Virus record (IMG/VR): IMGVR_UViG_2534682074_000009
Origin: a virus
Taxonomy: Duplodnaviria > Heunggongvirae > Uroviricota > Caudoviricetes
Length of the DNA stretch: 22,175 bases
Strand: one strand, 5' to 3'
The notes beneath the pieces are model-generated. The model was not told the origin of the DNA. It ran no database searches and saw nothing but the letters and a program-made list of their open reading frames with translations. Positions 1-22,175 of this stretch are shown one piece after another (the stretch's first letter is position 1; the number at the start of each line of letters is the position of its first letter). The translations under genes were made by a program, and so were the position numbers.

Positions 1-981
1 TTATAACGTCACTCCGCCTTTTAGTGGATTCAGAGCGACGGCATTTTGCAGATAGTCAGGCGCAAGGTGCGCATAGGCCATCGTCTGCTGAATGCTCGCA
101 TGTCCCAGAATCTGTTGCAGTGCGATTATATTGCCCCCATTCATCATGAAATGGCTTGCGAATGTATGCCGCAGGATGTGGGTTGCCTGATTGGGTGGTA
201 TATCAGGTTTCACTCTGCGTAAAATCCCGCAAAATTTCTCATAATCAACTTTGAATAATTTGGCGCTGGCCTCCTCTTTAACTTTTTTCTCCAGTTCCTC
301 AGAAATCGGCACGGTTCGCTTTTTACCGTTTTTGGTTTTCAGGAAGGTAACCCTGCAATTTGTAATCTGTGCTGGTTTTAGCGTGGCAACTTCCGTCCAT
401 CTTCCTCCGGTGCTCAGACATAAAAGCGCGACAAGTAAGTCATCACCAGCCAAAACATTTAACAGTTTTTCGATTTCTGCTTTTTCCAGGAACGTCATTT
501 CAGGGTTGGCCTCCGCCAGTGGCGGCAGTCCGTGAATTGGGTGTTGCCCGGAAAATTCATCCAATTGAATTAATTTTGTGAACATGCCGGATAATCGGTA
601 CATGTCACGGTTTATCGTTGCGGCACTGATACCATCACGTAGTCGCATGGAACGATAATCCATCAAAGCCCTTTTGCTCATCCTGCTCACTGGTATATCA
701 CCTATGCCGCTGATGGTTTTGAGTAGATGATTAAACTCTTTTGTTCCATGCTCGTGGTTTTGCCCGTGATATTTCCACCAGATGTCCAGCAACTCACTCA
801 AAGTCCGGCGGTCTGCTCGCTGGCCTCCCCATTCTTTCTGACTGGCATTGGCGATTGTGTATCGCTCAAATGCTAGTGCTTCAGCTTTTCTTTCGAATTT
901 CCTGCGGATGCGTTTTCCGTCGCGACCGCGAGGTCTAATGTCCACTTCATAGCGACCATCATCGAGCTTCTTAATTGCCAT
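1..981 (-). CDS. int: Tyrosine site-specific integrase (P2 Int-like)
   Basis: Stop codon is at 1-3 on the reverse strand. C-terminal region carries tyrosine-recombinase signatures (HILRHTFASHF ... LGHASIQQTMAYAHL). N-terminus MAIKKLDDGRYEVDIRP resembles P2 Int as I recall it. Start at 981 is preferred because GGAGGG lies 7 nt upstream; the six-frame ORF extends to 1011 but has no SD there. Confidence 0.9.
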   Translation of the reverse strand: MAIKKLDDGRYEVDIRPRGRDGKRIRRKFERKAEALAFERYTIANASQKEWGGQRADRRTLSELLDIWWKYHGQNHEHGTKEFNHLLKTISGIGDIPVSRMSKRALMDYRSMRLRDGISAATINRDMYRLSGMFTKLIQLDEFSGQHPIHGLPPLAEANPEMTFLEKAEIEKLLNVLAGDDLLVALLCLSTGGRWTEVATLKPAQITNCRVTFLKTKNGKKRTVPISEELEKKVKEEASAKLFKVDYEKFCGILRRVKPDIPPNQATHILRHTFASHFMMNGGNIIALQQILGHASIQQTMAYAHLAPDYLQNAVALNPLKGGVTL

Positions 982-1050
982 AAGAAAGCCCTCCGGCGCT
1001 GTATTCACCATCTTGGTAGCAAATGGTGAAAATGTAATCTTTATATAGAG

Positions 1051-1344
1051 TTAGCCAATCCTTTTCGCGGAGTGGTTGGACTCTGTTGACTCTGGCCCAA
1101 TGTGCGCGAGAGCCGGTGCGATTTGTCCTGCGTCCGGCGCGGTTTTATCTGTCATAAGCCATAGAGCATATTTTTGGAATGTGGGATGCATAGTGATTTT
1201 TAGCAAAGCTGTGCCACCGGGTTCAAAGTTTCCTCCTTCATATTTTTTAAGTGTGCTTAGCGGTAACTCTATGATTTCACAGAATTTTGATTGGCTTAGC
1301 CCTTCAGCCTCACGCAAGGCCTTAATCTTTTCGCTTAATTTCAT
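1051..1344 (-). CDS. C: Immunity repressor (P2 C-like, HTH)
   Basis: 97 aa, immediately upstream of int on the same strand and divergent from cox. The C-terminal segment GQIAPALAH matches the P2 C repressor as I remember it; the N-terminal half has an HTH-like character. Confidence 0.8.
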   Translation of the reverse strand: MKLSEKIKALREAEGLSQSKFCEIIELPLSTLKKYEGGNFEPGGTALLKITMHPTFQKYALWLMTDKTAPDAGQIAPALAHIGPESTESNHSAKRIG

Positions 1345-1403
1345 TTGACATGGTGCCTATATAGGGACTAAATTCCCTCAAAACTGGAACCTATATAGGT
1401 TCC
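1345..1403. promoter_or_regulatory. Genetic-switch region: candidate early promoter Pe with two copies of a palindromic operator
   Basis: TTGACA at 1345-1350 with TAAATT about 18 bp downstream (1369-1374). The perfect palindrome CCTATATAGG occurs twice (1356-1365 and 1390-1399) flanking the putative -10; the second copy extends to GGAACCTATATAGGTTCC (1386-1403). Confidence 0.5.
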
Positions 1404-1480
1404 ATTGATTTGAGAATAAACCAGCATCTAAACGGTTTTGAGTGGTTTAGAAAGGGCTGGATCCTATGAGGGTACCATAT

Positions 1481-1753
1481 ATGGACGCTGAAAATTATGT
1501 GATTCAGTATCCGCTTGATGCGGTTCATGTGGATAAATTTGCTGATTTATTAGGGAAGCCAAAGACAGCCGTCAGTGAAATGGTGAAGGCAAATAAATTA
1601 CCAATTATTGAATTGCGTGATCCTTGCAAACCGAAGGCTCGTGCCGGTGAAAAATGGGTTTTCATTCCTGAGTTTAATCGCGCTGTACGTGAGGCGTTTT
1701 ATAACCGACCGGTTGAACAGCGTGATGCATGGCTTTTGTGGATGGGGTTGTGA
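1481..1753 (+). CDS. cox: Cox-like excisionase / switch regulator
   Basis: About 90 aa, first gene rightward of the switch. Motifs PIIELRDP ... GEKWVFIPEFN ... RDAWLLWMGL parallel P2 Cox as I recall it. GAGGG lies 8 nt upstream of the ATG at 1481; the alternative ATG at 1466 has poorer SD spacing. Confidence 0.8.
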   Translation: MDAENYVIQYPLDAVHVDKFADLLGKPKTAVSEMVKANKLPIIELRDPCKPKARAGEKWVFIPEFNRAVREAFYNRPVEQRDAWLLWMGL

Positions 1754-1755
1754 TT

Positions 1756-1926
1756 ATGAATGAGCCGCGTTGTATTGCTCAGTTATTGCGTAACGAAAGC
1801 CCCAGGGCGATTGACTTCACCATCACCCACGGTAAGGGGCGTAAGGGAATCATTATCCGCACCAAAAAACAGAGTCCGTTAAAAAAGGCTCTGACCTTTC
1901 TGAAAAGCCGGAGGGTATGGAAATGA
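1756..1926 (+). CDS. Small hypothetical early protein (P2 orf78 position)
   Basis: Short basic ORF (starts MNEPRC) whose ATG overlaps the cox stop; position only. Confidence 0.45.
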   Translation: MNEPRCIAQLLRNESPRAIDFTITHGKGRKGIIIRTKKQSPLKKALTFLKSRRVWK

Positions 1927-2423
1927 CAGTGATGACGCTCAATCTCGTTGAAAAACAGCCAGCAGCTATGCGCCGGATAATTGGCAAGCATCTTGCCGTC
2001 CCTCGCTGGCAGGATACATGTGATTATTATAATCAGATGATGGAGCGCGAACGGCTAACGGTTTGCTTTCATGCACAGTTAAAACAGCGTCACGCAACGA
2101 TGCGTTTTGAAGAAATGAACGACGTCGAACGTGAACGACTGGTTTGTGCAATTGATGAATTGCGTGGCGCATTCTCAAAACGCCGTCAGGTCGGCGCAAG
2201 TGAGTATGCATATATTAGTTTTTTAACAGTCAGTCAGCGTCGTACTTTATTTATGCATGCGGGATTGACAGAAAAAGAATTCAATCAGCCGTACTGGCGA
2301 ATTAATGAAGAATCATGTTACTGGCGTGATGCTTTATTCCGTGCATTACGTGAATTATTCAGTCTGTTTGAGTATGCACCGACAATTCTGACGTCGGTAA
2401 AACCAGAGCAATATCTGCATTAA
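1923..2423 (+). CDS. B: Replication protein B-like (position and size)
   Basis: 166 aa if started at ATG 1923, which has GGAGGG 7 nt upstream. Location after cox matches P2 gene B; I do not recognise the sequence directly. Confidence 0.55.
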   Translation: MTVMTLNLVEKQPAAMRRIIGKHLAVPRWQDTCDYYNQMMERERLTVCFHAQLKQRHATMRFEEMNDVERERLVCAIDELRGAFSKRRQVGASEYAYISFLTVSQRRTLFMHAGLTEKEFNQPYWRINEESCYWRDALFRALRELFSLFEYAPTILTSVKPEQYLH

Positions 2424-2444
2424 ATAATTAACCAGAGTTTTTAA

Positions 2445-2472
2445 CGCACTTAATCGTGCGGGGCTTCTTTTT
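2445..2472 (+). terminator. Possible weak intrinsic terminator after B
   Basis: Stem CGCAC / GTGCG with loop ttaatc, followed by gggcttcttttt; the T-run is not immediately adjacent to the stem. Confidence 0.3.
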
Positions 2473-2486
2473 GCCTGGAGAAAGTC

Positions 2487-2711
2487 ATGCATACAGTTTC
2501 TGAAAATCAGTGCGGTAAATACGCATTACTGCTGCAACAGGCCAGAACCGAAGCACAGGCCGACGCTGCGACGCGCTTTTCTTCTCATCTTGACGCCATG
2601 ATTCGCCACATCACAAAGGCGGAGTTATCCCGCGTGGAGATAGTTGAGCTGCTCAGTCAGGAGTCGGAAAAATTTCACAATATCGGATTGTCTCGCGGGG
2701 AGGTGCTTTGA
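2487..2711 (+). CDS. Hypothetical early protein (P2 orf80 position)
   Basis: 74-aa ORF in the compact early operon; AGGAG-like SD (ctggagaaagtcATG); its end overlaps the next ORF start. Confidence 0.55.
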
Positions 2712-3013
2712 TGTCCTGTTCTCGTTCGGTTGTATTACTGAATAACGCCTTAAAAATCGCCGTTATGAAAAATGGTGATTTGTCTCTTATTCAACTTGGT
2801 ATTGATAAAGAGAAGCGCGAAATAACTGAATCTGTTATCGCGATTTATCAGAGTGAATTAAACCTCCTGTCTGATGTGGTCAATTTACTTGTTAAACGCG
2901 CTGTATTCCACAAGCAAATTTCCTCAGTGGATGAACTGACAAAATTAACGACAGAACTCGCCAGTTATTGCGCTGATGAATTTAAGAAGCTGAACGACAA
3001 AAGGAGCTGGTAA
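2708..3013 (+). CDS. Hypothetical early protein (P2 orf81 position)
   Basis: 101-aa ORF, start overlaps the previous stop; AAGGAG lies before the following gene. Confidence 0.55.
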
Positions 3014-3237
3014 TGCCGGACAACGTGGATTTTATTCAGGAACAACAGGCTGAATTACTGGAGCGCCAGATTAACGCGGCAAGGGTAAAACATTGCGGTG
3101 TTTCTGCGCTGGTTTGCGAAGAGTGTGACGCGCCAATACCTGCTGCCCGTCGTGCGGCTTATCCGTCAGCCACGCGTTGTGTTTCCTGTCAGTCAGTCTT
3201 TGAAGCAAAAAACAAACATTACCGGAGAACGGCATGA
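3013..3237 (+). CDS. TraR/DksA-family C4 zinc-finger protein (P2 orf82 position)
   Basis: CEEC ... 17 residues ... CVSC (C-x2-C-x17-C-x2-C) in a 74-aa protein; AAGGAG SD directly upstream. Confidence 0.7.
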   Translation: MPDNVDFIQEQQAELLERQINAARVKHCGVSALVCEECDAPIPAARRAAYPSATRCVSCQSVFEAKNKHYRRTA

Positions 3238-3509
3238 GTATTCGTATTGAAATTGGCGAACGTTATGTCGTTACCAGTGACAGCTTTCAGTTTATTCTCC
3301 ACGAGAAAAAGAGAGCGGAAAGCGGTAAAAACGCCGGTCAGGAATGGCTGGCGGTGGTTGGTTATTACCCGAAATTAGGCCAGCTCGTTTCCGGCCTGAT
3401 GCATCACGATATTCTGACCGGAAGCGCAAAATCTTTTGCTGATTTAAACGCGCAGGTTGAGCAACTCAGCAAGCGTTGTTCAGAGGCTTTTGGCTCATAT
3501 GGCCGTTAA
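3234..3509 (+). CDS. Hypothetical early protein (P2 orf83 position)
   Basis: 91-aa ORF whose start overlaps the previous stop and whose end overlaps the gene A start. Confidence 0.55.
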   Translation: MSIRIEIGERYVVTSDSFQFILHEKKRAESGKNAGQEWLAVVGYYPKLGQLVSGLMHHDILTGSAKSFADLNAQVEQLSKRCSEAFGSYGR

Positions 3510-5775
3510 AGCCTCCGGGCGTTTTGTCCCTCCGTCAGCATTTACCGCAGGCACCGGTAAGGCGTTTACCGGTGCTTATGCATGGAACGCGCCACGCGAG
3601 GCTGTCGGGTGCGAAAGACCTCTTACACGTGACGAGATGCGTCAGGTGCAAGGTGTTTTATCCACGATTAACCGCCTGCCTTACTTTTTGCGCTCGCTGT
3701 TTACTTCACGCTATGACTACATCCGGCGCAATAAAAGCCCGGTGCACGGGTTTTATTTCCTCACATCTACTTTTCAGCGTCGTTTATGGCCGCGCATTGA
3801 GCGTGTGAATCAGCGCCATGAAATGAACACCGACGCGTCGTTGCTGTTTCTGGCAGAGCGTGACCACTATGCGCGCCTGCCGGGAATGAACGACAAGGAG
3901 CTGAAAAAGTTTGCCGCCCGTATCTCATCGCAGCTTTTCATGATGTATGAGGAACTCTGCGATGCATGGGTTGATGCGCATGGTGAAAAAGAATCGCTGT
4001 TTACGGATGAGGCGCAGGCTCACCTGTATGGTCATGTTGCTGGCGCTGCACGTGCTTTCAATATTTCCCCGCTCTACTGGAAAAAATACCGTAAAGGACA
4101 GATGACCACGAGGCAGGCATATTCTGCCATTGCCCGCCTGTTTAACGATGAGTGGTGGACTCATCAGCTTAAAGGCCAGCGTATGCGCTGGCATGAGGCG
4201 TTACTGATAGCTGTCGGGGAGGTCAATAAAGACCGTTCTCCTTATGCCAGTAAACACGCCATTCGTGATGTGCGTGCGCGCCGCCAGGCAAATCTGGAAT
4301 TTCTTAAATCGTGTGACCTTGAAAACAGGGAAACCGACGAGCGCATCGACCTTATCAGTAAGGTGATGGGCAGTATTTCTAATCCTGAAATTCGCCGGAT
4401 GGAGCTGATGAACACCATTGCCGGTATTGAGCGTTACGCCGCCGCAGAGGGTGATGTGGGGATGTTTATCACGCTGACCGCGCCGTCAAAGTATCACCCG
4501 ACACGTCAGGTCGGAAAAGGCGAAAGTAAAACCGTTCAGCTTAATCACGGCTGGAACGATGAGGCATTTAATCCAAAGGATGCGCAGCGTTATCTCTGCC
4601 GTATCTGGAGCCTGATGCGCACGGCATTCAAGGATAATGATTTACAGGTCTACGGTTTGCGAGTCGTCGAGCCACACCACGACGGAACGCCGCACTGGCA
4701 TATGATGCTTTTTTGTCATCCACGCCAGCATAACCAGATTATCGAAATCATGCGTCGCTATGCGCTCAAAGAGGATGGCGACGAAAGAGGAGCCGCGCGA
4801 AACCGTTTTCAGGCAAAACACCTTAACCGGGGCGGTGCTGCGGGATATATCGCGAAATACATTTCAAAAAACATCGACGGCTATGCACTGGATGGTCAGC
4901 TCGATAACGACACCGGCAGGCCGCTGAAAGACACTGCAGCGGCTGTTACCGCATGGGCGTCAACGTGGCGCATTCCGCAATTTAAAACGGTTGGCCTGCC
5001 GACAATGGGGGCTTACCGTGAACTACGCAAATTGCCTCGCGGCGTCAGCATTGCTGATGAGTTTGACGAGCGCGTCGAGGCTGCACGCGCCGCCGCAGAC
5101 AGTGGTGATTTTGCGCTGTATATCAGCGCGCAGGGCGGGGCAAATGTCCCGCGCGATTGTCAGACTGTCAGGGTCGCCCGTAGTCTGTCGGATGACGTTA
5201 ACGAGTACGAGGAAGAAGTCGAGAGAGTGGTCGGCATTTACGCGCCGCATCTCGGCGCGCGTCATATTCATATCACCAGAACGACGGACTGGCGCATTGT
5301 GCCGAAAGTTCCGGTCGTTGAGCCTTTGACTTTAAAAAGCGGCATCGCCGCGCCTCGGAGTCCTGTCAATAACTGTGGAAAGCTCACCGGTGGTGATACT
5401 TCGTTACCGGCTCCCACACCTTCTGAGCACGCCGCAGCAGTGCTTAATCTGGTTGATGACGATGTTATCGAATGGAATGACCCGGAGGTCGTGAGGGCGC
5501 TCAGGGGCGCATTAAAACACGACCGGAGAACGCCAAACCGTCAGCAAAGAAACGGAAGCCCGTTAAAACCGCATGAAATTGCACCATCGGCCAGACTGAC
5601 CCGGTCGGAACGATTGCAAATTACCCGTATCCGCGTTGATCTCGCTCAGAACGGTATCAGGCCGCAACGATGGGAGCTTGAGGCGCTGGCGCGTGGCGCG
5701 ACCGTAAATTATGACGGGAAACCTTTCACTTATCAGGTCGCTGATGATTGGCCGGGATTTTTGTTACCCATTTGA
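3499..5775 (+). CDS. A: Rolling-circle replication initiation endonuclease (P2 gpA-like)
   Basis: About 758 aa. Contains the histidine motif PHWHMMLF and the paired catalytic tyrosines in GYIAKYISK, characteristic of P2 A-type initiators. Start 3499 (MAVKASGRF) chosen within the longer six-frame ORF. Confidence 0.9.
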   Translation: MAVKASGRFVPPSAFTAGTGKAFTGAYAWNAPREAVGCERPLTRDEMRQVQGVLSTINRLPYFLRSLFTSRYDYIRRNKSPVHGFYFLTSTFQRRLWPRIERVNQRHEMNTDASLLFLAERDHYARLPGMNDKELKKFAARISSQLFMMYEELCDAWVDAHGEKESLFTDEAQAHLYGHVAGAARAFNISPLYWKKYRKGQMTTRQAYSAIARLFNDEWWTHQLKGQRMRWHEALLIAVGEVNKDRSPYASKHAIRDVRARRQANLEFLKSCDLENRETDERIDLISKVMGSISNPEIRRMELMNTIAGIERYAAAEGDVGMFITLTAPSKYHPTRQVGKGESKTVQLNHGWNDEAFNPKDAQRYLCRIWSLMRTAFKDNDLQVYGLRVVEPHHDGTPHWHMMLFCHPRQHNQIIEIMRRYALKEDGDERGAARNRFQAKHLNRGGAAGYIAKYISKNIDGYALDGQLDNDTGRPLKDTAAAVTAWASTWRIPQFKTVGLPTMGAYRELRKLPRGVSIADEFDERVEAARAAADSGDFALYISAQGGANVPRDCQTVRVARSLSDDVNEYEEEVERVVGIYAPHLGARHIHITRTTDWRIVPKVPVVEPLTLKSGIAAPRSPVNNCGKLTGGDTSLPAPTPSEHAAAVLNLVDDDVIEWNDPEVVRALRGALKHDRRTPNRQQRNGSPLKPHEIAPSARLTRSERLQITRIRVDLAQNGIRPQRWELEALARGATVNYDGKPFTYQVADDWPGFLLPI

Positions 5776-6033
5776 GTAAAAATACAGCGTGATTTTATAT
5801 GTCTTTGAATGGATTATGCGAAGCACCTCTAAGGTAGATGAGGAGCAATAGCGTGTTGAATCAGAAGGCTAAATTGTATTGAATCGTTAGCATGTAATTG
5901 AAGGCAGCTATTTGATTCGAGTCATAAAAGAGCATCTATTTCGGTTAATAAAACCATTGCGAGTGACTTTATGTCGAAGCATAATTCATCTCGAGCGAAG
6001 TCTTGCTAGTCTTTCATCGGATTGATGACGGGC

Positions 6034-6067
6034 GCAAAAAAACCACCCTGGCAGGTGGTTTTTTTGT
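6034..6067. terminator. Bidirectional intrinsic terminator
   Basis: Seven A (6036-6042), stem ACCACCCTG / CAGGTGGT, seven T (6059-6065). Can terminate plus-strand transcripts leaving A and the minus-strand mini-ORF transcript. Confidence 0.55.
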
Positions 6068-6077
6068 TTGAAGCATA

Positions 6078-6191
6078 CTAAAGAAAAATACTTACATGGA
6101 TATTACTGACGTTTACTGACAAACCACTCGGACTACCATATGGATAGCCAAAGAGGGCCAGAACGAGAATGCAGTAATAGCACTTCTTCAT
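6078..6191 (-). CDS. Candidate 37-aa hydrophobic small protein (MKKCYYCILVLALFGYPYGSPSGLSVNVSNIHVSIFL)
   Basis: Absent from the ORF track because it is short. Perfect AGGAGG 4 nt upstream of the ATG (reverse complement of 6196-6201); stop at 6078-6080 is directly followed on the minus strand by the 6034-6067 terminator. Hydrophobic N-terminal half. Confidence 0.3.
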   Translation of the reverse strand: MKKCYYCILVLALFGYPYGSPSGLSVNVSNIHVSIFL

Positions 6192-6847
6192 ATCGCCTCC
6201 TGTAAGCAGAGGGCAATTTCCGCCGATATATGCGCTTCTAAGGCGGAGTGACTATTGAGCGAAGTCTTGCCCTGAAATAATGCTCTGTTTAAACGCAAAG
6301 TGATCTGGCATATCACCGAACAGAGGACCTGAACAACACAACATATAGTATGTCGTTGTTTCTGGTTGCATTTTATGTTGTGTAATACTGGTTTTGCATC
6401 AAGGATGTTTGAGCTTTTTTTGATATAGCTCAAAGTAAAAAGCAGAGACTACGGATGATAAGGTCTTGAAAGCAATGTAAATTTTTTAAAGTTGTGAGTG
6501 GCTAGAAATGCACAGTTTCAATATGGCGGATTTAAACAAGTAATTAAAAATAGCGACATAAATTCAAATAAAATCATTAAGTTGCGTTTTCTGTGGAAAC
6601 TTCGGTGACTCTGAAATTTTCTTTTAGTGTCGCTGAGGTTTAACAACTCGCTGCGCAAGTAGTTAGTGTTTTTTTAATTCAATATTCTGATTTATAAGGT
6701 TTTTTATAAATCGTGGGCTGGTTGCGCGTATTCATCTCGTGTTATCAGCAAAGATAAGCTCTATATGCAGAACTGAATGCATATATGATGTCGAAAATGT
6801 TATGGGAAAACGTGGATTAGTGTTATAGTAATGGCTGAAAAACAGCC

Positions 6848-6907
6848 TTGACATAAAATAACAATTGTGATATGGCTGTGCATACTTAACTTTTTTAACG
6901 TAGGAGG
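6848..6907 (+). promoter_or_regulatory. Candidate sigma70 promoter and RBS for the metallopeptidase gene
   Basis: Consensus -35 TTGACA (6848-6853), 17-bp spacer, weak -10 TATGGC (6871-6876); AGGAGG (6902-6907) 5 nt before ATG 6913. Confidence 0.35.
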
Positions 6908-6912
6908 CAACC

Positions 6913-7398
6913 ATGAGCTATGCAGCTAAAAAACTGCTTGACCGCTATTGGGATCGCCGACTACCTGTCGATCCGTTTAAGCTTGCTAAAGCGTGGGGTG
7001 CTCGTGTTGAAGCACTTGAGGAATCGGCTTATAACAACGATGGGTTAAGCGGTCTGGCTGTCATCAAAAAGGGTGTCCATAGGATTTATTTTGATTCTAG
7101 TGAACATTCTAATCGTCAACGTTTTACTGTTGCACACGAGTTAGGTCATCATGTGCTGGGGCATACCCAGGACGGAGAGTACCATCGGGATAATGTCGGG
7201 AATTATTCAACAGGTGCTCGTGATTACCGTGAGGTTGAAGCAAACAAGTTTGCTGCTGAGTTGTTAATGCCTGAGTCTGCTATACGTCAATTGGTATCCA
7301 GAGAAGGTATTGATAGCACTTTGAGATTAGCAAGCATCTTTAATGTATCAGAAGCCGCTATGCATTGGCGCTTAAAGAGCTTAGGAATGGCTTATTAA
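6913..7398 (+). CDS. ImmA/IrrE-family (COG2856 / DUF955-like) zinc metallopeptidase, stand-alone
   Basis: 161 aa. HEXXH motif in FTVAHELGHHVLGH and the downstream EANKFAAELLMP signature typical of this family. Strong SD. No adjacent XRE/HTH partner ORF is visible. Confidence 0.8.
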   Translation: MSYAAKKLLDRYWDRRLPVDPFKLAKAWGARVEALEESAYNNDGLSGLAVIKKGVHRIYFDSSEHSNRQRFTVAHELGHHVLGHTQDGEYHRDNVGNYSTGARDYREVEANKFAAELLMPESAIRQLVSREGIDSTLRLASIFNVSEAAMHWRLKSLGMAY

Positions 7399-7425
7399 TT
7401 AGCCTTTAACTTTTAACCTGTTTAA

Positions 7426-7464
7426 AATCACCTTTACGTTTGTACATGTAAGGGTGATTTTTTT
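7426..7464 (+). terminator. Intrinsic terminator between the peptidase and membrane-protein ORFs
   Basis: 11-bp stem AATCACCTTTA / TAAGGGTGATT (one G-U pair), loop containing palindrome TACATGTA, then seven T (7458-7464) abutting ATG 7465. Confidence 0.5.
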
Positions 7465-8064
7465 ATGGCTGATATTGATTTATCTGGACAGTCCCCAGAG
7501 CAAGGAACCACTCCTAAGGGCGATTTAGATCCTGATATCCTTATAAGGCGAGATAGACGGGATGGTATAGAGCGTAGAAGTATGCGATTAGTGCTCTCTG
7601 CCGTTGTGCTTTGTTTTGCTTGTACATTTCTATGGCAGGGGCTTAACTTTGCTTTGGCTGTTGGAAATGGCTTGCTGGAAGCGAAAAGCAGTATTGCCGC
7701 AGCGATAACACAAAAAGTAGATACACAAACTTGTGTTTCAGCAGAAAAATGTTCTGCTTTATCTTCGGATCCGAAGATGGCTGATGAGAGGATAACACCA
7801 TCTTCAGACACTAATAAAGTTAGAAAATCTATTTCTGGTTTATCCACCGATTGGTTATCGGCCAGTTCTCTAATAGCTATTGTTGCATTCATCCTTGGTG
7901 TGGGTTTAACTTTGCTTTTGACTCTTCTTAAATCAGCATTTCAACACCCGACAGATAAAGACTTTAGAACAAAGTCGACATCTAATACTATTGAGTTGGC
8001 CACGCCAATCAGTGAATTAATAATTGGTGTTCTGAATATAATTAAAGACAAACTATCTAAGTAA
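7465..8064 (+). CDS. Predicted small membrane protein with two hydrophobic helices
   Basis: 199-codon ORF in AT-rich DNA. Two ~22-residue hydrophobic segments (LVLSAVVLCFACTFLWQGLNFALAV and LIAIVAFILGVGLTLLLTLL). Start uncertain (weak SD; internal Met at 7582 possible). Followed by the 8107-8139 terminator. Confidence 0.45.
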   Translation: MADIDLSGQSPEQGTTPKGDLDPDILIRRDRRDGIERRSMRLVLSAVVLCFACTFLWQGLNFALAVGNGLLEAKSSIAAAITQKVDTQTCVSAEKCSALSSDPKMADERITPSSDTNKVRKSISGLSTDWLSASSLIAIVAFILGVGLTLLLTLLKSAFQHPTDKDFRTKSTSNTIELATPISELIIGVLNIIKDKLSK

Positions 8065-8106
8065 AGCATTAGTTGTGATTTTTTATTGGTTTTAGTGATA
8101 ATACAT

Positions 8107-8139
8107 CTCCAGTACTTATTGTTACTGGAGAGTATTTTT
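8107..8139 (+). terminator. Intrinsic terminator in the convergent gap
   Basis: Stem CTCCAGTA / TACTGGAG (8107-8114 / 8123-8130), 8-nt loop, then agtattttt. Sits between the plus-strand membrane ORF and the stop of the minus-strand 313-aa gene. Confidence 0.45.
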
Positions 8140-8146
8140 AGTCGTT

Positions 8147-9088
8147 TTATATTTTTAATGTTAGTGAATGATATTCACGAGAGTTCACGTTCGATGTGAT
8201 GTAATCGGGGGCGTTAACACCAAGAATCGCAACGAGTAATCGGCAAATTAAAGCCTGCATTTGTTGTAATATGTCATCTCCATATTGATAATTGTTAATA
8301 GTGGTAAAGCCAAGTGGTTGACCATGAAACATAGCTTCATGAAAGTTTTCATTGCGGATGTTTGTAATGTTTTTTTTGCCTGTAACCCATGATGGTCGTG
8401 GTATTCCATAAGTTTTGCAGATCCACTTCAAGCGCCTGGAGTGATTTAGAGTCTTTTCTGTACACTTGTTCTTTTCTGCCCATGTTAAAGCAAAGCAACT
8501 ATCCAGTGCCATATAAAGATACTGGAATTTTTCGAAGCTAAGGTATTGTGGGTTTTGGGATAAAAATAGTGCATGCACTATTGCTGCTATATTTATTGGT
8601 GCGTGTTTGGTTTTTGTCTCGCTAGACATGTATTTGAGTGCTAATTCTATAACCTCTTTTTCAGAGCACTTGACCAGAATAAAGTCAGTTAATTTGCTGG
8701 GTTTTATTGGGGTTGCGTCTAAAAAACCGGCATCAGTAGTTGTTAATCTTATCCCTTTGAAAAAAGACAGACACCACACAGCAAAATTGAGAGTTTCTAG
8801 TGAAGATGTATTTTTTAATTTTAGTGAGTGTGTTTTGGGTAAACCAAATACTCGTTGGCTAAAAGGCATTGTGGATATGCCTCCATTGAGGTTATATACT
8901 TCTTGGTTTCCTGGGTATATCCAACCGTTAATAACATTTCTGTGATTGTTTATAAGATTTGTTTTTTCCGCTAGACCGGGTAAAGTAAGTAAAGAAAAAT
9001 CATCAGTTTCAACGTTAACTTCTACTGGATAGTATCCAAACTCAGCTTCAATATCATTGGATTGCTGTTCGTCAACTTTACCTTGCAT
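8147..9088 (-). CDS. Hypothetical 313-aa cargo protein; possible HEPN-like (R-x4-H) domain
   Basis: Long uninterrupted ORF in AT-rich DNA; GGAG 6 nt upstream of the ATG. Same orientation and position relative to cos that tin/old occupy in P2. Single motif R245-N-E-N-F-H250 in a predicted helical C-terminal half. No family confidently recognised. Confidence 0.7.
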   Translation of the reverse strand: MQGKVDEQQSNDIEAEFGYYPVEVNVETDDFSLLTLPGLAEKTNLINNHRNVINGWIYPGNQEVYNLNGGISTMPFSQRVFGLPKTHSLKLKNTSSLETLNFAVWCLSFFKGIRLTTTDAGFLDATPIKPSKLTDFILVKCSEKEVIELALKYMSSETKTKHAPINIAAIVHALFLSQNPQYLSFEKFQYLYMALDSCFALTWAEKNKCTEKTLNHSRRLKWICKTYGIPRPSWVTGKKNITNIRNENFHEAMFHGQPLGFTTINNYQYGDDILQQMQALICRLLVAILGVNAPDYITSNVNSREYHSLTLKI

Positions 9089-9326
9089 ACATTGCTCCGG
9101 TCAAAAATAGGCTCGATAATTCTCGTAAGCCTATCATGTTCGCAAAGTATCCATTCCTGTGGATTTTGTAAATTTAAGTTGATTTGTCATTAAATAAGCC
9201 GTTGCATGCAACAAGTGAATGTTTTTGCATGCGTCGGGGATGTCCGTTCAGGCTGCGTGCGGTCAGGACTGGTGCGGATCCATAGTATCTATGCAACTGC
9301 ATTAAAACCGCCCCATGAAGCGGGCG

Positions 9327-9345
9327 GGCGAGGCGGGGAAAGCAC
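9327..9345. other. cos site (19-nt cohesive-end sequence, P2-type)
   Basis: GGCGAGGCGGGGAAAGCAC matches the P2 cohesive-end sequence as I remember it, at the expected place between the cargo region and Q, followed by a G/T-rich packaging region (9346-9480). Confidence 0.55.
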
Positions 9346-9487
9346 TGCGCGCTGGCGGTGGTGCTGATTTTATTTTTTCAGCGTCTGAGCGCGTCGTGAA
9401 GGCGCTTAGTCTGCCCGTTGAGGCGTTGGTGTGTCTGCGGGGTGTTTTGTGCGGTGGTGAGCGTGTGAGGGCGTGATGACGGGGTGT

Positions 9488-9509
9488 AAAAAAGCCGCCC
9501 GCAGGCGGC
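9488..9509 (-). terminator. Intrinsic terminator downstream of Q
   Basis: On the minus strand: stem GCCGCC / GGCGGC with 4-nt loop followed by six T (six A at 9488-9493 on plus), 6 bp after the Q stop. Confidence 0.5.
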
Positions 9510-9514
9510 GATGT

Positions 9515-10549
9515 TCAGCCGTTGTCAGTGTCCAGTGAGTAGTTTTTAAAGCGGATGACCTCCTGACCGAGCCAGCCGTTTATCTCGCGGATCCTGTCCT
9601 GTAGCGGGATAAGCTCATTGCGGACAAAGACCTTTGCCACTTTCTCAATATCACCCAGCGACCCGACGTTCTCCGGCTTGCCGCCCATCAACTGAAAGGG
9701 GATGCGGTGCGCGTCCAGCAGGTCAGCGGCGCTGGCTTTTTTGATATTAAAAAAATCGTCCTTCGTTGCCACTTCACTGAGCGGGATAATTTTAATGCCG
9801 TCGGCTTTCCCCTGCGGGGCATAGAGAAACAGATTTTTAAAGTTGTTGCGGCCTTTCGACTTGACCATGTTTTCGCGAAGCATTTCGATATCGTTGCGAT
9901 CCTGCACGGCATCGGTGACGTACATGATATATCCGGCATGAGCGCCGTTTTCGTAATACTTGCGGCGGAACAGCGTGGCCGACTCATTCAGCCAGGCAGA
10001 ATTAAGGGCGCTGAGATATTCCGGCAGGCCGTACAGCTCCTGATTAATATCCGGCTCCAGCAGGTGAAACACGGAGCCGGGCGCGAAGGCTGTCGGCTCG
10101 TTGAAGGACGGCACCCACCAGTAAACATCCTCTTCCACACCACGGCGGGTATATTTTGCCGGTGAGGTTTCCAGTCTGATGACCTTACCGGTGGTGCTGT
10201 AACGCTTTTCCAGAAACGCATTACCGAACACCAGAAAATCCAGCACAAAGCGGCTGAAATCCTGCTGCGAAAGCCACGGATGCGGGATAAACGTTGAAGC
10301 CAGAATATTGCGTTTGACGTAAATCGGTGAGCTGTGATGCACGGCAGCACGCAGGCTTTTTGCCAGACCGGTAAAGCTGACCGGTGGCTCATACCATCTG
10401 CCGTTACTGATGCACTCGACGTAATCCAGAATGTCACGGCGGTCGAGTACCGGCACCGGCTCGCCAAAGGTGAATGCTTCCATTTTCGGGGCGCTGGCGG
10501 TGATTGTTTTTGCCGCAGGTCGCGGTGTTTTCCCTTTTTTCTTACTCAT
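9515..10549 (-). CDS. Q: Portal protein (P2 gpQ-like)
   Basis: 344 aa, first late gene next to cos on the minus strand, overlapping the P stop; size and position as in P2. Confidence 0.9.
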   Translation of the reverse strand: MSKKKGKTPRPAAKTITASAPKMEAFTFGEPVPVLDRRDILDYVECISNGRWYEPPVSFTGLAKSLRAAVHHSSPIYVKRNILASTFIPHPWLSQQDFSRFVLDFLVFGNAFLEKRYSTTGKVIRLETSPAKYTRRGVEEDVYWWVPSFNEPTAFAPGSVFHLLEPDINQELYGLPEYLSALNSAWLNESATLFRRKYYENGAHAGYIMYVTDAVQDRNDIEMLRENMVKSKGRNNFKNLFLYAPQGKADGIKIIPLSEVATKDDFFNIKKASAADLLDAHRIPFQLMGGKPENVGSLGDIEKVAKVFVRNELIPLQDRIREINGWLGQEVIRFKNYSLDTDNG

Positions 10550-12321
10550 CAGTAAAACTCCAGAATGGTGGATGTCAGCGGGGTGCTGATACCGGCGGTG
10601 AGTGGCTCATTTAACAGGGCGTGCATGGTCGCCCAGGCGAGGTCGGCGTGGCTGGCTTCCTCGCTGCGGCTGGCCTCATAGGTGGCGCTGCGTCCGCTGC
10701 TGGTCATGGTCTTGCGGATAGCCATAAACGAGCTGGTGATGTCGGTGGCGCTGACGTCATATTCCAGACAGCCACGGCGGATAACGTCTTTTGCCTTGAG
10801 CACCATTGCGGTTTTCATTTCCGGCGTGTAGCGGATATCGCGCGCGGCGGGATAGAACGAGCGCACGAGCTGGAACACGCCGACACCGAGGCCGGTGGCA
10901 TCAATTCCGATGTATTCGACGTTGTATTTTTCGGTGAGTTTGCGGATGGATTCAGCCTGAGTGGCAAAGTCCATGCCTTTCCACTGGTGACGCTCAAGTA
11001 TTCTGAATTTGCCACCGGCCACCACCGGCGGTGCCAGTACCACGCATCCGGCGCTGTCGCCACGGTGTGACGGGTCGTAACCAATCCATACCGGGCGGGA
11101 GCCGAACGGATTGGCGGCAAACGGCGCATAGTCTTCCCATTCTTCCAGCGTGTCGACCATGCAGCGTTGCAGCTCCTCGAACGGGAACACCGACGCCTTG
11201 TCGTCAACAAATTCACACATGAACAGGTTTTTAAAATCGTCGGCGCTGTTTTCACGTTTGAGCTGCTCAATGTCGAACAGCGTGCAGCCGCCTTTCAGCG
11301 CGTCCTCAATGGTGACAATCTGCCGCCACTGGCCGTCCGCACAGAGAAGCCCACCGGCAAGGGCGTTATGACTGACGTCGATTTCCACGCGTTCAGCGGC
11401 GCTGGCGCGTCCCCGGTTAAACAGTTCACCCGACCAGAACGGATAGGCGTCGTGCGCCAGCGTGGACGGGGTGGAGAAATAGGTCGAGCGCAGGTGACTC
11501 TGTGAGGCCATACCTGATGCCACCTTACGCAGTACCTGAAAATTCGGGATCCAGAAAATCTCGTCGACGTACAGGTCGCCGTTATGGCTCTGCGCGGTGT
11601 TGGAGTTGGTGCCGAGAAAAATCAGTTTTGCGCCGTTATTGCCCAGGACAATCGGGTCACCGGTCAGGTCAACGTCAACCAGTCGGGCAAAGGCGATGAT
11701 GTATTCGCGGAACACATACGCCTGCGTTTTACTGGCCGACAGAAAAATCTGGTTATGACCGGTTTTCAGGGCGCGCAGCAGCGCCTCGCGGGAAAAATAA
11801 AACGTCGCGCCAATCTGGCGGGATTTCAGGATATCGCGGATGCGGTGCTCAAGCCCGGCGCGATACCAGTGCAACTGATATTCGAAAGACTGCTCAAAGA
11901 AAATCTGCTCCAGCTTTTCGATAGCCTCGTCGCTGAAAAAATTCTTTTTCGGTTTGCGTCGCCCGCCTTTGTTGCGGTTAGCGATGTTCGGATTAAGGTC
12001 TGCCTCGTTGCCGGTCTGGTTGTAGCGGTTTACCCGTGCCAGTCGTTCAATCTGGCGTCCCAGCAGATCAATTTCCTTGAAGTCACCGCCGGTTTTCTGC
12101 GGTTTGATGATGAGCTGGGTCAGCCGCGCTTCCAGACTCATTTCGACACGGCTGATGGGAGCAACGCTGTCCCAGCCGTCGCGCTGTTTCCAGCTCTGCA
12201 CCGTCGGGCGTTTCATCTGCAACATGGCGGCAATCTGCGGCACGGAAAACCCCTGCCAGTACAGCAGCGCCGCCTGACGACGCGGGTCGTGTAAAAGAGT
12301 GGTGTCTGTGGTGATGGTCAT
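10549..12321 (-). CDS. P: Terminase large (ATPase) subunit (P2 gpP-like)
   Basis: 590 aa from the Met at 12321 (MTITTDTTLL), which has a GAGGT SD upstream; the six-frame ORF extends to 12351 without an SD. Divergent from O, as in P2. Confidence 0.9.
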   Translation of the reverse strand: MTITTDTTLLHDPRRQAALLYWQGFSVPQIAAMLQMKRPTVQSWKQRDGWDSVAPISRVEMSLEARLTQLIIKPQKTGGDFKEIDLLGRQIERLARVNRYNQTGNEADLNPNIANRNKGGRRKPKKNFFSDEAIEKLEQIFFEQSFEYQLHWYRAGLEHRIRDILKSRQIGATFYFSREALLRALKTGHNQIFLSASKTQAYVFREYIIAFARLVDVDLTGDPIVLGNNGAKLIFLGTNSNTAQSHNGDLYVDEIFWIPNFQVLRKVASGMASQSHLRSTYFSTPSTLAHDAYPFWSGELFNRGRASAAERVEIDVSHNALAGGLLCADGQWRQIVTIEDALKGGCTLFDIEQLKRENSADDFKNLFMCEFVDDKASVFPFEELQRCMVDTLEEWEDYAPFAANPFGSRPVWIGYDPSHRGDSAGCVVLAPPVVAGGKFRILERHQWKGMDFATQAESIRKLTEKYNVEYIGIDATGLGVGVFQLVRSFYPAARDIRYTPEMKTAMVLKAKDVIRRGCLEYDVSATDITSSFMAIRKTMTSSGRSATYEASRSEEASHADLAWATMHALLNEPLTAGISTPLTSTILEFY

Positions 12322-12494
12322 GAATACCTCGCCGTGATGAATACACGGCAAGGCTACTGAGTCGCGCCCCGCGATTCGCTAAGGTGCTGTTGTGTCAGTG
12401 ATAAGCCATCCGGGACTGATGGCGGAGGATGCGCATCGTCGGGAAACTGATGCCGACATGTGACTCCTCTAATCACTATTCAGGACTCCTGACA
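12322..12494. promoter_or_regulatory. Divergent late-promoter region between P and O
   Basis: Intergenic region between divergently transcribed P and O, where P2 has Ogr-dependent late promoters. I could not find a clean TGT-N12-ACA element by eye. Confidence 0.35.
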
Positions 12495-13349
12495 ATGGCA
12501 AAAAAAGTCTCAAAATTCTTTCGTATCGGCGTTGAGGGTGACACCTGTGACGGGCGTGTCATCAGTGCGCAGGATATTCAGGAAATGGCCGAAACCTTTG
12601 ACCCGCGTGTCTATGGTTGCCGCATTAACCTGGAACATCTGCGCGGCATCCTGCCTGACGGTATTTTTAAGCGTTATGGCGATGTGGCCGAACTGAAGGC
12701 CGAAAAGATTGACGATGATTCGGCGCTGAAAGGCAAATGGGCGCTGTTTGCGAAAATCACCCCGACCGATGACCTTATCGCGATGAACAAGGCCGCGCAG
12801 AAGGTCTACACCTCAATGGAAATTCAGCCGAACTTTGCCAACACCGGCAAATGTTATCTGGTGGGGCTGGCCGTCACCGATGACCCGGCAAGCCTCGGCA
12901 CGGAATATCTGGAATTCTGCCGCACGGCAAAACACAACCCCCTGAACCGCTTCAAATTAAGCCCTGAAAACCTGATTTCAGTGGCAACGCCCGTTGAGCT
13001 GGAATTTGAAGACCTGCCTGAAACCGTGTTCACCGCCCTGACCGAAAAGGTGAAATCCATTTTTGGCCGCAAACAGGCCAGCGATGACGCCCGTCTGAAT
13101 GACGTGCATGAAGCGGTGACCGCTGTTGCTGAACATGTGCAGGAAAAACTGAGCGCCACTGAGCAGCGCCTCGCTGAGATGGAAACCGCTTTTTCCGCAC
13201 TTAAGCAGGATGTGACTGACAGGGCGGATGAAACCAGCCAGGCATTCACCCGCCTGAAAAACAGTCTCGACCACACCGAAAGTCTGACCCAGCAGCGCCG
13301 CAGCAAGGCCACCGGCGGTGGCGGTGACGCCCTGATGACGAACTGCTGA
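12495..13349 (+). CDS. O: Capsid scaffolding protein (P2 gpO-like)
   Basis: 284 aa from MAKKVSKFFRIGVEGD; position before the major capsid gene; length matches P2 gpO as I recall. Confidence 0.9.
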   Translation: MAKKVSKFFRIGVEGDTCDGRVISAQDIQEMAETFDPRVYGCRINLEHLRGILPDGIFKRYGDVAELKAEKIDDDSALKGKWALFAKITPTDDLIAMNKAAQKVYTSMEIQPNFANTGKCYLVGLAVTDDPASLGTEYLEFCRTAKHNPLNRFKLSPENLISVATPVELEFEDLPETVFTALTEKVKSIFGRKQASDDARLNDVHEAVTAVAEHVQEKLSATEQRLAEMETAFSALKQDVTDRADETSQAFTRLKNSLDHTESLTQQRRSKATGGGGDALMTNC

Positions 13350-13407
13350 CCGGCGTCAGTCAGTCCGGGAAAACCTTCACGATTAACCCTTAATTTCAGG
13401 AAAAACT

Positions 13408-14481
13408 ATGCGCCAGGAAACCCGCTTTAAATTTAATGCTTACCTGTCCCGTGTTGCCGAGCTGAACGGCATCGACGCCGGTGATGTGTCGAAAAAATTC
13501 ACCGTTGAACCGTCGGTCACCCAGACCCTGATGAACACCATGCAGGAGTCCTCTGACTTTCTGACCCGCATCAACATTGTGCCGGTCAGCGAAATGAAAG
13601 GGGAAAAAATTGGTATCGGTGTCACCGGCTCCATCGCCAGCACCACCGACACCGCCGGTGGCACCGAGCGTCAGCCGAAGGACTTCTCGAAGCTGGCGTC
13701 AAACAAGTACGAATGCGACCAGATTAACTTCGATTTTTATATCCGCTACAAAACGCTTGACCTGTGGGCGCGTTATCAGGATTTCCAGCTCCGTGTCCGT
13801 AACGCCATTATCAAACGCCAGTCCCTTGATTTAATCATGGCCGGTTTTAACGGCGTGAGGCGTGCCGAAACCTCTGACCGCAGCAGCAATCCGATGCTGC
13901 AGGATGTGGCGGTCGGCTGGCTGCAGAAATACCGCAATGAAGCCCCGGCGCGCGTGATGAGCAAGGTCACTGACGAGGAAGGCCGCACCACCTCTGAGGT
14001 TATCCGCGTGGGTAAGGGCGGTGATTATGCCAGCCTTGACGCACTGGTGATGGATGCGACCAACAACCTGATTGAGCCGTGGTATCAGGAAGACCCTGAC
14101 CTTGTGGTGATTGTGGGACGTCAGCTACTGGCGGACAAGTATTTTCCCATCGTCAACAAGGAGCAGGACAACAGCGAAATGCTGGCCGCTGACGTCATCA
14201 TCAGCCAGAAACGCATCGGTAACCTGCCGGCGGTACGCGTCCCGTACTTCCCGGCGGATGCGATGCTCATCACAAAGCTGGAAAACCTGTCCATCTACTA
14301 CATGGATGACAGCCATCGCCGCGTGATTGAGGAAAACCCGAAACTCGACCGCGTGGAGAACTACGAGTCAATGAACATTGATTACGTGGTGGAAGACTAC
14401 GCCGCCGGTTGTCTGGTGGAAAAAATTAAGGTCGGTGATTTCTCCACACCGGCTAAGGCGACCGCAGAGCCGGGAGCGTAA
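13408..14481 (+). CDS. N: Major capsid protein (P2 gpN-like)
   Basis: 357 aa between scaffold and small terminase genes; AGGAAA-type SD upstream. Confidence 0.9.
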   Translation: MRQETRFKFNAYLSRVAELNGIDAGDVSKKFTVEPSVTQTLMNTMQESSDFLTRINIVPVSEMKGEKIGIGVTGSIASTTDTAGGTERQPKDFSKLASNKYECDQINFDFYIRYKTLDLWARYQDFQLRVRNAIIKRQSLDLIMAGFNGVRRAETSDRSSNPMLQDVAVGWLQKYRNEAPARVMSKVTDEEGRTTSEVIRVGKGGDYASLDALVMDATNNLIEPWYQEDPDLVVIVGRQLLADKYFPIVNKEQDNSEMLAADVIISQKRIGNLPAVRVPYFPADAMLITKLENLSIYYMDDSHRRVIEENPKLDRVENYESMNIDYVVEDYAAGCLVEKIKVGDFSTPAKATAEPGA

Positions 14482-14484
14482 CCG

Positions 14485-15228
14485 ATGACGAGTCCCGCAC
14501 AGCGCCACATGATGCGGGTCTCGGCAGCGATGACCGCGCAGCGGGAAGCCGCCCCGCTGCGACATGCAACTGTCTATGAGCAGATGCTGGTTAAGCTCGC
14601 CGCAGACCAGCGCACACTGAAAGCGATTTATTCAAAAGAGCTGAAGGCCGCGAAAAAACGCGAACTGCTGCCGTTCTGGTTGCCGTGGGTGAACGGCGTG
14701 CTGGAGCAGGGCAAAGGTGCACAGGATGACATTCTGATGACGGTCATGCTGTGGCGTCTGGATACCGGCGATATTGCCGGTGCGCTGGAGATTGCCCGTT
14801 ATGCCCTGAAGTACGGTCTGACCATGCCGGGTAAACACCGCCGCACCCCGCCGTACATGTTCACCGAGGAGGTGGCGCTCGCGGCCATGCGTGCTCACGC
14901 TGCCGGTGAGTCTGTGGATCCCCGCCTGCTGACGGACACCCTTGAACTGACCGCCACGGCTGACATGCCTGATGAAGTGCGCGCAAAGCTGCACAAAATC
15001 ACCGGTCTGTTTCTGCGTGACGCTGGTGATGCCGCAGGGGCGCTGGCACACCTGCAACGTGCGACACAGCTCGACTGTCAGGCAGGCGTCAAAAAAGAGA
15101 TTGAACGACTGGAGCGGGAGCTGAAACCGAAGCCGGAGCCGCAGCCCAAAGCGGCCACCCGCGCCCCGCGTAAGACCCGGAGCGTGACACCGGCAAAACG
15201 TGGACGCCCGAAAAAGAAAGCCAGTTAA
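14485..15228 (+). CDS. M: Terminase small / endonuclease subunit (P2 gpM-like)
   Basis: 247 aa directly after N; basic C-terminal tail (KRGRPKKKAS). Confidence 0.85.
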   Translation: MTSPAQRHMMRVSAAMTAQREAAPLRHATVYEQMLVKLAADQRTLKAIYSKELKAAKKRELLPFWLPWVNGVLEQGKGAQDDILMTVMLWRLDTGDIAGALEIARYALKYGLTMPGKHRRTPPYMFTEEVALAAMRAHAAGESVDPRLLTDTLELTATADMPDEVRAKLHKITGLFLRDAGDAAGALAHLQRATQLDCQAGVKKEIERLERELKPKPEPQPKAATRAPRKTRSVTPAKRGRPKKKAS

Positions 15229-15327
15229 CAACCGAATGCGCCCCGCGCCAGGGCGGCACGCCGGTCAGTGACGGTGAATCACCTGACACTGCACCGGCGT
15301 CCACCGCCCGACTTTTCAGAGGTAGTC

Positions 15328-15837
15328 ATGATGACGCTGATTATTCCGCGAAAGGAGGCTCCCGTGTCCGGTGAGGGTACGGTGGTCATCCCGCAACCGG
15401 CAGGCGACGAGCCGGTGATTAAAAACACGTTCTTTTTTCCCGATATTGACCCGAAGCGCGTCCGGGAACGTATGCGCCTTGAGCAGACCGTCGCCCCCGC
15501 CCGTCTGCGTGAGGCCATCAAGTCAGGCATGGCGGAGACGAATGCGGAGCTGTACGAGTACCGCGAACAGAAAATTGCTGCCGGTTTTTCGCGTCTGGCT
15601 GACGTCCCGGCGGACGGCATCGACGGTGAAAGCATCAAAGTTTTTTACTACGAGCGCGCTGTGTGTGCGATGGCGACCGCGTCGCTTTATGAGCGTTACC
15701 GCGGCGTGGATGCCAGTGCCAAGGGCGACAAGAAGGCCGACAGCATTGACAGCACCATTGATGAGCTGTGGCGGGATATGCGCTGGGCGGTGGCGCGTAT
15801 CCAGGACAAGCCGCGCTGTATCGTGAGTCAAATCTGA
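15328..15837 (+). CDS. L: Head completion protein (P2 gpL-like)
   Basis: 169 aa from MMTLIIPRKE; GAGG SD 6 nt upstream; stop overlaps the X start (TGATG). Confidence 0.85.
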   Translation: MMTLIIPRKEAPVSGEGTVVIPQPAGDEPVIKNTFFFPDIDPKRVRERMRLEQTVAPARLREAIKSGMAETNAELYEYREQKIAAGFSRLADVPADGIDGESIKVFYYERAVCAMATASLYERYRGVDASAKGDKKADSIDSTIDELWRDMRWAVARIQDKPRCIVSQI

Positions 15838-16040
15838 TGAAGACCTTTGCGCTACAGGGCGACACGCTCGACGCCATTTGTGTCCGGTATTACGGGCGCA
15901 CTGAGGGCGTGGTCGAGGCCGTGCTCGCCGCAAATCCGGGACTGGCTGAACTGGGGGCGGTGCTGCCACACGGCACCGCCGTCGAACTGCCCGACGTTCA
16001 GACCGCGCCCGTGGCTGAAACTGTCAATCTGTGGGAGTAA
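15837..16040 (+). CDS. X: Tail protein X (P2 gpX-like, LysM-like)
   Basis: 67 aa (MKTFALQGDTLDAICVRYYG...), embedded in a longer six-frame ORF; start chosen by overlap with the L stop. Confidence 0.8.
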   Translation: MKTFALQGDTLDAICVRYYGRTEGVVEAVLAANPGLAELGAVLPHGTAVELPDVQTAPVAETVNLWE

Positions 16041-16043
16041 CGC

Positions 16044-16325
16044 ATGACAGCAGAAGAAAAAAGCGTCCTATCGCTTTTCATGATTGGGGTGCTGATTGTT
16101 GTCGGCAAGGTGCTTGCCGGTGGTGAACCCATCACTCCGCGTCTGTTTATCGGGCGCATGTTGCTCGGTGGTTTTGTCTCGATGGTTGCCGGTGTTGTTC
16201 TGGTGCAGTTTCCTGACCTGTCACTGCCTGCGGTGTGCGGCATCGGCTCCATGCTGGGTATCGCCGGTTATCAGGTGATTGAGATTGCCATTCAGCGCCG
16301 CTTTAAGGGCAGGGGGAAACCGTAA
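16044..16325 (+). CDS. Y: Holin (P2 gpY-like)
   Basis: 93 aa with hydrophobic transmembrane segments, first gene of the lysis cassette; stop overlaps the K start. Confidence 0.85.
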   Translation: MTAEEKSVLSLFMIGVLIVVGKVLAGGEPITPRLFIGRMLLGGFVSMVAGVVLVQFPDLSLPAVCGIGSMLGIAGYQVIEIAIQRRFKGRGKP

Positions 16326-16822
16326 TGCCGGTAATTAGCACACATCAGAATATCGCCGCCTTTCTCGACATGCTGGCCGTGTCCGAAGGGACGGCGAATC
16401 ATCCGCTGACGAAAAACCGGGGCTATGACGTGATAGTCACCGGACTGGACGGGAAGCCGGAAATTTTCACCGACTACAGTGACCACCCGTTCGCACATGG
16501 CCGACCGGCGAAGGTGTTTAACCGTCGCGGTGAAAAATCCACGGCCTCCGGTCGCTATCAGCAGCTTTACCTGTTCTGGCCGCATTACCGCAAACAGCTT
16601 GCCCTGCCGGATTTCAGTCCGTTGTCACAGGACAGACTTGCCATTCAGTTGATCCGCGAACGCGGTGCACTGGATGACATCCGGGCGGGACGCATTGAGC
16701 GCGCCATTTCACGCTGTCGCAATATCTGGGCGTCCCTGCCGGGTGCCGGTTACGGTCAGCGTGAGCATTCACTGGAAAAACTGGTCACCGTCTGGCGTAC
16801 CGCTGGCGGCGTACCGGTTTAA
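16325..16822 (+). CDS. K: Endolysin (P2 gpK-like)
   Basis: 165 aa directly downstream of the holin, soluble; position and size as P2 K. Confidence 0.85.
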   Translation: MPVISTHQNIAAFLDMLAVSEGTANHPLTKNRGYDVIVTGLDGKPEIFTDYSDHPFAHGRPAKVFNRRGEKSTASGRYQQLYLFWPHYRKQLALPDFSPLSQDRLAIQLIRERGALDDIRAGRIERAISRCRNIWASLPGAGYGQREHSLEKLVTVWRTAGGVPV

Positions 16823-16836
16823 ACGGAGTAAACACC

Positions 16837-17262
16837 ATGAAGAAATTATCCCTTTCACTGATGCTGAACGTGTCGCTGGCGCTGATGCTGGCACTGTCCC
16901 TGATTTACCCGCAGAGCGTGGCCGTCAATTTTGTCGCCGCCTGGGCGATTCTGGCGACGGTTATCTGTGTGGTTGCCGGTGGTGTCGGCGTGTATGCCAC
17001 TGAGTATGTGCTGGAACGCTACGGGCGGGAGCTTCCGCCGGAATCGCTGGCCGTGAAGATTGTCACGTCGCTGTTTTTGCAGCCGGTGCCGTGGCGCAGA
17101 CGGGCGGTGGCTCTGGTGGTGATGGTGGCGACGTTTATCTCGCTGGTCGCTGCCGGGTGGATTTTTACCGCGCTGATTTATCTCGTGGCGTCGGTGTTCT
17201 TCCGGCTGATACGTACGGCCTGCCGTCAGCGTTTTGAGGGGCGGGAACCATGTCAAAGCTGA
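16837..17262 (+). CDS. lysA: Lysis-timing membrane protein LysA-like
   Basis: 141 aa, multiple hydrophobic helices, GGAG SD; position after K. Confidence 0.8.
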   Translation: MKKLSLSLMLNVSLALMLALSLIYPQSVAVNFVAAWAILATVICVVAGGVGVYATEYVLERYGRELPPESLAVKIVTSLFLQPVPWRRRAVALVVMVATFISLVAAGWIFTALIYLVASVFFRLIRTACRQRFEGREPCQS

Positions 17263-17675
17263 TGATTGTGATGGTTGTGCTGTTATCGCTGGCGGTGGCG
17301 GGGCTGTTTCTGGTGAAGCATGAAAACGCCAGCCTGCGCGCCTCGCTGGACAGGGCGAACAGCGTCGCCAGCGGGCAGCAGACGACCATCACCATGCTGC
17401 AAAATCAGCTTCATGTTGCCATCACCAGGGCAGACAAAAACGAGCTGGCGCAGGTGGCACTGCGTCAGGAACTGGAGAACGCCGCGAAGCGTGAAGCACA
17501 GCGCGAGAAAACCATCACGAGGTTACTTAATGAAAACGAAGATTTTCGCCGCTGGTACGGTGCTGACCTGCCTGATGCTGTGCGCCGGTTGCACCAGCGC
17601 CCCGCCTGCACTGACGCCAGTGATTGTCCCCAACGCCTGCCCGAAAGTGAGCCTTTGCCCGATGCCGGGCAGTGA
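17250..17675 (+). CDS. lysB: Inner-membrane spanin component (LysB / Rz-like)
   Basis: 141 aa with an N-terminal TM segment (LMIVMVVLLSLAVAGLFLV) followed by a charged coiled-coil-like region. Confidence 0.8.
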   Translation: MSKLMIVMVVLLSLAVAGLFLVKHENASLRASLDRANSVASGQQTTITMLQNQLHVAITRADKNELAQVALRQELENAAKREAQREKTITRLLNENEDFRRWYGADLPDAVRRLHQRPACTDASDCPQRLPESEPLPDAGQ

Positions 17676-17820
17676 CCCGGAGACGAACGGCGATTTAAGT
17701 GCCGATATCCGGCAGCTTGAGAACGCGCTGGCACGCTGTGCCAGCCAGGTAAAAATGATTAAACACTGTCAGGACGAAAACGATGCTCAAACCCGACAGC
17801 CTGCGCAGGGCACTGACTGA
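17530..17820 (+). CDS. lysC: Outer-membrane lipoprotein spanin component (LysC / Rz1-like), embedded in lysB
   Basis: 96 aa from MKTKIFAAGTVLTCLMLCAGC (signal peptide ending in Cys, proline-rich mature part), in the +1 frame relative to lysB and running past its end. Confidence 0.7.
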   Translation: MKTKIFAAGTVLTCLMLCAGCTSAPPALTPVIVPNACPKVSLCPMPGSDPETNGDLSADIRQLENALARCASQVKMIKHCQDENDAQTRQPAQGTD

Positions 17821-18250
17821 TGCCGTCACGGTGCTGAAAACTAACCCCGAGATGCTGCGGATATTCGTGGATAACGGGAGTATTGCCTCCACACTGGCGA
17901 CGTCGCTGTCATTCGAAAAGCGTTACACGCTCAATGTGATTGTGACCGACTTTACCGGTGATTTTGACCTGCTCATTGTGCCGGTGCTGGCGTGGCTGCG
18001 GGAGAATCAGCCCGACATCATGACCACCGACGCAGGCCAGAAAAAGGGCTTCACGTTTTATGCAGACATCAACAATGACAGCAGCTTTGATATCAGCATC
18101 AGCCTGATGCTGACCGAGCGCACGCTGGTCAGTGAGGTGGACGGCGCACTGCATGTGAAGAATATCCCGGAACCCACGCCGCCGGAGCCGGTCACCCGCC
18201 CGGTGGAGCTTTATATCAATGGCGAACTGGTGAGCAAGTGGGATGAATGA
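17783..18250 (+). CDS. R: Tail completion protein (P2 gpR-like)
   Basis: 155 aa; position and length as P2 R; overlaps the lysC end. Confidence 0.85.
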   Translation: MLKPDSLRRALTDAVTVLKTNPEMLRIFVDNGSIASTLATSLSFEKRYTLNVIVTDFTGDFDLLIVPVLAWLRENQPDIMTTDAGQKKGFTFYADINNDSSFDISISLMLTERTLVSEVDGALHVKNIPEPTPPEPVTRPVELYINGELVSKWDE

Positions 18251-18695
18251 GTTTAAGCGTTTTGAAGACCGGCTGACCGGACTGATTGAATCGCTGTCAC
18301 CGTCAGGGCGTCGGCGACTGAGCGCCGAACTGGCGAAACGTCTGCGGCAGAGTCAGCAGCGTCGGGTGATGGCTCAGAAAGCCCCGGACGGCACACCCTA
18401 CGCGCCACGCCAGCAGCAGAGCGCCAGAAAAAAGACTGGTCGTGTTAAGCGAAAAATGTTTGCGAAACTTATCACCAGTCGTTTTTTGCATATCCGCGCC
18501 AGCCCGGAACAGGCATCAATGGAGTTTTACGGCGGGAAGTCACCGAAAATCGCCAGCGTGCATCAGTTCGGTCTGTCGGAAGAAAACCGGAAAGACGGTA
18601 AGAAAATTGATTATCCGGCGCGTCCTCTGCTCGGCTTTACCAGTGAGGATGTGCAGATGATTGAAGAGATTATTCTGGCTCACCTCGACCGTTAG
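18243..18695 (+). CDS. S: Tail completion protein (P2 gpS-like)
   Basis: 150 aa; ATGA overlap with the R stop. Confidence 0.85.
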   Translation: MNEFKRFEDRLTGLIESLSPSGRRRLSAELAKRLRQSQQRRVMAQKAPDGTPYAPRQQQSARKKTGRVKRKMFAKLITSRFLHIRASPEQASMEFYGGKSPKIASVHQFGLSEENRKDGKKIDYPARPLLGFTSEDVQMIEEIILAHLDR

Positions 18696-18761
18696 TTGTG
18701 CCATTCCCGACACCTCATCGTCACATTGCCGCCGGTATGACCCGGCGGCATCCTTCCCGTT
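18696..18761 (+). promoter_or_regulatory. S-V intergenic region: candidate late promoter with hairpin
   Basis: TGT at 18697-18699, 12 nt, then ACC (imperfect TGT-N12-ACA); an 8-bp-stem hairpin GCCGCCGG / CCGGCGGC lies further downstream in the same gap. P2 has a late promoter before V. Confidence 0.3.
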
Positions 18762-19397
18762 ATGAACACTCTCGCAAATATTCAGGAACTCGCGCGCGCA
18801 CTGCGCAACATGATCCGCACCGGCATTATCGTCGAAACCGACCTTAACGCCGGTCGCTGCCGTGTGCAGACCGGCGGCATGTGCACCGACTGGCTTCAGT
18901 GGCTGACCCATCGCGCAGGACGTTCGCGCACATGGTGGGCACCTTCCGTGGGGGAACAGGTGCTGATTCTGGCCGTGGGCGGTGAACTCGACACGGCGTT
19001 CGTTCTGCCGGGGATTTATTCCGGCGATAACCCCGCGCCGTCTGCGTCGGCGGATGCCCTGCATATCCGTTTCCCTGACGGGGCGGTGATTGAGTATGAA
19101 CCCGAAACCAGTGCACTCACGGTAAGCGGAATTAAAACGGCCAGCGTGACGGCTTCTGATTCTGTTACTGCCACGGTACCGGTGGTCACGGTGAAAGCGT
19201 CAACCCGTGTCACCCTGGACACACCGGAAGTGGTCTGCACTAACAAACTGACTACCGGCACGCTGGAAGTGCAGAAGGGCGGGACGATGCGCGGCAACAT
19301 TGAACACACCGGCGGTGAACTCTCATCAAACGGTAAGGTACTGCATACCCACAAACACCCCGGCGACAGCGGCGGCACAACCGGGAGTCCTTTATGA
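18762..19397 (+). CDS. V: Baseplate spike / central hub protein (P2 gpV-like)
   Basis: 211 aa; first gene of the baseplate operon. Confidence 0.9.
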   Translation: MNTLANIQELARALRNMIRTGIIVETDLNAGRCRVQTGGMCTDWLQWLTHRAGRSRTWWAPSVGEQVLILAVGGELDTAFVLPGIYSGDNPAPSASADALHIRFPDGAVIEYEPETSALTVSGIKTASVTASDSVTATVPVVTVKASTRVTLDTPEVVCTNKLTTGTLEVQKGGTMRGNIEHTGGELSSNGKVLHTHKHPGDSGGTTGSPL

Positions 19398-19741
19398 CAG
19401 CGCGTTATCTCGGAATGAATCGCAGTGATGGCCTGACGGTCACTGACCTTGAGCATATCAGCCAGAGTATCGGCGATATCCTGCGCACACCGGTCGGCTC
19501 ACGGGTGATGCGTCGTGATTACGGCTCGTTGCTGGCATCAATGATTGACCAGCCGCAGACCCCGGCGCTTGAGTTGCAGATTAAGGTCGCCTGTTACATG
19601 GCGGTGCTGAAATGGGAACCCCGCGTCACCCTGTCATCCGTCACCACGGCGCGCAGTTTTGACGGGCGAATGACGGTCACGTTAACCGGTCAGCACAACG
19701 ACACCGGCCAGCCACTTTCGTTAACCATCCCTGTGAGTTGA
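19394..19741 (+). CDS. W: Baseplate wedge protein (P2 gpW-like)
   Basis: 115 aa; start overlaps the V stop; GGGAG SD. Confidence 0.9.
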   Translation: MTARYLGMNRSDGLTVTDLEHISQSIGDILRTPVGSRVMRRDYGSLLASMIDQPQTPALELQIKVACYMAVLKWEPRVTLSSVTTARSFDGRMTVTLTGQHNDTGQPLSLTIPVS

Positions 19742-19745
19742 AACC

Positions 19746-20654
19746 ATGCCGATTATCGACCTGAACCAGCTACCCGCACCGGATGTGGTCGAGGAGCTGG
19801 ACTTTGAAACCATTCTTGCCGAACGCAAGGCGACACTGATTTCCCTTTACCCGGAAGACCAGCAGGAAGCGGTCGCCCGTACCCTGACGCTGGAATCTGA
19901 GCCTCTCGTCAAACTGCTGGAGGAAAATGCTTATCGTGAGCTTATCTGGCGTCAGCGTGTGAATGAGGCTGCGCGGGCGGTGATGCTGGCCTGTGCCGCC
20001 GGTAATGACCTTGATGTGATTGGTGCCAATTACAACACCACGCGCCTGACTATCACCCCGGCAGATGATTCGACCATCCCGCCGACACCGGCAGTGATGG
20101 AGTCTGACACCGATTATCGTCTGCGTATTCAGCAGGCGTTTGAAGGTTTAAGCGTCGCCGGGTCGGTGGGAGCCTATCAGTATCATGGTCGCAGTGCCGA
20201 CGGGCGCGTCGCAGATATCTCTGTCACCAGTCCGTCTCCGGCCTGCGTCACCATCTCTGTGCTGTCACGTGAAAATAACGGTGTTGCATCCGAAGACCTG
20301 CTGGCCGTGGTGCGTAACGCCCTTAATGGCGAGGACGTCAGGCCGGTGGCCGACCGCGTGACCGTGCAGTCTGCCGCCATCGTTGAATACCAGATAAACG
20401 CCACGCTTTACCTTTACCCTGGCCCCGAAAGCGAACCCATCCGCGCTGCCGCCGTGAAAAAACTGGAAGCGTACATCACGGCACAGCACCGGCTGGGGCG
20501 CGACATCCGTCTGTCTGCCATTTATGCCGCTTTGCATGTTGAAGGCGTGCAGCGTGTCGAACTGGCTGCACCACTGGCCGACATCGTGCTCAACAATACG
20601 CAGGCGTCTTTCTGTACCGAATACAGCGTCGTGACCGGAGGCTCGGATGAGTGA
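19746..20654 (+). CDS. J: Baseplate protein (P2 gpJ-like)
   Basis: 302 aa following W. Confidence 0.9.
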   Translation: MPIIDLNQLPAPDVVEELDFETILAERKATLISLYPEDQQEAVARTLTLESEPLVKLLEENAYRELIWRQRVNEAARAVMLACAAGNDLDVIGANYNTTRLTITPADDSTIPPTPAVMESDTDYRLRIQQAFEGLSVAGSVGAYQYHGRSADGRVADISVTSPSPACVTISVLSRENNGVASEDLLAVVRNALNGEDVRPVADRVTVQSAAIVEYQINATLYLYPGPESEPIRAAAVKKLEAYITAQHRLGRDIRLSAIYAALHVEGVQRVELAAPLADIVLNNTQASFCTEYSVVTGGSDE

Positions 20655-21258
20655 TTCGCGACTGCTGCCGACCGGCTCATCACCGCTTGAAGTTGCCGCC
20701 GCAAAAGCCTGTGCGGAAATTGAAAAAACGCCGGTCAGTATTCGTGAGCTGTGGAACCCGGACACCTGCCCGGCAAATCTGCTGCCGTGGCTGGCGTGGT
20801 CATTTTCGGTTGACCGCTGGGATGATAAGTGGCCGGAAGCGACAAAACGCGCTGTTATCCGCGATGCGTATTTCATTCACTGCCATAAGGGCACCATAGG
20901 CGCAATCCGGCGTGTGGTGGAGCCGCTTGGCTATCTGATTGAGGTGAGGGAGTGGTGGCAGCTCAACGAGGAGCCGGGGACGTTCCGCATCGTTGTTGGC
21001 GTGCTTGAGCAGGGTATTACCGAGAAAATGTATCAGGAGCTGGAGCGCCTCGTTGCTGATGCAAAACCGGCGAGCCGCCATCTGACGGGACTGGCTATCA
21101 GTTTAAGTACAACCGGCAACATTTTTGCCGGTGCGGGATGCTATCACGGTGACGCCCTGACGGTTTATCCCTACACCCCGGAGGCCATTATTGTCGGAGG
21201 GGATTATTTCCCGGCCTCGGCCATTCATTTAATTGATAACCTGAGAGTAAACGCATGA
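20647..21258 (+). CDS. I: Baseplate protein (P2 gpI-like)
   Basis: 203-aa ORF overlapping the J stop; precise start not verified. Confidence 0.8.
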   Translation: MSDSRLLPTGSSPLEVAAAKACAEIEKTPVSIRELWNPDTCPANLLPWLAWSFSVDRWDDKWPEATKRAVIRDAYFIHCHKGTIGAIRRVVEPLGYLIEVREWWQLNEEPGTFRIVVGVLEQGITEKMYQELERLVADAKPASRHLTGLAISLSTTGNIFAGAGCYHGDALTVYPYTPEAIIVGGDYFPASAIHLIDNLRVNA

Positions 21259-22175
21259 CAGTGAAATACTACGCCATTCTGACTAATCAGGGCGCAGCAC
21301 GGCTGGCTAACGCGACGATGCTCGGCAGTAAGCTGAATCTGACGCAAATGGCCGTTGGTGATGCGAATGGTGTCTTGCCGACACCAGACCCGGCACAGAC
21401 AAAACTGATTAATCAGAAACGCATTGCACCGCTGAATCTTCTGAGTGTTGACCCGAACAACCAGAGCCAGATTATTGCGGAGCAAATCATCCCTGAGAAC
21501 GAGGGCGGATTCTGGATCCGTGAGATTGGGCTTTATGATGATGAAGGCGTACTCATTGCGGTGGCGAACTGCCCGGAAACGTACAAACCGCAGTTACAGG
21601 AAGGCAGCGGTCGTACCCAGACTATCCGCATGATTCTGGTTGTCACGAATACCGAAGCTATCACGCTGAAAATCGACCCGTCGGTGGTACTGGCGACCCG
21701 TAAATACGTGGATGATGAAGTCCTGGAATTAAGGCTGTATGTGGATGACCAGATGAGAAACCACATTGCCGCACAGGACCCTCATACCCAGTATGCCCAG
21801 AAACATAATCCGACATTTACCGGAGAACCAAAAGCGCCGACGCCTGCCGCAGGAAATAACACCACGCGGATTGCGACTACTGCGTTTGTTCAGGCCGCTA
21901 TTACCGCTCTGATTAACGGTGCGCCTGCCACGCTGGATACACTGAAAGAAATTGCCGCAGCCATTAACAATGACCCGAAATTCAGCACCACCATTAACAA
22001 TGCGCTGTCAGGTAAGCAACCACTGGATGAGACGCTGACTCATTTGAGTGGAAAAGATGTGGCTGGTCTTCTCGCATACCTTGGTTTGGGAGAAGCGGCA
22101 AAACGGGATGTGGGTAACGGGCAAAACCAAATTCCTGATATGTCAGCGTGGGAGTGTGGGGGAGATACAACGACG
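21255..22175 (+). CDS. H: Tail fibre protein (P2 gpH-like), N-terminal part; truncated by window end
   Basis: ATGA overlap with the I stop; the ORF stays open to the last base of the window (about 307 codons visible; MTVKYYAILTNQGAARLANA...). Not in the ORF track because it has no stop within the window. Confidence 0.8.
   Translation, partial: MTVKYYAILTNQGAARLANATMLGSKLNLTQMAVGDANGVLPTPDPAQTKLINQKRIAPLNLLSVDPNNQSQIIAEQIIPENEGGFWIREIGLYDDEGVLIAVANCPETYKPQLQEGSGRTQTIRMILVVTNTEAITLKIDPSVVLATRKYVDDEVLELRLYVDDQMRNHIAAQDPHTQYAQKHNPTFTGEPKAPTPAAGNNTTRIATTAFVQAAITALINGAPATLDTLKEIAAAINNDPKFSTTINNALSGKQPLDETLTHLSGKDVAGLLAYLGLGEAAKRDVGNGQNQIPDMSAWECGGDTTT

Follow-up and report, generated by a model that had tools for sequence, protein, structure and literature searches.

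By 2007, operators of the P2-type C/Cox lysis-lysogeny switch had been located only in P2, P2 Hy dis and Wphi (PMC1904268). The P2 half-sites are 8 bp long (GTTTAGAT) and lie around the -10 with a centre-to-centre distance of 22 bp (PMC1904268; features of AF063097), those of P2 Hy dis are 8 bp long, 26 bp apart and placed around the -35, and those of Wphi are 10 bp long, 34 bp apart and again placed around the -10 (PMC1904268). The Wphi half-sites were defined by mutagenesis, EMSA and SPR, and repression stayed when one half-site was mutated and was abolished when each carried a mutation (PMC1904263, PMC1904268). P2 C forms a symmetric dimer that holds its recognition helices 26 A from each other, as do the palindrome-binding P22 c2 and 434 repressors, and one dimer per half-site has already been proposed for it (PMC2995052). 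C proteins at least 95% identical are assigned to the same immunity group, and the Yersinia phage L-413C has the same attachment core as Wphi (PMC3448106). A literature search that excluded Karlsson et al. 2006 and Garcia et al. 2008 found no footprint, EMSA or reporter assay of L-413C-type operators.

The window analyzed here, a 22,175-bp stretch of prophage DNA, carries a switch of this family. Its int-C genes on the minus strand and its cox-orf78-B-A early genes on the plus strand follow the P2 family arrangement; a C homologue is present, int follows C, Cox opens the rightward operon, and two repeated operator half-sites (1356-1365 and 1390-1399) span the -10 of Pe. The features of the locus are as follows.

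1-1011, minus strand: int, 336 aa, second gene of the leftward lysogenic operon; an ORF whose homologue is annotated as integrase in L-413C, Wphi and FSL SP-004
1051-1344, minus strand: C, immunity repressor, 97 aa, HTH_3; identified by ORF, Pfam and a phmmer match to P2 C
1345-1350, plus strand: -35 hexamer of Pe, TTGACA, at the same place as the annotated P2 Pe -35 and the Wphi Pe promoter feature
1353-1368, unstranded: O1, GTG-CCTATATAGG-GAC = GTGCCTATATAGGGAC, a 16-bp dyad with 7/8 pairs and a perfect 10-bp core at 1356-1365
1369-1374, plus strand: -10 hexamer of Pe, TAAATT, from a consensus scan, with an 18-nt spacer from the -35
1372-1417, unstranded: extended imperfect dyad centred on O2, 24-nt arms, 75% complementary
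1385-1404, unstranded: O2, TGGAACCTATATAGGTTCCA, palindromic over 20 bp with no mismatch, core 1390-1399, spanning about +6 to +25 of Pe
1418-1465, unstranded: cox-proximal half of the spacer, with the inverted repeat TCTAAAC (1427-1433) / GTTTAGA (1445-1451)
1466-1753, plus strand: cox, Phage_Cox family (PF10743, E = 1.2e-23)
1469-1477, minus strand: putative extended -10 of Pc, TGgTACCCT, from alignment with the Wphi Pc promoter feature in AJ245959

The two palindromes are very probably the O1 and O2 operators of the prophage's own C protein, in a P2-type C/Cox lysis-lysogeny switch of the L-413C immunity type. The sequence CCTATATAGG occurs at exactly two places in the window, 1356-1365 and 1390-1399, around the TAAATT at 1369-1374, just as the sequence-only reading had it in describing a repeat that flanks a putative -10. 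No further copy exists in the 22,175 bp with one mismatch allowed, and with two mismatches allowed there is one extra site in the window, at 6223, which is at chance level. A chance origin of the pair was ruled out by dinucleotide-preserving shuffles, none of 100 having at least two matches (mean 0.13). No third, distal operator of the kind known from phage 186 was found across the 22 kb. The same reading had placed a consensus TTGACA beside the C start codon, and the hexamer at 1345-1350 indeed abuts it, the codon being read as CAT on the plus strand at 1342-1344. It had also called the operators perfect 10-bp palindromes; both cores are present, but the symmetric units are larger, 20 bp for O2 and 16 bp for O1.

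Pe matches the sigma-70 consensus at 10 of 12 positions and is the sole promoter-like site that the consensus scan returned between 1000 and 1800. From where the Wphi Pe feature ends in AJ245959, its transcript is predicted to start near 1380. O1 lies in the -35/-10 spacer of Pe, the 10-bp core of O2 lies about +11 to +20 downstream of the predicted start, and the centres of the two sites are 34 bp, or about three helical turns, apart. The leftward promoter Pc was not picked up by the scan, and its placement follows from Wphi homology alone. From that position, the leftward transcript would start near 1462 and a putative convergent overlap with Pe of about 80 nt would result. The start of cox itself is ambiguous: the longest ORF begins at 1466 (95 aa), whereas most relatives are annotated from the ATG at 1481 (90 aa), and the putative Pc -10 falls between the two candidate starts.

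The operator architecture is, at the sequence level, the Wphi layout with a different sequence, because site length, 34-bp spacing and alignment all match Wphi. In the Wphi record (L001), TATTGGTGAC occurs at 1771-1780 and 1805-1814 and begins 6 nt past TTGACA; the window sites begin 5 nt past the hexamer and align column for column with the Wphi half-sites. That P2 C uses short direct repeats, as the sequence-only reading had it, is borne out by the two copies of GTTTAGAT 22 bp apart (AF063097; PMC1904268). The contrast it drew between palindromes and direct repeats is less sharp than proposed, and the family rule is unbroken, because a repeated palindrome is also a direct repeat.

The C protein of the window matches the P2 C protein (PDB 2XCJ/2L49) with E = 1.9e-21 over residues 3-97 (phmmer). 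The dissimilarity had been expected to lie in the N-terminal half, and it does: this half is 30% identical to P2 C (16/53), and the C-terminal half is 57% identical (25/44). Among the five residues proposed for base reading in P2 C (PMC2995052), four differ in the window protein (Y31L, S35K, Y36K and R41N) and T33 is kept; compared with Wphi C, two of the same five positions differ. Overall identity is 55.7% with Wphi C and 43% with P2 C. With the C proteins of L-413C, R18C, FSL SP-004 and vB_YpM_50 it is 100%, and the 721-bp switch segment is 99.0-99.9% identical to those of L-413C, R18C, HQ103, vB_YpM_50, FSL SP-004, P24B2, P2_AC1 and the 'P2' prophage of Escherichia coli O157:H43 T22. The spacer differs from that of L-413C only at the private changes of L-413C and one common polymorphism. 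By sequence, the immunity type is thus that of L-413C, R18C and HQ103, which is common and already sequenced, and the switch is not new in kind.

A separation of this immunity group from both P2 and Wphi is well supported by these comparisons. The sequence-only reading had suggested a group other than P2 and had proposed aligning C and the operators with those of P2 and Wphi; in that alignment neither C nor the operators proved identical to P2, the base-reading residues are changed and the P2 operator pair is absent. Assignment to P2 class I fails on the 43% identity and on the lack of a direct GTTTAGAT pair, the locus having just an inverted 7-mer pair at 1427-1451. Assignment to Wphi class III fails on the 55.7% identity and on the site sequence, which is not TATTGGTGAC, with the geometry identical. 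Palindromy, together with the different N-terminal half of C, had been taken as a sign of another group; the group does differ, but its class is set by the sequences of site and recognition helix and not by symmetry.

Of 5,426 complete E. coli genomes, 420 (about 8%) carry the module, in each as one chromosomal copy and never as two. A scan with one genome per species returned 36 stretches with the operator pair, nearly all in unrelated organisms, and the pair stood beside a C homologue only in Escherichia sp. MOD1-EC7003, which has the identical module, and in one Providencia prophage. The latter (Providencia alcalifaciens JAOQNJ010000001, L087, 7286-7340) is P2-like, with a C protein 62% identical to that of the window and TCCTATATAGGA twice, 32 bp apart around Pe. 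In Pectobacterium brasiliense (L076, 3250-3298), TGCCTATATAGGCA and TTCCTATATAGGCAAC are spaced by 39 bp immediately upstream of an ORF; the 8-kb locus yielded no homologue of C or Cox, and its sites look like operators of an unrelated system that have this core. C proteins with no more than 62-64% identity to that of the window (Providencia L087; L057) also use the 10-bp core, and therefore the operator flanks (TGGAAC... in the window) presumably contribute to specificity.

Elsewhere in the window, a moron region at 5776-9088 separates gene A from the late genes. Its first part, 5776-6912 (about 1.1 kb), has no ORF longer than 81 aa, and it is followed by a Peptidase_M78/CapP-like ORF (6913-7398, plus strand) and by two ORFs with no Pfam or PADLOC match (7465-8064, plus strand, 199 aa; 8147-9088, minus strand, 313 aa). 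The region may be defence-hotspot cargo.

The operator sites vary with the C protein and not with cox. In 12 further C classes (59-86% identical) among the IMG/VR relatives, a site pair stands at the same two positions; in these relatives, the left half of the spacer varies with the C protein and the right half follows the Cox type. L054 and L060 agree fully in Cox and in the right half of the spacer, yet their C proteins and their O1/O2 differ. The right half, 1418-1465, is probably a Cox/Pc control region because it is common to loci with different C classes and the same Cox type. Within its inverted repeat at 1427-1451, GTTTAGAA matches 7 of the 8 positions of the P2 C half-site GTTTAGAT, likely by coincidence.

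Recognition helices and operator cores are paired across the classes. Helices of the KKY/SKY type go with CCTAnnTAGG cores, and those of the KNY type (Wphi-like) go with GTGAC-type arms. The subgroup with the helix [L/R/I]STLxKYExG has CCTAnnTAGG-type palindromes (TCCTATTTAGGA / GCCTATATAGGC, TCCTATATAGGA, CTCCTAATTAGGAG), and L041, L048, L057 and L063 have palindromes of their own. In the closest class, L039 (C 86% identical), TGGAACCCATATAG and CTATATGGGTTCCA match at 14 of 14 positions only if one is inverted and at 11 of 14 when read directly. Among the Wphi-like classes (helix L[G/S]T[L/V]KNYE.GH), Wphi and L054 have direct arms, and L046/P37 (TTAATGAC / GTCATTAA) and L049 (CTTGAGAC / GTCTAAAG) have inverted ones; Wphi O1, written as GTAACCTA|TTGGTGAC, is itself palindromic at 6 of 8 positions. 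Around the O2 axis, 12 of 13 classes retain G(-8) and C(+8), and symmetry prevails at positions 7-16. The extended O2 dyad comprises 15-17 bp on each side of the axis and has a counterpart, with compensatory changes, in most of the 13 C classes; it reaches beyond the span expected of a small helix-turn-helix dimer. The sites of the sister classes are thus palindromic, inverted or direct, a pattern that argues for one symmetric C dimer per dyad.

Two lytic phages of this immunity type have lost both operators in their intact form. Over 1040-1760, R18C differs from the window only at 1364 (G>T, O1), 1390 (C>T, O2) and a common A/G polymorphism at 1426, and L-413C differs at 1356 (C>A, O1), 1373 (in the -10), 1402 (C>A, O2), 1426 and 1632, of which 1356, 1373, 1402 and 1632 are private to it. 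Both phages retain a C protein identical to that of the window. Private changes were judged against 35 prophage-type IMG/VR copies over 454-1944. In this interval two of the six private changes of R18C lie within the 20 core bases (P about 0.003), and three of the four of L-413C lie in the 60-bp Pe/operator segment (P about 2.5e-4). Both 16-mers (GNNCCTATATAGGNNC) are intact in all 35 prophage-type copies and in seven of nine sequenced isolates, the two exceptions being exactly R18C and L-413C. The natural substitutions affect positions -5 and +4 in O1, and -5 and +8 in O2 (position 1402 is the C at +8 from the O2 axis), where major-groove contact by a helix-turn-helix dimer would be expected.

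By analogy with Wphi, paired lesions in O1 and O2 are the pattern that a virulent mutant of this architecture should show. R18C was described as virulent and lytic, with no reason given, in a paper that reports no lysogeny or immunity-insensitivity test (PMC6823313), and the temperate L-413 is the parent of the clear-plaque mutant L-413C (PMC3448106), although Garcia et al. 2008 may have assigned the cause of its clear plaques otherwise. The operator changes could in principle reflect relaxed drift in phages that were already lytic, as both also carry changes in int; the concentration of changes in the operator sites speaks against this. The four private substitutions in the int gene of R18C (506, 631, 724 and 815), which occur in none of the 35 prophage copies, fit a lineage that has been lytic for some time.

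HQ103 (L072, MZ420230) is damaged elsewhere. Its only difference from the prophage over 1040-1760 is a 7-bp deletion at 1179-1185, a frameshift in C, and its sites are intact. It forms clear plaques at 37 C and is blocked by a full-length 294-bp C homologue in trans (PMC10321612). The clear plaques were ascribed to the truncated repressor and to a 'mutation of promoter Pc' (PMC10321612); unlike that account, the Pe/Pc/operator DNA of HQ103 is the wild type of its class. Among phages of the Wphi class, the lytic Y. pestis isolates vB_YpM_22, 476A, GMS190 and PhiR44_1 show 2-15 scattered differences from Wphi, including C coding changes, and neither confirm nor weaken the approach through natural mutants.

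The sites could also be C operators read as in the P2 model, with the 10-mer serving as a direct-repeat half-site, one monomer in specific contact and the palindromy incidental. The repeats of P2, P2 Hy dis and Wphi are direct and non-palindromic, all seven classes seem direct (PMC2995052, PMC1904268), and the window sites match directly at 10 of 10 positions (12 of 14 with flanks); a repeated palindrome, moreover, cannot tell single-monomer from symmetric reading. We nevertheless consider this model improbable, as O2 is perfect over 20 bp, twice the repeat length, and five related classes retain palindromic cores despite sequence change. Inverted pairs such as those of L046 and L049, the 14/14 match of L039 that appears only on inversion, and the G(-8)/C(+8) symmetry retained by all but one of 13 classes likewise speak for symmetric reading. 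An RNA or transcription element, such as a stem-loop in the Pe 5' region or the Pc leader, a pause or a terminator between convergent promoters, would give O2 and the 1372-1417 dyad their main role and make O1 secondary. The consensus scan marks 1385-1404 as terminator-like, both strands fold (-16.4 and -18.4 kcal/mol, z = -4.6), and a dyad of 15-17 bp per side with compensatory changes across the classes exceeds the reach of a small helix-turn-helix dimer. The z-scores are weightless, however, as any palindrome folds on both strands; G-T and A-C mismatches number 14 and 13, which is no strand-specific signature, and the left arm contains the predicted Pe start (about 1380). No Rfam family matched, the search of 1000-1800 returning only a meaningless GIR1 match (E = 0.95). 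The O1 copy in the promoter spacer and the paired substitutions of R18C and L-413C would be left unexplained, so an element acting mainly through RNA is very unlikely, and an RNA-level role may be an additional function of the O2 dyad.

Least credible of all, with hardly any probability left to it, is binding of the palindromes by Cox, H-NS or IHF instead of C. In HQ103, H-NS shifts both the Pe and the Pc fragment and keeps Pe silent at 21 C (PMC10321612), the palindromes have an AT-rich TATATA core, and a recognition sequence for Wphi-type Cox is not evident in the literature. Yet the sites change with the C class and differ between L054 and L060, whose Cox and right spacer half are the same; host factors would not require class-specific sequences, and the sites stand where the Wphi C half-sites were mapped. 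Because H-NS binds the HQ103 Pe/Pc fragments (PMC10321612), more than one protein may use the AT-rich cores.

Recognition by C is what the sites, their position relative to Pe, the homology with Wphi, the co-variation with C and not cox, and the loss in two lytic derivatives point to, all of which are present in the sequence. The published block of HQ103, whose sites are the same, by a C protein of this class in trans (PMC10321612) is indirect evidence in the same direction. In the proposed mechanism, C would be made as a symmetric helix-turn-helix dimer and would bind with one dimer per dyad. The dimer at O1 would fill the -35/-10 spacer of Pe, that at O2 would cover about +6 to +25, and the two, 34 bp apart, would cooperate to shut off Pe and keep cox and the replication genes off. 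A superinfecting phage with the same sites would be silenced likewise. P2 (with GTTTAGAT sites) and Wphi (with TATTGGTGAC sites) would escape recognition, making the prophage heteroimmune to both. We would extend the symmetric reading to the whole Wphi/L-413C branch only as a proposition with even chances of being right or wrong: every operator would be a 16-20-bp dyad that seats a single symmetric dimer, whether an arrangement is direct, inverted or palindromic would depend on which arms are strong and which weak, and R18C and L-413C would be natural double-operator (vir-type) mutants. New here are the match to the Wphi layout, the larger dyads, the paired R18C and L-413C lesions and the comparative evidence for symmetric reading.

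The prophage is predicted to exclude L-413C-type phages with intact operators and not to exclude P2, Wphi or the operator mutants R18C and L-413C. The paired lesions offer a simple sequence explanation for the lytic growth of the diagnostic plague phage L-413C and of the 'virulent' R18C. They also suggest a quick check by which P2-like isolates for therapy or diagnostics can be sorted into operator mutants and temperate phages, namely whether both palindromes and C are intact. Fully symmetric sites give a handle on how a symmetric C dimer reads supposedly asymmetric direct repeats. If the dyad model is true, the perfect 20-bp O2 would lend itself to the first structure of a repressor of this family on DNA, and the hallmark of 'non-palindromic direct repeats' would become one of three arrangements, direct, inverted and fully palindromic. 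The 10-bp core shared with the Providencia prophage raises the question of cross-recognition between distinct C lineages.

Among the known systems, the phages closest to the window are L-413C, R18C, HQ103, FSL SP-004, vB_YpM_50, P24B2 and T22 'P2', which have the same immunity module; compared with R18C and L-413C, each with one substitution per operator, and with HQ103 and its C deletion, the window has the unmutated prophage form. Wphi (class III) shares with it a 97-aa C protein, a TTGACA abutting the C start, 10-bp sites 34 bp apart that flank the -10, an O2 within a longer dyad, and a similar Cox type and Pc region, and the switch DNA is about 70% identical. It differs in its sites, which are TATTGGTGAC there and CCTATATAGG here, each window site being itself palindromic, in the recognition helix (LGTVKNYESGH there, LSTLKKYEGGN here) and in the Pe spacer (17 nt there, 18 nt here), and the window spacer is without 34 bp upstream of cox. 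P2 (class I; 2XCJ) is alike in the family and fold of C, in two repeated sites flanking the Pe -10 and in the Pe/Pc and C/Cox logic, and the backbone-contact residues R13, Y37 and E38 and the GQIAPALAH surface motif of its C protein are conserved in the window; its sites, in contrast, are 8 bp long, non-palindromic (GTTTAGAT) and 22 bp apart. The 434 repressor, P22 c2 and C.Esp1396I are small helix-turn-helix (XRE-type) dimers that resemble P2 C in structure and recognize 14-20-bp dyads, and C.Esp1396I also has two repeated palindromes with one dimer on each (PMC2995052), although these are spaced by 15 bp and those of the window by 34 bp. At the family level examined here these three are not homologous, and the likeness would be one of mechanism only, with a symmetric dimer seated on each dyad.

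Follow-up and report, generated by a model that had tools for sequence, protein, structure and literature searches.

Positions 5776-9326 of the window, the whole stretch of 22,175 nucleotides of viral DNA analysed here, constitute the gpA-cos-gpQ hotspot for accessory genes in a P2-like (Peduovirus) prophage, a known site holding orphan cargo that has already been catalogued. The interval is made up of an AT-rich spacer belonging to the phage backbone and an inserted cargo, which comparison with other genomes resolved into two modules that occur independently of each other. With moderate confidence, these are read as a protease-controlled membrane effector and a HEPN ribonuclease that may act in abortive infection or exclusion.

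Position and boundaries of the hotspot

The features of the slot and its flanks are as follows:

3457/3499-5775, gene A, the stop at 5775 forming the left edge of the slot
5776-6618, no strand, AT-rich backbone spacer of the P2-like lineage (38% G+C), from empty-site comparison
6037-6067, both strands, bidirectional intrinsic terminator with a 14-bp A/U-flanked stem (-19.5 kcal/mol; z = -2.9)
6078-6191, minus strand, hydrophobic mini-ORF of 37 aa (MKKCYYCILVLALFGYPYGSPSGLSVNVSNIHVSIFL), AGGAGG lying 5 nt before the ATG
6619-9173, no strand, inserted cargo proper (~2.55 kb, 38% G+C, two modules), from empty-site comparison
6848-6876, plus strand, probable promoter of the peptidase operon, found by eye (TTGACA, 17 nt, TGaTATGGC with an extended -10)
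6913-7398, plus strand, 161-aa ImmA/IrrE-type zinc metallopeptidase, M78 peptidase domain only
7424-7464, plus strand, terminator-like hairpin and U7 (-20.9 kcal/mol; z = -4.5)
7465-8064, plus strand, 199-aa 2-TM membrane protein (phrog_8096, function unknown)
8106-8131, both strands, bidirectional terminator separating the 2-TM gene from the convergent ORF313 (9-bp stem on both strands; z = -3.0)
8147-9088, minus strand, ORF313, stand-alone, 313 aa, with a beta-rich N-terminal domain (residues ~1-140) and a HEPN-like helical C-terminal domain
9327-9345, plus strand, P2 cos 19-mer GGCGAGGCGGGGAAAGCAC, exact match, right boundary of the slot
9515-10549, minus strand, portal gene Q, right of cos

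Outside the slot the window exhibited 97% identity to P2-type phages, with 79-84% of its length covered, in agreement with the first-pass annotation, which had described it as collinear with P2. In this P2-like genome the slot is flanked by the replication endonuclease gene A on one side and cos/portal gene Q on the other. Its G+C content is 0.387, whereas gene A has 0.537 and all sequence right of cos 0.568 (39% inside, 54-57% in the flanks), which bears out the AT-richness noted previously. The four ORFs described there (mini-ORF, HEXXH peptidase, 2-TM protein and convergent 313-aa ORF) were all present and, as had been claimed, none of the genes of the slot belongs to the P2 core. The P2 reference yielded no nucleotide-level match to the interval. 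The site is variable, since two prophages have empty sites and four further loci carry different cargo. The cos-proximal gpA-gpQ hotspot of P2 is reportedly the 'TO region' of Nilsson/Odegrip and Haggard-Ljungquist.

The proposal that this is the variable tin/old slot of P2 is upheld by Rousset et al. 2022 (PMC9122126), who describe the gpA-gpQ locus, at the same position, as a defence hotspot with 1,650 arrangements. P2 itself carries old and tin there and other prophages carry diverse defence cargo; partition systems and toxins are also represented, and not all of the cargo is defensive (PMC9122126). The present slot resembles the catalogued hotspot in its position between A and cos/Q and in its AT-rich mosaic cargo with expression signals of its own. 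It differs from P2 in possessing no old or tin homologue, PADLOC having returned no Old or Tin match for the five slot ORFs scanned. The 19-mer at cos is also present in cos-proximal fragments cloned by Rousset et al. 2022 (PMC9122126).

All three of the intrinsic terminators described earlier were recovered, as the hairpins at 6037-6067, 7424-7464 and 8106-8131, and a scan of the slot yielded 8 terminator-like sites against 3.6 ± 1.8 expected. The suggestion that the cargo has its own promoters stood for one good site, upstream of the peptidase, but not as a general property, consensus promoter matches being no more frequent than expected (12 against 10.2 ± 2.7). Strong ribosome-binding sites had also been reported; this applies to AGGAGG at the mini-ORF, but not to the 2-TM gene, whose Shine-Dalgarno sequence is buried in a hairpin.

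Alignment of the window to other P2-like prophages yielded the boundaries of the cargo. The prophage of Escherichia coli 504838 aligned to positions 5700-6618 and then straight to 9174-9560, while for that of E. coli M15 the aligned segment 5700-6536 was followed directly by 9203-9560. No gene is annotated between A and Q in either prophage. Because these cargo-less prophages join ~6536/6618 to ~9174/9203, the left ~0.76-0.84 kb, including the mini-ORF, is backbone and not cargo. The single 3.5-kb island of the first-pass annotation must therefore be abandoned: the part from 5776 to ~6618 occurs in P2-like prophages without any cargo gene and the remainder (~6619-9173) is two independent modules. 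Of 5426 complete E. coli genomes, 150 contain the first 765 nt of the spacer.

The mini-ORF had been counted among the cargo genes, and is instead a part of the spacer. It lies within the best-conserved part of the latter, 6025-6375 (86-96% invariant columns), and was open in 5/5 copies with 3 variable residues, an overlapping 81-aa ORF being broken in one copy. It is present on about 1000 contigs and annotated as 'hypothetical protein' in a few records. Of the traits of a type I toxin-antitoxin system, in which a small hydrophobic toxin is paired with an antisense or overlapping sRNA, the mini-ORF exhibits a conserved small hydrophobic reading frame with a strong Shine-Dalgarno sequence; an Rfam search around it gave sub-threshold, chance-level matches only. 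The adjacent terminator at 6037-6067, unchanged in 5 diverged copies, is predicted to terminate transcription from both sides, that of the early operon (gene A) and that of the mini-ORF on the minus strand.

The peptidase and its membrane partner

Membership of M78 was judged from a profile match above the curated threshold, the HEXXH motif and the Glu in ExxANxFAxxLLMP, all of which were found. The 161-aa protein matched Pfam PF06114 at 3.8e-21 (75.6 bits, cut-off 22) and exhibits HELGH at residue 75 and EANKFAAELLMP with the downstream Glu; it has no cysteine. It corresponds to the phrog_87 metallo-protease and to RefSeq WP_000119270, 'ImmA/IrrE family metallo-endopeptidase'. The probable promoter of the operon, with its TTGACA -35 at 6848-6853, escaped the consensus scan owing to the final C of its -10 hexamer.

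The M78 domain, with HEXXH and downstream Glu, is shared with ImmA/ImmR, IrrE/DdrO and CapP/CapH (PF06114, COG2856). CapP and IrrE, however, possess additional HTH and GAF domains (ssDNA-binding), whereas the present protein is an M78 domain only; CapP, of ~290 aa, is activated by ssDNA and has a cysteine-switch loop for which the present peptidase has no Cys (PMC13228613). The PADLOC capP model was matched at 1.1e-30 through model positions 8-153 of 242 only, and identity with CapP was rejected on this partial match, on size and on the missing cysteine. Fifteen RmrA models were matched at 6e-17 to 5e-7, again through the C-terminal M78 part only (e.g. 146-267 of 363), and there was no RmrT match; identity with Rosmer RmrA was likewise rejected. 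The pair has in common with Rosmer (RmrT/RmrA) and other Xre-COG2856 pairs the M78 domain and a two-gene, TA-like layout in defence islands. In contrast, RmrA is a 360-400-aa HTH-M78 fusion paired with RmrT, and a true Rosmer pair adjoins the Serratia homologue described below as a separate system. No HTH ORF was found in 5776-9326 in the ORF list or with Pfam. An ImmA/ImmR or CapP/CapH switch was rejected, there being no adjacent XRE/HTH gene and the conserved neighbour being the 2-TM protein rather than an XRE repressor.

In every locus examined the 2-TM gene lies directly 3' of a 161-164-aa M78 peptidase gene. On alignment its product, for which 53 homologues were found, begins with a low-complexity N-tail on the cytoplasmic side and ends in an amphipathic helix; the periplasmic loop is variable and contains two Cys, and TM2 (AFILGVGLTLxLTLLK) is invariant across Enterobacterales, Vibrio and Acinetobacter. 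The AF2 model was poor (pLDDT 64) and contained helices only. The hairpin at 7424-7464 ends at the AUG of this gene, and its 3' arm holds the Shine-Dalgarno sequence AAGGGUGA, sequestered in the fold. Hairpins with different stem sequences occupy the same position in Serratia, an Enterobacter plasmid and Vibrio; the element is kept by position, not by sequence, in the four loci.

Homologous pairs with identical spacing were found on a Serratia chromosome (between phn and nrdD), in a Vibrio island and on an Enterobacter plasmid, so that the pair also occurs outside prophages. The Serratia pair adjoins Rosmer RmrT/RmrA and the plasmid pair lies beside a ShosA-like gene. Peptidases at 37-47% identity, each with an abutting 121-157-aa 2-TM ORF, were found in Comamonas, in MAGs assigned to Desulfovibrionaceae and Parasutterella, in another uncultured-bacterium MAG and in Hymenobacter; these distant partners are alike in architecture, with no detectable sequence similarity to the 2-TM protein. 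More distant peptidases have an upstream HTH gene in place of the 2-TM partner. The pairing itself recurs from Enterobacterales to Bacteroidota.

The identical pair is hotspot system #21 of the Rousset 2022 catalogue, with 148 occurrences. A plasmid test against a phage panel, proposed in the first-pass annotation, has already been carried out with pFR104, a homologue from E. coli TA280 labelled 'Peptidase + TM' (peptidase 88% and TM protein 54% identical to the present pair). In this sole experiment on a relative, the pair was cloned with its native promoter and challenged with eight phages; it is listed among the 'additional tested systems' only and not among the validated defences (PMC9122126).

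ORF313

ORF313 possesses the sequence R245-N-E-N-F-H250, which conforms to the HEPN Rx4-6H motif; the R and H are invariant and the N nearly so across 23 sequences that are as little as 26% identical. The loop holding the motif (residues 246-260) was modelled with pLDDT <50. Pfam and PADLOC models were scanned against ORF313, 27 homologues and 10 divergent cluster representatives at E <= 1-10. Neither ORF313 nor its divergent relatives matched a Pfam, NCBIfam or PADLOC model, and Foldseek found no match in PDB or BFVD. ORF313 differs from HEPN RNases such as Csm6/Csx1, the C-terminal HEPN of AbiA, AbiV, MNT-HEPN toxins and ApeA in its want of a HEPN Pfam/PADLOC match. Its beta-rich N-terminal domain of ~140 aa had no identified relative, and ORF313 carries neither CARF nor MNT nor another known regulator. 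Assignment to HEPN_Apea (PF18739)/Gao_Ape ApeA was rejected, no Pfam/PADLOC match having been obtained in the homologues or cluster representatives. A UniRef label on one homologue was the sole pointer to ApeA.

In Aeromonas and in Pseudomonas, where GajA lies 3 kb away, homologues of ORF313 are solitary; other alleles are accompanied by ORF226, DinI-like or other cargo. A one-residue variant is hotspot system #11 of the Rousset 2022 catalogue, with 218 occurrences. DefensePredictor classed ORF313 as a 'predicted novel defense gene' at a mean log-odds of 9.68. No published phage test of ORF313 was found. The earlier remark that the cargo encodes no system that could be named holds in that no named, validated system was matched, PADLOC recognising the M78 domain of the peptidase only. 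It does not hold as a claim of novelty: both modules are catalogued, although systems #11 and #21, unlike the validated entries, are without a demonstrated phenotype.

Proposed function of the two modules

Both are most likely abortive-infection or exclusion modules, which would be expressed from their own signals in the lysogen and shuffled horizontally. Module 1 (6913-8064) is a two-gene operon that would yield an excess of a minimal ImmA/IrrE-type zinc peptidase, with synthesis of the 2-TM protein throttled by the terminator/SD-sequestering hairpin. Proteolysis by the peptidase may control the 2-TM protein, whether by switching it on or by holding it in a harmless state; upon a phage cue the 2-TM protein would oligomerise through its invariant glycine-rich TM2, leading to membrane collapse and abortive infection or exclusion. 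Protease-licensed pore-forming defence effectors provide a precedent (Evans et al. 2025). Bacterial gasdermin, Pepco and EACC1 are alike in logic only, that is, in a protease gene beside a small non-enzymatic membrane-active protein. They employ sensor-fused serine or cysteine proteases and effectors that are soluble until cleaved, whereas here a sensor-less M78 metallopeptidase accompanies a constitutive 2-TM membrane protein; no sequence relation of module 1 to these systems was found. Module 2 (8147-9088, minus strand) would be a single-protein system in which the sensor-like N-terminal domain gates the C-terminal HEPN ribonuclease (R-N-x3-H), which may cut RNA and so abort the infection.

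That peptidase, 2-TM protein and ORF313 cooperate as one three-gene system, for example with the protease activating the HEPN protein, is very improbable. The allele set is nearly always found together in complete E. coli genomes (46 full-length copies against 47 of each part), and Table S5A of Rousset et al. lists the arrangement 'Peptidase_M78 + hypothetical + hypothetical' (PMC9122126). Since the >=99% alleles of the two modules form a single haplotype shared by 46-47 E. coli genomes, this co-occurrence reflects descent, not selection for the module pair. Furthermore, divergent ORF313 alleles occur without the pair, as do the solitary homologues, and the pair without ORF313; in P2 isolate DC1 the left half of the cargo has another partner. 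ORF313 converges on the pair, a bidirectional terminator separating them, and the curators of the catalogue split the set into #21 and #11.

A role in lysogeny control is also improbable, if less so. The peptidase would then resemble ImmA in being an anti-repressor protease and would, under stress, cleave a phage repressor (P2 C, or that of a competing or co-resident prophage), making the prophage inducible or manipulating others, with the 2-TM protein as a superinfection-exclusion companion. All characterised M78/COG2856 peptidases (ImmA, IrrE and CapP) cleave an XRE-type repressor, the size of 161 aa resembles that of ImmA, and 186-type relatives of P2 encode the SOS-controlled antirepressor Tum towards the right genome end. 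Against this, the cargo has no HTH gene, the partner kept from Enterobacterales to Bacteroidota is the 2-TM protein and not a repressor, and the pair occurs on a plasmid and in the Serratia chromosome. Nor were LexA-box-like sites enriched, and none was present at the peptidase promoter.

It is rather more conceivable, while still unlikely, that one module or both have no anti-phage activity and are selfish addiction (toxin-antitoxin-like) or host-physiology cargo, which stabilises the prophage or is passively carried. The operon resembles a type II TA system, with the first gene in excess and the second throttled; pFR104 stands outside the validated defences, the hotspot also holds non-defence cargo, and the shared haplotype accounts for the joint occurrence of the modules. 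However, in unrelated genomes both have genuine defence systems as neighbours (Rosmer, the ShosA-like gene and Gabija) and the DefensePredictor score of ORF313 is high. A panel of eight phages is moreover narrow: when, in a later study, randomly chosen unknown cargos from the sister P4 hotspot were challenged with 28 phages, 6/8 proved protective.

The preferred reading, of two defensive modules, admits a stronger form that we regard as doubtful: the pair would be the founding example of a two-gene 'metalloprotease-gated membrane effector' module, acting in immunity or as a toxin across phyla, and ORF313 that of a new HEPN family, the negative result with pFR104 having arisen from the narrow panel or a missing trigger. 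If so, a protease of the ImmA type would have exchanged its XRE-repressor target for a membrane protein whose dose a conserved SD-sequestering terminator keeps low, and the beta-rich N-terminal domain of ORF313 would be a phage sensor.

The interval between gene A and cos

The interval from the gene A stop codon to cos (5776-9326) had been described in the first-pass annotation as a single AT-rich cargo island of 3.5 kb. Its AT-richness was borne out: the sliding G+C profile, 0.52-0.57 within gene A, dropped to 0.35-0.42 over about 5750-9250 and recovered to 0.53-0.63 rightward. By direct measurement 5776-9326 has 38.7% G+C, whereas gene A has 53.7% and all sequence right of cos 56.8%. A second, milder low-G+C stretch (42-49%) takes in the leftmost part of the window (1-3250, the integrase, repressor and early region). 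P2-type phages matched the rest of the window at 97% identity over 79-84% of the window length. All four ORFs previously named in the interval were recovered by ORF calling, and the features are as follows.

3457-5775: replication protein (gene A), 772 aa; its stop codon is the left bound of the interval
6078-6191, minus strand: hydrophobic mini-ORF, 37 aa
36 nt before the peptidase gene: probable promoter TTGACA-17-TGaTATGGC, read by eye
6913-7398, plus strand: M78 peptidase, 161 aa (module 1)
7465-8064, plus strand: protein with two transmembrane (TM) helices, 199 aa (module 1)
8147-9088, minus strand: ORF313, 313 aa (module 2)
9327-9345: P2 cohesive-end 19-mer (cos), right bound of the interval
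9515-10549, minus strand: portal gene, next after cos

The three intrinsic terminators claimed for the interval were seen as terminator-like hairpins at 6037-6067, 7424-7464 and 8106-8131. The claim of promoters of its own stood only for the one read by eye before the peptidase gene, consensus hits being no commoner than in shuffled sequence; that of strong ribosome-binding sites held for the Shine-Dalgarno sequence of the mini-ORF and failed for the 2-TM gene, which has no free site. A LexA-box search for SOS control showed no enrichment, and Rfam returned only sub-threshold matches on the interval.

Cargo boundaries were set, as had been proposed, by comparison with P2-like prophages whose A-Q interval carries no gene annotation. 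The prophage of E. coli 504838 aligned with window positions 5700-6618 and then directly with 9174-9560; that of E. coli M15 aligned with 5700-6536 and then 9203-9560. Since cargo-less prophages align in this way, the first 0.76-0.84 kb of the supposed island is backbone spacer of the P2 lineage, and the alignments place the insertion proper at about 6619-9173. Out of 5,426 complete E. coli genomes, 150 carried the first 765 nt of the spacer, in most cases with no cargo. Only spacer and cos lie between A and Q in the cargo-less loci of E. coli M15 (L021, 2278-3360) and E. coli 504838 (L022, 4501-5677). A 2026 survey (PMC13586616) never observed empty P2 hotspots; the two accounts probably differ in whether the mini-ORF or spurious small ORFs count as genes. 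In E. coli CUPS TF 6/1_01 (L023, 5139-6347), ISVsa5 (IS4-family) is inserted in the spacer at a point matching window position ~6398, in a degraded prophage whose integrase and gene A are truncated. Among the 25 best-matching complete E. coli chromosomes, at least 10 begin exactly at the prophage gene A start codon (e.g. NZ_CP062865.1, gene A at 1-2277), placing the island at 2278-5828; such assemblies were apparently rotated onto the prophage 'replication' gene rather than dnaA.

The mini-ORF is likewise assigned, on sequence grounds, to the backbone spacer and not to the cargo. The most conserved core of the spacer is window 6025-6375, where 86-96% of columns are invariant against a similarity of about 80% elsewhere in the copies. 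The mini-ORF is signal-peptide-like or toxin-like and open in all five copies compared. Exact look-up gave only the label 'hypothetical protein' (E. coli W and phage MET_P1_103_31, OQ383618, which is nearly identical to the phage of the window); it has no annotation in RefSeq and occurs on about 1000 contigs. Its product could be a type I toxin, or else a small peptide that is secreted or sits in the membrane.

Beyond the spacer, the notion of a single island was not upheld, the remainder being two modules. In P2 isolate DC1 the left part is 84% identical to the window through the end of the peptidase gene; the 2-TM gene that comes next is shorter and divergent, and ORF313 is absent. Conversely, the ORF313 of P2-EC67, about 80% identical in DNA to that of the window, accompanies ORF226, and further alleles (~78% identical) stand alongside DinI-like or DUF2158 cargo. 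Alleles of both modules at 99% identity or above occur together in 46-47 E. coli genomes, a co-occurrence that reflects one haplotype spreading and does not speak for a functional link between them. The catalogue of Rousset et al. 2022 (Table S5B) has the modules separately, ORF313 with one substitution as system #11 (no Pfam domain, 218 occurrences) and 'Peptidase_M78' with '2 TM in protein 2' as system #21 (148 occurrences), both counted in E. coli P2 hotspots; protein 1 of #21 is identical to the peptidase of the window. Each cargo protein sequence was found on roughly 1,000 or more contigs of E. coli and Salmonella. That peptidase, 2-TM protein and ORF313 form a single three-gene system is contradicted by this independent distribution of the parts and is very improbable. 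The three-gene '3HP' system (Rousset 2022) was rejected as an identity because its genes lack a clear predicted domain, whereas the window peptidase has a clear M78 domain; the cargo is, moreover, catalogued separately as #11 and #21.

The M78 peptidase and its membrane partner

The 161-aa peptidase matched Pfam Peptidase_M78 at 3.8e-21 and carries the motifs HELGH and EANKFAAELLMP. The profile runs that had been suggested (PADLOC and Pfam), together with NCBIfam and PHROGs, named no system, returning the M78 domain and two function-unknown PHROGs. The PADLOC models capP, RmrA and PD-Lambda-2_B matched through the peptidase domain only. CapP is defined by HTH and GAF domains and a cysteine switch, whereas the window peptidase has none of the three. 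The 2-TM protein has the following parts, from the N-terminus.

N-terminal tail: low-complexity, in frame across homologues
TM1: after the tail
Loop: variable, with two cysteines
TM2: invariant, AFILGVGLTLxLTLLK
C-terminal amphipathic helix: conserved

Its AF2 model (pLDDT 64) was too poor for a fold search, and its family is small (53 homologues). In every context read, namely a Serratia chromosome, an Enterobacter plasmid and a recombinase-flanked island of Vibrio harveyi, the 2-TM gene lies directly 3' of a gene for a 161-164-aa M78 peptidase. Peptidases 37-47% identical, from Comamonas, Desulfovibrionaceae and Parasutterella MAGs, another uncultured-bacterium MAG and Hymenobacter, have an abutting or overlapping downstream ORF of 121-157 aa with two predicted TM helices, of the same architecture as the window's TM protein and with no detectable sequence similarity to it. 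For peptidases yet more divergent, the neighbour is instead the classical HTH gene on the upstream side.

Between the two genes of the gammaproteobacterial loci lie about 66-74 nt, which hold a stable hairpin and U-run that end 0-2 nt before the AUG, with the Shine-Dalgarno sequence paired. The window, Serratia/Enterobacter and Vibrio each have a different stem sequence (z-scores -3.6 to -4.7). This comparison shows a conserved, putative translational or transcriptional brake on the membrane gene, which may exist because the 2-TM protein is harmful.

ORF313

The ORF313 family (603 homologues; 651 representatives after clustering at 50% identity; most of them near 300 aa) extends across Enterobacterales, Aeromonas, Acinetobacter, Pseudomonas and Stenotrophomonas, and the gene is solitary in P. 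aeruginosa islands and an Aeromonas chromosome. In homologues down to 26% identity, R245 and H250 never vary and N246 hardly does, a pattern that reads as the HEPN Rx4-6H signature; ORF313 is probably a HEPN protein. On the other side, the family had no match in profile libraries, divergent relatives also being searched with Pfam. Foldseek against PDB and BFVD returned nothing, and sequence comparison with PDB gave only chance-level ribonucleotide-reductase R2 matches; the motif loop is poorly modelled. DS-40 of DefensePredictor (311 aa, weak HEPN label) was rejected as ORF313, the sequences being unrelated.

Further invariant polar residues occur in P-x-T-H87 (84-87), E186, H216/R219 (216-219) and R283, and GFLDAT with D124 (121-126) is invariant in the closer homologue set only. 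H87 and D124 fall in the N-terminal domain, for which no relative was identified, and hint that ORF313 has another functional site.

Possible role in phage defence

The evidence for a defence role of both modules is circumstantial. The A-Q locus is an established defence hotspot (Rousset 2022, PMC9122126). In Serratia nevei a module 1 copy has a complete Rosmer RmrT/RmrA pair (L014, 7463-9246) 1.8 kb away. On the Enterobacter plasmid (L018, 761-1321) the module adjoins a ShosA-like gene, whose 186-aa product matches the C-terminal two-thirds of the model only. GajA, with a UvrD-like neighbour, lies 3 kb from an ORF313 homologue in P. aeruginosa (L004, 9984-12960). For ORF313, DefensePredictor lists WP_001161722.1 as a 'predicted novel defense gene' (mean log-odds 9.68), this being the RefSeq accession on the E. 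coli locus with 100% identity; it is absent from the searchable screening and validation tables of that paper. No mention of the RefSeq accessions of the cargo proteins was found in the main texts of the literature searched.

The proposed cloning and phage challenge has been published for a homologue of module 1 only. The clone pFR104 (Rousset et al. 2022) carries the A-Q interval of E. coli TA280 in full, 'Peptidase + TM', under native promoters; its peptidase is 88% and its TM protein 54% identical to those of the window. It stands under 'additional tested systems', outside the validated ones, so that the only experiment on a relative points against defence. This negative is weak because the panel comprised eight phages, and in a later study of the P4 sister hotspot 6 of 8 randomly chosen unknown cargos gave protection in tests with 28 phages.

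Module 1 may be a protease-controlled membrane effector for abortive infection or exclusion, with control in either direction, and has about an even chance of being defensive. Module 2, which is likely to be defensive, may act to the same ends as a sensor-gated HEPN RNase. An ImmA-like anti-repressor function is weakened by the lack of an HTH partner and by the occurrence of the pair outside prophages, and is decidedly unlikely. Addiction or physiology cargo unrelated to defence is somewhat less implausible, though still unlikely. Two abortive-infection or exclusion modules remain the slightly favoured picture overall.

As a genomic feature the interval is already known and is no new kind of element; the hotspot and its cargo proteins had been published, as had the cloning test in the case of a homologue, contrary to the novelty first supposed. 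Added here, from sequence comparison, are a revised boundary for the cargo, the placing of the mini-ORF in the backbone, the cross-phylum M78 and 2-TM pairing, the conserved hairpin predicted to sequester the Shine-Dalgarno sequence and the HEPN reading of ORF313. In practical terms, two abundant orphan cargos are pinned down with concrete, falsifiable hypotheses. If the HEPN reading holds, ORF313 would add a broadly distributed gammaproteobacterial single-gene HEPN system. The pairing of M78 and 2-TM proteins across phyla, with its brake, suggests a second, non-repressor class of partner for ImmA-type proteases which, if confirmed, would extend the range of immune effectors known to be under protease control.

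Follow-up and report, generated by a model that had tools for sequence, protein, structure and literature searches.

A candidate type I toxin-antitoxin-like module on enterobacterial prophages and plasmids

Known antisense-controlled toxin loci and the layout of the module

In the tisB/istR-1, zorO/orzO and dinQ/agrB systems, a small RNA (sRNA) pairs through a short, perfect match of ~14–20 nt far upstream of a structured ribosome-binding site, following a standby-type logic (cited within PMC11228461), and hok requires an overlapping mok frame as well as 3' processing. The par locus of the Enterococcus faecalis plasmid pAD1, par(pAD1), which encodes the Fst toxin mRNA (RNA I) and the antitoxin RNA II, is organized with convergent promoters, a shared bidirectional terminator, direct repeats and a stem-loop that sequesters the Shine-Dalgarno (SD) sequence, and it is found on mobile carriers (PMC7472228). 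In timP/timR, the SD is held in a stem-loop, and the pairing site of the sRNA is found further upstream in the 5' UTR (PMC7667032, PMC11228461). The locus considered here was found in a 22,175-nt stretch of tailed-phage DNA, which we refer to as the window and which supplies all coordinates below. It appears to be a compact, self-contained module of ~540 bp (window ~5948–6489), and its architecture matches those of par(pAD1) Fst/RNA II and timP/timR while its sequence belongs to no known family. We consider it probable that a 37-codon mini-ORF within this segment is the protein-coding half of a mobile, RNA-controlled module of the type I toxin-antitoxin kind. The elements on which the comparison is based are the following.

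6191–6078, minus strand: 37-codon mini-ORF MKKCYYCILVLALFGYPYGSPSGLSVNVSNIHVSIFL, with ATG at 6191–6189 and stop codon TAG at 6080–6078
6201–6196, minus strand: Shine-Dalgarno AGGAGG of the mini-ORF, read from the sequence
6195–6192, minus strand: 4-nt spacer CGAT between the SD and the ATG
6036–6363, minus strand: predicted toxin-type mRNA of about 330 nt with putative ends, in which a structured leader of ~170 nt precedes the 37-codon ORF and the terminator
6195–6214, minus strand: predicted SD-sequestering hairpin GCCCUCUG-CUUA-CAGGAGGC, containing the AGGAGG at 6196–6201
6257–6270, minus strand: putative sRNA target of the leader, GCAAGACUUCGCUC, separated by about 55 nt from the SD downstream of it; one copy of a direct repeat in the DNA
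5992–6067, plus strand: predicted antitoxin-type sRNA of ~75 nt, with the 5' seed GAGCGAAGUCUUGC (5993–6006), a central hairpin (6009–6033) and the terminator hairpin (6035–6066) followed by a U-run
6035–6066, serving both transcripts: bidirectional intrinsic terminator, a perfect inverted repeat of 13 bp flanked by A7 and T7

The convergent promoters, shared terminator and direct repeats of the par(pAD1) layout can all be read from the module sequence. As for par(pAD1), the terminator would give the two transcripts complementary 3' stem-loops, the oppositely transcribed direct repeats would add a second complementary region at a distance, the SD would be covered by an intramolecular stem-loop, and the locus resides on mobile elements. 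The module peptide, however, is not similar to Fst; no PXXXG motif of the Fst/Ldr superfamily was seen by eye in the peptide alignments, and Pfam and NCBIfam gave no matches. Furthermore, the module has a single repeat pair where par has DRa and DRb, and its repeat is located ~55 nt upstream of the SD, whereas the par repeats lie over the initiation region. The hosts of the module are enterobacterial, and its toxin-type promoter appears to be derived from nrdDG.

The timP/timR locus of Salmonella and E. coli (ryfA; NF040796, RF00126) is similar in that it encodes a protein of 38–41 amino acids with a signal-like N-terminus, and in that the ORF is placed at the 3' end of a ~300-nt RNA formerly thought to be non-coding. 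The peptides also share a C-x-C-I-h-h-h start (MKIRCFCIVLIV versus MNRLCLCILVLT), a likeness that is suggestive only. Unlike the sRNA of the module, which is convergent, downstream and ends at a common terminator, TimR is divergent and upstream, and timPR belongs to the chromosomal core whereas the module is found on mobile elements. K-12 TimP scores 86.8 bits against NF040796 (toxic_TimP), and the same model returned no match at E<=10 for 11 members of the module family. RF00126 (RyfA) found nothing in the module RNA at its gathering score or at E<=10, alignment of the module RNA with K-12 ryfA revealed no similarity, and BLASTP of the peptide against TimP gave nothing. With hhalign, only residues 1–11 of the peptide aligned with TimP (probability 15% and 7%), and NCBIfam, BLASTP and hhalign (two runs) do not support a homology to TimP.

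A small hydrophobic product and a short, distal site of sRNA pairing are features shared with tisB/istR-1, zorO/orzO and dinQ/agrB. In those systems, however, the sRNAs are divergent and upstream, the mRNAs need processing, and the toxins are single transmembrane helices that lack a signal-like N-terminus; moreover, tisB and dinQ have SOS-controlled promoters, as opposed to the FNR/NrdR-type promoter of the module. No sequence similarity between these toxins and the module peptide emerged from Pfam or NCBIfam. The preliminary description of the locus had likened its architecture to that of Hok, Ldr and Ibs. A small hydrophobic peptide, control by antisense RNA, and plasmid or prophage carriers are indeed common to hok/sok, ldr/rdl and ibs/sib, but those systems have cis-encoded antitoxins whose genes overlap that of the toxin or its leader, whereas complementarity in the module derives from a distal repeat rather than from a cis-overlapping antisense gene. 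The promoter scan detected no promoter-like site on the plus strand opposing the ORF, and the peptide matched no Hok, Ldr or Ibs family in Pfam or NCBIfam. The arrangement is thus better described as par(pAD1)/Fst-like with elements reminiscent of timP and tisB.

Conservation of the mini-ORF and properties of its peptide

The mini-gene is real, conserved and under purifying selection. An AGGAGG followed after 4 nt by an ATG opening 37 codons had been reported for the minus strand, and each of these elements was located there. The mini-ORF had also been called unannotated, which holds for all 152 carrier genomes of E. coli in RefSeq; in one phage record, OQ383618, it is entered as the hypothetical protein WFG40939.1. 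The lone sequence is not significant because, when the window is shuffled with its dinucleotides preserved, 16.5% of the shuffles contain an AGGAGG followed after 3–9 nt by an ATG and an ORF of 30–60 codons, and the case for the mini-ORF therefore rests on comparative evidence.

Loss of the frame in relatives had been proposed as the observation that would argue against a gene, and the opposite was found: the frame is kept in every homologue, and the mini-ORF is intact in all ~60 homologous units and all 17 peptide variants, at a DNA divergence of up to about 26%. The homologues are 37–38 codons long (39 in a distant subfamily), and none of them departs from GGAG as the SD core or from ATG as the start. 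The proposed check for purifying selection gave a dN/dS of 0.16–0.33 in frame, compared with 0.7–2.7 in frame +2 (Nei-Gojobori), which is the one alternative frame that could be scored, frame +1 being unscorable. Variable sites are distributed 13/9/26 over the three codon positions (p=0.007), and the mini-ORF has experienced a single indel event, of 3 nt, compared with 22 events in the non-coding parts, one of which is a multiple of 3. Start, stop and length are retained even in subfamily B, where peptide identity falls to ~15%. It is hardly credible that the ORF is fortuitous and that the transcript of ~330 nt acts only as a non-coding regulatory RNA, with conservation due to its structure. 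Conservation is even higher in the leader than in the ORF, and the shuffles produce an SD and ORF of this size often enough to fit such a reading, but the low dN/dS, the excess of third-position variation, the in-frame nature of the sole ORF indel as opposed to 21/22 out-of-frame events elsewhere, and the persistence of the frame in subfamily B all speak against it. That the gene encodes a type I toxin-like or small membrane-active peptide, as originally suggested, gains support from the selection on the frame and from the conservation of length, SD core and ATG.

At 37 residues and with a GRAVY of 0.86, the peptide is a small (<60 amino acids) hydrophobic protein of the sort that defines the type I class. 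It is composed of a basic N-terminus, a hydrophobic core of 11–13 residues (residues 4–14 by hydropathy), a turn region with the pattern GYPxGSxSG, and a C-terminal stretch of alternating hydrophobic and polar residues. The N-terminus resembles a signal peptide, and the product is probably inserted in the inner membrane, where it may be membrane-active or toxic; in classical type I toxins, the transmembrane helix is longer than this core. A single-sequence AF2 model was of low confidence (pLDDT 68) and uninformative. Pfam, NCBIfam and PADLOC gave zero matches and no toxin family for the peptide, the NCBIfam models gave nothing at E<=10 for 11 family members, and only 2 protein clusters among 5.8 billion contain the peptide. 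Full-text literature searches with the peptide and seed sequences retrieved no relevant paper.

Other readings of the coding region were considered and dropped. The peptide cannot be a lipoprotein since it has no lipobox, and a leader peptide or attenuator is not a viable reading since no gene follows the terminator. Two further ORFs on the same strand, of 39 (6252–6371) and 81 (6188–6433) codons' worth of amino acids, are not genes, because they start at or upstream of the predicted –10 element and transcription start, and because a 2-nt indel in the EN1077 lineage breaks both. The longer database "proteins" P0076, P0080 and P0081 are gene-caller extensions into the leader.

Promoter, leader and candidate antisense RNA

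For the mRNA promoter, the following elements were recognized.

6433–6420, minus strand: FNR-type site TTGAGCTATATCAA, in the nrdDG-homologous stretch
6402–6389, minus strand: second FNR-type site TTGATGCAAAACCA, in the nrdDG-homologous stretch
6370–6375, minus strand: –10 hexamer TAAAAT of the putative mRNA promoter, aligning with the –10 of nrdD
6383–6368, minus strand: NrdR-box-like 16-mer ACACAACATAAAATGC (12/16)
6351–6336, minus strand: NrdR-box-like 16-mer ATACTATATGTTGTGT (14/16), starting 32 bp from the first

By sequence, the promoter of the mRNA has been copied from the nrdDG (class III ribonucleotide reductase) operon of the host. A 97-bp stretch (6393–6489) maps between treC and nrdD in blastn searches of all 5426 E. 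coli genomes, and identity between the window and the E. coli nrdDG promoter is 85.6% over these 97 bp and 95% over a core of 66 bp. The likeness covers both FNR sites and the –10, and FNR is known to have a role at nrdDG (PMC2892513). The FNR-type half-sites (TTG...TCAA) are invariant in 18–21 haplotypes, and the –10 positions T, A, -, A, A and T are invariant across all haplotypes; transcription would start at about 6363 (±3). NrdR boxes obey a spacing rule of 31–32 bp (PMC2892513), with a gap of 15 bp (PMC12176259), and this canonical spacing is kept in the module. The boxes of K-12 nrdD score 13/16 with starts 31 bp apart, and the 14/16 site is the top match within the whole 22-kb window. 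The module's promoter copy nevertheless differs from nrdDG in driving a mini-gene, in having the boxes ~10 bp further downstream in the P2 lineage, and in having box 2 one helical turn further away in other module lineages. The combination that marks an nrdDG-type promoter, i.e., homology, FNR sites and two boxes 31–32 bp apart, is present in the window but not in all members. Given that the most frequent Klebsiella lineage has only degenerate boxes and that the member L103 lacks box 2 through a deletion, NrdR control is no general feature of the family; in the window, the promoter may be regulated by both FNR and NrdR.

P2 prophages, plasmids and inovirus-like elements all retain the whole mRNA unit, for which the fold z-score is –3.58. 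The most conserved hairpin of the leader (CUCUGUU-C-GGUGAU...AUCACU...AACAGAG; minus strand, 6283–6325) has 13/13 pairs invariant in 21 haplotypes, and in L103 its outer stem has undergone a compensatory change from CTCTGTT/AACAGAG to CTCTGCC/GGCAGAG. The hairpin predicted to sequester the SD is present in both the minimum free energy and the centroid folds, with an unpaired probability of 0.16 for the SD, and three pairs in this helix (helix 7) have changed on both sides. For L103, L104 and L106, inspection of the sequences by eye suggests equivalent SD hairpins built from other bases. The structural helices are mostly invariant across haplotypes, and most of them are therefore uninformative. 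In the predicted folds, the mRNA thus shows the restriction of translation initiation that is expected of a type I toxin message.

The terminator begins 11 nt past the stop codon. Its arms (6066–6054 and 6047–6035) read C-A7-CCACC and GGUGG-U7-G around the loop UGCCAG, and it is 100% identical in every family member, subfamily B included. Since the hairpin is symmetric, with an A-run before and a T-run after, it is bidirectional, and a consensus scanner missed it because the A and T runs are absorbed into the stem. The preliminary description had assigned the mini-ORF a terminator of its own; the hairpin and T-run 3' of the stop are indeed there, but they are shared between two directions rather than dedicated. 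The two convergent RNAs would overlap by about 31 nt at this site.

The second of these RNAs would be initiated from the following element.

5957–5985, plus strand: putative sigma-70 promoter from the promoter scan, TTGCGA (5957–5962), 17-bp spacer and CATAAT (5980–5985), with the seed 7 nt on

The match to consensus is 9/12, a score equally frequent in shuffles. However, the –35 (TTGCGR), the –10, the 17-bp length of the spacer and the 7-nt distance to the seed stay constant among 17 haplotypes although the spacer and discriminator sequences vary, and the same layout can be read in the sequences of L103, L104 and L106. In all lineages, the seed is followed by a hairpin of lineage-specific sequence and then by the terminator, and the sRNA has a fold z-score of –4.27. 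With promoter, seed, hairpin and terminator all conserved, the convergent sRNA is a strong in-silico candidate for the antisense RNA that the preliminary description had suggested looking for, and both transcripts probably exist with approximately the ends given here. Searches of the module RNAs against Rfam gave no family at the gathering threshold, and at E<=10 only weak terminator-driven matches (RNAI, Phe_leader).

The 14-mer direct repeat is present in two exact copies in the window, compared with 0.14 expected. The target copy in the leader has a mean unpaired probability of 0.54, and the duplex between sRNA and leader is predicted at –40.1 kcal/mol, as compared with –26.9 ± 3.2 in 1000 shuffles, of which none was as good. 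Among nine seed/target haplotype pairs, 14–17 bp are kept (–25.6 to –33 kcal/mol), and single changes are G.U-compatible. Coordinated changes in both copies are seen in L103 (GACAAG) and in subfamily B (GGTAAGGCTTTGCTC, three changes), but this covariation could partly reflect gene conversion between the direct repeats instead of selection for pairing. An adjacent antisense RNA complementary to the toxin-type mRNA, another hallmark of type I systems, is thus found in silico, and its pairing would be expected to repress translation of the mini-ORF.

A very improbable reading dispenses with the sRNA altogether: the 14-nt repeats would act at the DNA level, as a protein-binding or recombination site or as the remnant of a duplication, and the mini-gene would be a lone ORF whose terminator doubles as that of the phage early operon. 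The repeats do recombine, as illustrated by a natural deletion in L088 that arose between them and removes exactly the mini-ORF; the promoter match is modest, and gpA, which has the bidirectional terminator downstream of it, could be using it. Such a reading does not account for promoter elements and distances held constant around varying sequence, for the retention of the same elements where gpA is absent, as on the plasmids and inovirus-like elements, for a segment between seed and terminator that always forms a hairpin despite differing in sequence, or for the fact that substitutions in either repeat copy are all compatible with pairing.

The repeated motifs, together with a nearby 313-aa ORF (8147–9088), had also brought a retron to mind (msr/msd plus reverse transcriptase). 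This candidate was rejected: the ORF has no Pfam or PADLOC match, the Rfam search was empty, and the repeats are direct.

Mobility and possible function

The ~60 homologous units were collected from P2 prophages of E. coli, from plasmids of Klebsiella, Salmonella and Citrobacter, and from inovirus-like elements. The module is present in 152 of 5426 complete E. coli genomes (about 3%) and in about 400 plasmids of Klebsiella, Salmonella, Enterobacter and Citrobacter, and the genes that flank it differ in every context, a distribution which indicates that it moves among P2-like prophages, large enterobacterial plasmids and inovirus-like elements. Among the E. coli carriers, strain W and ST131 strains have the module in its EN1077-type form. 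A contig scan of genomes with the pattern CAGGGCAAGACTTCGCTC gave 25 matches, all in non-enterobacterial metagenome-assembled genomes and presumably due to chance; the pattern is too lineage-specific, the Klebsiella version being GTGGCAAG.

For the type I-like module that we favor, the following mode of action can be envisaged. The nrdDG-derived promoter, with its FNR sites and NrdR-like boxes, would produce the minus-strand mRNA of ~330 nt, whose long leader folds such that the SD is locked in a hairpin, and the 37-residue product with its signal-peptide-like N-terminus would probably enter the inner membrane. A convergent, constitutive-looking promoter would supply the ~75-nt sRNA ending at the common bidirectional terminator. 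The 5' 14–17 nt of the sRNA may pair with the accessible leader stretch about 55 nt upstream of the SD, and the two RNAs are likewise complementary in the region of their 3' terminators. Pairing would either block standby or structure-dependent ribosome loading or trigger decay, and thereby keep the peptide off; the peptide would be made once synthesis of the mRNA exceeds that of the sRNA. Possible triggers include anaerobiosis (through FNR), a fall in dATP (through release of NrdR), and loss of the element or of its transcription.

A somewhat unlikely alternative is that the gene encodes a non-toxic small protein, genuinely located in the membrane or exported, i.e., an accessory ("moron") peptide of the prophage or plasmid that is made under anaerobic or nucleotide-limited conditions and modulates a membrane complex of the host; the sRNA would then be an ordinary regulator at the post-transcriptional level. 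Purifying selection that spans the whole peptide, the polar C-terminal half included, the short, signal-like hydrophobic core, and the condition-specific, nrdDG-like promoter are compatible with this proposal, and TimP itself is tolerated at native levels (PMC7667032). On the other hand, the double lock formed by a sequestered SD and a dedicated antisense sRNA is a signature of toxic products, as is autonomous mobility with residence on plasmids, in prophage hotspots and on inoviruses, and the natural deletion takes out exactly the ORF.

If the type I-like reading holds, the module represents a new family in the type I toxin-antitoxin class that is invisible to current annotation, with no entry in Rfam, Pfam or NCBIfam, and the par(pAD1) design, known from Gram-positive bacteria, would occur in enterobacteria as well. 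It would provide a compact natural case for standby or structure-gated translation and for co-evolution of an sRNA seed with its target, and the link between a toxin-type gene and an nrdDG-derived promoter would give a testable idea about the timing of toxin release. A more far-reaching version, which we regard as doubtful, makes the module the founder of an undescribed enterobacterial type I family, perhaps an ancient relative of TimP, in which the toxin gene is wired to the anaerobic ribonucleotide-reductase circuit (activation by FNR, repression by NrdR/dATP) and serves as a nucleotide- and oxygen-sensing switch for abortive infection or addiction. The peptide would then be released as the oxygen or dATP signal collapses, which could occur when a phage attacks the nucleotide pools or once the element has been lost, and the switch would occupy the border of the P2 defence hotspot as well as resistance and virulence plasmids of Klebsiella. 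The seemingly empty DNA that follows gpA in P2-like prophages, roughly 1.1 kb, should no longer be counted as non-coding.

Coding status of the mini-ORF

The gene outlined in the preliminary description is borne out in all its elements on the minus strand, from the Shine–Dalgarno sequence (SD), 4-nt spacer, ATG and 37 codons to a terminator-type hairpin with a U-run.

Elements of the mini-ORF
6201–6196, minus: SD, AGGAGG, followed by the 4-nt spacer
6191–6189 (ATG) to 6080–6078 (TAG), minus: 37-codon ORF, MKKCYYCILVLALFGYPYGSPSGLSVNVSNIHVSIFL
6066–6035: perfect 13-bp inverted repeat with U-run, beginning 11 nt past the TAG

When the window is shuffled with its dinucleotide content kept, a similar combination of SD, ATG and ORF arises in 16.5% of cases, and a single sequence therefore proves little. 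Conservation of the reading frame, which the preliminary description had put forward as a test, is found in the homologues, with coding constraint on four lines. The ORF has 37 codons in all ~60 recovered units, and dN/dS (Nei–Gojobori) is 0.16–0.33 for every pair, compared with 0.7–2.7 in frame +2, the only alternative frame scored. Variable sites number 13, 9 and 26 at codon positions 1, 2 and 3, and among 18 haplotypes the coding part shows a single indel event (3 nt) against 22 in the non-coding parts of the unit, one of the latter divisible by three. Neither the SD core GGAG nor the ATG varies. The mini-ORF is almost certainly a real protein-coding gene; it is unannotated, as first reported, in all RefSeq E. 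coli genomes carrying the region, but one phage record has a hypothetical protein.

The peptide has a basic N-terminus, a hydrophobic core of 11–13 residues, a conserved GYPxGSxSG turn, and a C-terminus of alternating hydrophobic and polar residues. In one genome (database protein P0001), a frameshift at the 3' end lengthens it to 68 aa, and three further database proteins (P0076, P0080 and P0081) are gene-caller N-terminal extensions running through the leader into the mini-ORF. Two ORFs of 39 and 81 aa on the same strand were rejected, being broken in one lineage and starting upstream of the likely transcription start.

Promoter, leader and convergent candidate sRNA

Judged by homology, the region upstream of the mini-ORF is an nrdDG promoter. 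Positions 6393–6489 (minus) are homologous to the treC–nrdD intergenic region of every E. coli genome, with 95% identity to the nrdDG promoter region over 66 bp and 85.6% over 97 bp.

Predicted elements of the mRNA promoter
6433–6420, minus: FNR-type site 1, TTGAGCTATATCAA, by nrdDG homology
6402–6389, minus: FNR-type site 2, TTGATGCAAAACCA, by nrdDG homology
6383–6368, minus: NrdR-box-like 16-mer 1, 12/16
6375–6370, minus: -10, TAAAAT
6351–6336, minus: NrdR-box-like 16-mer 2, 14/16, top match in the whole window

All lineages retain the FNR half-sites and the -10, which makes it reasonable to infer FNR-type control across the module family. The NrdR-like boxes start 32 bp apart, where canonical spacing is 31–32 bp (PMC2892513), equivalent to the 15 bp between the boxes of nrdDG (PMC12176259). 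The main Klebsiella lineage has only degenerate versions of them, and the distant member L103 lacks box 2 through a deletion; NrdR control is therefore suggested for the window only. The two boxes correspond to a 19-nt imperfect inverted repeat (6327–6345/6374–6392; 79% complementary, arms 28 nt apart) that spans the predicted -10 and start; of its two arms the RNA would contain just the downstream one, and a DNA-level operator is therefore more likely than an RNA hairpin.

With a predicted start at ~6363, the leader would be ~170 nt long. Its conservation exceeds that of the ORF, and its fold is better than those of shuffles (z = -3.58). It contains an invariant two-step hairpin (6325–6283), in whose outer stem UU/AA is replaced by CC/GG in L103, a compensatory change, and a hairpin at 6247–6219 with a compensatory G-C to A-U change in one module lineage (EN1077). 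In a third, predicted hairpin (6214–6195), GCCCUCUG is paired with CAGGAGGC and the SD is thereby buried (predicted unpaired probability 0.16). Both sides of this hairpin change in three pairs, and by eye, SD-sequestering hairpins of other sequence can be drawn for L103 (CCCUA/UAGGG), for a second distant member, L104 (CCCG/CGGG), and for a divergent subfamily, B (CCUC/GAGG).

The 14-mer GAGCGAAGTCTTGC forms a direct repeat on the plus strand, with two copies in the window against 0.14 expected; one (6257–6270) is within the mRNA leader, the other (5993–6006) beyond the terminator. The latter follows a predicted promoter.

Predicted sRNA promoter
5957–5985, plus: TTGCGA (5957–5962), 17 bp, CATAAT (5980–5985), then 7 nt to the repeat copy

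Comparison of 17 haplotypes shows both hexamers (TTGCGR at -35, and the -10) to be invariant, as are the length of the spacer (17 bp), the distance of 7 nt from the -10 to the repeat copy and a 13-nt seed, the 5' end of the candidate sRNA. The sequences of spacer and discriminator vary freely, and the pattern is that expected of a working promoter. The predicted plus-strand RNA of ~75 nt (5992–6067; fold z = -4.27) has in every lineage a 5' seed, a central hairpin of lineage-specific sequence and the terminator. Since the convergent genes read the direct DNA repeat from opposite strands, sRNA seed and mRNA leader are complementary. The calculated duplex (-40.1 kcal/mol) is stronger than that of 1000/1000 shuffles (-26.9 ± 3.2 kcal/mol), and the target site is relatively open (predicted unpaired probability 0.54). 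Nine distinct seed/target pairs occur, each with 14–17 contiguous bp. Single substitutions all preserve pairing through wobble, whether A to G or C to U on the mRNA side or C to U on the sRNA side, and both repeat copies are altered together in L103 (GGCAAG to GACAAG) and, at three positions, in subfamily B (GGTAAGGCTTTGCTC).

The terminator, described at first as the mini-ORF's own, appears to be shared. The inverted repeat is symmetric (A7...T7) and should therefore terminate in both directions, so that it would also end the plus-strand sRNA. Its 31 nt (AAAAAAACCACCTGCCAGGGTGGTTTTTTT; 6035–6066) are 100% identical in every family member, even in subfamily B (L106 and L107, ~1501–1536), where the peptide is ~15% identical and the leader unalignable. 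Termination by itself would not account for so strong a constraint, which fits double duty in both RNAs, and possibly in their interaction.

Proposed mode of action and relation to known systems

In sequence, the anatomy of the module is that of a type I toxin–antitoxin locus, and the two genes probably constitute a type I TA-like pair. From the conserved features we infer transcription, regulation by FNR and NrdR, repression, and localisation and toxicity of the peptide. The mRNA would be made from the FNR/NrdR-type promoter with its SD locked, so that ribosomes would have to enter through the open leader for translation, by standby or structure-gated loading as described for tisB and timP (PMC11228461). 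The sRNA would cover the open stretch ~55 nt upstream of the SD, and also overlap the mRNA 3' end by ~31 nt, blocking initiation and/or promoting cleavage of the duplex. The inner membrane is the expected site of action of the peptide. The main rival, in which the sRNA regulates a small membrane protein that is not toxic, is considered unlikely. The toxin-like class originally proposed is thus supported, with its architecture refined.

In architecture, the module comes closest to par of pAD1, where the promoters converge, the terminator works in both directions, direct repeats are read oppositely and a stem-loop sequesters the SD (PMC7472228). It differs from par in its peptide, which has no relation to Fst, and in the position of the repeat, which is far out in the leader and not over the start codon. 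In product and host, it is nearest to timP/timR, whose signal-like peptide of 38–41 aa is read from the 3' end of an RNA of ~300 nt; there the SD is within a stem-loop and the sRNA pairs in the 5' UTR (PMC7667032, PMC11228461). K-12 TimP and the Klebsiella variant of the peptide have a common N-terminal C-x-C-I-h-h-h pattern. Membership of the TimP family is not supported: model NF040796 does not match members of the peptide family, Rfam RF00126 does not match the module RNA, BLASTP gives no alignment with TimP, hhalign gives a probability of 7–15% over 11 residues, and the sRNA gene is placed differently. The architectural likeness to Hok, Ldr and Ibs in the preliminary description does not hold: these have cis-overlapping antitoxins. 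Their toxins are unrelated.

With par-like and timP-like features and membership of neither family, the module would therefore work like a type I system while belonging to no described family, and no relevant paper came up in full-text literature searches for either the peptide or the seed. The novelty, if the TA-like reading is correct, as seems probable, lies in an undescribed enterobacterial family that combines a layout like that of par with a promoter derived from nrdDG. Discovery of a type I family is not a rare event; the completeness of the comparative case, the wide spread on clinically relevant plasmids and prophages, and the link to the ribonucleotide-reductase control circuit make this one worth an experiment.

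Distribution and genomic setting

Homologous DNA is present in 152 of 5426 complete E. coli genomes, as three P2-prophage haplotype groups (100%, 97% and about 92% identity), on about 394 Klebsiella plasmids (about 76%), and in metagenome and viral contigs. The peptide is nearly absent from protein databases: the full phmmer scan used for distant members gave 8 matches among 1.84 billion representatives, and 2 protein clusters among 5.8 billion contain it. Two distant members, with ORFs of 37 and 38 codons, adjoin inovirus genes (Zot, secretin). Subfamily B, on Salmonella and Citrobacter IncF plasmids, has a homologous ORF of 39 codons (MDRRDCMCLFILTLISHLITGQESWMVYLNHISLTVQFY) and retains the nrdD-like promoter, the identical terminator and the sRNA promoter layout. 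The module is autonomous, with wholly different neighbours in P2 prophages, Klebsiella plasmids (IS elements, Mla-like transporters, CBASS-like and RES/Abi genes), inovirus-like elements and IncF plasmids.

In a human gut metagenome contig (L088, ~position 3196, minus), recombination between the two direct repeats (14–16 nt) has produced a clean natural deletion of the ORF, terminator and sRNA body, so that the sRNA promoter region now adjoins the nrdD-like promoter and the first part of the leader. Another metagenome contig (Ga0268256_1001162) carries two diverged whole-module copies 2.9 kb apart (3346–3877 and 6267–6798), with differing peptides (MNRWCLC... and MNRVCLC...). On the Klebsiella-type plasmid pJ53-KPC_Vir, a gene annotated as type I toxin DinQ (3881–4018) lies ~1 kb from the module, and a CBASS-like set (nucleotidyltransferase, ThiF-like, MPN, 3'-5' exonuclease; 7104–10363) 2–5 kb from it.

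By gene content, the window is a P2-like (Peduovirus) prophage, and the module is located in AT-rich cargo between gpA and the portal gene (G+C 40% versus 52% for the whole window), in the P2 variable region, where gene content differs among relatives.

Genes of the prophage and its cargo
1–1011, minus: integrase
Within the window: repressor and cox region
3457–5775, plus: replication endonuclease gpA
6913–7398, plus: ImmA/IrrE metallopeptidase, matching the PADLOC capP model (1.1e-30)
7465–8064, plus: 199-aa membrane-like ORF
8147–9088, minus: 313-aa ORF without family
9515 onward: portal, terminase, capsid and tail genes

In the remaining hotspot cargo (6913–9088), an HTH partner of the type found in CapH/CapP pairs was not seen. 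More than 10 'complete' RefSeq E. coli chromosomes (including L001 and L004) start exactly at the P2 gpA start codon (CDS 1..2277), which is probably an artefact produced when sequences are rotated automatically to a 'replication' gene; in these records, the matching region is at positions 2278–3414.

Follow-up and report, generated by a model that had tools for sequence, protein, structure and literature searches.

An M78 metallopeptidase gene of a P2-like prophage opens a mobile two-gene cassette shared with a two-pass membrane protein

The ImmA/IrrE-type metallopeptidase described here is encoded by the first gene of a conserved cassette, in which an M78 protease gene is followed by the gene of a two-pass (2-TM) inner-membrane protein. 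The window, meaning the whole stretch of 22,175 nt that was analysed, is a P2-like prophage, and the same pair of genes is a mobile two-gene cassette that occurs as accessory cargo of P2-, Mu- and lambda-like prophages, plasmids and islands. The cassette is widespread but uncharacterised; its clade is now annotated as "ImmA/IrrE family metallo-endopeptidase" beside "hypothetical protein". The original prediction had presented the gene as a solo protease, a description that, on the comparative evidence, should be replaced by that of the first gene of a conserved M78 + 2-TM cassette. It had also suggested that the protease could be a trigger for the neighbouring membrane protein, and among its suggestions this is the one that the comparative data favour. 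We estimate at roughly 45% the probability that the membrane protein is an effector under the control of the protease and its cognate substrate, with the pair acting in conflicts with phages or other mobile elements.

The genes that frame the cassette, and the features that separate it from its convergent neighbour, are the following:

1 to 1011, minus strand: integrase of the P2-like prophage
1051 to 1344, minus strand: C repressor of the P2-like prophage, an XRE-type HTH_3 protein
1466 to 1753, plus strand: Cox of the P2-like prophage
3457 to 5775, plus strand: replication protein gpA
8106 to 8131, no strand assigned: bidirectional terminator-like hairpin that divides the cassette from the convergent ORF313
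8147 to 9088, minus strand: ORF313, a separate, exchangeable hotspot cargo gene outside the cassette, matching phrog_5937
9515 to 10549, minus strand: portal gene Q

The protease gene and the 2-TM gene sit between gpA and Q, at the old/tin position. In P2-like phages the gpA-Q interval is a hotspot of variable, often anti-phage cargo (Rousset et al. 2022, PMC9122126), and the earlier placement of the protease gene in a defence hotspot agrees with this location. The hotspot contains the protease gene, the 2-TM gene and ORF313 and nothing else, and the three products gave no match to CapH or CBASS profiles. ORF313, which matched no Pfam or PADLOC family, was considered as a third component and rejected: it is missing from phage P2DC1 and from E. 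coli TA280, both of which carry the pair, and in P2-EC67 it has other neighbours. The conserved unit is therefore the protease with the membrane protein. An Rfam scan of positions 5700 to 9600 returned only sub-threshold chance matches. No LexA box was found near the cassette, the window-wide count being that expected by chance, and no other damage-response signal was found upstream of it.

The protease gene and its signals are as follows:

6847 to 6852, plus strand: TTGACA, a -35-like hexamer upstream of the protease gene, read from the sequence
6902 to 6907, plus strand: AGGAGG, Shine-Dalgarno sequence of the protease gene
6913 to 7398, plus strand: minimal M78 (ImmA/IrrE-type) zinc metallopeptidase, 161 aa, cytoplasmic, ATG start
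7135 to 7149 (residues 75-79), plus strand: HELGH (H75, E76, H79), zinc-binding and catalytic motif, invariant in 41 homologues
7231 to 7272, plus strand: E107-VEANKFAAELLMP, third zinc ligand motif (E-x-x-A-N), with E107 invariant in 41 homologues

Assignment of this protein to the ImmA/IrrE family, first made from its HELGH motif and a downstream signature, is borne out by profile and structure comparisons. It matches Pfam PF06114 (Peptidase_M78) with an E value of 3.8e-21 and 75.6 bits (cut-off 22), and phrog_87, "metallo-protease", at 1.4e-32. In the homologue alignment A110, N111, F113, A114, A115 and P120 of the third-ligand motif are also invariant, and E107 occupies the position of E128 in CapP, as the latter is described in PMC13228613. 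The AF2 model (pLDDT 87.4) recovered CapP (7t5t) and IrrE/PprI (3dti and 8sln) in Foldseek with a probability of 1.0, E values of 5e-6 to 1e-4 and a TM score of about 0.6 on the query. The model spans only the N-terminal peptidase and helical part of CapP/IrrE, with target TM scores of 0.35-0.42 (0.37 for CapP), and the protein covers positions 8-153 of the 242 in the CapP profile. Its dN/dS of 0.04-0.12 indicates strong purifying selection.

The top PADLOC match of the protease is CapP (1.1e-30), and its M78 domain further matches RmrA (6e-17) and PD-Lambda-2_B (1.3e-6). Membership of CapP was rejected despite the top score, there being no GAF domain, no cysteine anywhere in the 161-aa sequence, no CapH and no CBASS. 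CapP and IrrE are activated through a ssDNA groove, formed in CapP by the C-terminal GAF domain, and through a cysteine switch, whose loop is a feature of some CapP homologues (PMC13228613). Since it has neither GAF domain nor cysteine, the window protease, unlike CapP and IrrE, is devoid of both devices. It carries the signature residues of its own clade, W13, D14, P21 and R92.

It had been noted that no HTH partner is adjacent to the gene, and re-examination of the 1.1-kb upstream spacer (5776 to 6912) upheld this. None of its 9 ORFs of at least 30 aa, and none of its 27 six-frame stop-free segments of at least 25 aa, matched an HTH family, which rules out a hidden or degraded XRE gene in the spacer. 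There is no HTH downstream of the protease gene either, where the next gene, correctly foreseen as that of a membrane protein, encodes two hydrophobic helices. The C repressor, with its XRE-type HTH, sits 5.6 kb from the protease gene. As to expression, the gene had been credited with a consensus -35 and a perfect Shine-Dalgarno sequence. Both TTGACA and AGGAGG are indeed present, but support for a promoter is partial: the -10 that follows is weak (TATGGC, or TGTGATATG as an extended -10), and a consensus promoter scan called no promoter at 6847-6852. The hexamer is kept in P2DC1 and not in non-P2 contexts. Loci in P2, in the Salmonella island, on the Enterobacter plasmid and in Aeromonas Mu-like prophages share a GTAGGAGGCAACCATG block at the start codon, beyond which the DNA farther upstream varies; this block thus defines the 5' boundary of the mobile cassette.

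Evidence that the protease is not solo comes from a survey of M78 loci, in which one genome per species was scanned and the best 80 loci were retained. Neighbouring ORFs were called at the retained loci, and a neighbour-joining tree was built from 86 distinct M78 sequences (the 80 genome loci plus earlier loci). The window protease falls in a clade of 25 tips, 22 of which have an intact 2-TM ORF downstream (119-256 aa, at a spacing of -17 to +70 bp). The other three tips consist of one with a truncated partner remnant, one with a truncated protease and no partner, and one with no partner. The clade is marked by the four signature residues given above and has the same catalytic residues as the rest of the tree; the HELGH motif is common to both M78 clades. 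Over the rest of the tree the upstream gene is usually tightly coupled and encodes an XRE-family HTH protein (HTH_3/HTH_31) at 24 of 34 loci. In comparison, no XRE HTH gene was found as upstream neighbour at any of the 19 loci with a downstream 2-TM gene among L015-L094 (Fisher p = 2e-7). The two kinds of partner are thus mutually exclusive. The pairing holds equally when it is approached from the membrane protein: an M78 gene lies directly upstream in 3/3 reverse look-ups (Vibrio, Acinetobacter and an Enterobacter plasmid) and in all 16 viral contigs matched by the membrane-protein profile, hence at 19 of 19 loci found in this way. The absence of an XRE partner in M78 annotations accordingly denotes a separate clade and not noise. 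Pairwise distances of protease and partner show a Spearman coefficient of 0.08, a value that carries little information since the partner alignment is saturated.

The second gene and the sequence that precedes it have these features:

7424 to 7464, plus strand: 16-bp stem-loop and U-run abutting the ATG of the 2-TM gene, with the Shine-Dalgarno sequence (AAGGGUGA) in the 3' arm
7465 to 8064, plus strand: conserved partner, a 199-aa two-pass inner-membrane protein (N-in/C-in), phrog_8096
7477 to 7488, plus strand: D5-L-S-G8 motif in the acidic, disordered cytoplasmic N-terminal tail, a candidate recognition or cleavage site of the protease
7588 to 7662, plus strand: TM1 (about residues 42-66, from hydropathy), preceded by the basic stretch RRDRRDGIERRSMR
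7855 to 7929, plus strand: TM2 (about residues 131-155), AFILGVGLTLLLTLLK, Gly-rich, the most conserved segment of the partner in the homologue alignment
7987 to 8058, plus strand: C-terminal cytoplasmic amphipathic helix (ELATPISELI...IKDKLSK), helix 175-198 of the AF2 model

The membrane protein, whose gene is in frame with that of the protease, belongs to no Pfam, NCBIfam or PADLOC family. Hydropathy gives two hydrophobic helices, and the AF2 model (pLDDT 67) has helices at 23-88, 117-159 and 175-198; a BFVD structure search with this model returned nothing below E = 1. The basic RRDRRDGIERRSMR segment ahead of TM1 puts the N-terminus on the cytoplasmic side and, together with the K/R residues after TM2, indicates an N-in/C-in topology, so that the variable loop of the partner is periplasmic. 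In enterobacterial partners this loop has a conserved Cys pair. Among the homologues, F55, L56 and G59 are invariant in TM1; A141, G145, G147, L148, T149, L150, L152, T153 and K156 are invariant in or at TM2; and P181 and K196 are invariant in the C-terminal helix. The long enterobacterial and the short Pseudomonas/betaproteobacterial forms are linked by hhalign with a probability of 93.5%. Non-synonymous evolution of the partner (dN) is about 5 times faster than that of the protease. Its N-terminal tail cannot be aligned between lineages apart from the motif, in which D5 is invariant in 38 homologues. The exact tripeptide DLS is present in the tail in 10 of 16 partner lineages and absent from the other 6; chance would give it in about 3% of lineages each (P <= 1e-6).

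All characterised M78 proteases act on a co-encoded partner. Since this clade has exchanged that partner, the simplest interpretation is that the membrane protein is the cognate substrate or a regulator of the protease. In the mechanism that we propose, the membrane protein would take the place of the XRE repressor as cognate partner in the M78 clade of the window protease. The cytoplasmic protease would bind and cut a cytoplasmic segment of it, most probably at the conserved N-terminal D-L-S-x-G motif, with the C-terminal amphipathic helix as a possible docking element. Docking and cutting of this kind would parallel CapP, whose peptidase domain holds a helix of the substrate and cleaves an unwound segment next to it (PMC13228613). 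Cleavage would then switch the activity of a membrane-acting effector whose synthesis is held low by the terminator-like hairpin burying its RBS. By analogy, the outcome may be either activation, following the logic of gasdermins, or inactivation, following that of antitoxins. The cellular role would probably be one in conflict, with the pair expressed in the lysogen; abortive infection, exclusion of superinfecting phages or a comparable membrane effect gated by the protease are the candidates. Weighing against this reading are the lack of DLS in 6 of 16 partner lineages and, as described below, the place of an 88%-identical pair outside the validated defence systems and a frameshifted protease gene beside an intact 2-TM gene in S. 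Infantis. A wider and more tentative version of this proposal, possible though further from even odds, is that the M78 clade has swapped its XRE substrate for a two-pass membrane protein and so constitutes an unrecognised, widespread family of protease-gated effectors across Proteobacteria, in which the D-L-S-x-G cut, possibly exposing a Leu/Tyr/Phe N-degron, would toggle the effector upon infection or loss of the element.

The contexts in which the cassette is found are diverse. In the P2 phage P2DC1 and in E. coli TA280, a homologous membrane protein is encoded after a protease 88% identical to that of the window. In Aeromonas Mu-like prophages the pair lies between Mor and the endolysin gene, directly upstream of the latter, and in lambdoid prophages of P. 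aeruginosa it lies directly downstream of an S24-type cI gene. The Salmonella island copy stands beside other defence and toxin-antitoxin (TA) genes including SymE and CbtA/CbeA, and plasmid copies adjoin other TA genes such as zeta toxin.

This distribution bears on a possible role of the protease in trans, either as a Lit-like effector that cuts a host or phage protein or as an anti-repressor that cuts a distant XRE repressor (the prophage's own C or that of a competitor), with the membrane protein tethering, sensing or regulating it. The M78 proteases characterised so far all cut XRE repressors, the C repressor of the prophage is an HTH_3 protein, and the N-terminal motif of the partner could serve as a pseudo-substrate that keeps the protease inactive at the membrane. 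However, the cassette accompanies unrelated immunity systems (S24 cI in Pseudomonas, Mu-type repressors) or, on plasmids and islands, none at all, and an action on the C repressor therefore fits poorly. The clade also lacks any adjacent XRE gene, neither a LexA box nor a damage signal lies upstream, and the GAF and ssDNA-groove sensor of IrrE/CapP is missing. The analysis yielded no support for the earlier suggestions that the protease processes a host or phage target or cleaves the C repressor, and overall we consider a role in trans unlikely.

The Aeromonas arrangement would suit another alternative, in which the pair is an accessory of lysis timing or membrane maturation, with a 2-TM protein that resembles a holin or antiholin or excludes superinfecting phages, and a protease that does no more than trim an acidic N-terminal propeptide. 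The N-in/C-in topology with two TM segments resembles that of class II holins, and the conserved periplasmic Cys pair of enterobacterial partners would also suit such a role. Against it, the pair in the window lies in a cargo hotspot, separated by about 8 kb from the P2 lysis genes, the pair is also carried by plasmids and islands without lysis genes, the partner at 135-256 aa exceeds the typical size of holins, and the structure search gave no holin match. A 199-aa 2-TM protein outside the lysis region falls outside the class II holins, and an endolysin neighbour is seen only in the Aeromonas Mu-like prophages. We regard this explanation as very improbable, and return to a membrane effector controlled by its protease.

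How much of that effector is made appears to be set by the intergenic hairpin. Its minimum free energy is -25.1 kcal/mol (z -5.4), and none of 200 shuffled sequences was as stable. It resembles a terminator or attenuator and would at the same time mask the RBS of the partner, and such a terminator-like structure burying the RBS implies, as judged from its predicted fold, that much less membrane protein than protease would be made. Equivalent hairpins with other stem sequences are found at the same position in the P2DC1, Salmonella island, Enterobacter plasmid, Aeromonas and Vibrio loci, and the pairing over the Shine-Dalgarno sequence of the partner has been kept through compensatory changes. 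Non-enteric lineages have overlapping or closely spaced genes instead of the hairpin.

Hairpin and gene order would fit the antitoxin-first layout, and they are the starting point of a third alternative, a TA-like addiction module. Here the 2-TM protein would be a membrane toxin continuously inactivated by an excess of protease, for example through a D|L cut that exposes a Leu/Tyr/Phe N-degron to ClpS/ClpAP. A cell that lost the element, or in which the protease was inhibited, would die, and the module would mainly stabilise its element, with defence secondary. Leu, Tyr and Phe are residues of bacterial ClpS N-degrons, and in most enterobacterial partners one of these three (L, Y or F) follows the invariant Asp. 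The order of the genes and the conserved terminator-like, RBS-occluding hairpin favour an excess of protease, the neighbours of the plasmid copies (zeta toxin) and Salmonella copies (SymE, CbtA/CbeA) are themselves TA genes, and the sole locus with a truncated partner (L016) retains its protease. The N-degron step is pure conjecture, however, and two loci speak against a toxin that always kills: in one complete S. Infantis genome (CP148870.1) the protease gene has lost 1 nt from a GGGG run (possibly a sequencing error) and the 2-TM gene is intact, and a low-coverage metagenome contig likewise combines a frameshifted protease gene with an intact 2-TM gene. If the S. Infantis frameshift is real, cells tolerate the membrane protein at its native expression even when the protease is lacking. 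We hold an addiction module to be rather unlikely. On the reading that we propose, the two proteins would interact physically and the protease would cleave its partner.

Comparison with known systems helps to place a cassette of this kind. M78 proteases are known as switches of XRE repressors in ICE induction, the Deinococcus radiation response and CBASS expression. ImmA-ImmR of ICEBs1, IrrE/PprI-DdrO of Deinococcus and the CBASS regulators CapP-CapH are all modules of an M78 protease with an XRE repressor, and like the cassette described here they are two-gene units on mobile or defence loci. The window protease shares with ImmA, IrrE and CapP the M78 domain, the HEXXH motif, the E-x-x-A-N ligand and the fold, and it resembles ImmA in being a minimal enzyme, that of ImmA being about 160-170 aa. 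The difference is in the partner: in the XRE modules the HTH repressor is encoded upstream or is fused, whereas here the 2-TM protein is encoded downstream. The XRE-M78 fusions of the PD-lambda-2 and RmrA type, which belong to TA-like defence, have a similar M78 domain and are likewise linked to defence or TA; they differ in their fused XRE HTH and neighbouring HigB-type toxins, in place of which the cassette has a membrane partner, with no HTH and no HigB.

In its layout the cassette also resembles a group of small cassettes, expressed in lysogens, that join a soluble enzyme or sensor to a small membrane effector, including RexAB of lambda and, in P2/P4 hotspots, HAD hydrolase + TM, RT-nitrilase + TM and TIR + TM. 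In lambda, rexAB lies just downstream of cI, as does the pair in the P. aeruginosa prophages. None of these systems has an M78 protease, and none has sequence similarity to the cassette. Bacterial gasdermins and their proteases offer a conceptual analogy, in which a co-encoded protease frees a membrane-disrupting protein from an inhibitory peptide. The gasdermin proteases are caspase-like or subtilisin-like and not M78, and the effectors differ in fold and topology, the partner here being an integral 2-TM protein. If the proposed reading is true, the logic of M78 proteases would extend from transcriptional control to the direct control of a membrane effector, and one more compact two-gene module would be added to the conflict systems of prophages. 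The cassette is small and portable and has several testable features, namely the catalytic E76, the D5-L6 motif, the Gly-rich TM2 and the RBS-occluding hairpin.

The 2009 survey of COG2856 gives only XRE, PIN and RelE as partners, and in the literature on systems of an M78 protease with a membrane protein we found a single candidate; no paper was found on the pairing, the motif or the clade. This candidate is "Peptidase + TM" (pFR104, from E. coli TA280), cloned under its native promoter by Rousset et al. (2022, Cell Host Microbe, PMC9122126). Both the cassette and its place in the P2 hotspot agree with those described here, its protease being the 88%-identical one and its membrane protein the homologue mentioned above. 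It appears in their Table S2B among "additional tested systems", outside the validated defence systems, and the three extra P2 systems that they reported as active are others; no defence by pFR104 was thus reported against their panel of eight phages. No analysis of pairing, motif or distribution was reported for it (PMC9122126). The annotation of its 2-TM protein began at an internal start and gave it one TM, unlike the 199-aa ORF with two TM segments described here. The pair is rare in E. coli, being present in 50 of 5426 complete genomes.

Downstream of the protease pair, which consists of the M78 protease gene and the gene for a membrane protein with two transmembrane helices (2-TM), lies the convergent gene ORF313, with a terminator between them:

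8106-8131, bidirectional terminator between ORF313 and the protease pair
8147-9088, minus strand, ORF313, 313 aa, phrog_5937

ORF313 is a hotspot cassette in its own right, independent of the protease pair; P2-EC67 (AM157369) also carries it, among different neighbours. It has no match in Pfam, NCBIfam, PADLOC or the PDB sequences. An R-N-E-N-F-H stretch within the protein agrees with the Rx4-6H pattern of HEPN RNases.

In other lineages the pair is followed by further genes:

L004-L006 (Salmonella islands) 6250-6678, conserved 142-aa gene
L098-L099 (Enterobacter plasmids) 4131-5046, 304-aa gene; of the three loci on Enterobacter plasmids, these two have it

Since these genes follow the pair in the Salmonella islands and Enterobacter plasmids, there may be a third component of the cassette in some lineages. 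Neither gene belongs to a Pfam family, and both are missing at the window, Aeromonas and Pseudomonas loci.

The protease gene is frameshifted at two loci. In S. Infantis CP148870.1 (L102), a single base is deleted from a GGGG run directly 3' of the HELGHHVLGH codons, equivalent to about 7156-7159 of the window, and the 2-TM gene and ORF313 are both intact; in a low-coverage metagenome contig (L103), 1 nt is inserted in a TTTT run. Each indel could reflect either a true pseudogene or a homopolymer sequencing error.

A separate small M78 group (L043, L054, L076, L079, L086 and L089), which takes in Mycobacterium, Rhodococcus, Oscillibacter and Acidobacteria, has a downstream protein with a long soluble N-terminal region followed by two transmembrane helices near the C-terminus. 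This group may be an independent instance of the same replacement of the XRE repressor gene by a membrane-protein gene beside the protease.

Upstream of the pair, the 1.1-kb spacer at 5776-6912 is conserved among cassette-carrying P2 phages and is non-coding except for one small ORF:

~6030-6066, strong bidirectional terminator-like hairpin after the 37-aa ORF
6078-6191, minus strand, hydrophobic ORF of 37 aa (MKKCYYCILVLALFGYPYGSPSGL...), with GGAGG ahead

The ORF, annotated as hypothetical in phage MET_P1_103_31, may encode a small membrane peptide or be a type I toxin-like gene.

Just upstream of gpA are two tandem paralogues:

2708-3013 and 3234-3509, plus strand, DUF5405 genes

At least 10 RefSeq complete E. 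coli chromosomes begin exactly at base 1 of gpA, the "replication endonuclease" gene of P2, as seen in L001 (record coordinates 2278-6016) and many other matches. These exact starts suggest that automated genome-rotation tools took the prophage replication gene, not dnaA, as the origin marker.

Follow-up and report, generated by a model that had tools for sequence, protein, structure and literature searches.

The window, by which we mean the whole 22,175-nucleotide stretch of DNA analyzed here, is an Escherichia coli P2-like prophage, and the two genes considered in this study lie within its gpA-portal cargo hotspot (Table 1). The upstream gene encodes a zinc metallopeptidase and the downstream gene a protein with two predicted transmembrane helices (2-TM protein). 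The two genes form a 1.2-kb cassette and are separated by a 66-nucleotide spacer in which a hairpin is followed by a T tract. The GC content of the cargo is 33 to 44%, compared with 50 to 58% for the P2-like backbone. An earlier note, made from the letters of the window alone, had taken these genes for prophage cargo, and the locus does fall in a known defense hotspot: the A-Q locus of P2-like phages has been validated as such, and the cassette appears in its table as an uncharacterized entry outside the set of P2-hotspot systems that Rousset et al. assayed (PMC9122126).

Table 1. Features of the cassette and its surroundings (positions are those of the window)
Feature	Position	Strand	Description
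Candidate operon promoter	6848-6877	+	-35 TTGACA (6848-6853), 17-nt spacer, weak -10 TATGGC(T), TG before the -10
Peptidase Shine-Dalgarno	6902-6907	+	AGGAGG, consensus, unpaired
Peptidase gene	6913-7398	+	161-aa stand-alone M78 (ImmA/IrrE/CapP-type) zinc metallopeptidase
Hairpin and T7	7424-7464	+	A-tract 7424-7427, 5' arm 7428-7439, loop 7440-7445, 3' arm 7446-7457, T 7458-7464
2-TM gene	7465-8064	+	ATG 7465, stop 8064, 199 codons, PHROG 8096
TM1 (predicted)	7585-7662	+	aa 41-66
TM2 (predicted)	7855-7932	+	aa 131-156, near-invariant AFILGVGLTLxLTLLK
Amphipathic C-terminal helix of 2-TM protein (predicted)	8005-8058	+	aa 181-198
Terminator-like hairpin	8106-8131	both	9 pairs, loop 8, between the convergent 2-TM and 313-aa genes
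313-aa HEPN-like gene	8147-9088	-	invariant R245-x4-H250 motif

The peptidase matches PF06114 (E = 3.8e-21), is assigned to PHROG 87 (metallo-protease), and carries the motifs H75-E-L-G-H79 and E107-x-E-A-N-x-F-A-A-x-L-L-M-P; the HExxH and E..AN.FAA..LMP catalytic motifs are invariant across 18 diverse loci, in all of which the protein is 161 aa long. With its intact HExxH, it is a CapP-type peptidase both in PADLOC (capP, 1.1e-30, profile positions 8 to 153 of 242) and in the PDB, where the closest matches are CapP (7t5t, 7.6e-7) and IrrE. Its best match to RmrA in PADLOC (E = 6e-17) covers the peptidase part only (e.g., positions 146 to 267 of 363). Neither an HTH nor a GAF domain was found in the peptidase from its motifs and profile coverage, and an HTH is likewise lacking from the 18 aligned loci. 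The start region GTAGGAGGC(A/T)ACCATG is kept before the gene in Enterobacterales loci, and among complete E. coli genomes, all 50 that bear the cassette have an intact, highly conserved copy of the gene. The -35 element and the spacing of the candidate promoter are retained in those Enterobacterales loci that have the same region upstream of the peptidase; it was missed by a consensus scan because its -10 element is poor. No LexA box lies upstream of the peptidase in any locus, and there is therefore no sign of direct SOS control.

The downstream open reading frame had been called with some hesitation in the earlier note, given that AT-rich DNA inflates hydrophobic codons and that a minus-strand frame (7434-7892) overlaps it. 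Comparison of homologous sequences removes both doubts and identifies the plus-strand frame as a genuine gene under purifying selection. Its product has 55 homologue clusters, the family comprising only 57 clusters at the 50% identity level in a set of 1.84 billion representative proteins; the differences per codon position are 0.32/0.20/0.58 (all pairs of 13 sequences), and pN/pS among near-identical copies is 0.26. Of 11 diverged homologues, 7 interrupt the minus-strand frame, whereas the plus frame stays open throughout and shows the codon-position pattern. A second start at Met40 (7582) was also considered and rejected: it has no convincing Shine-Dalgarno sequence, and the Met is not conserved in the Vibrio and Acinetobacter clades. 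The shorter database entries of the family (144 to 168 aa) look like alternative start calls. Likewise, a fusion of the two proteins by stop-codon read-through is not conserved, since the two genes are in the same frame in the window and locus L002 but in different frames in the Serratia locus L005.

The two hydrophobic segments that had been noticed in this protein are borne out by Kyte-Doolittle 19-residue means of up to 2.1 (about residues 41 to 66) and 2.8 (about residues 131 to 156) and by an AlphaFold2 model with long helices at residues 23 to 88 and 116 to 159 and an amphipathic helix at the C terminus. The mean pLDDT of the model is 65, and the TM helices reach 80 to 89. The N-terminal tail is disordered, predicted to be cytoplasmic, and unconserved outside the Enterobacterales. 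Between the helices lies a loop of about 60 residues, predicted to be periplasmic, whose length and sequence are hypervariable; a Cys90/Cys96 pair within it is conserved in the Enterobacterales. Conservation is highest in TM2 and in the C-terminal helix, which is predicted to be cytoplasmic, rather than in the loop. The protein is not recognized by Pfam, PADLOC (E ≤ 0.1), or NCBIfam, its PHROG is listed as "unknown function," a PDB profile search gave chance-level matches only, and Foldseek found nothing in the PDB for the model with E ≤ 0.001.

Homologous loci were drawn from IMG/VR, metagenomes, and exact-protein look-ups. In all 40 loci examined, a peptidase gene encoding 158 to 164 aa immediately precedes the 2-TM gene on the same strand, with 2-TM identities ranging from 24 to 100%. 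The gpA-portal hotspot of diverse P2-like phages accounts for 24 of these loci, and the other 16 lie elsewhere. Overall, the cassette spans P2-like phages, plasmids, and islands of Enterobacterales, Vibrio, and Acinetobacter, and about 1% of complete E. coli genomes carry it. One plasmid-borne copy is accompanied by a ShosA-like gene, and neither gene is damaged in the length variants H79 and H84. The membrane-protein gene that the earlier note placed 3' of a peptidase is thus part of an obligate, conserved pair that resembles zinc-peptidase toxin-antitoxin (TA) defense modules such as RosmerTA.

Two neighboring features fall outside this pair. The convergent 313-aa HEPN-like gene was rejected as a third obligate component because most loci lack it and its family is an independent, far larger one; we consider it a separate, single-gene defense candidate. 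Strain CUWW10 carries an IS4-family insertion, but this separates the 313-aa gene from the portal gene and so has no bearing on the pair.

The hairpin in the spacer is real and conserved. Its core in the window consists of 12 pairs (one more than first counted), two of them G-U, and the stem could be extended by pairing of A7424-7427 with T7458-7461. The surrounding 86 nucleotides fold with -25.1 kcal/mol versus -10.7 ± 2.7 kcal/mol for 200 shuffled sequences, none of which was as good (z = -5.35), and the core hairpin by itself gives -14.1 kcal/mol. Among 21 distinct homologous spacers, 19 keep the hairpin. Although the stem sequences vary by clade (TCACC/GGTGA, GCCACC/GGTGGC, and GCCCTCA/TGAGGGC), 91.5% of the alignment cells are paired, 6 of 14 pairs have changed on both sides, and none of 500 shuffles was as good; control positions obtained by sliding were 29 to 68% paired. 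It is missing from Acinetobacter-type loci, whose spacers are 27 to 30 nucleotides long, and is therefore not essential to the pair.

A stable stem-loop followed by a U-rich tract is what defines an intrinsic terminator, and the 12-bp core and seven U residues have this form. The T run in the window is exactly seven T and abuts the ATG, and each stem in the homologues is followed by a tract of 5 to 8 nucleotides (all T in most loci) and then by ATG. The consensus terminator scan called the Vibrio counterpart (L008, 5974-5996) and did not call the hairpin in the window or in loci L021 and L024, perhaps, at a guess, because the A/T stem extension consumes part of the required T tract. An Rfam search returned nothing at the gathering threshold and only sub-threshold chance matches off the hairpin. 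In the window, the Shine-Dalgarno-like sequence GGGTGA (7452-7457) lies inside the 3' arm, and a similar GGTGA, GGTGG, or GAGGG lies in the 3' arm of every hairpin-bearing spacer, from which we predict that translation of the 2-TM gene is masked as well. The hairpin therefore looks like a terminator-like element that would also hide the ribosome-binding site of the membrane protein.

This arrangement bears on the two modes of expression put forward in the earlier note, namely independent expression of the genes or gating of the second gene by read-through. The former is disfavored for the following reasons: (i) the T tract touches the ATG, leaving no space for a promoter and a leader; (ii) the 66-nucleotide spacer has no conserved promoter; and (iii) the genes are linked in all loci. 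Read-through gating fits the sequences better.

Comparison with known systems places the cassette near several of them and within none. RosmerTA consists of a zinc-peptidase antitoxin and a toxin, and a ΔrmrA mutant was not transformable (10.1101/2022.05.11.491447); at least one phage-encoded RmrT is membrane-localized, depolarizing, and anti-phage (PMC10440598). Like RosmerTA, the cassette has two genes, an ImmA/M78 peptidase and a partner without a recognizable enzymatic domain, and both systems occur on phages and in defense islands. However, RmrA is about 360 to 400 aa long and joins an N-terminal Xre HTH to the M78 domain, whereas the peptidase here lacks the HTH. A canonical RosmerTA about 1.8 kb from the pair in the Serratia locus L005 illustrates the difference: the true RmrA there scores 2.7e-145 over its full length and the RmrT control 8.5e-59, whereas the 2-TM protein does not match RmrT. 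In addition, the peptidase gene always comes first here, and a conserved terminator/Shine-Dalgarno-masking hairpin between the genes is a feature of the present cassette that we did not find in the RosmerTA literature cited here.

With CapP/CapH, IrrE/DdrO, and ImmA/ImmR, the cassette shares the catalytic motifs, and the peptidase domain is nearest that of CapP. CapP has a C-terminal HTH/GAF region described as sensing ssDNA (PMC13228613); in contrast, the present peptidase ends at residue 161. Nor is there a CapH-like HTH repressor with an immune operon: among ORFs of 25 aa or more, none of this type was called in the interval from gpA to the peptidase, PGAP annotates nothing in that interval, and the 2-TM gene is the sole plus-strand gene downstream of the peptidase at the locus. 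The partner is thus a membrane protein rather than the DNA-binding substrate of the CapP/CapH-type systems.

Type III TA loci have a terminator placed after the antitoxin and before the toxin, which fixes the proportion of the two (PMC3401426). The cassette resembles these loci (ToxIN and relatives) in having a Rho-independent-type terminator between an upstream, putative neutralizer and a downstream, putative toxin under one promoter. It differs in that the upstream element is a protein-coding gene instead of an RNA repeat array (Tandem Repeats Finder detected no type III-like tandem RNA repeats in 5700-9100, the sole match being at 9248-9277), that the downstream product is a membrane protein instead of an endoribonuclease, and that the hairpin would also mask the ribosome-binding site. 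Finally, class II holins and small membrane Abi or exclusion effectors (for example, RexB and HK97 gp15) are likewise phage-encoded, helical inner-membrane proteins; the topology predicted for the 2-TM protein has two TM helices and both ends in the cytoplasm, and its C terminus is charged. The 2-TM protein is, however, larger (199 aa, with its long loop), has no match in sequence or fold, and is always paired with a peptidase; its gene lies in the gpA-portal hotspot rather than in a lysis cassette beside an endolysin.

Taking these observations together, we give about even odds to the reading that this two-gene cargo of P2-like prophages is a RosmerTA-like zinc-peptidase TA or abortive-infection module. 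A single promoter upstream of the peptidase would drive both genes, and the cytoplasmic M78 peptidase, with its consensus, unpaired ribosome-binding site, would be made in excess. The hairpin and its U7 tract would halt most transcripts right before the second ATG, and in the transcripts that read through, the hairpin would hold the Shine-Dalgarno sequence base-paired. Because transcription and translation would both be limited in this way, the 2-TM protein is proposed to be present in trace amounts only. Once inserted in the inner membrane, it would have its two ends on the cytoplasmic side, and it may oligomerize via its near-invariant, Gly-rich second helix, depolarizing or permeabilizing the membrane. 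The peptidase would neutralize it, most likely by cleaving a cytoplasmic segment, the foremost candidate being the conserved helix with P-[LI]-S-E-L at the C terminus. When a phage infects, the effector would then be freed, possibly through loss or inhibition of the peptidase or through more read-through, and the infection would be aborted. An objection to any such effector is that a product held at trace level would have to act fast after infection. A more specific version, which we think unlikely, combines a sensor-less M78 protease, acting as a proteolytic antitoxin that continuously clips a dedicated, pore-forming inner-membrane toxin, with a terminator/Shine-Dalgarno lock that is itself the infection sensor as well as setting the ratio, such that phage-driven antitermination, transcription-translation uncoupling, or RNA remodeling opens it and lets the effector flood the membrane; such a module would be of a TA or defense type not recognized before.

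Of the other readings, a protease-activated, gasdermin-like effector is comparably unlikely. Here, an infection-sensing peptidase would cut an inhibitory N-terminal tail or C-terminal helix off an inert 2-TM protein to form a pore. The strict conservation of the catalytic motifs and the predicted disordered cytoplasmic tails flanking the conserved helices agree with such a scheme, and ImmA, IrrE, and CapP relatives cut at specific sites upon activation by a signal (PMC13228613). However, an inert precursor needs no double lock on its expression, the N-terminal tail is unconserved outside the Enterobacterales, and no sensor domain is evident, the HTH/GAF region with which CapP and IrrE bind ssDNA being absent from the peptidase.

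Slightly less probable still is superinfection exclusion or another membrane role, in which the 2-TM protein would prevent the injection of DNA into the lysogen or change its envelope. The peptidase would then process either the 2-TM protein or a phage protein entering the cell, and the hairpin would serve only to limit the burden of a membrane protein. Prophage cargo of this type is usually expressed by lysogens, and a small inner-membrane protein whose predicted periplasmic loop holds an Enterobacterales-conserved Cys pair would suit the task. Conservation nevertheless peaks in TM2 and the C-terminal helix rather than in this hypervariable loop, and copies of the module are also found next to TA/Abi-type systems on plasmids and chromosomal islands. 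Also counting against exclusion, we know of no role for a cytoplasmic ImmA-type protease in blocking injection.

The polarity of the pair could also be the reverse, the peptidase being the toxic or effector part, with a host or phage target, and the membrane protein its regulator, anchor, or antitoxin. This is conceivable because the Xre-peptidase component of the related system PD-lambda-2 was itself toxic when alone (PMC9519451), and the chain in PDB entry 7t5t is named "CapP toxin." We nonetheless regard it as improbable: the consensus Shine-Dalgarno sequence on one side and the terminator with a masked Shine-Dalgarno sequence on the other favor a peptidase far in excess of the membrane protein, a ratio that makes the latter unfit as a stoichiometric neutralizer, and the intact, highly conserved peptidase gene in 50 of 50 cassette-bearing genomes also speaks against reversal. 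Least probable by a clear step are two independent units, with the hairpin ending the peptidase mRNA and the 2-TM gene read as a (near-)leaderless mRNA from a promoter embedded in it: L021-type spacers do have a promoter-like TTTAGA-18-GATAAT overlapping the hairpin, but the corresponding -10 in the window (TGTAAG) lacks the critical A2 and T6, the scan flagged nothing in 7300-7465, no such site was reported in the GCCACC or Vibrio clade spacers, substitutions in the 3' arm come with compensating ones in the 5' arm, meaning that selection acts on pairing and not on a -10 box, and linkage is complete (40/40).

Cloning and testing the cassette is straightforward, given its length of only 1.2 kb and its occurrence in about 1% of complete E. 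coli genomes. If the proposed RosmerTA-like module is functional in defense or as a TA system, it would add a small and compact family to the catalogue, and it would mean that an ImmA-type protease is able to partner a membrane effector without a DNA-binding domain. If the proposed function of the spacer is true, it would offer a clean example from nature of one RNA hairpin serving both as a terminator and as a mask of the ribosome-binding site, fixing the ratio of the two products.

The window is a P2-like prophage of E. coli, in which three cargo genes lie between replication gene A and the portal gene: an ImmA/IrrE-family (M78) peptidase gene, the ORF for a two-helix membrane (2-TM) protein, and a gene for a 313-aa protein. 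The GC content of this cargo is 33-44%, against 50-58% in the phage backbone. The region is 100% identical in E. coli O39:H21 (NZ_CP062865.1), where PGAP calls the same genes, and the A-Q interval, where P2 itself carries old and tin, is a published defence hotspot of such phages (PMC9122126; PMC9519451). The stretch directly 3' of gpA is 86-100% conserved in 150 complete E. coli genomes, independently of cargo type (e.g., with the AAA ATPase cargo of homologous locus L044), and an Rfam search of it returned nothing above threshold.

Features of the cargo region and its flanks (window positions)
Feature	Coordinates	Strand	Remarks
Replication gene A	3457-5775	+	PF05840, E = 8.5e-124
Stretch 3' of gpA	5776-~6650		~750-900 nt; no ORF >81 aa, no annotated feature
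Small hairpin	6833-6847		GGCTG-AAAAA-CAGCC, abutting the -35 element of the putative operon promoter
GGCTG motif, again	6873-6877		just past the -10
ImmA/IrrE-family peptidase	6913-7398	+
A-tract	7424-7427		able to pair with the first four T of the T tract
Intergenic hairpin, core	7428-7439 with 7446-7457		12 pairs; loop 7440-7445
2-TM ORF	7465-8064	+
Inverted repeat	8106-8131		perfect, 9 bp (TCTCCAGTA...TACTGGAGA); terminator-like call on both strands; flanked by the stop codons of the two convergent genes
313-aa gene	8147-9088	-	convergent with 2-TM gene
Tandem duplication	9248-9277		15 nt; cos-proximal region near portal gene
Terminator-like hairpins	9308-9327; 9494-9511	-	GC-rich; cos-proximal region adjoining portal gene (9300-9514)
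Portal gene	9515-10549	-	PF04860

The 2-TM ORF is a genuine gene. As the earlier note described, it has 199 codons from its ATG and encodes two hydrophobic segments, clear by hydropathy scan at aa 41-66 and 131-156. In a database search its homologues formed 55 clusters, all of the same architecture, from Escherichia, Salmonella, Klebsiella, Citrobacter, Enterobacter, Serratia, Pectobacterium, Yersinia, Vibrio and Acinetobacter, and TM2 (AFILGVGLTLxLTLLK) is invariant or near-invariant down to ~25% overall identity. Differences at the three codon positions are 0.32/0.20/0.58 (all pairs, 13 sequences). Among near-identical E. coli copies, pN/pS is 0.26 (6 synonymous and 5 non-synonymous sites), with all five non-synonymous sites confined to the N-tail or loop. 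The opposite-strand ORF 7434-7892, which the same note had raised as the alternative, was rejected, its open frame being broken in 7 of 11 diverged homologues. Polymorphism density is unequal between the two genes of the pair when window 6913-8064 is compared with loci at >99% identity (L001, L010-L016, L023, L026, L041-L043): the 2-TM gene has 11 segregating sites in 8 haplotypes, and the peptidase gene has one, synonymous.

AlphaFold2 rendered both hydrophobic segments as long helices, with the N-tail and middle loop disordered and an amphipathic C-terminal helix. Arg/Lys clusters lie ahead of TM1 (RRDRRDGIERRSMR) and past TM2, and a Cys pair in the middle loop is conserved in Enterobacterales, which together suggest that both termini are cytoplasmic (N-in/C-in) and that the loop is periplasmic. 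Genuine though it is, the family is small: when 1.84 billion representative proteins were searched exhaustively by profile, only 57 clusters and no domain fusions came up.

An M78 peptidase gene (158-164 aa) lies directly upstream on the same strand in 40/40 fetched loci, which span 24% to 100% identity of the 2-TM protein, and the spacer is 66-74 nt in nearly all of them. Twenty-four of these loci occupy the A-Q hotspot of varied P2-like phages (gpA identity 29% to 99%). The other 16 are elsewhere, including a Serratia chromosomal island with a canonical RosmerTA ~1.8 kb off, an Enterobacter plasmid carrying a ShosA-like gene, a Vibrio island with recombinases on its flanks, and an Acinetobacter element. 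In the Serratia island (L005), RosmerTA lies downstream of the pair at 8463-10246 (RmrT 8.5e-59, RmrA 2.7e-145), so that two distinct M78-peptidase modules are adjacent between the phn and nrdD operons. The 313-aa gene is outside the pair: beyond the near-identical E. coli set, it co-occurs only in L020/L031 (49% identity). HExxH (H75-H79) and E..AN.FAA..LMP are kept in 18/18 diverse peptidases aligned.

The hairpin and seven-T run that the earlier note placed immediately 5' of the ATG are present. The 86-nt hairpin context folds at -25.1 kcal/mol versus -10.7 +/- 2.7 in shuffles (z = -5.35), and the core alone at -14.1 kcal/mol. A consensus terminator scan of the window did not list this hairpin, probably because the A/T stem extension uses up part of the required T tract; the same scan listed the equivalent hairpin of a Vibrio homologue. 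In 19 of 21 distinct spacers a hairpin precedes a 5-8 nt tract, composed entirely of T in most loci, that leads into the ATG; the two Acinetobacter-type loci have spacers of 27-30 nt and no hairpin. Stem sequences are clade-specific, with AAAATCACC[variable] / [variable]GGTGATTTTTTT in most Enterobacterales, AAAGCCACC / GGTGGCTTTTTT in a distant clade and AAGCCCTCA / TGAGGGCTTTTTA in Vibrio. Across a 20-spacer alignment, standard pairs fill 91.5% of cells versus 29-68% with the partner slid 1-3 columns, 6 of 14 pairs have changed on both sides, and 0/500 shuffles match the observed pairing or covariation score. The hairpin is thus a conserved, covarying element. In every clade its 3' arm holds Shine-Dalgarno-like purines (GGTGA, GGTGG or GAGGG) ~7-10 nt before the ATG, so one hairpin looks like both an intrinsic terminator and a ribosome-binding-site sequestering structure. 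The peptidase gene in Enterobacterales, unlike the 2-TM gene, has a consensus AGGAGG that is unpaired, and upstream of it are a conserved -35 TTGACA and a weak -10 preceded by TG. The small GGCTG hairpin and the repeated motif are both conserved in Enterobacterales loci and could be an operator for a regulator.

Most likely, the peptidase and 2-TM genes form a single operon containing its own attenuator. In it, the peptidase would be produced freely, and the 2-TM protein only from the minority of transcripts reading through the terminator, on which translation would start from a masked ribosome-binding site; this presumes that termination and masking operate in vivo. The most economical reading would be a toxin-antitoxin or abortive-infection module, in view of two precedents: (i) in RosmerTA the antitoxin is a Zn-peptidase of ImmA type and its partner toxins are diverse, and a delta-rmrA mutant was unobtainable (10.1101/2022.05.11.491447), while the RmrT encoded by Gordonia phage Kita associates with the membrane, causes depolarisation and protects against coliphages (PMC10440598); and (ii) in type III systems a terminator between antitoxin and toxin fixes their ratio (PMC3401426). 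The 2-TM protein would then be toxic and neutralised through cleavage, and the module would have a trigger and a phage phenotype. As recognition element, the strongest candidate is the cytoplasmic C-terminal helix (conserved P-[LI]-S-E-L, invariant Pro181), the only cytoplasmic segment besides the TM helices conserved in all clades.

Possibly, the peptidase instead activates an inert 2-TM precursor by cleavage, but this leaves the double lock on expression unexplained, and a sensor domain is not evident in the peptidase. Superinfection exclusion by the 2-TM protein is also possible, although conservation is lowest in its periplasmic loop and the module is found next to TA/Abi systems in non-prophage settings too. 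A peptidase toxin (reversed polarity) has a precedent in PD-lambda-2 but is a poor fit to the asymmetry of expression. The 2-TM gene is unlikely to be transcribed independently: a consensus scan marked no promoter-like site at window 7300-7465, and the compensatory stem changes suggest that selection maintains base pairing and not a -10 box. A promoter-like TTTAGA-18-GATAAT does overlie the hairpin at L021 3960-3989 (likewise in the L018 and L028 spacers), with its -10 in the 3' arm, and such alleles could yield a near-leaderless 2-TM transcript; the window copy has TGTAAG in place of GATAAT, and none was reported for the spacers of other clades.

The peptidase/2-TM cassette occurs in 50/5,426 complete E. 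coli genomes, and three phage and three plasmid records carry it as well. Both genes are annotated without pseudogene flags in 40/40 genome rows listed and are intact in three directly inspected loci. Rousset et al. list 'Peptidase_M78 + hypothetical (+ hypothetical)' (WP_000119270 + WP_001161722) among P2-hotspot arrangements (Table S5A); in the nine supplement files searched, evaluated-systems table included, the accessions and 'M78' appear only in locus-listing tables S1 and S5. We found no published characterisation of the cassette and, as far as we found, the conserved terminator/SD-mask is undescribed for such modules. The best match of the peptidase is CapP (PADLOC 1.1e-30; PDB 7t5t), and RmrA profiles match it over the peptidase domain only. 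Unlike RosmerTA, the peptidase lacks the HTH of RmrA and the 2-TM protein has no RmrT match; unlike CapP/CapH, there is no CapH partner and no CapP sensor region, the HTH/GAF sensor that CapP and IrrE carry (PMC13228613). The cassette is therefore classed as a variant of Zn-peptidase toxin-antitoxin/defence systems, outside any named family.

Follow-up and report, generated by a model that had tools for sequence, protein, structure and literature searches.

A probable stand-alone, two-domain HEPN-type RNase encoded beside cos in a P2-like prophage and its candidate role as anti-phage cargo

The window analysed here, a 22,175-nucleotide stretch of viral DNA (IMG/VR record IMGVR_UViG_2534682074_000009), is a P2-like (Peduovirus) prophage with the gene order integrase, C and cox, early genes, gene A, an accessory stretch, cos, Q, P and the late genes. 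As a preliminary description of this DNA had stated, a convergent gene for a 313-residue protein lies next to cos. It belongs to the accessory stretch and faces a plus-strand pair encoding an M78/ImmA-type peptidase and a protein with two transmembrane segments (2-TM) (Table 1). The start codon lies 239 bp from cos, which was located by exact match and agrees with cosR/cosL of NC_001895. Because tin and old of reference P2 lie on the same side of cos and on the same strand as Q and P, the leftward 'tin/old position' ascribed to the gene in that description is correct, and its location between gpA and gpQ, adjoining cos in a P2-like phage, is that of hotspot cargo. The AT-rich codon usage noted at that stage was also borne out: the gene has a GC content of 0.365 and a GC3 of 0.31, compared with GC3 values of 0.55, 0.65 and 0.71 for the core genes A, Q and P.

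Table 1. Features of the prophage window that bear on the 313-residue protein.
Feature	Position	Strand	Basis and remarks
Replication gene A	3457-5775	+	Followed by the AT-rich accessory stretch (~5776-9300) before cos
M78/ImmA-type peptidase, 161 aa	6913-7398	+	CapP-like, PADLOC E 1e-30; RmrA-like
2-TM protein, 199 aa	7465-8064	+	PHROG 8096; second gene of the two-gene operon 6913-8064
9-bp-stem hairpin, likely shared terminator of two convergent units	8106-8131	both	Terminator-like scan
CDS of the 313-aa protein, ATG start	8147-9088	-	ORF list; WP_001161722; 'ORF313' type of P2-EC67; PHROG 5937
Predicted C-terminal helical HEPN-like domain, ~residues 143-300	8189-8662	-	AlphaFold model
R245-N-E-N-F-H250-E251, proposed catalytic site	8336-8356	-	Translates to RNENFHE; RNENFH at 8339-8356
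Predicted N-terminal beta-rich domain, ~residues 12-140, proposed sensor/regulatory	8669-9055	-	AlphaFold model
Shine-Dalgarno GGAG	9095-9098	-	6 nt upstream of ATG; read from sequence
Promoter-like site ATGACA-16 nt-CAAAAT, putative promoter of the 313-aa gene	9163-9190	-	Consensus scan, 9/12 matches
cos, 19-nt P2 cohesive end GGCGAGGCGGGGAAAGCAC	9327-9345	+	Exact match, 0 expected by chance; landmark outside the gene
Portal Q	9515-10549	-	Beyond cos, same strand as the 313-aa gene
Terminase P	10549-12351	-	Beyond cos, same strand as the 313-aa gene

The gene has expression signals of its own. Its Shine-Dalgarno sequence occupies the place equivalent to the annotated ribosome-binding site of ORF313 in P2-EC67, and one promoter-like site lies upstream, which alone is not above shuffle expectation; its -10 element falls opposite the P2 sequence that immediately precedes the mapped starts of the old-tin transcripts, which in P2 lie about 150 bp from cosR. 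On the other side, the hairpin lies 16 nt beyond the stop codon and likely ends the transcript. An Rfam scan of the whole window gave no match.

Two further observations concern the surrounding DNA. The DNA between cos and the start codon (9089-9326) is nearly identical in the window, in Yersinia phage VB-YPM-4 and in P2-EC67 (loci L012 and L043), while the proteins are only 69-74% identical and the DNA of the gene region about 82%, which suggests a conserved backbone or promoter segment next to a coding part that has been allelically replaced or evolves faster. Further from cos, the roughly 1.1 kb of AT-rich DNA that separates gene A from the M78 gene (5776-6912) contains short ORFs only; RefSeq copies carry no gene annotation there, and Rfam gave no match. 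On its minus strand, just downstream of an AGGAGG, lies a 37-residue hydrophobic ORF (6078-6191, MKKCYYCILVLALFGYPYGSPSGLSVNVSNIHVSIFL) adjoining a strong bidirectional terminator (~6035-6070, AAAAAAACCACCCTGGCAGGTGGTTTTTTT); this ORF could encode a small membrane peptide or a type I toxin.

The preliminary description had left the 313-residue protein unassigned to any family, and this held: scans of Pfam (at E <= 1), NCBIfam and PADLOC returned no match for the window protein, whose only recognised relationship is a full-length match to PHROG 5937 (E 3e-205), a group of unknown function. The same description had drawn attention to RNENFH as a possible HEPN-type motif and had proposed profile searches against the HEPN clan and PADLOC as a check. 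No curated HEPN profile recognises the family; scans of the 36 and 77 members of our two alignments gave no family-level match, with marginal Pfam matches to RiboL-PSP (one of the 77 members, 0.074) and HEPN_Apea (one member, E 0.15). The missing HEPN-clan match weakens the HEPN assignment but does not exclude it, since HEPN families are notoriously divergent in sequence. Searches of PDB sequences by phmmer and with the family profile yielded weak matches only. One, to the N-terminus of NrdB (E. coli ribonucleotide reductase R2; E 0.014, residues 244-284), spans the RNDxxHEalFFgxPLGF stretch of the profile and was dismissed as chance, NrdB having K/K in place of R/H. Another joined the first 56 residues, where the profile has a RyR-like 'yxPxxxDl...GWxY' pattern, to bacterial RyR-domain proteins (whole-sequence E 0.0037, range 0.004-0.5); it too was put down to chance, each repeat being insignificant, and Pfam RyR matched no family member.

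RNENFH (residues 245-250) is the sole R-x4-6-H in the protein. As the preliminary description had cautioned, a single such motif can arise by chance: from composition alone, 0.23 R-x4-H would be expected in a protein of this kind, and the lone occurrence is therefore not significant. What lifts the motif above chance is its conservation. Its loss in homologues, together with the lack of a phage-resistance phenotype, had been named as one outcome that would speak against the HEPN reading, and in 77 homologues of 26-48% identity (alignment A2) both R245 and H250 were retained in 77/77, along with N246 in 72/77 and E251 in 74/77 (94% and 96%), so that the HEPN-like spacing and the polar residue after the arginine are kept across the family. 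Only six columns of A2 are invariant (G112, E186, R245, H250, G260 and R283), and in a closer set of 36 sequences at 44-80% identity (A1), R245, N246, H250 and E251 are all invariant. Judged from these alignments, the family signature is R-N-x3-H-E, and the complete conservation of R, H, E186 and R283 speaks for a catalytic function.

The family is sizeable, with 603 homologues in a large protein database and 657 cluster representatives in an exhaustive profile search, nearly all about 300 residues long and matched over both halves. The N-terminal domain is as conserved as the putative nuclease half (mean pairwise identity 0.351 versus 0.346); it contains the single most conserved stretch of the protein, residues 101-128, and the near-invariant residues W56, R79, T86, H87, R114 and D135. 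In the helical half, C198, H216, C224 and H172 (nt about 8415-8575) are conserved at 81-97% and could, by analogy, form a structural metal site like the Zn sites at ApeA dimer interfaces.

A first AlphaFold model, built from the 36 sequences, reached a pLDDT of 82.9 and was poor precisely at the motif; the model from the 77-sequence alignment reached a pLDDT of 93.7 and a pTM of 0.92. It predicts two domains (Table 1). The N-terminal domain consists of strands 13-17, 25-27, 31-35, 61-65, 71-77, 87-91 and 136-138 with helices 39-47 and 97-111, and it has no recognisable fold and no match to any solved structure. The C-terminal domain is formed by helices 143-155, 163-176, 184-206, 216-227, 241-250 and 270-288. 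Consistent with the helical setting proposed for it earlier, the motif sits on helix 241-250 (pLDDT ~94), which is followed by a short hairpin, a loop and the long helix 270-288 carrying the invariant R283. Following the account of HEPN helices given in the ApeA preprint, we assign H1 to 163-176, H2 to 184-206, an insertion to 216-227, H3 to 241-250 and H4 to 270-288 as a model-based reading; by that description, the motif helix with the helix that follows fits the H3 position of ApeA and HepT. As modelled, the C-terminal helical bundle appears superposable on solved HEPN domains. A Foldseek search of the model against the PDB returned nothing at E <= 0.001.

On this basis we consider it probable that the cos-proximal protein is a stand-alone, two-domain HEPN-type RNase that serves as anti-phage cargo of the P2-like prophage. 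The gene would be expressed in the lysogen. Its C-terminal half would be a HEPN-fold ribonuclease domain with an active site formed by R245-N-x3-H250-E251, probably together with the invariant E186 and R283, and, as other HEPN enzymes do, it would most likely build this site across a homodimer. The beta-rich domain at the N-terminus packs on the HEPN domain and would keep the nuclease inactive until an infection signal arrives; the activated enzyme would then cut RNA, either tRNA anticodon loops or bulk RNA, as do ApeA, HepS and Tha, and the resulting stop in translation would abort the infection. A conserved small molecule or nucleic-acid product is the more likely trigger, rather than a fast-evolving phage protein, because the N-terminal domain is as conserved as the nuclease half, and faster divergence than this would be expected of a sensor that has to keep pace with a variable phage protein. 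We therefore favour a role for the domain in binding a conserved ligand or the substrate, comparable to the pocket of ApeA. The more specific idea that these ~140 residues are a previously undescribed sensor fold, which binds an infection-derived small molecule or nucleic acid through W56, R79, T86, H87, R114 and D135 and acts as an allosteric switch on the HEPN domain, is put forward tentatively, as a conjecture that may well prove wrong. If it is true, the family would offer the ligand gating of ApeA in a compact form, the size of a monomer or dimer, with an unrelated sensor and a range from Enterobacteria to Planctomycetota.

The distribution of the family bears on whether its role is in defence. 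It occurs in Gamma-, Beta- and Alphaproteobacteria, Planctomycetota and Myxococcota, with 98 of 5,426 complete E. coli genomes (~1.8%) carrying a member; in identical E. coli prophages the protein is annotated as hypothetical. Seven phage records, all Peduoviridae, and six plasmids, three of them conjugative, also encode it, and it is found in Salmonella, Citrobacter, Klebsiella and Yersinia phages. Homologues are set in P2-like phages, ICEs, plasmids and defence islands; among 28 species-representative genomes, in which related loci were located with the A1 alignment, only two loci were P2-like. The P. aeruginosa homologue shares its island with ParB and DUF932 genes and has an OLD-TOPRIM ATPase and a UvrD helicase as neighbours, and the Acinetobacter homologue adjoins a gene for DUF4238, a domain shown to be defensive by Rousset et al. 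(2022). When the 131 flanking proteins of 26 loci were pooled and scanned, the PADLOC matches included MkoA, Avs3, Hhe, RmrA, AbiEii, PtuB, PDC-S37, PDC-S49 and PDC-M06, and the Pfam matches included T4SS components (CagX, TrbI), resolvases, AlpA and P22-like and P2-like phage modules. Such a distribution, across mobile elements and next to defence genes, is typical of a defence gene that moves horizontally. In Aeromonas veronii (loci L007-L010; 4684-5895, 6001-6963), the homologue always lies 105 bp after an AlkZ-like (PF06224) gene on the same strand, and the two may form a small two-gene islet within an otherwise housekeeping region.

A HEPN-fold protein could have a role outside defence, as an RNA-processing, regulatory or ligand-binding factor or as virulence or fitness cargo. 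We regard this as unlikely: the four invariant residues R, H, E186 and R283 argue for catalysis, the patchy, horizontally transferred distribution beside defence genes argues for a defensive role, and so does a machine-learning score from DefensePredictor (Science 2026), in which WP_001161722.1 has a mean log-odds of 9.68 (range 8.8-11.3) against a strict cutoff of 4.

The protein might instead be an addiction toxin or the toxin of a toxin-antitoxin pair, serving to stabilise the prophage or island, with a small protein or antisense RNA that has escaped recognition as its antitoxin. The neighbourhood argues against this. The gene's immediate neighbours in the window are cos on one side and the terminator on the other, and Rfam RNAs are absent. 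The 32 loci compared show no MNT-like gene and no neighbour of any size that is conserved; flanking ORFs recur only within groups of related islands. The conserved N-terminal domain would itself supply a built-in regulator, and we judge a toxin-antitoxin module distinctly improbable.

The remaining candidate partners are the M78 peptidase and the 2-TM protein, whose operon has no HTH/ImmR-type partner, and with which the 313-residue protein might form a three-gene system, for example one in which the protease licenses the HEPN protein. The three genes are adjacent in the window and in many E. coli loci, the combination 'Peptidase_M78 + hypothetical + hypothetical' recurs in Table S5 of Rousset et al., the M78 protein resembles CapP, and weak M78 homologues lie near the family member in 2 of 26 distant loci. 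Against this, the pair and the 313-residue gene are transcribed towards each other and a terminator separates the two units; the M78/TM pair is missing from Yersinia phage VB-YPM-4, where the homologue stands alone after gene A, from phage 613R3, from P2-EC67 and from 24 of the 26 distant loci; and the pair also occurs without the 313-residue gene. Rousset et al. (2022, Table S5B) likewise curate them separately, listing the 313-residue sequence as system 11 of the P2 hotspot (218 occurrences, no domain, no comment) and the M78 and 2-TM genes as system 21 (148 occurrences). As the modules occur independently, we reject the three-gene system as very improbable, and, with its own signals, homologues that lack the M78/TM pair and no conserved neighbour, the 313-residue gene therefore stands alone. 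The least probable reading is that the helical half is a generic bundle whose motif is conserved for structural or other catalytic reasons unrelated to HEPN chemistry. The HEPN-type hypothesis offered in the preliminary description is supported by the analysis.

Part of this interpretation has precedents. The protein was deposited earlier as hypothetical ORF313 of P2-EC67, and DefensePredictor labels WP_001161722.1 a 'Predicted novel defense gene' with no remote homologue, so that the defence prediction itself is already known. The 313-residue sequence is absent from the constructs tested by Rousset et al. (2022), and signature peptides of the family are absent from all 12 DefensePredictor supplementary files, tested sequences included; DS-40 (WP_097419291, 311 aa), considered as a possible tested homologue from that study, proved unrelated on comparison. 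Neither the accession nor the PHROG turned up in a full-text literature search, and no experiment on the protein was found in the literature. New here are the HEPN assignment, which names the proposed catalytic residues, the finding that the gene stands alone, and the recognition of an orphan N-terminal domain that is just as conserved. In the Rousset survey the gene ranks 11th by frequency among the cargoes of the P2 cos-proximal hotspot in E. coli, yet it is annotated 'hypothetical' everywhere; with HEPN residues named and a conserved N-terminal domain recognised, what had been predicted by machine learning can be addressed by mutagenesis. Should it be validated, DefenseFinder and PADLOC would gain a compact RNase defence made of one gene, phage-host range in clinical Enterobacteria would be easier to explain, and the ligand of the new sensor domain could point to a further signal of infection.

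Among known systems, AbiD and AbiF (Abi_2, PF07751) are of similar size and have a helical region with an R-x4-H type motif. The preliminary description had offered them as an example, and here it was not upheld: Abi_2 matched neither the window protein nor any of the 113 alignment rows (36 in A1, 77 in A2), and the 313-residue protein differs in its beta-rich N-terminal domain. MNT-HEPN (HepT) toxin-antitoxin modules have an MNT nucleotidyltransferase antitoxin gene next to the toxin; no such gene and no conserved neighbour adjoins the present family, whose contexts vary between taxa. With P2 old and tin, the gene shares the slot and orientation, adjoining cos and transcribed away from it, and the character of AT-rich cargo of the lysogenic-conversion type; the proteins themselves are unrelated, Old being an ABC ATPase with a TOPRIM domain, neither of which was matched in the 313-residue protein.

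Closest in architecture is Tha-1 of S. aureus prophages, a proven RNase of 301 residues with a C-terminal HEPN domain carrying RNSIMH (Rostol et al. 2024, PMC11087260). Like Tha-1 and Tha-2, the present protein is a single prophage protein of about 300 residues with an undefined N-terminal half and a C-terminal R-N-x3-H HEPN-type motif, a lysogen cargo that would block incoming phages. There is nevertheless no detectable sequence or profile homology between them, hhalign of A2 giving probabilities of 0.6% against Tha-1 and 0.4% against a 12-sequence Tha profile. [quoted passage not shown] An Ith-like inhibitor, encoded by a small antisense gene, was not apparent, since no small ORF is conserved beside the homologues beyond locally related islands.

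ApeA (Gao_Ape; HEPN_Apea, PF18739) is likewise a single-protein HEPN defence from the same P2 and P4 hotspots. Its conserved pocket senses deoxydinucleotides released by phage nucleases, upon which the enzyme cuts tRNA anticodon loops, and in both proteins non-HEPN domains would regulate the nuclease (for the 313-residue protein this is our proposal) and an insertion separates the motif helix from the last core helix. According to the preprint, ApeA comprises about 580 residues, is almost all helical, has three domains (N, Mid and a split HEPN) and forms decamers or dodecamers, whereas the present protein is smaller and its N-terminal domain is beta-rich. ApeA models (PF18739 and PADLOC) did not match the window protein and gave the one marginal hit already mentioned among the 77 members; one family member (P0063) carries the UniProt name 'Apea-like HEPN'. 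HepS, from Salmonella prophage Gifsy-1 (Nature 2026, PMC13043305), is a further prophage-encoded HEPN protein in Enterobacteriaceae, a tetrameric anticodon nuclease that is triggered by the tail-tip protein J and acts by abortive infection; it is a bare HEPN domain of fewer than 250 residues, to which the 313-residue protein adds a domain of 140. Profile, hhalign or architecture comparisons thus rejected membership in ApeA, Tha, HepS and AbiD/F, and the family would therefore represent a 'sensor plus HEPN' kind of single-protein defence that stands outside any named family.
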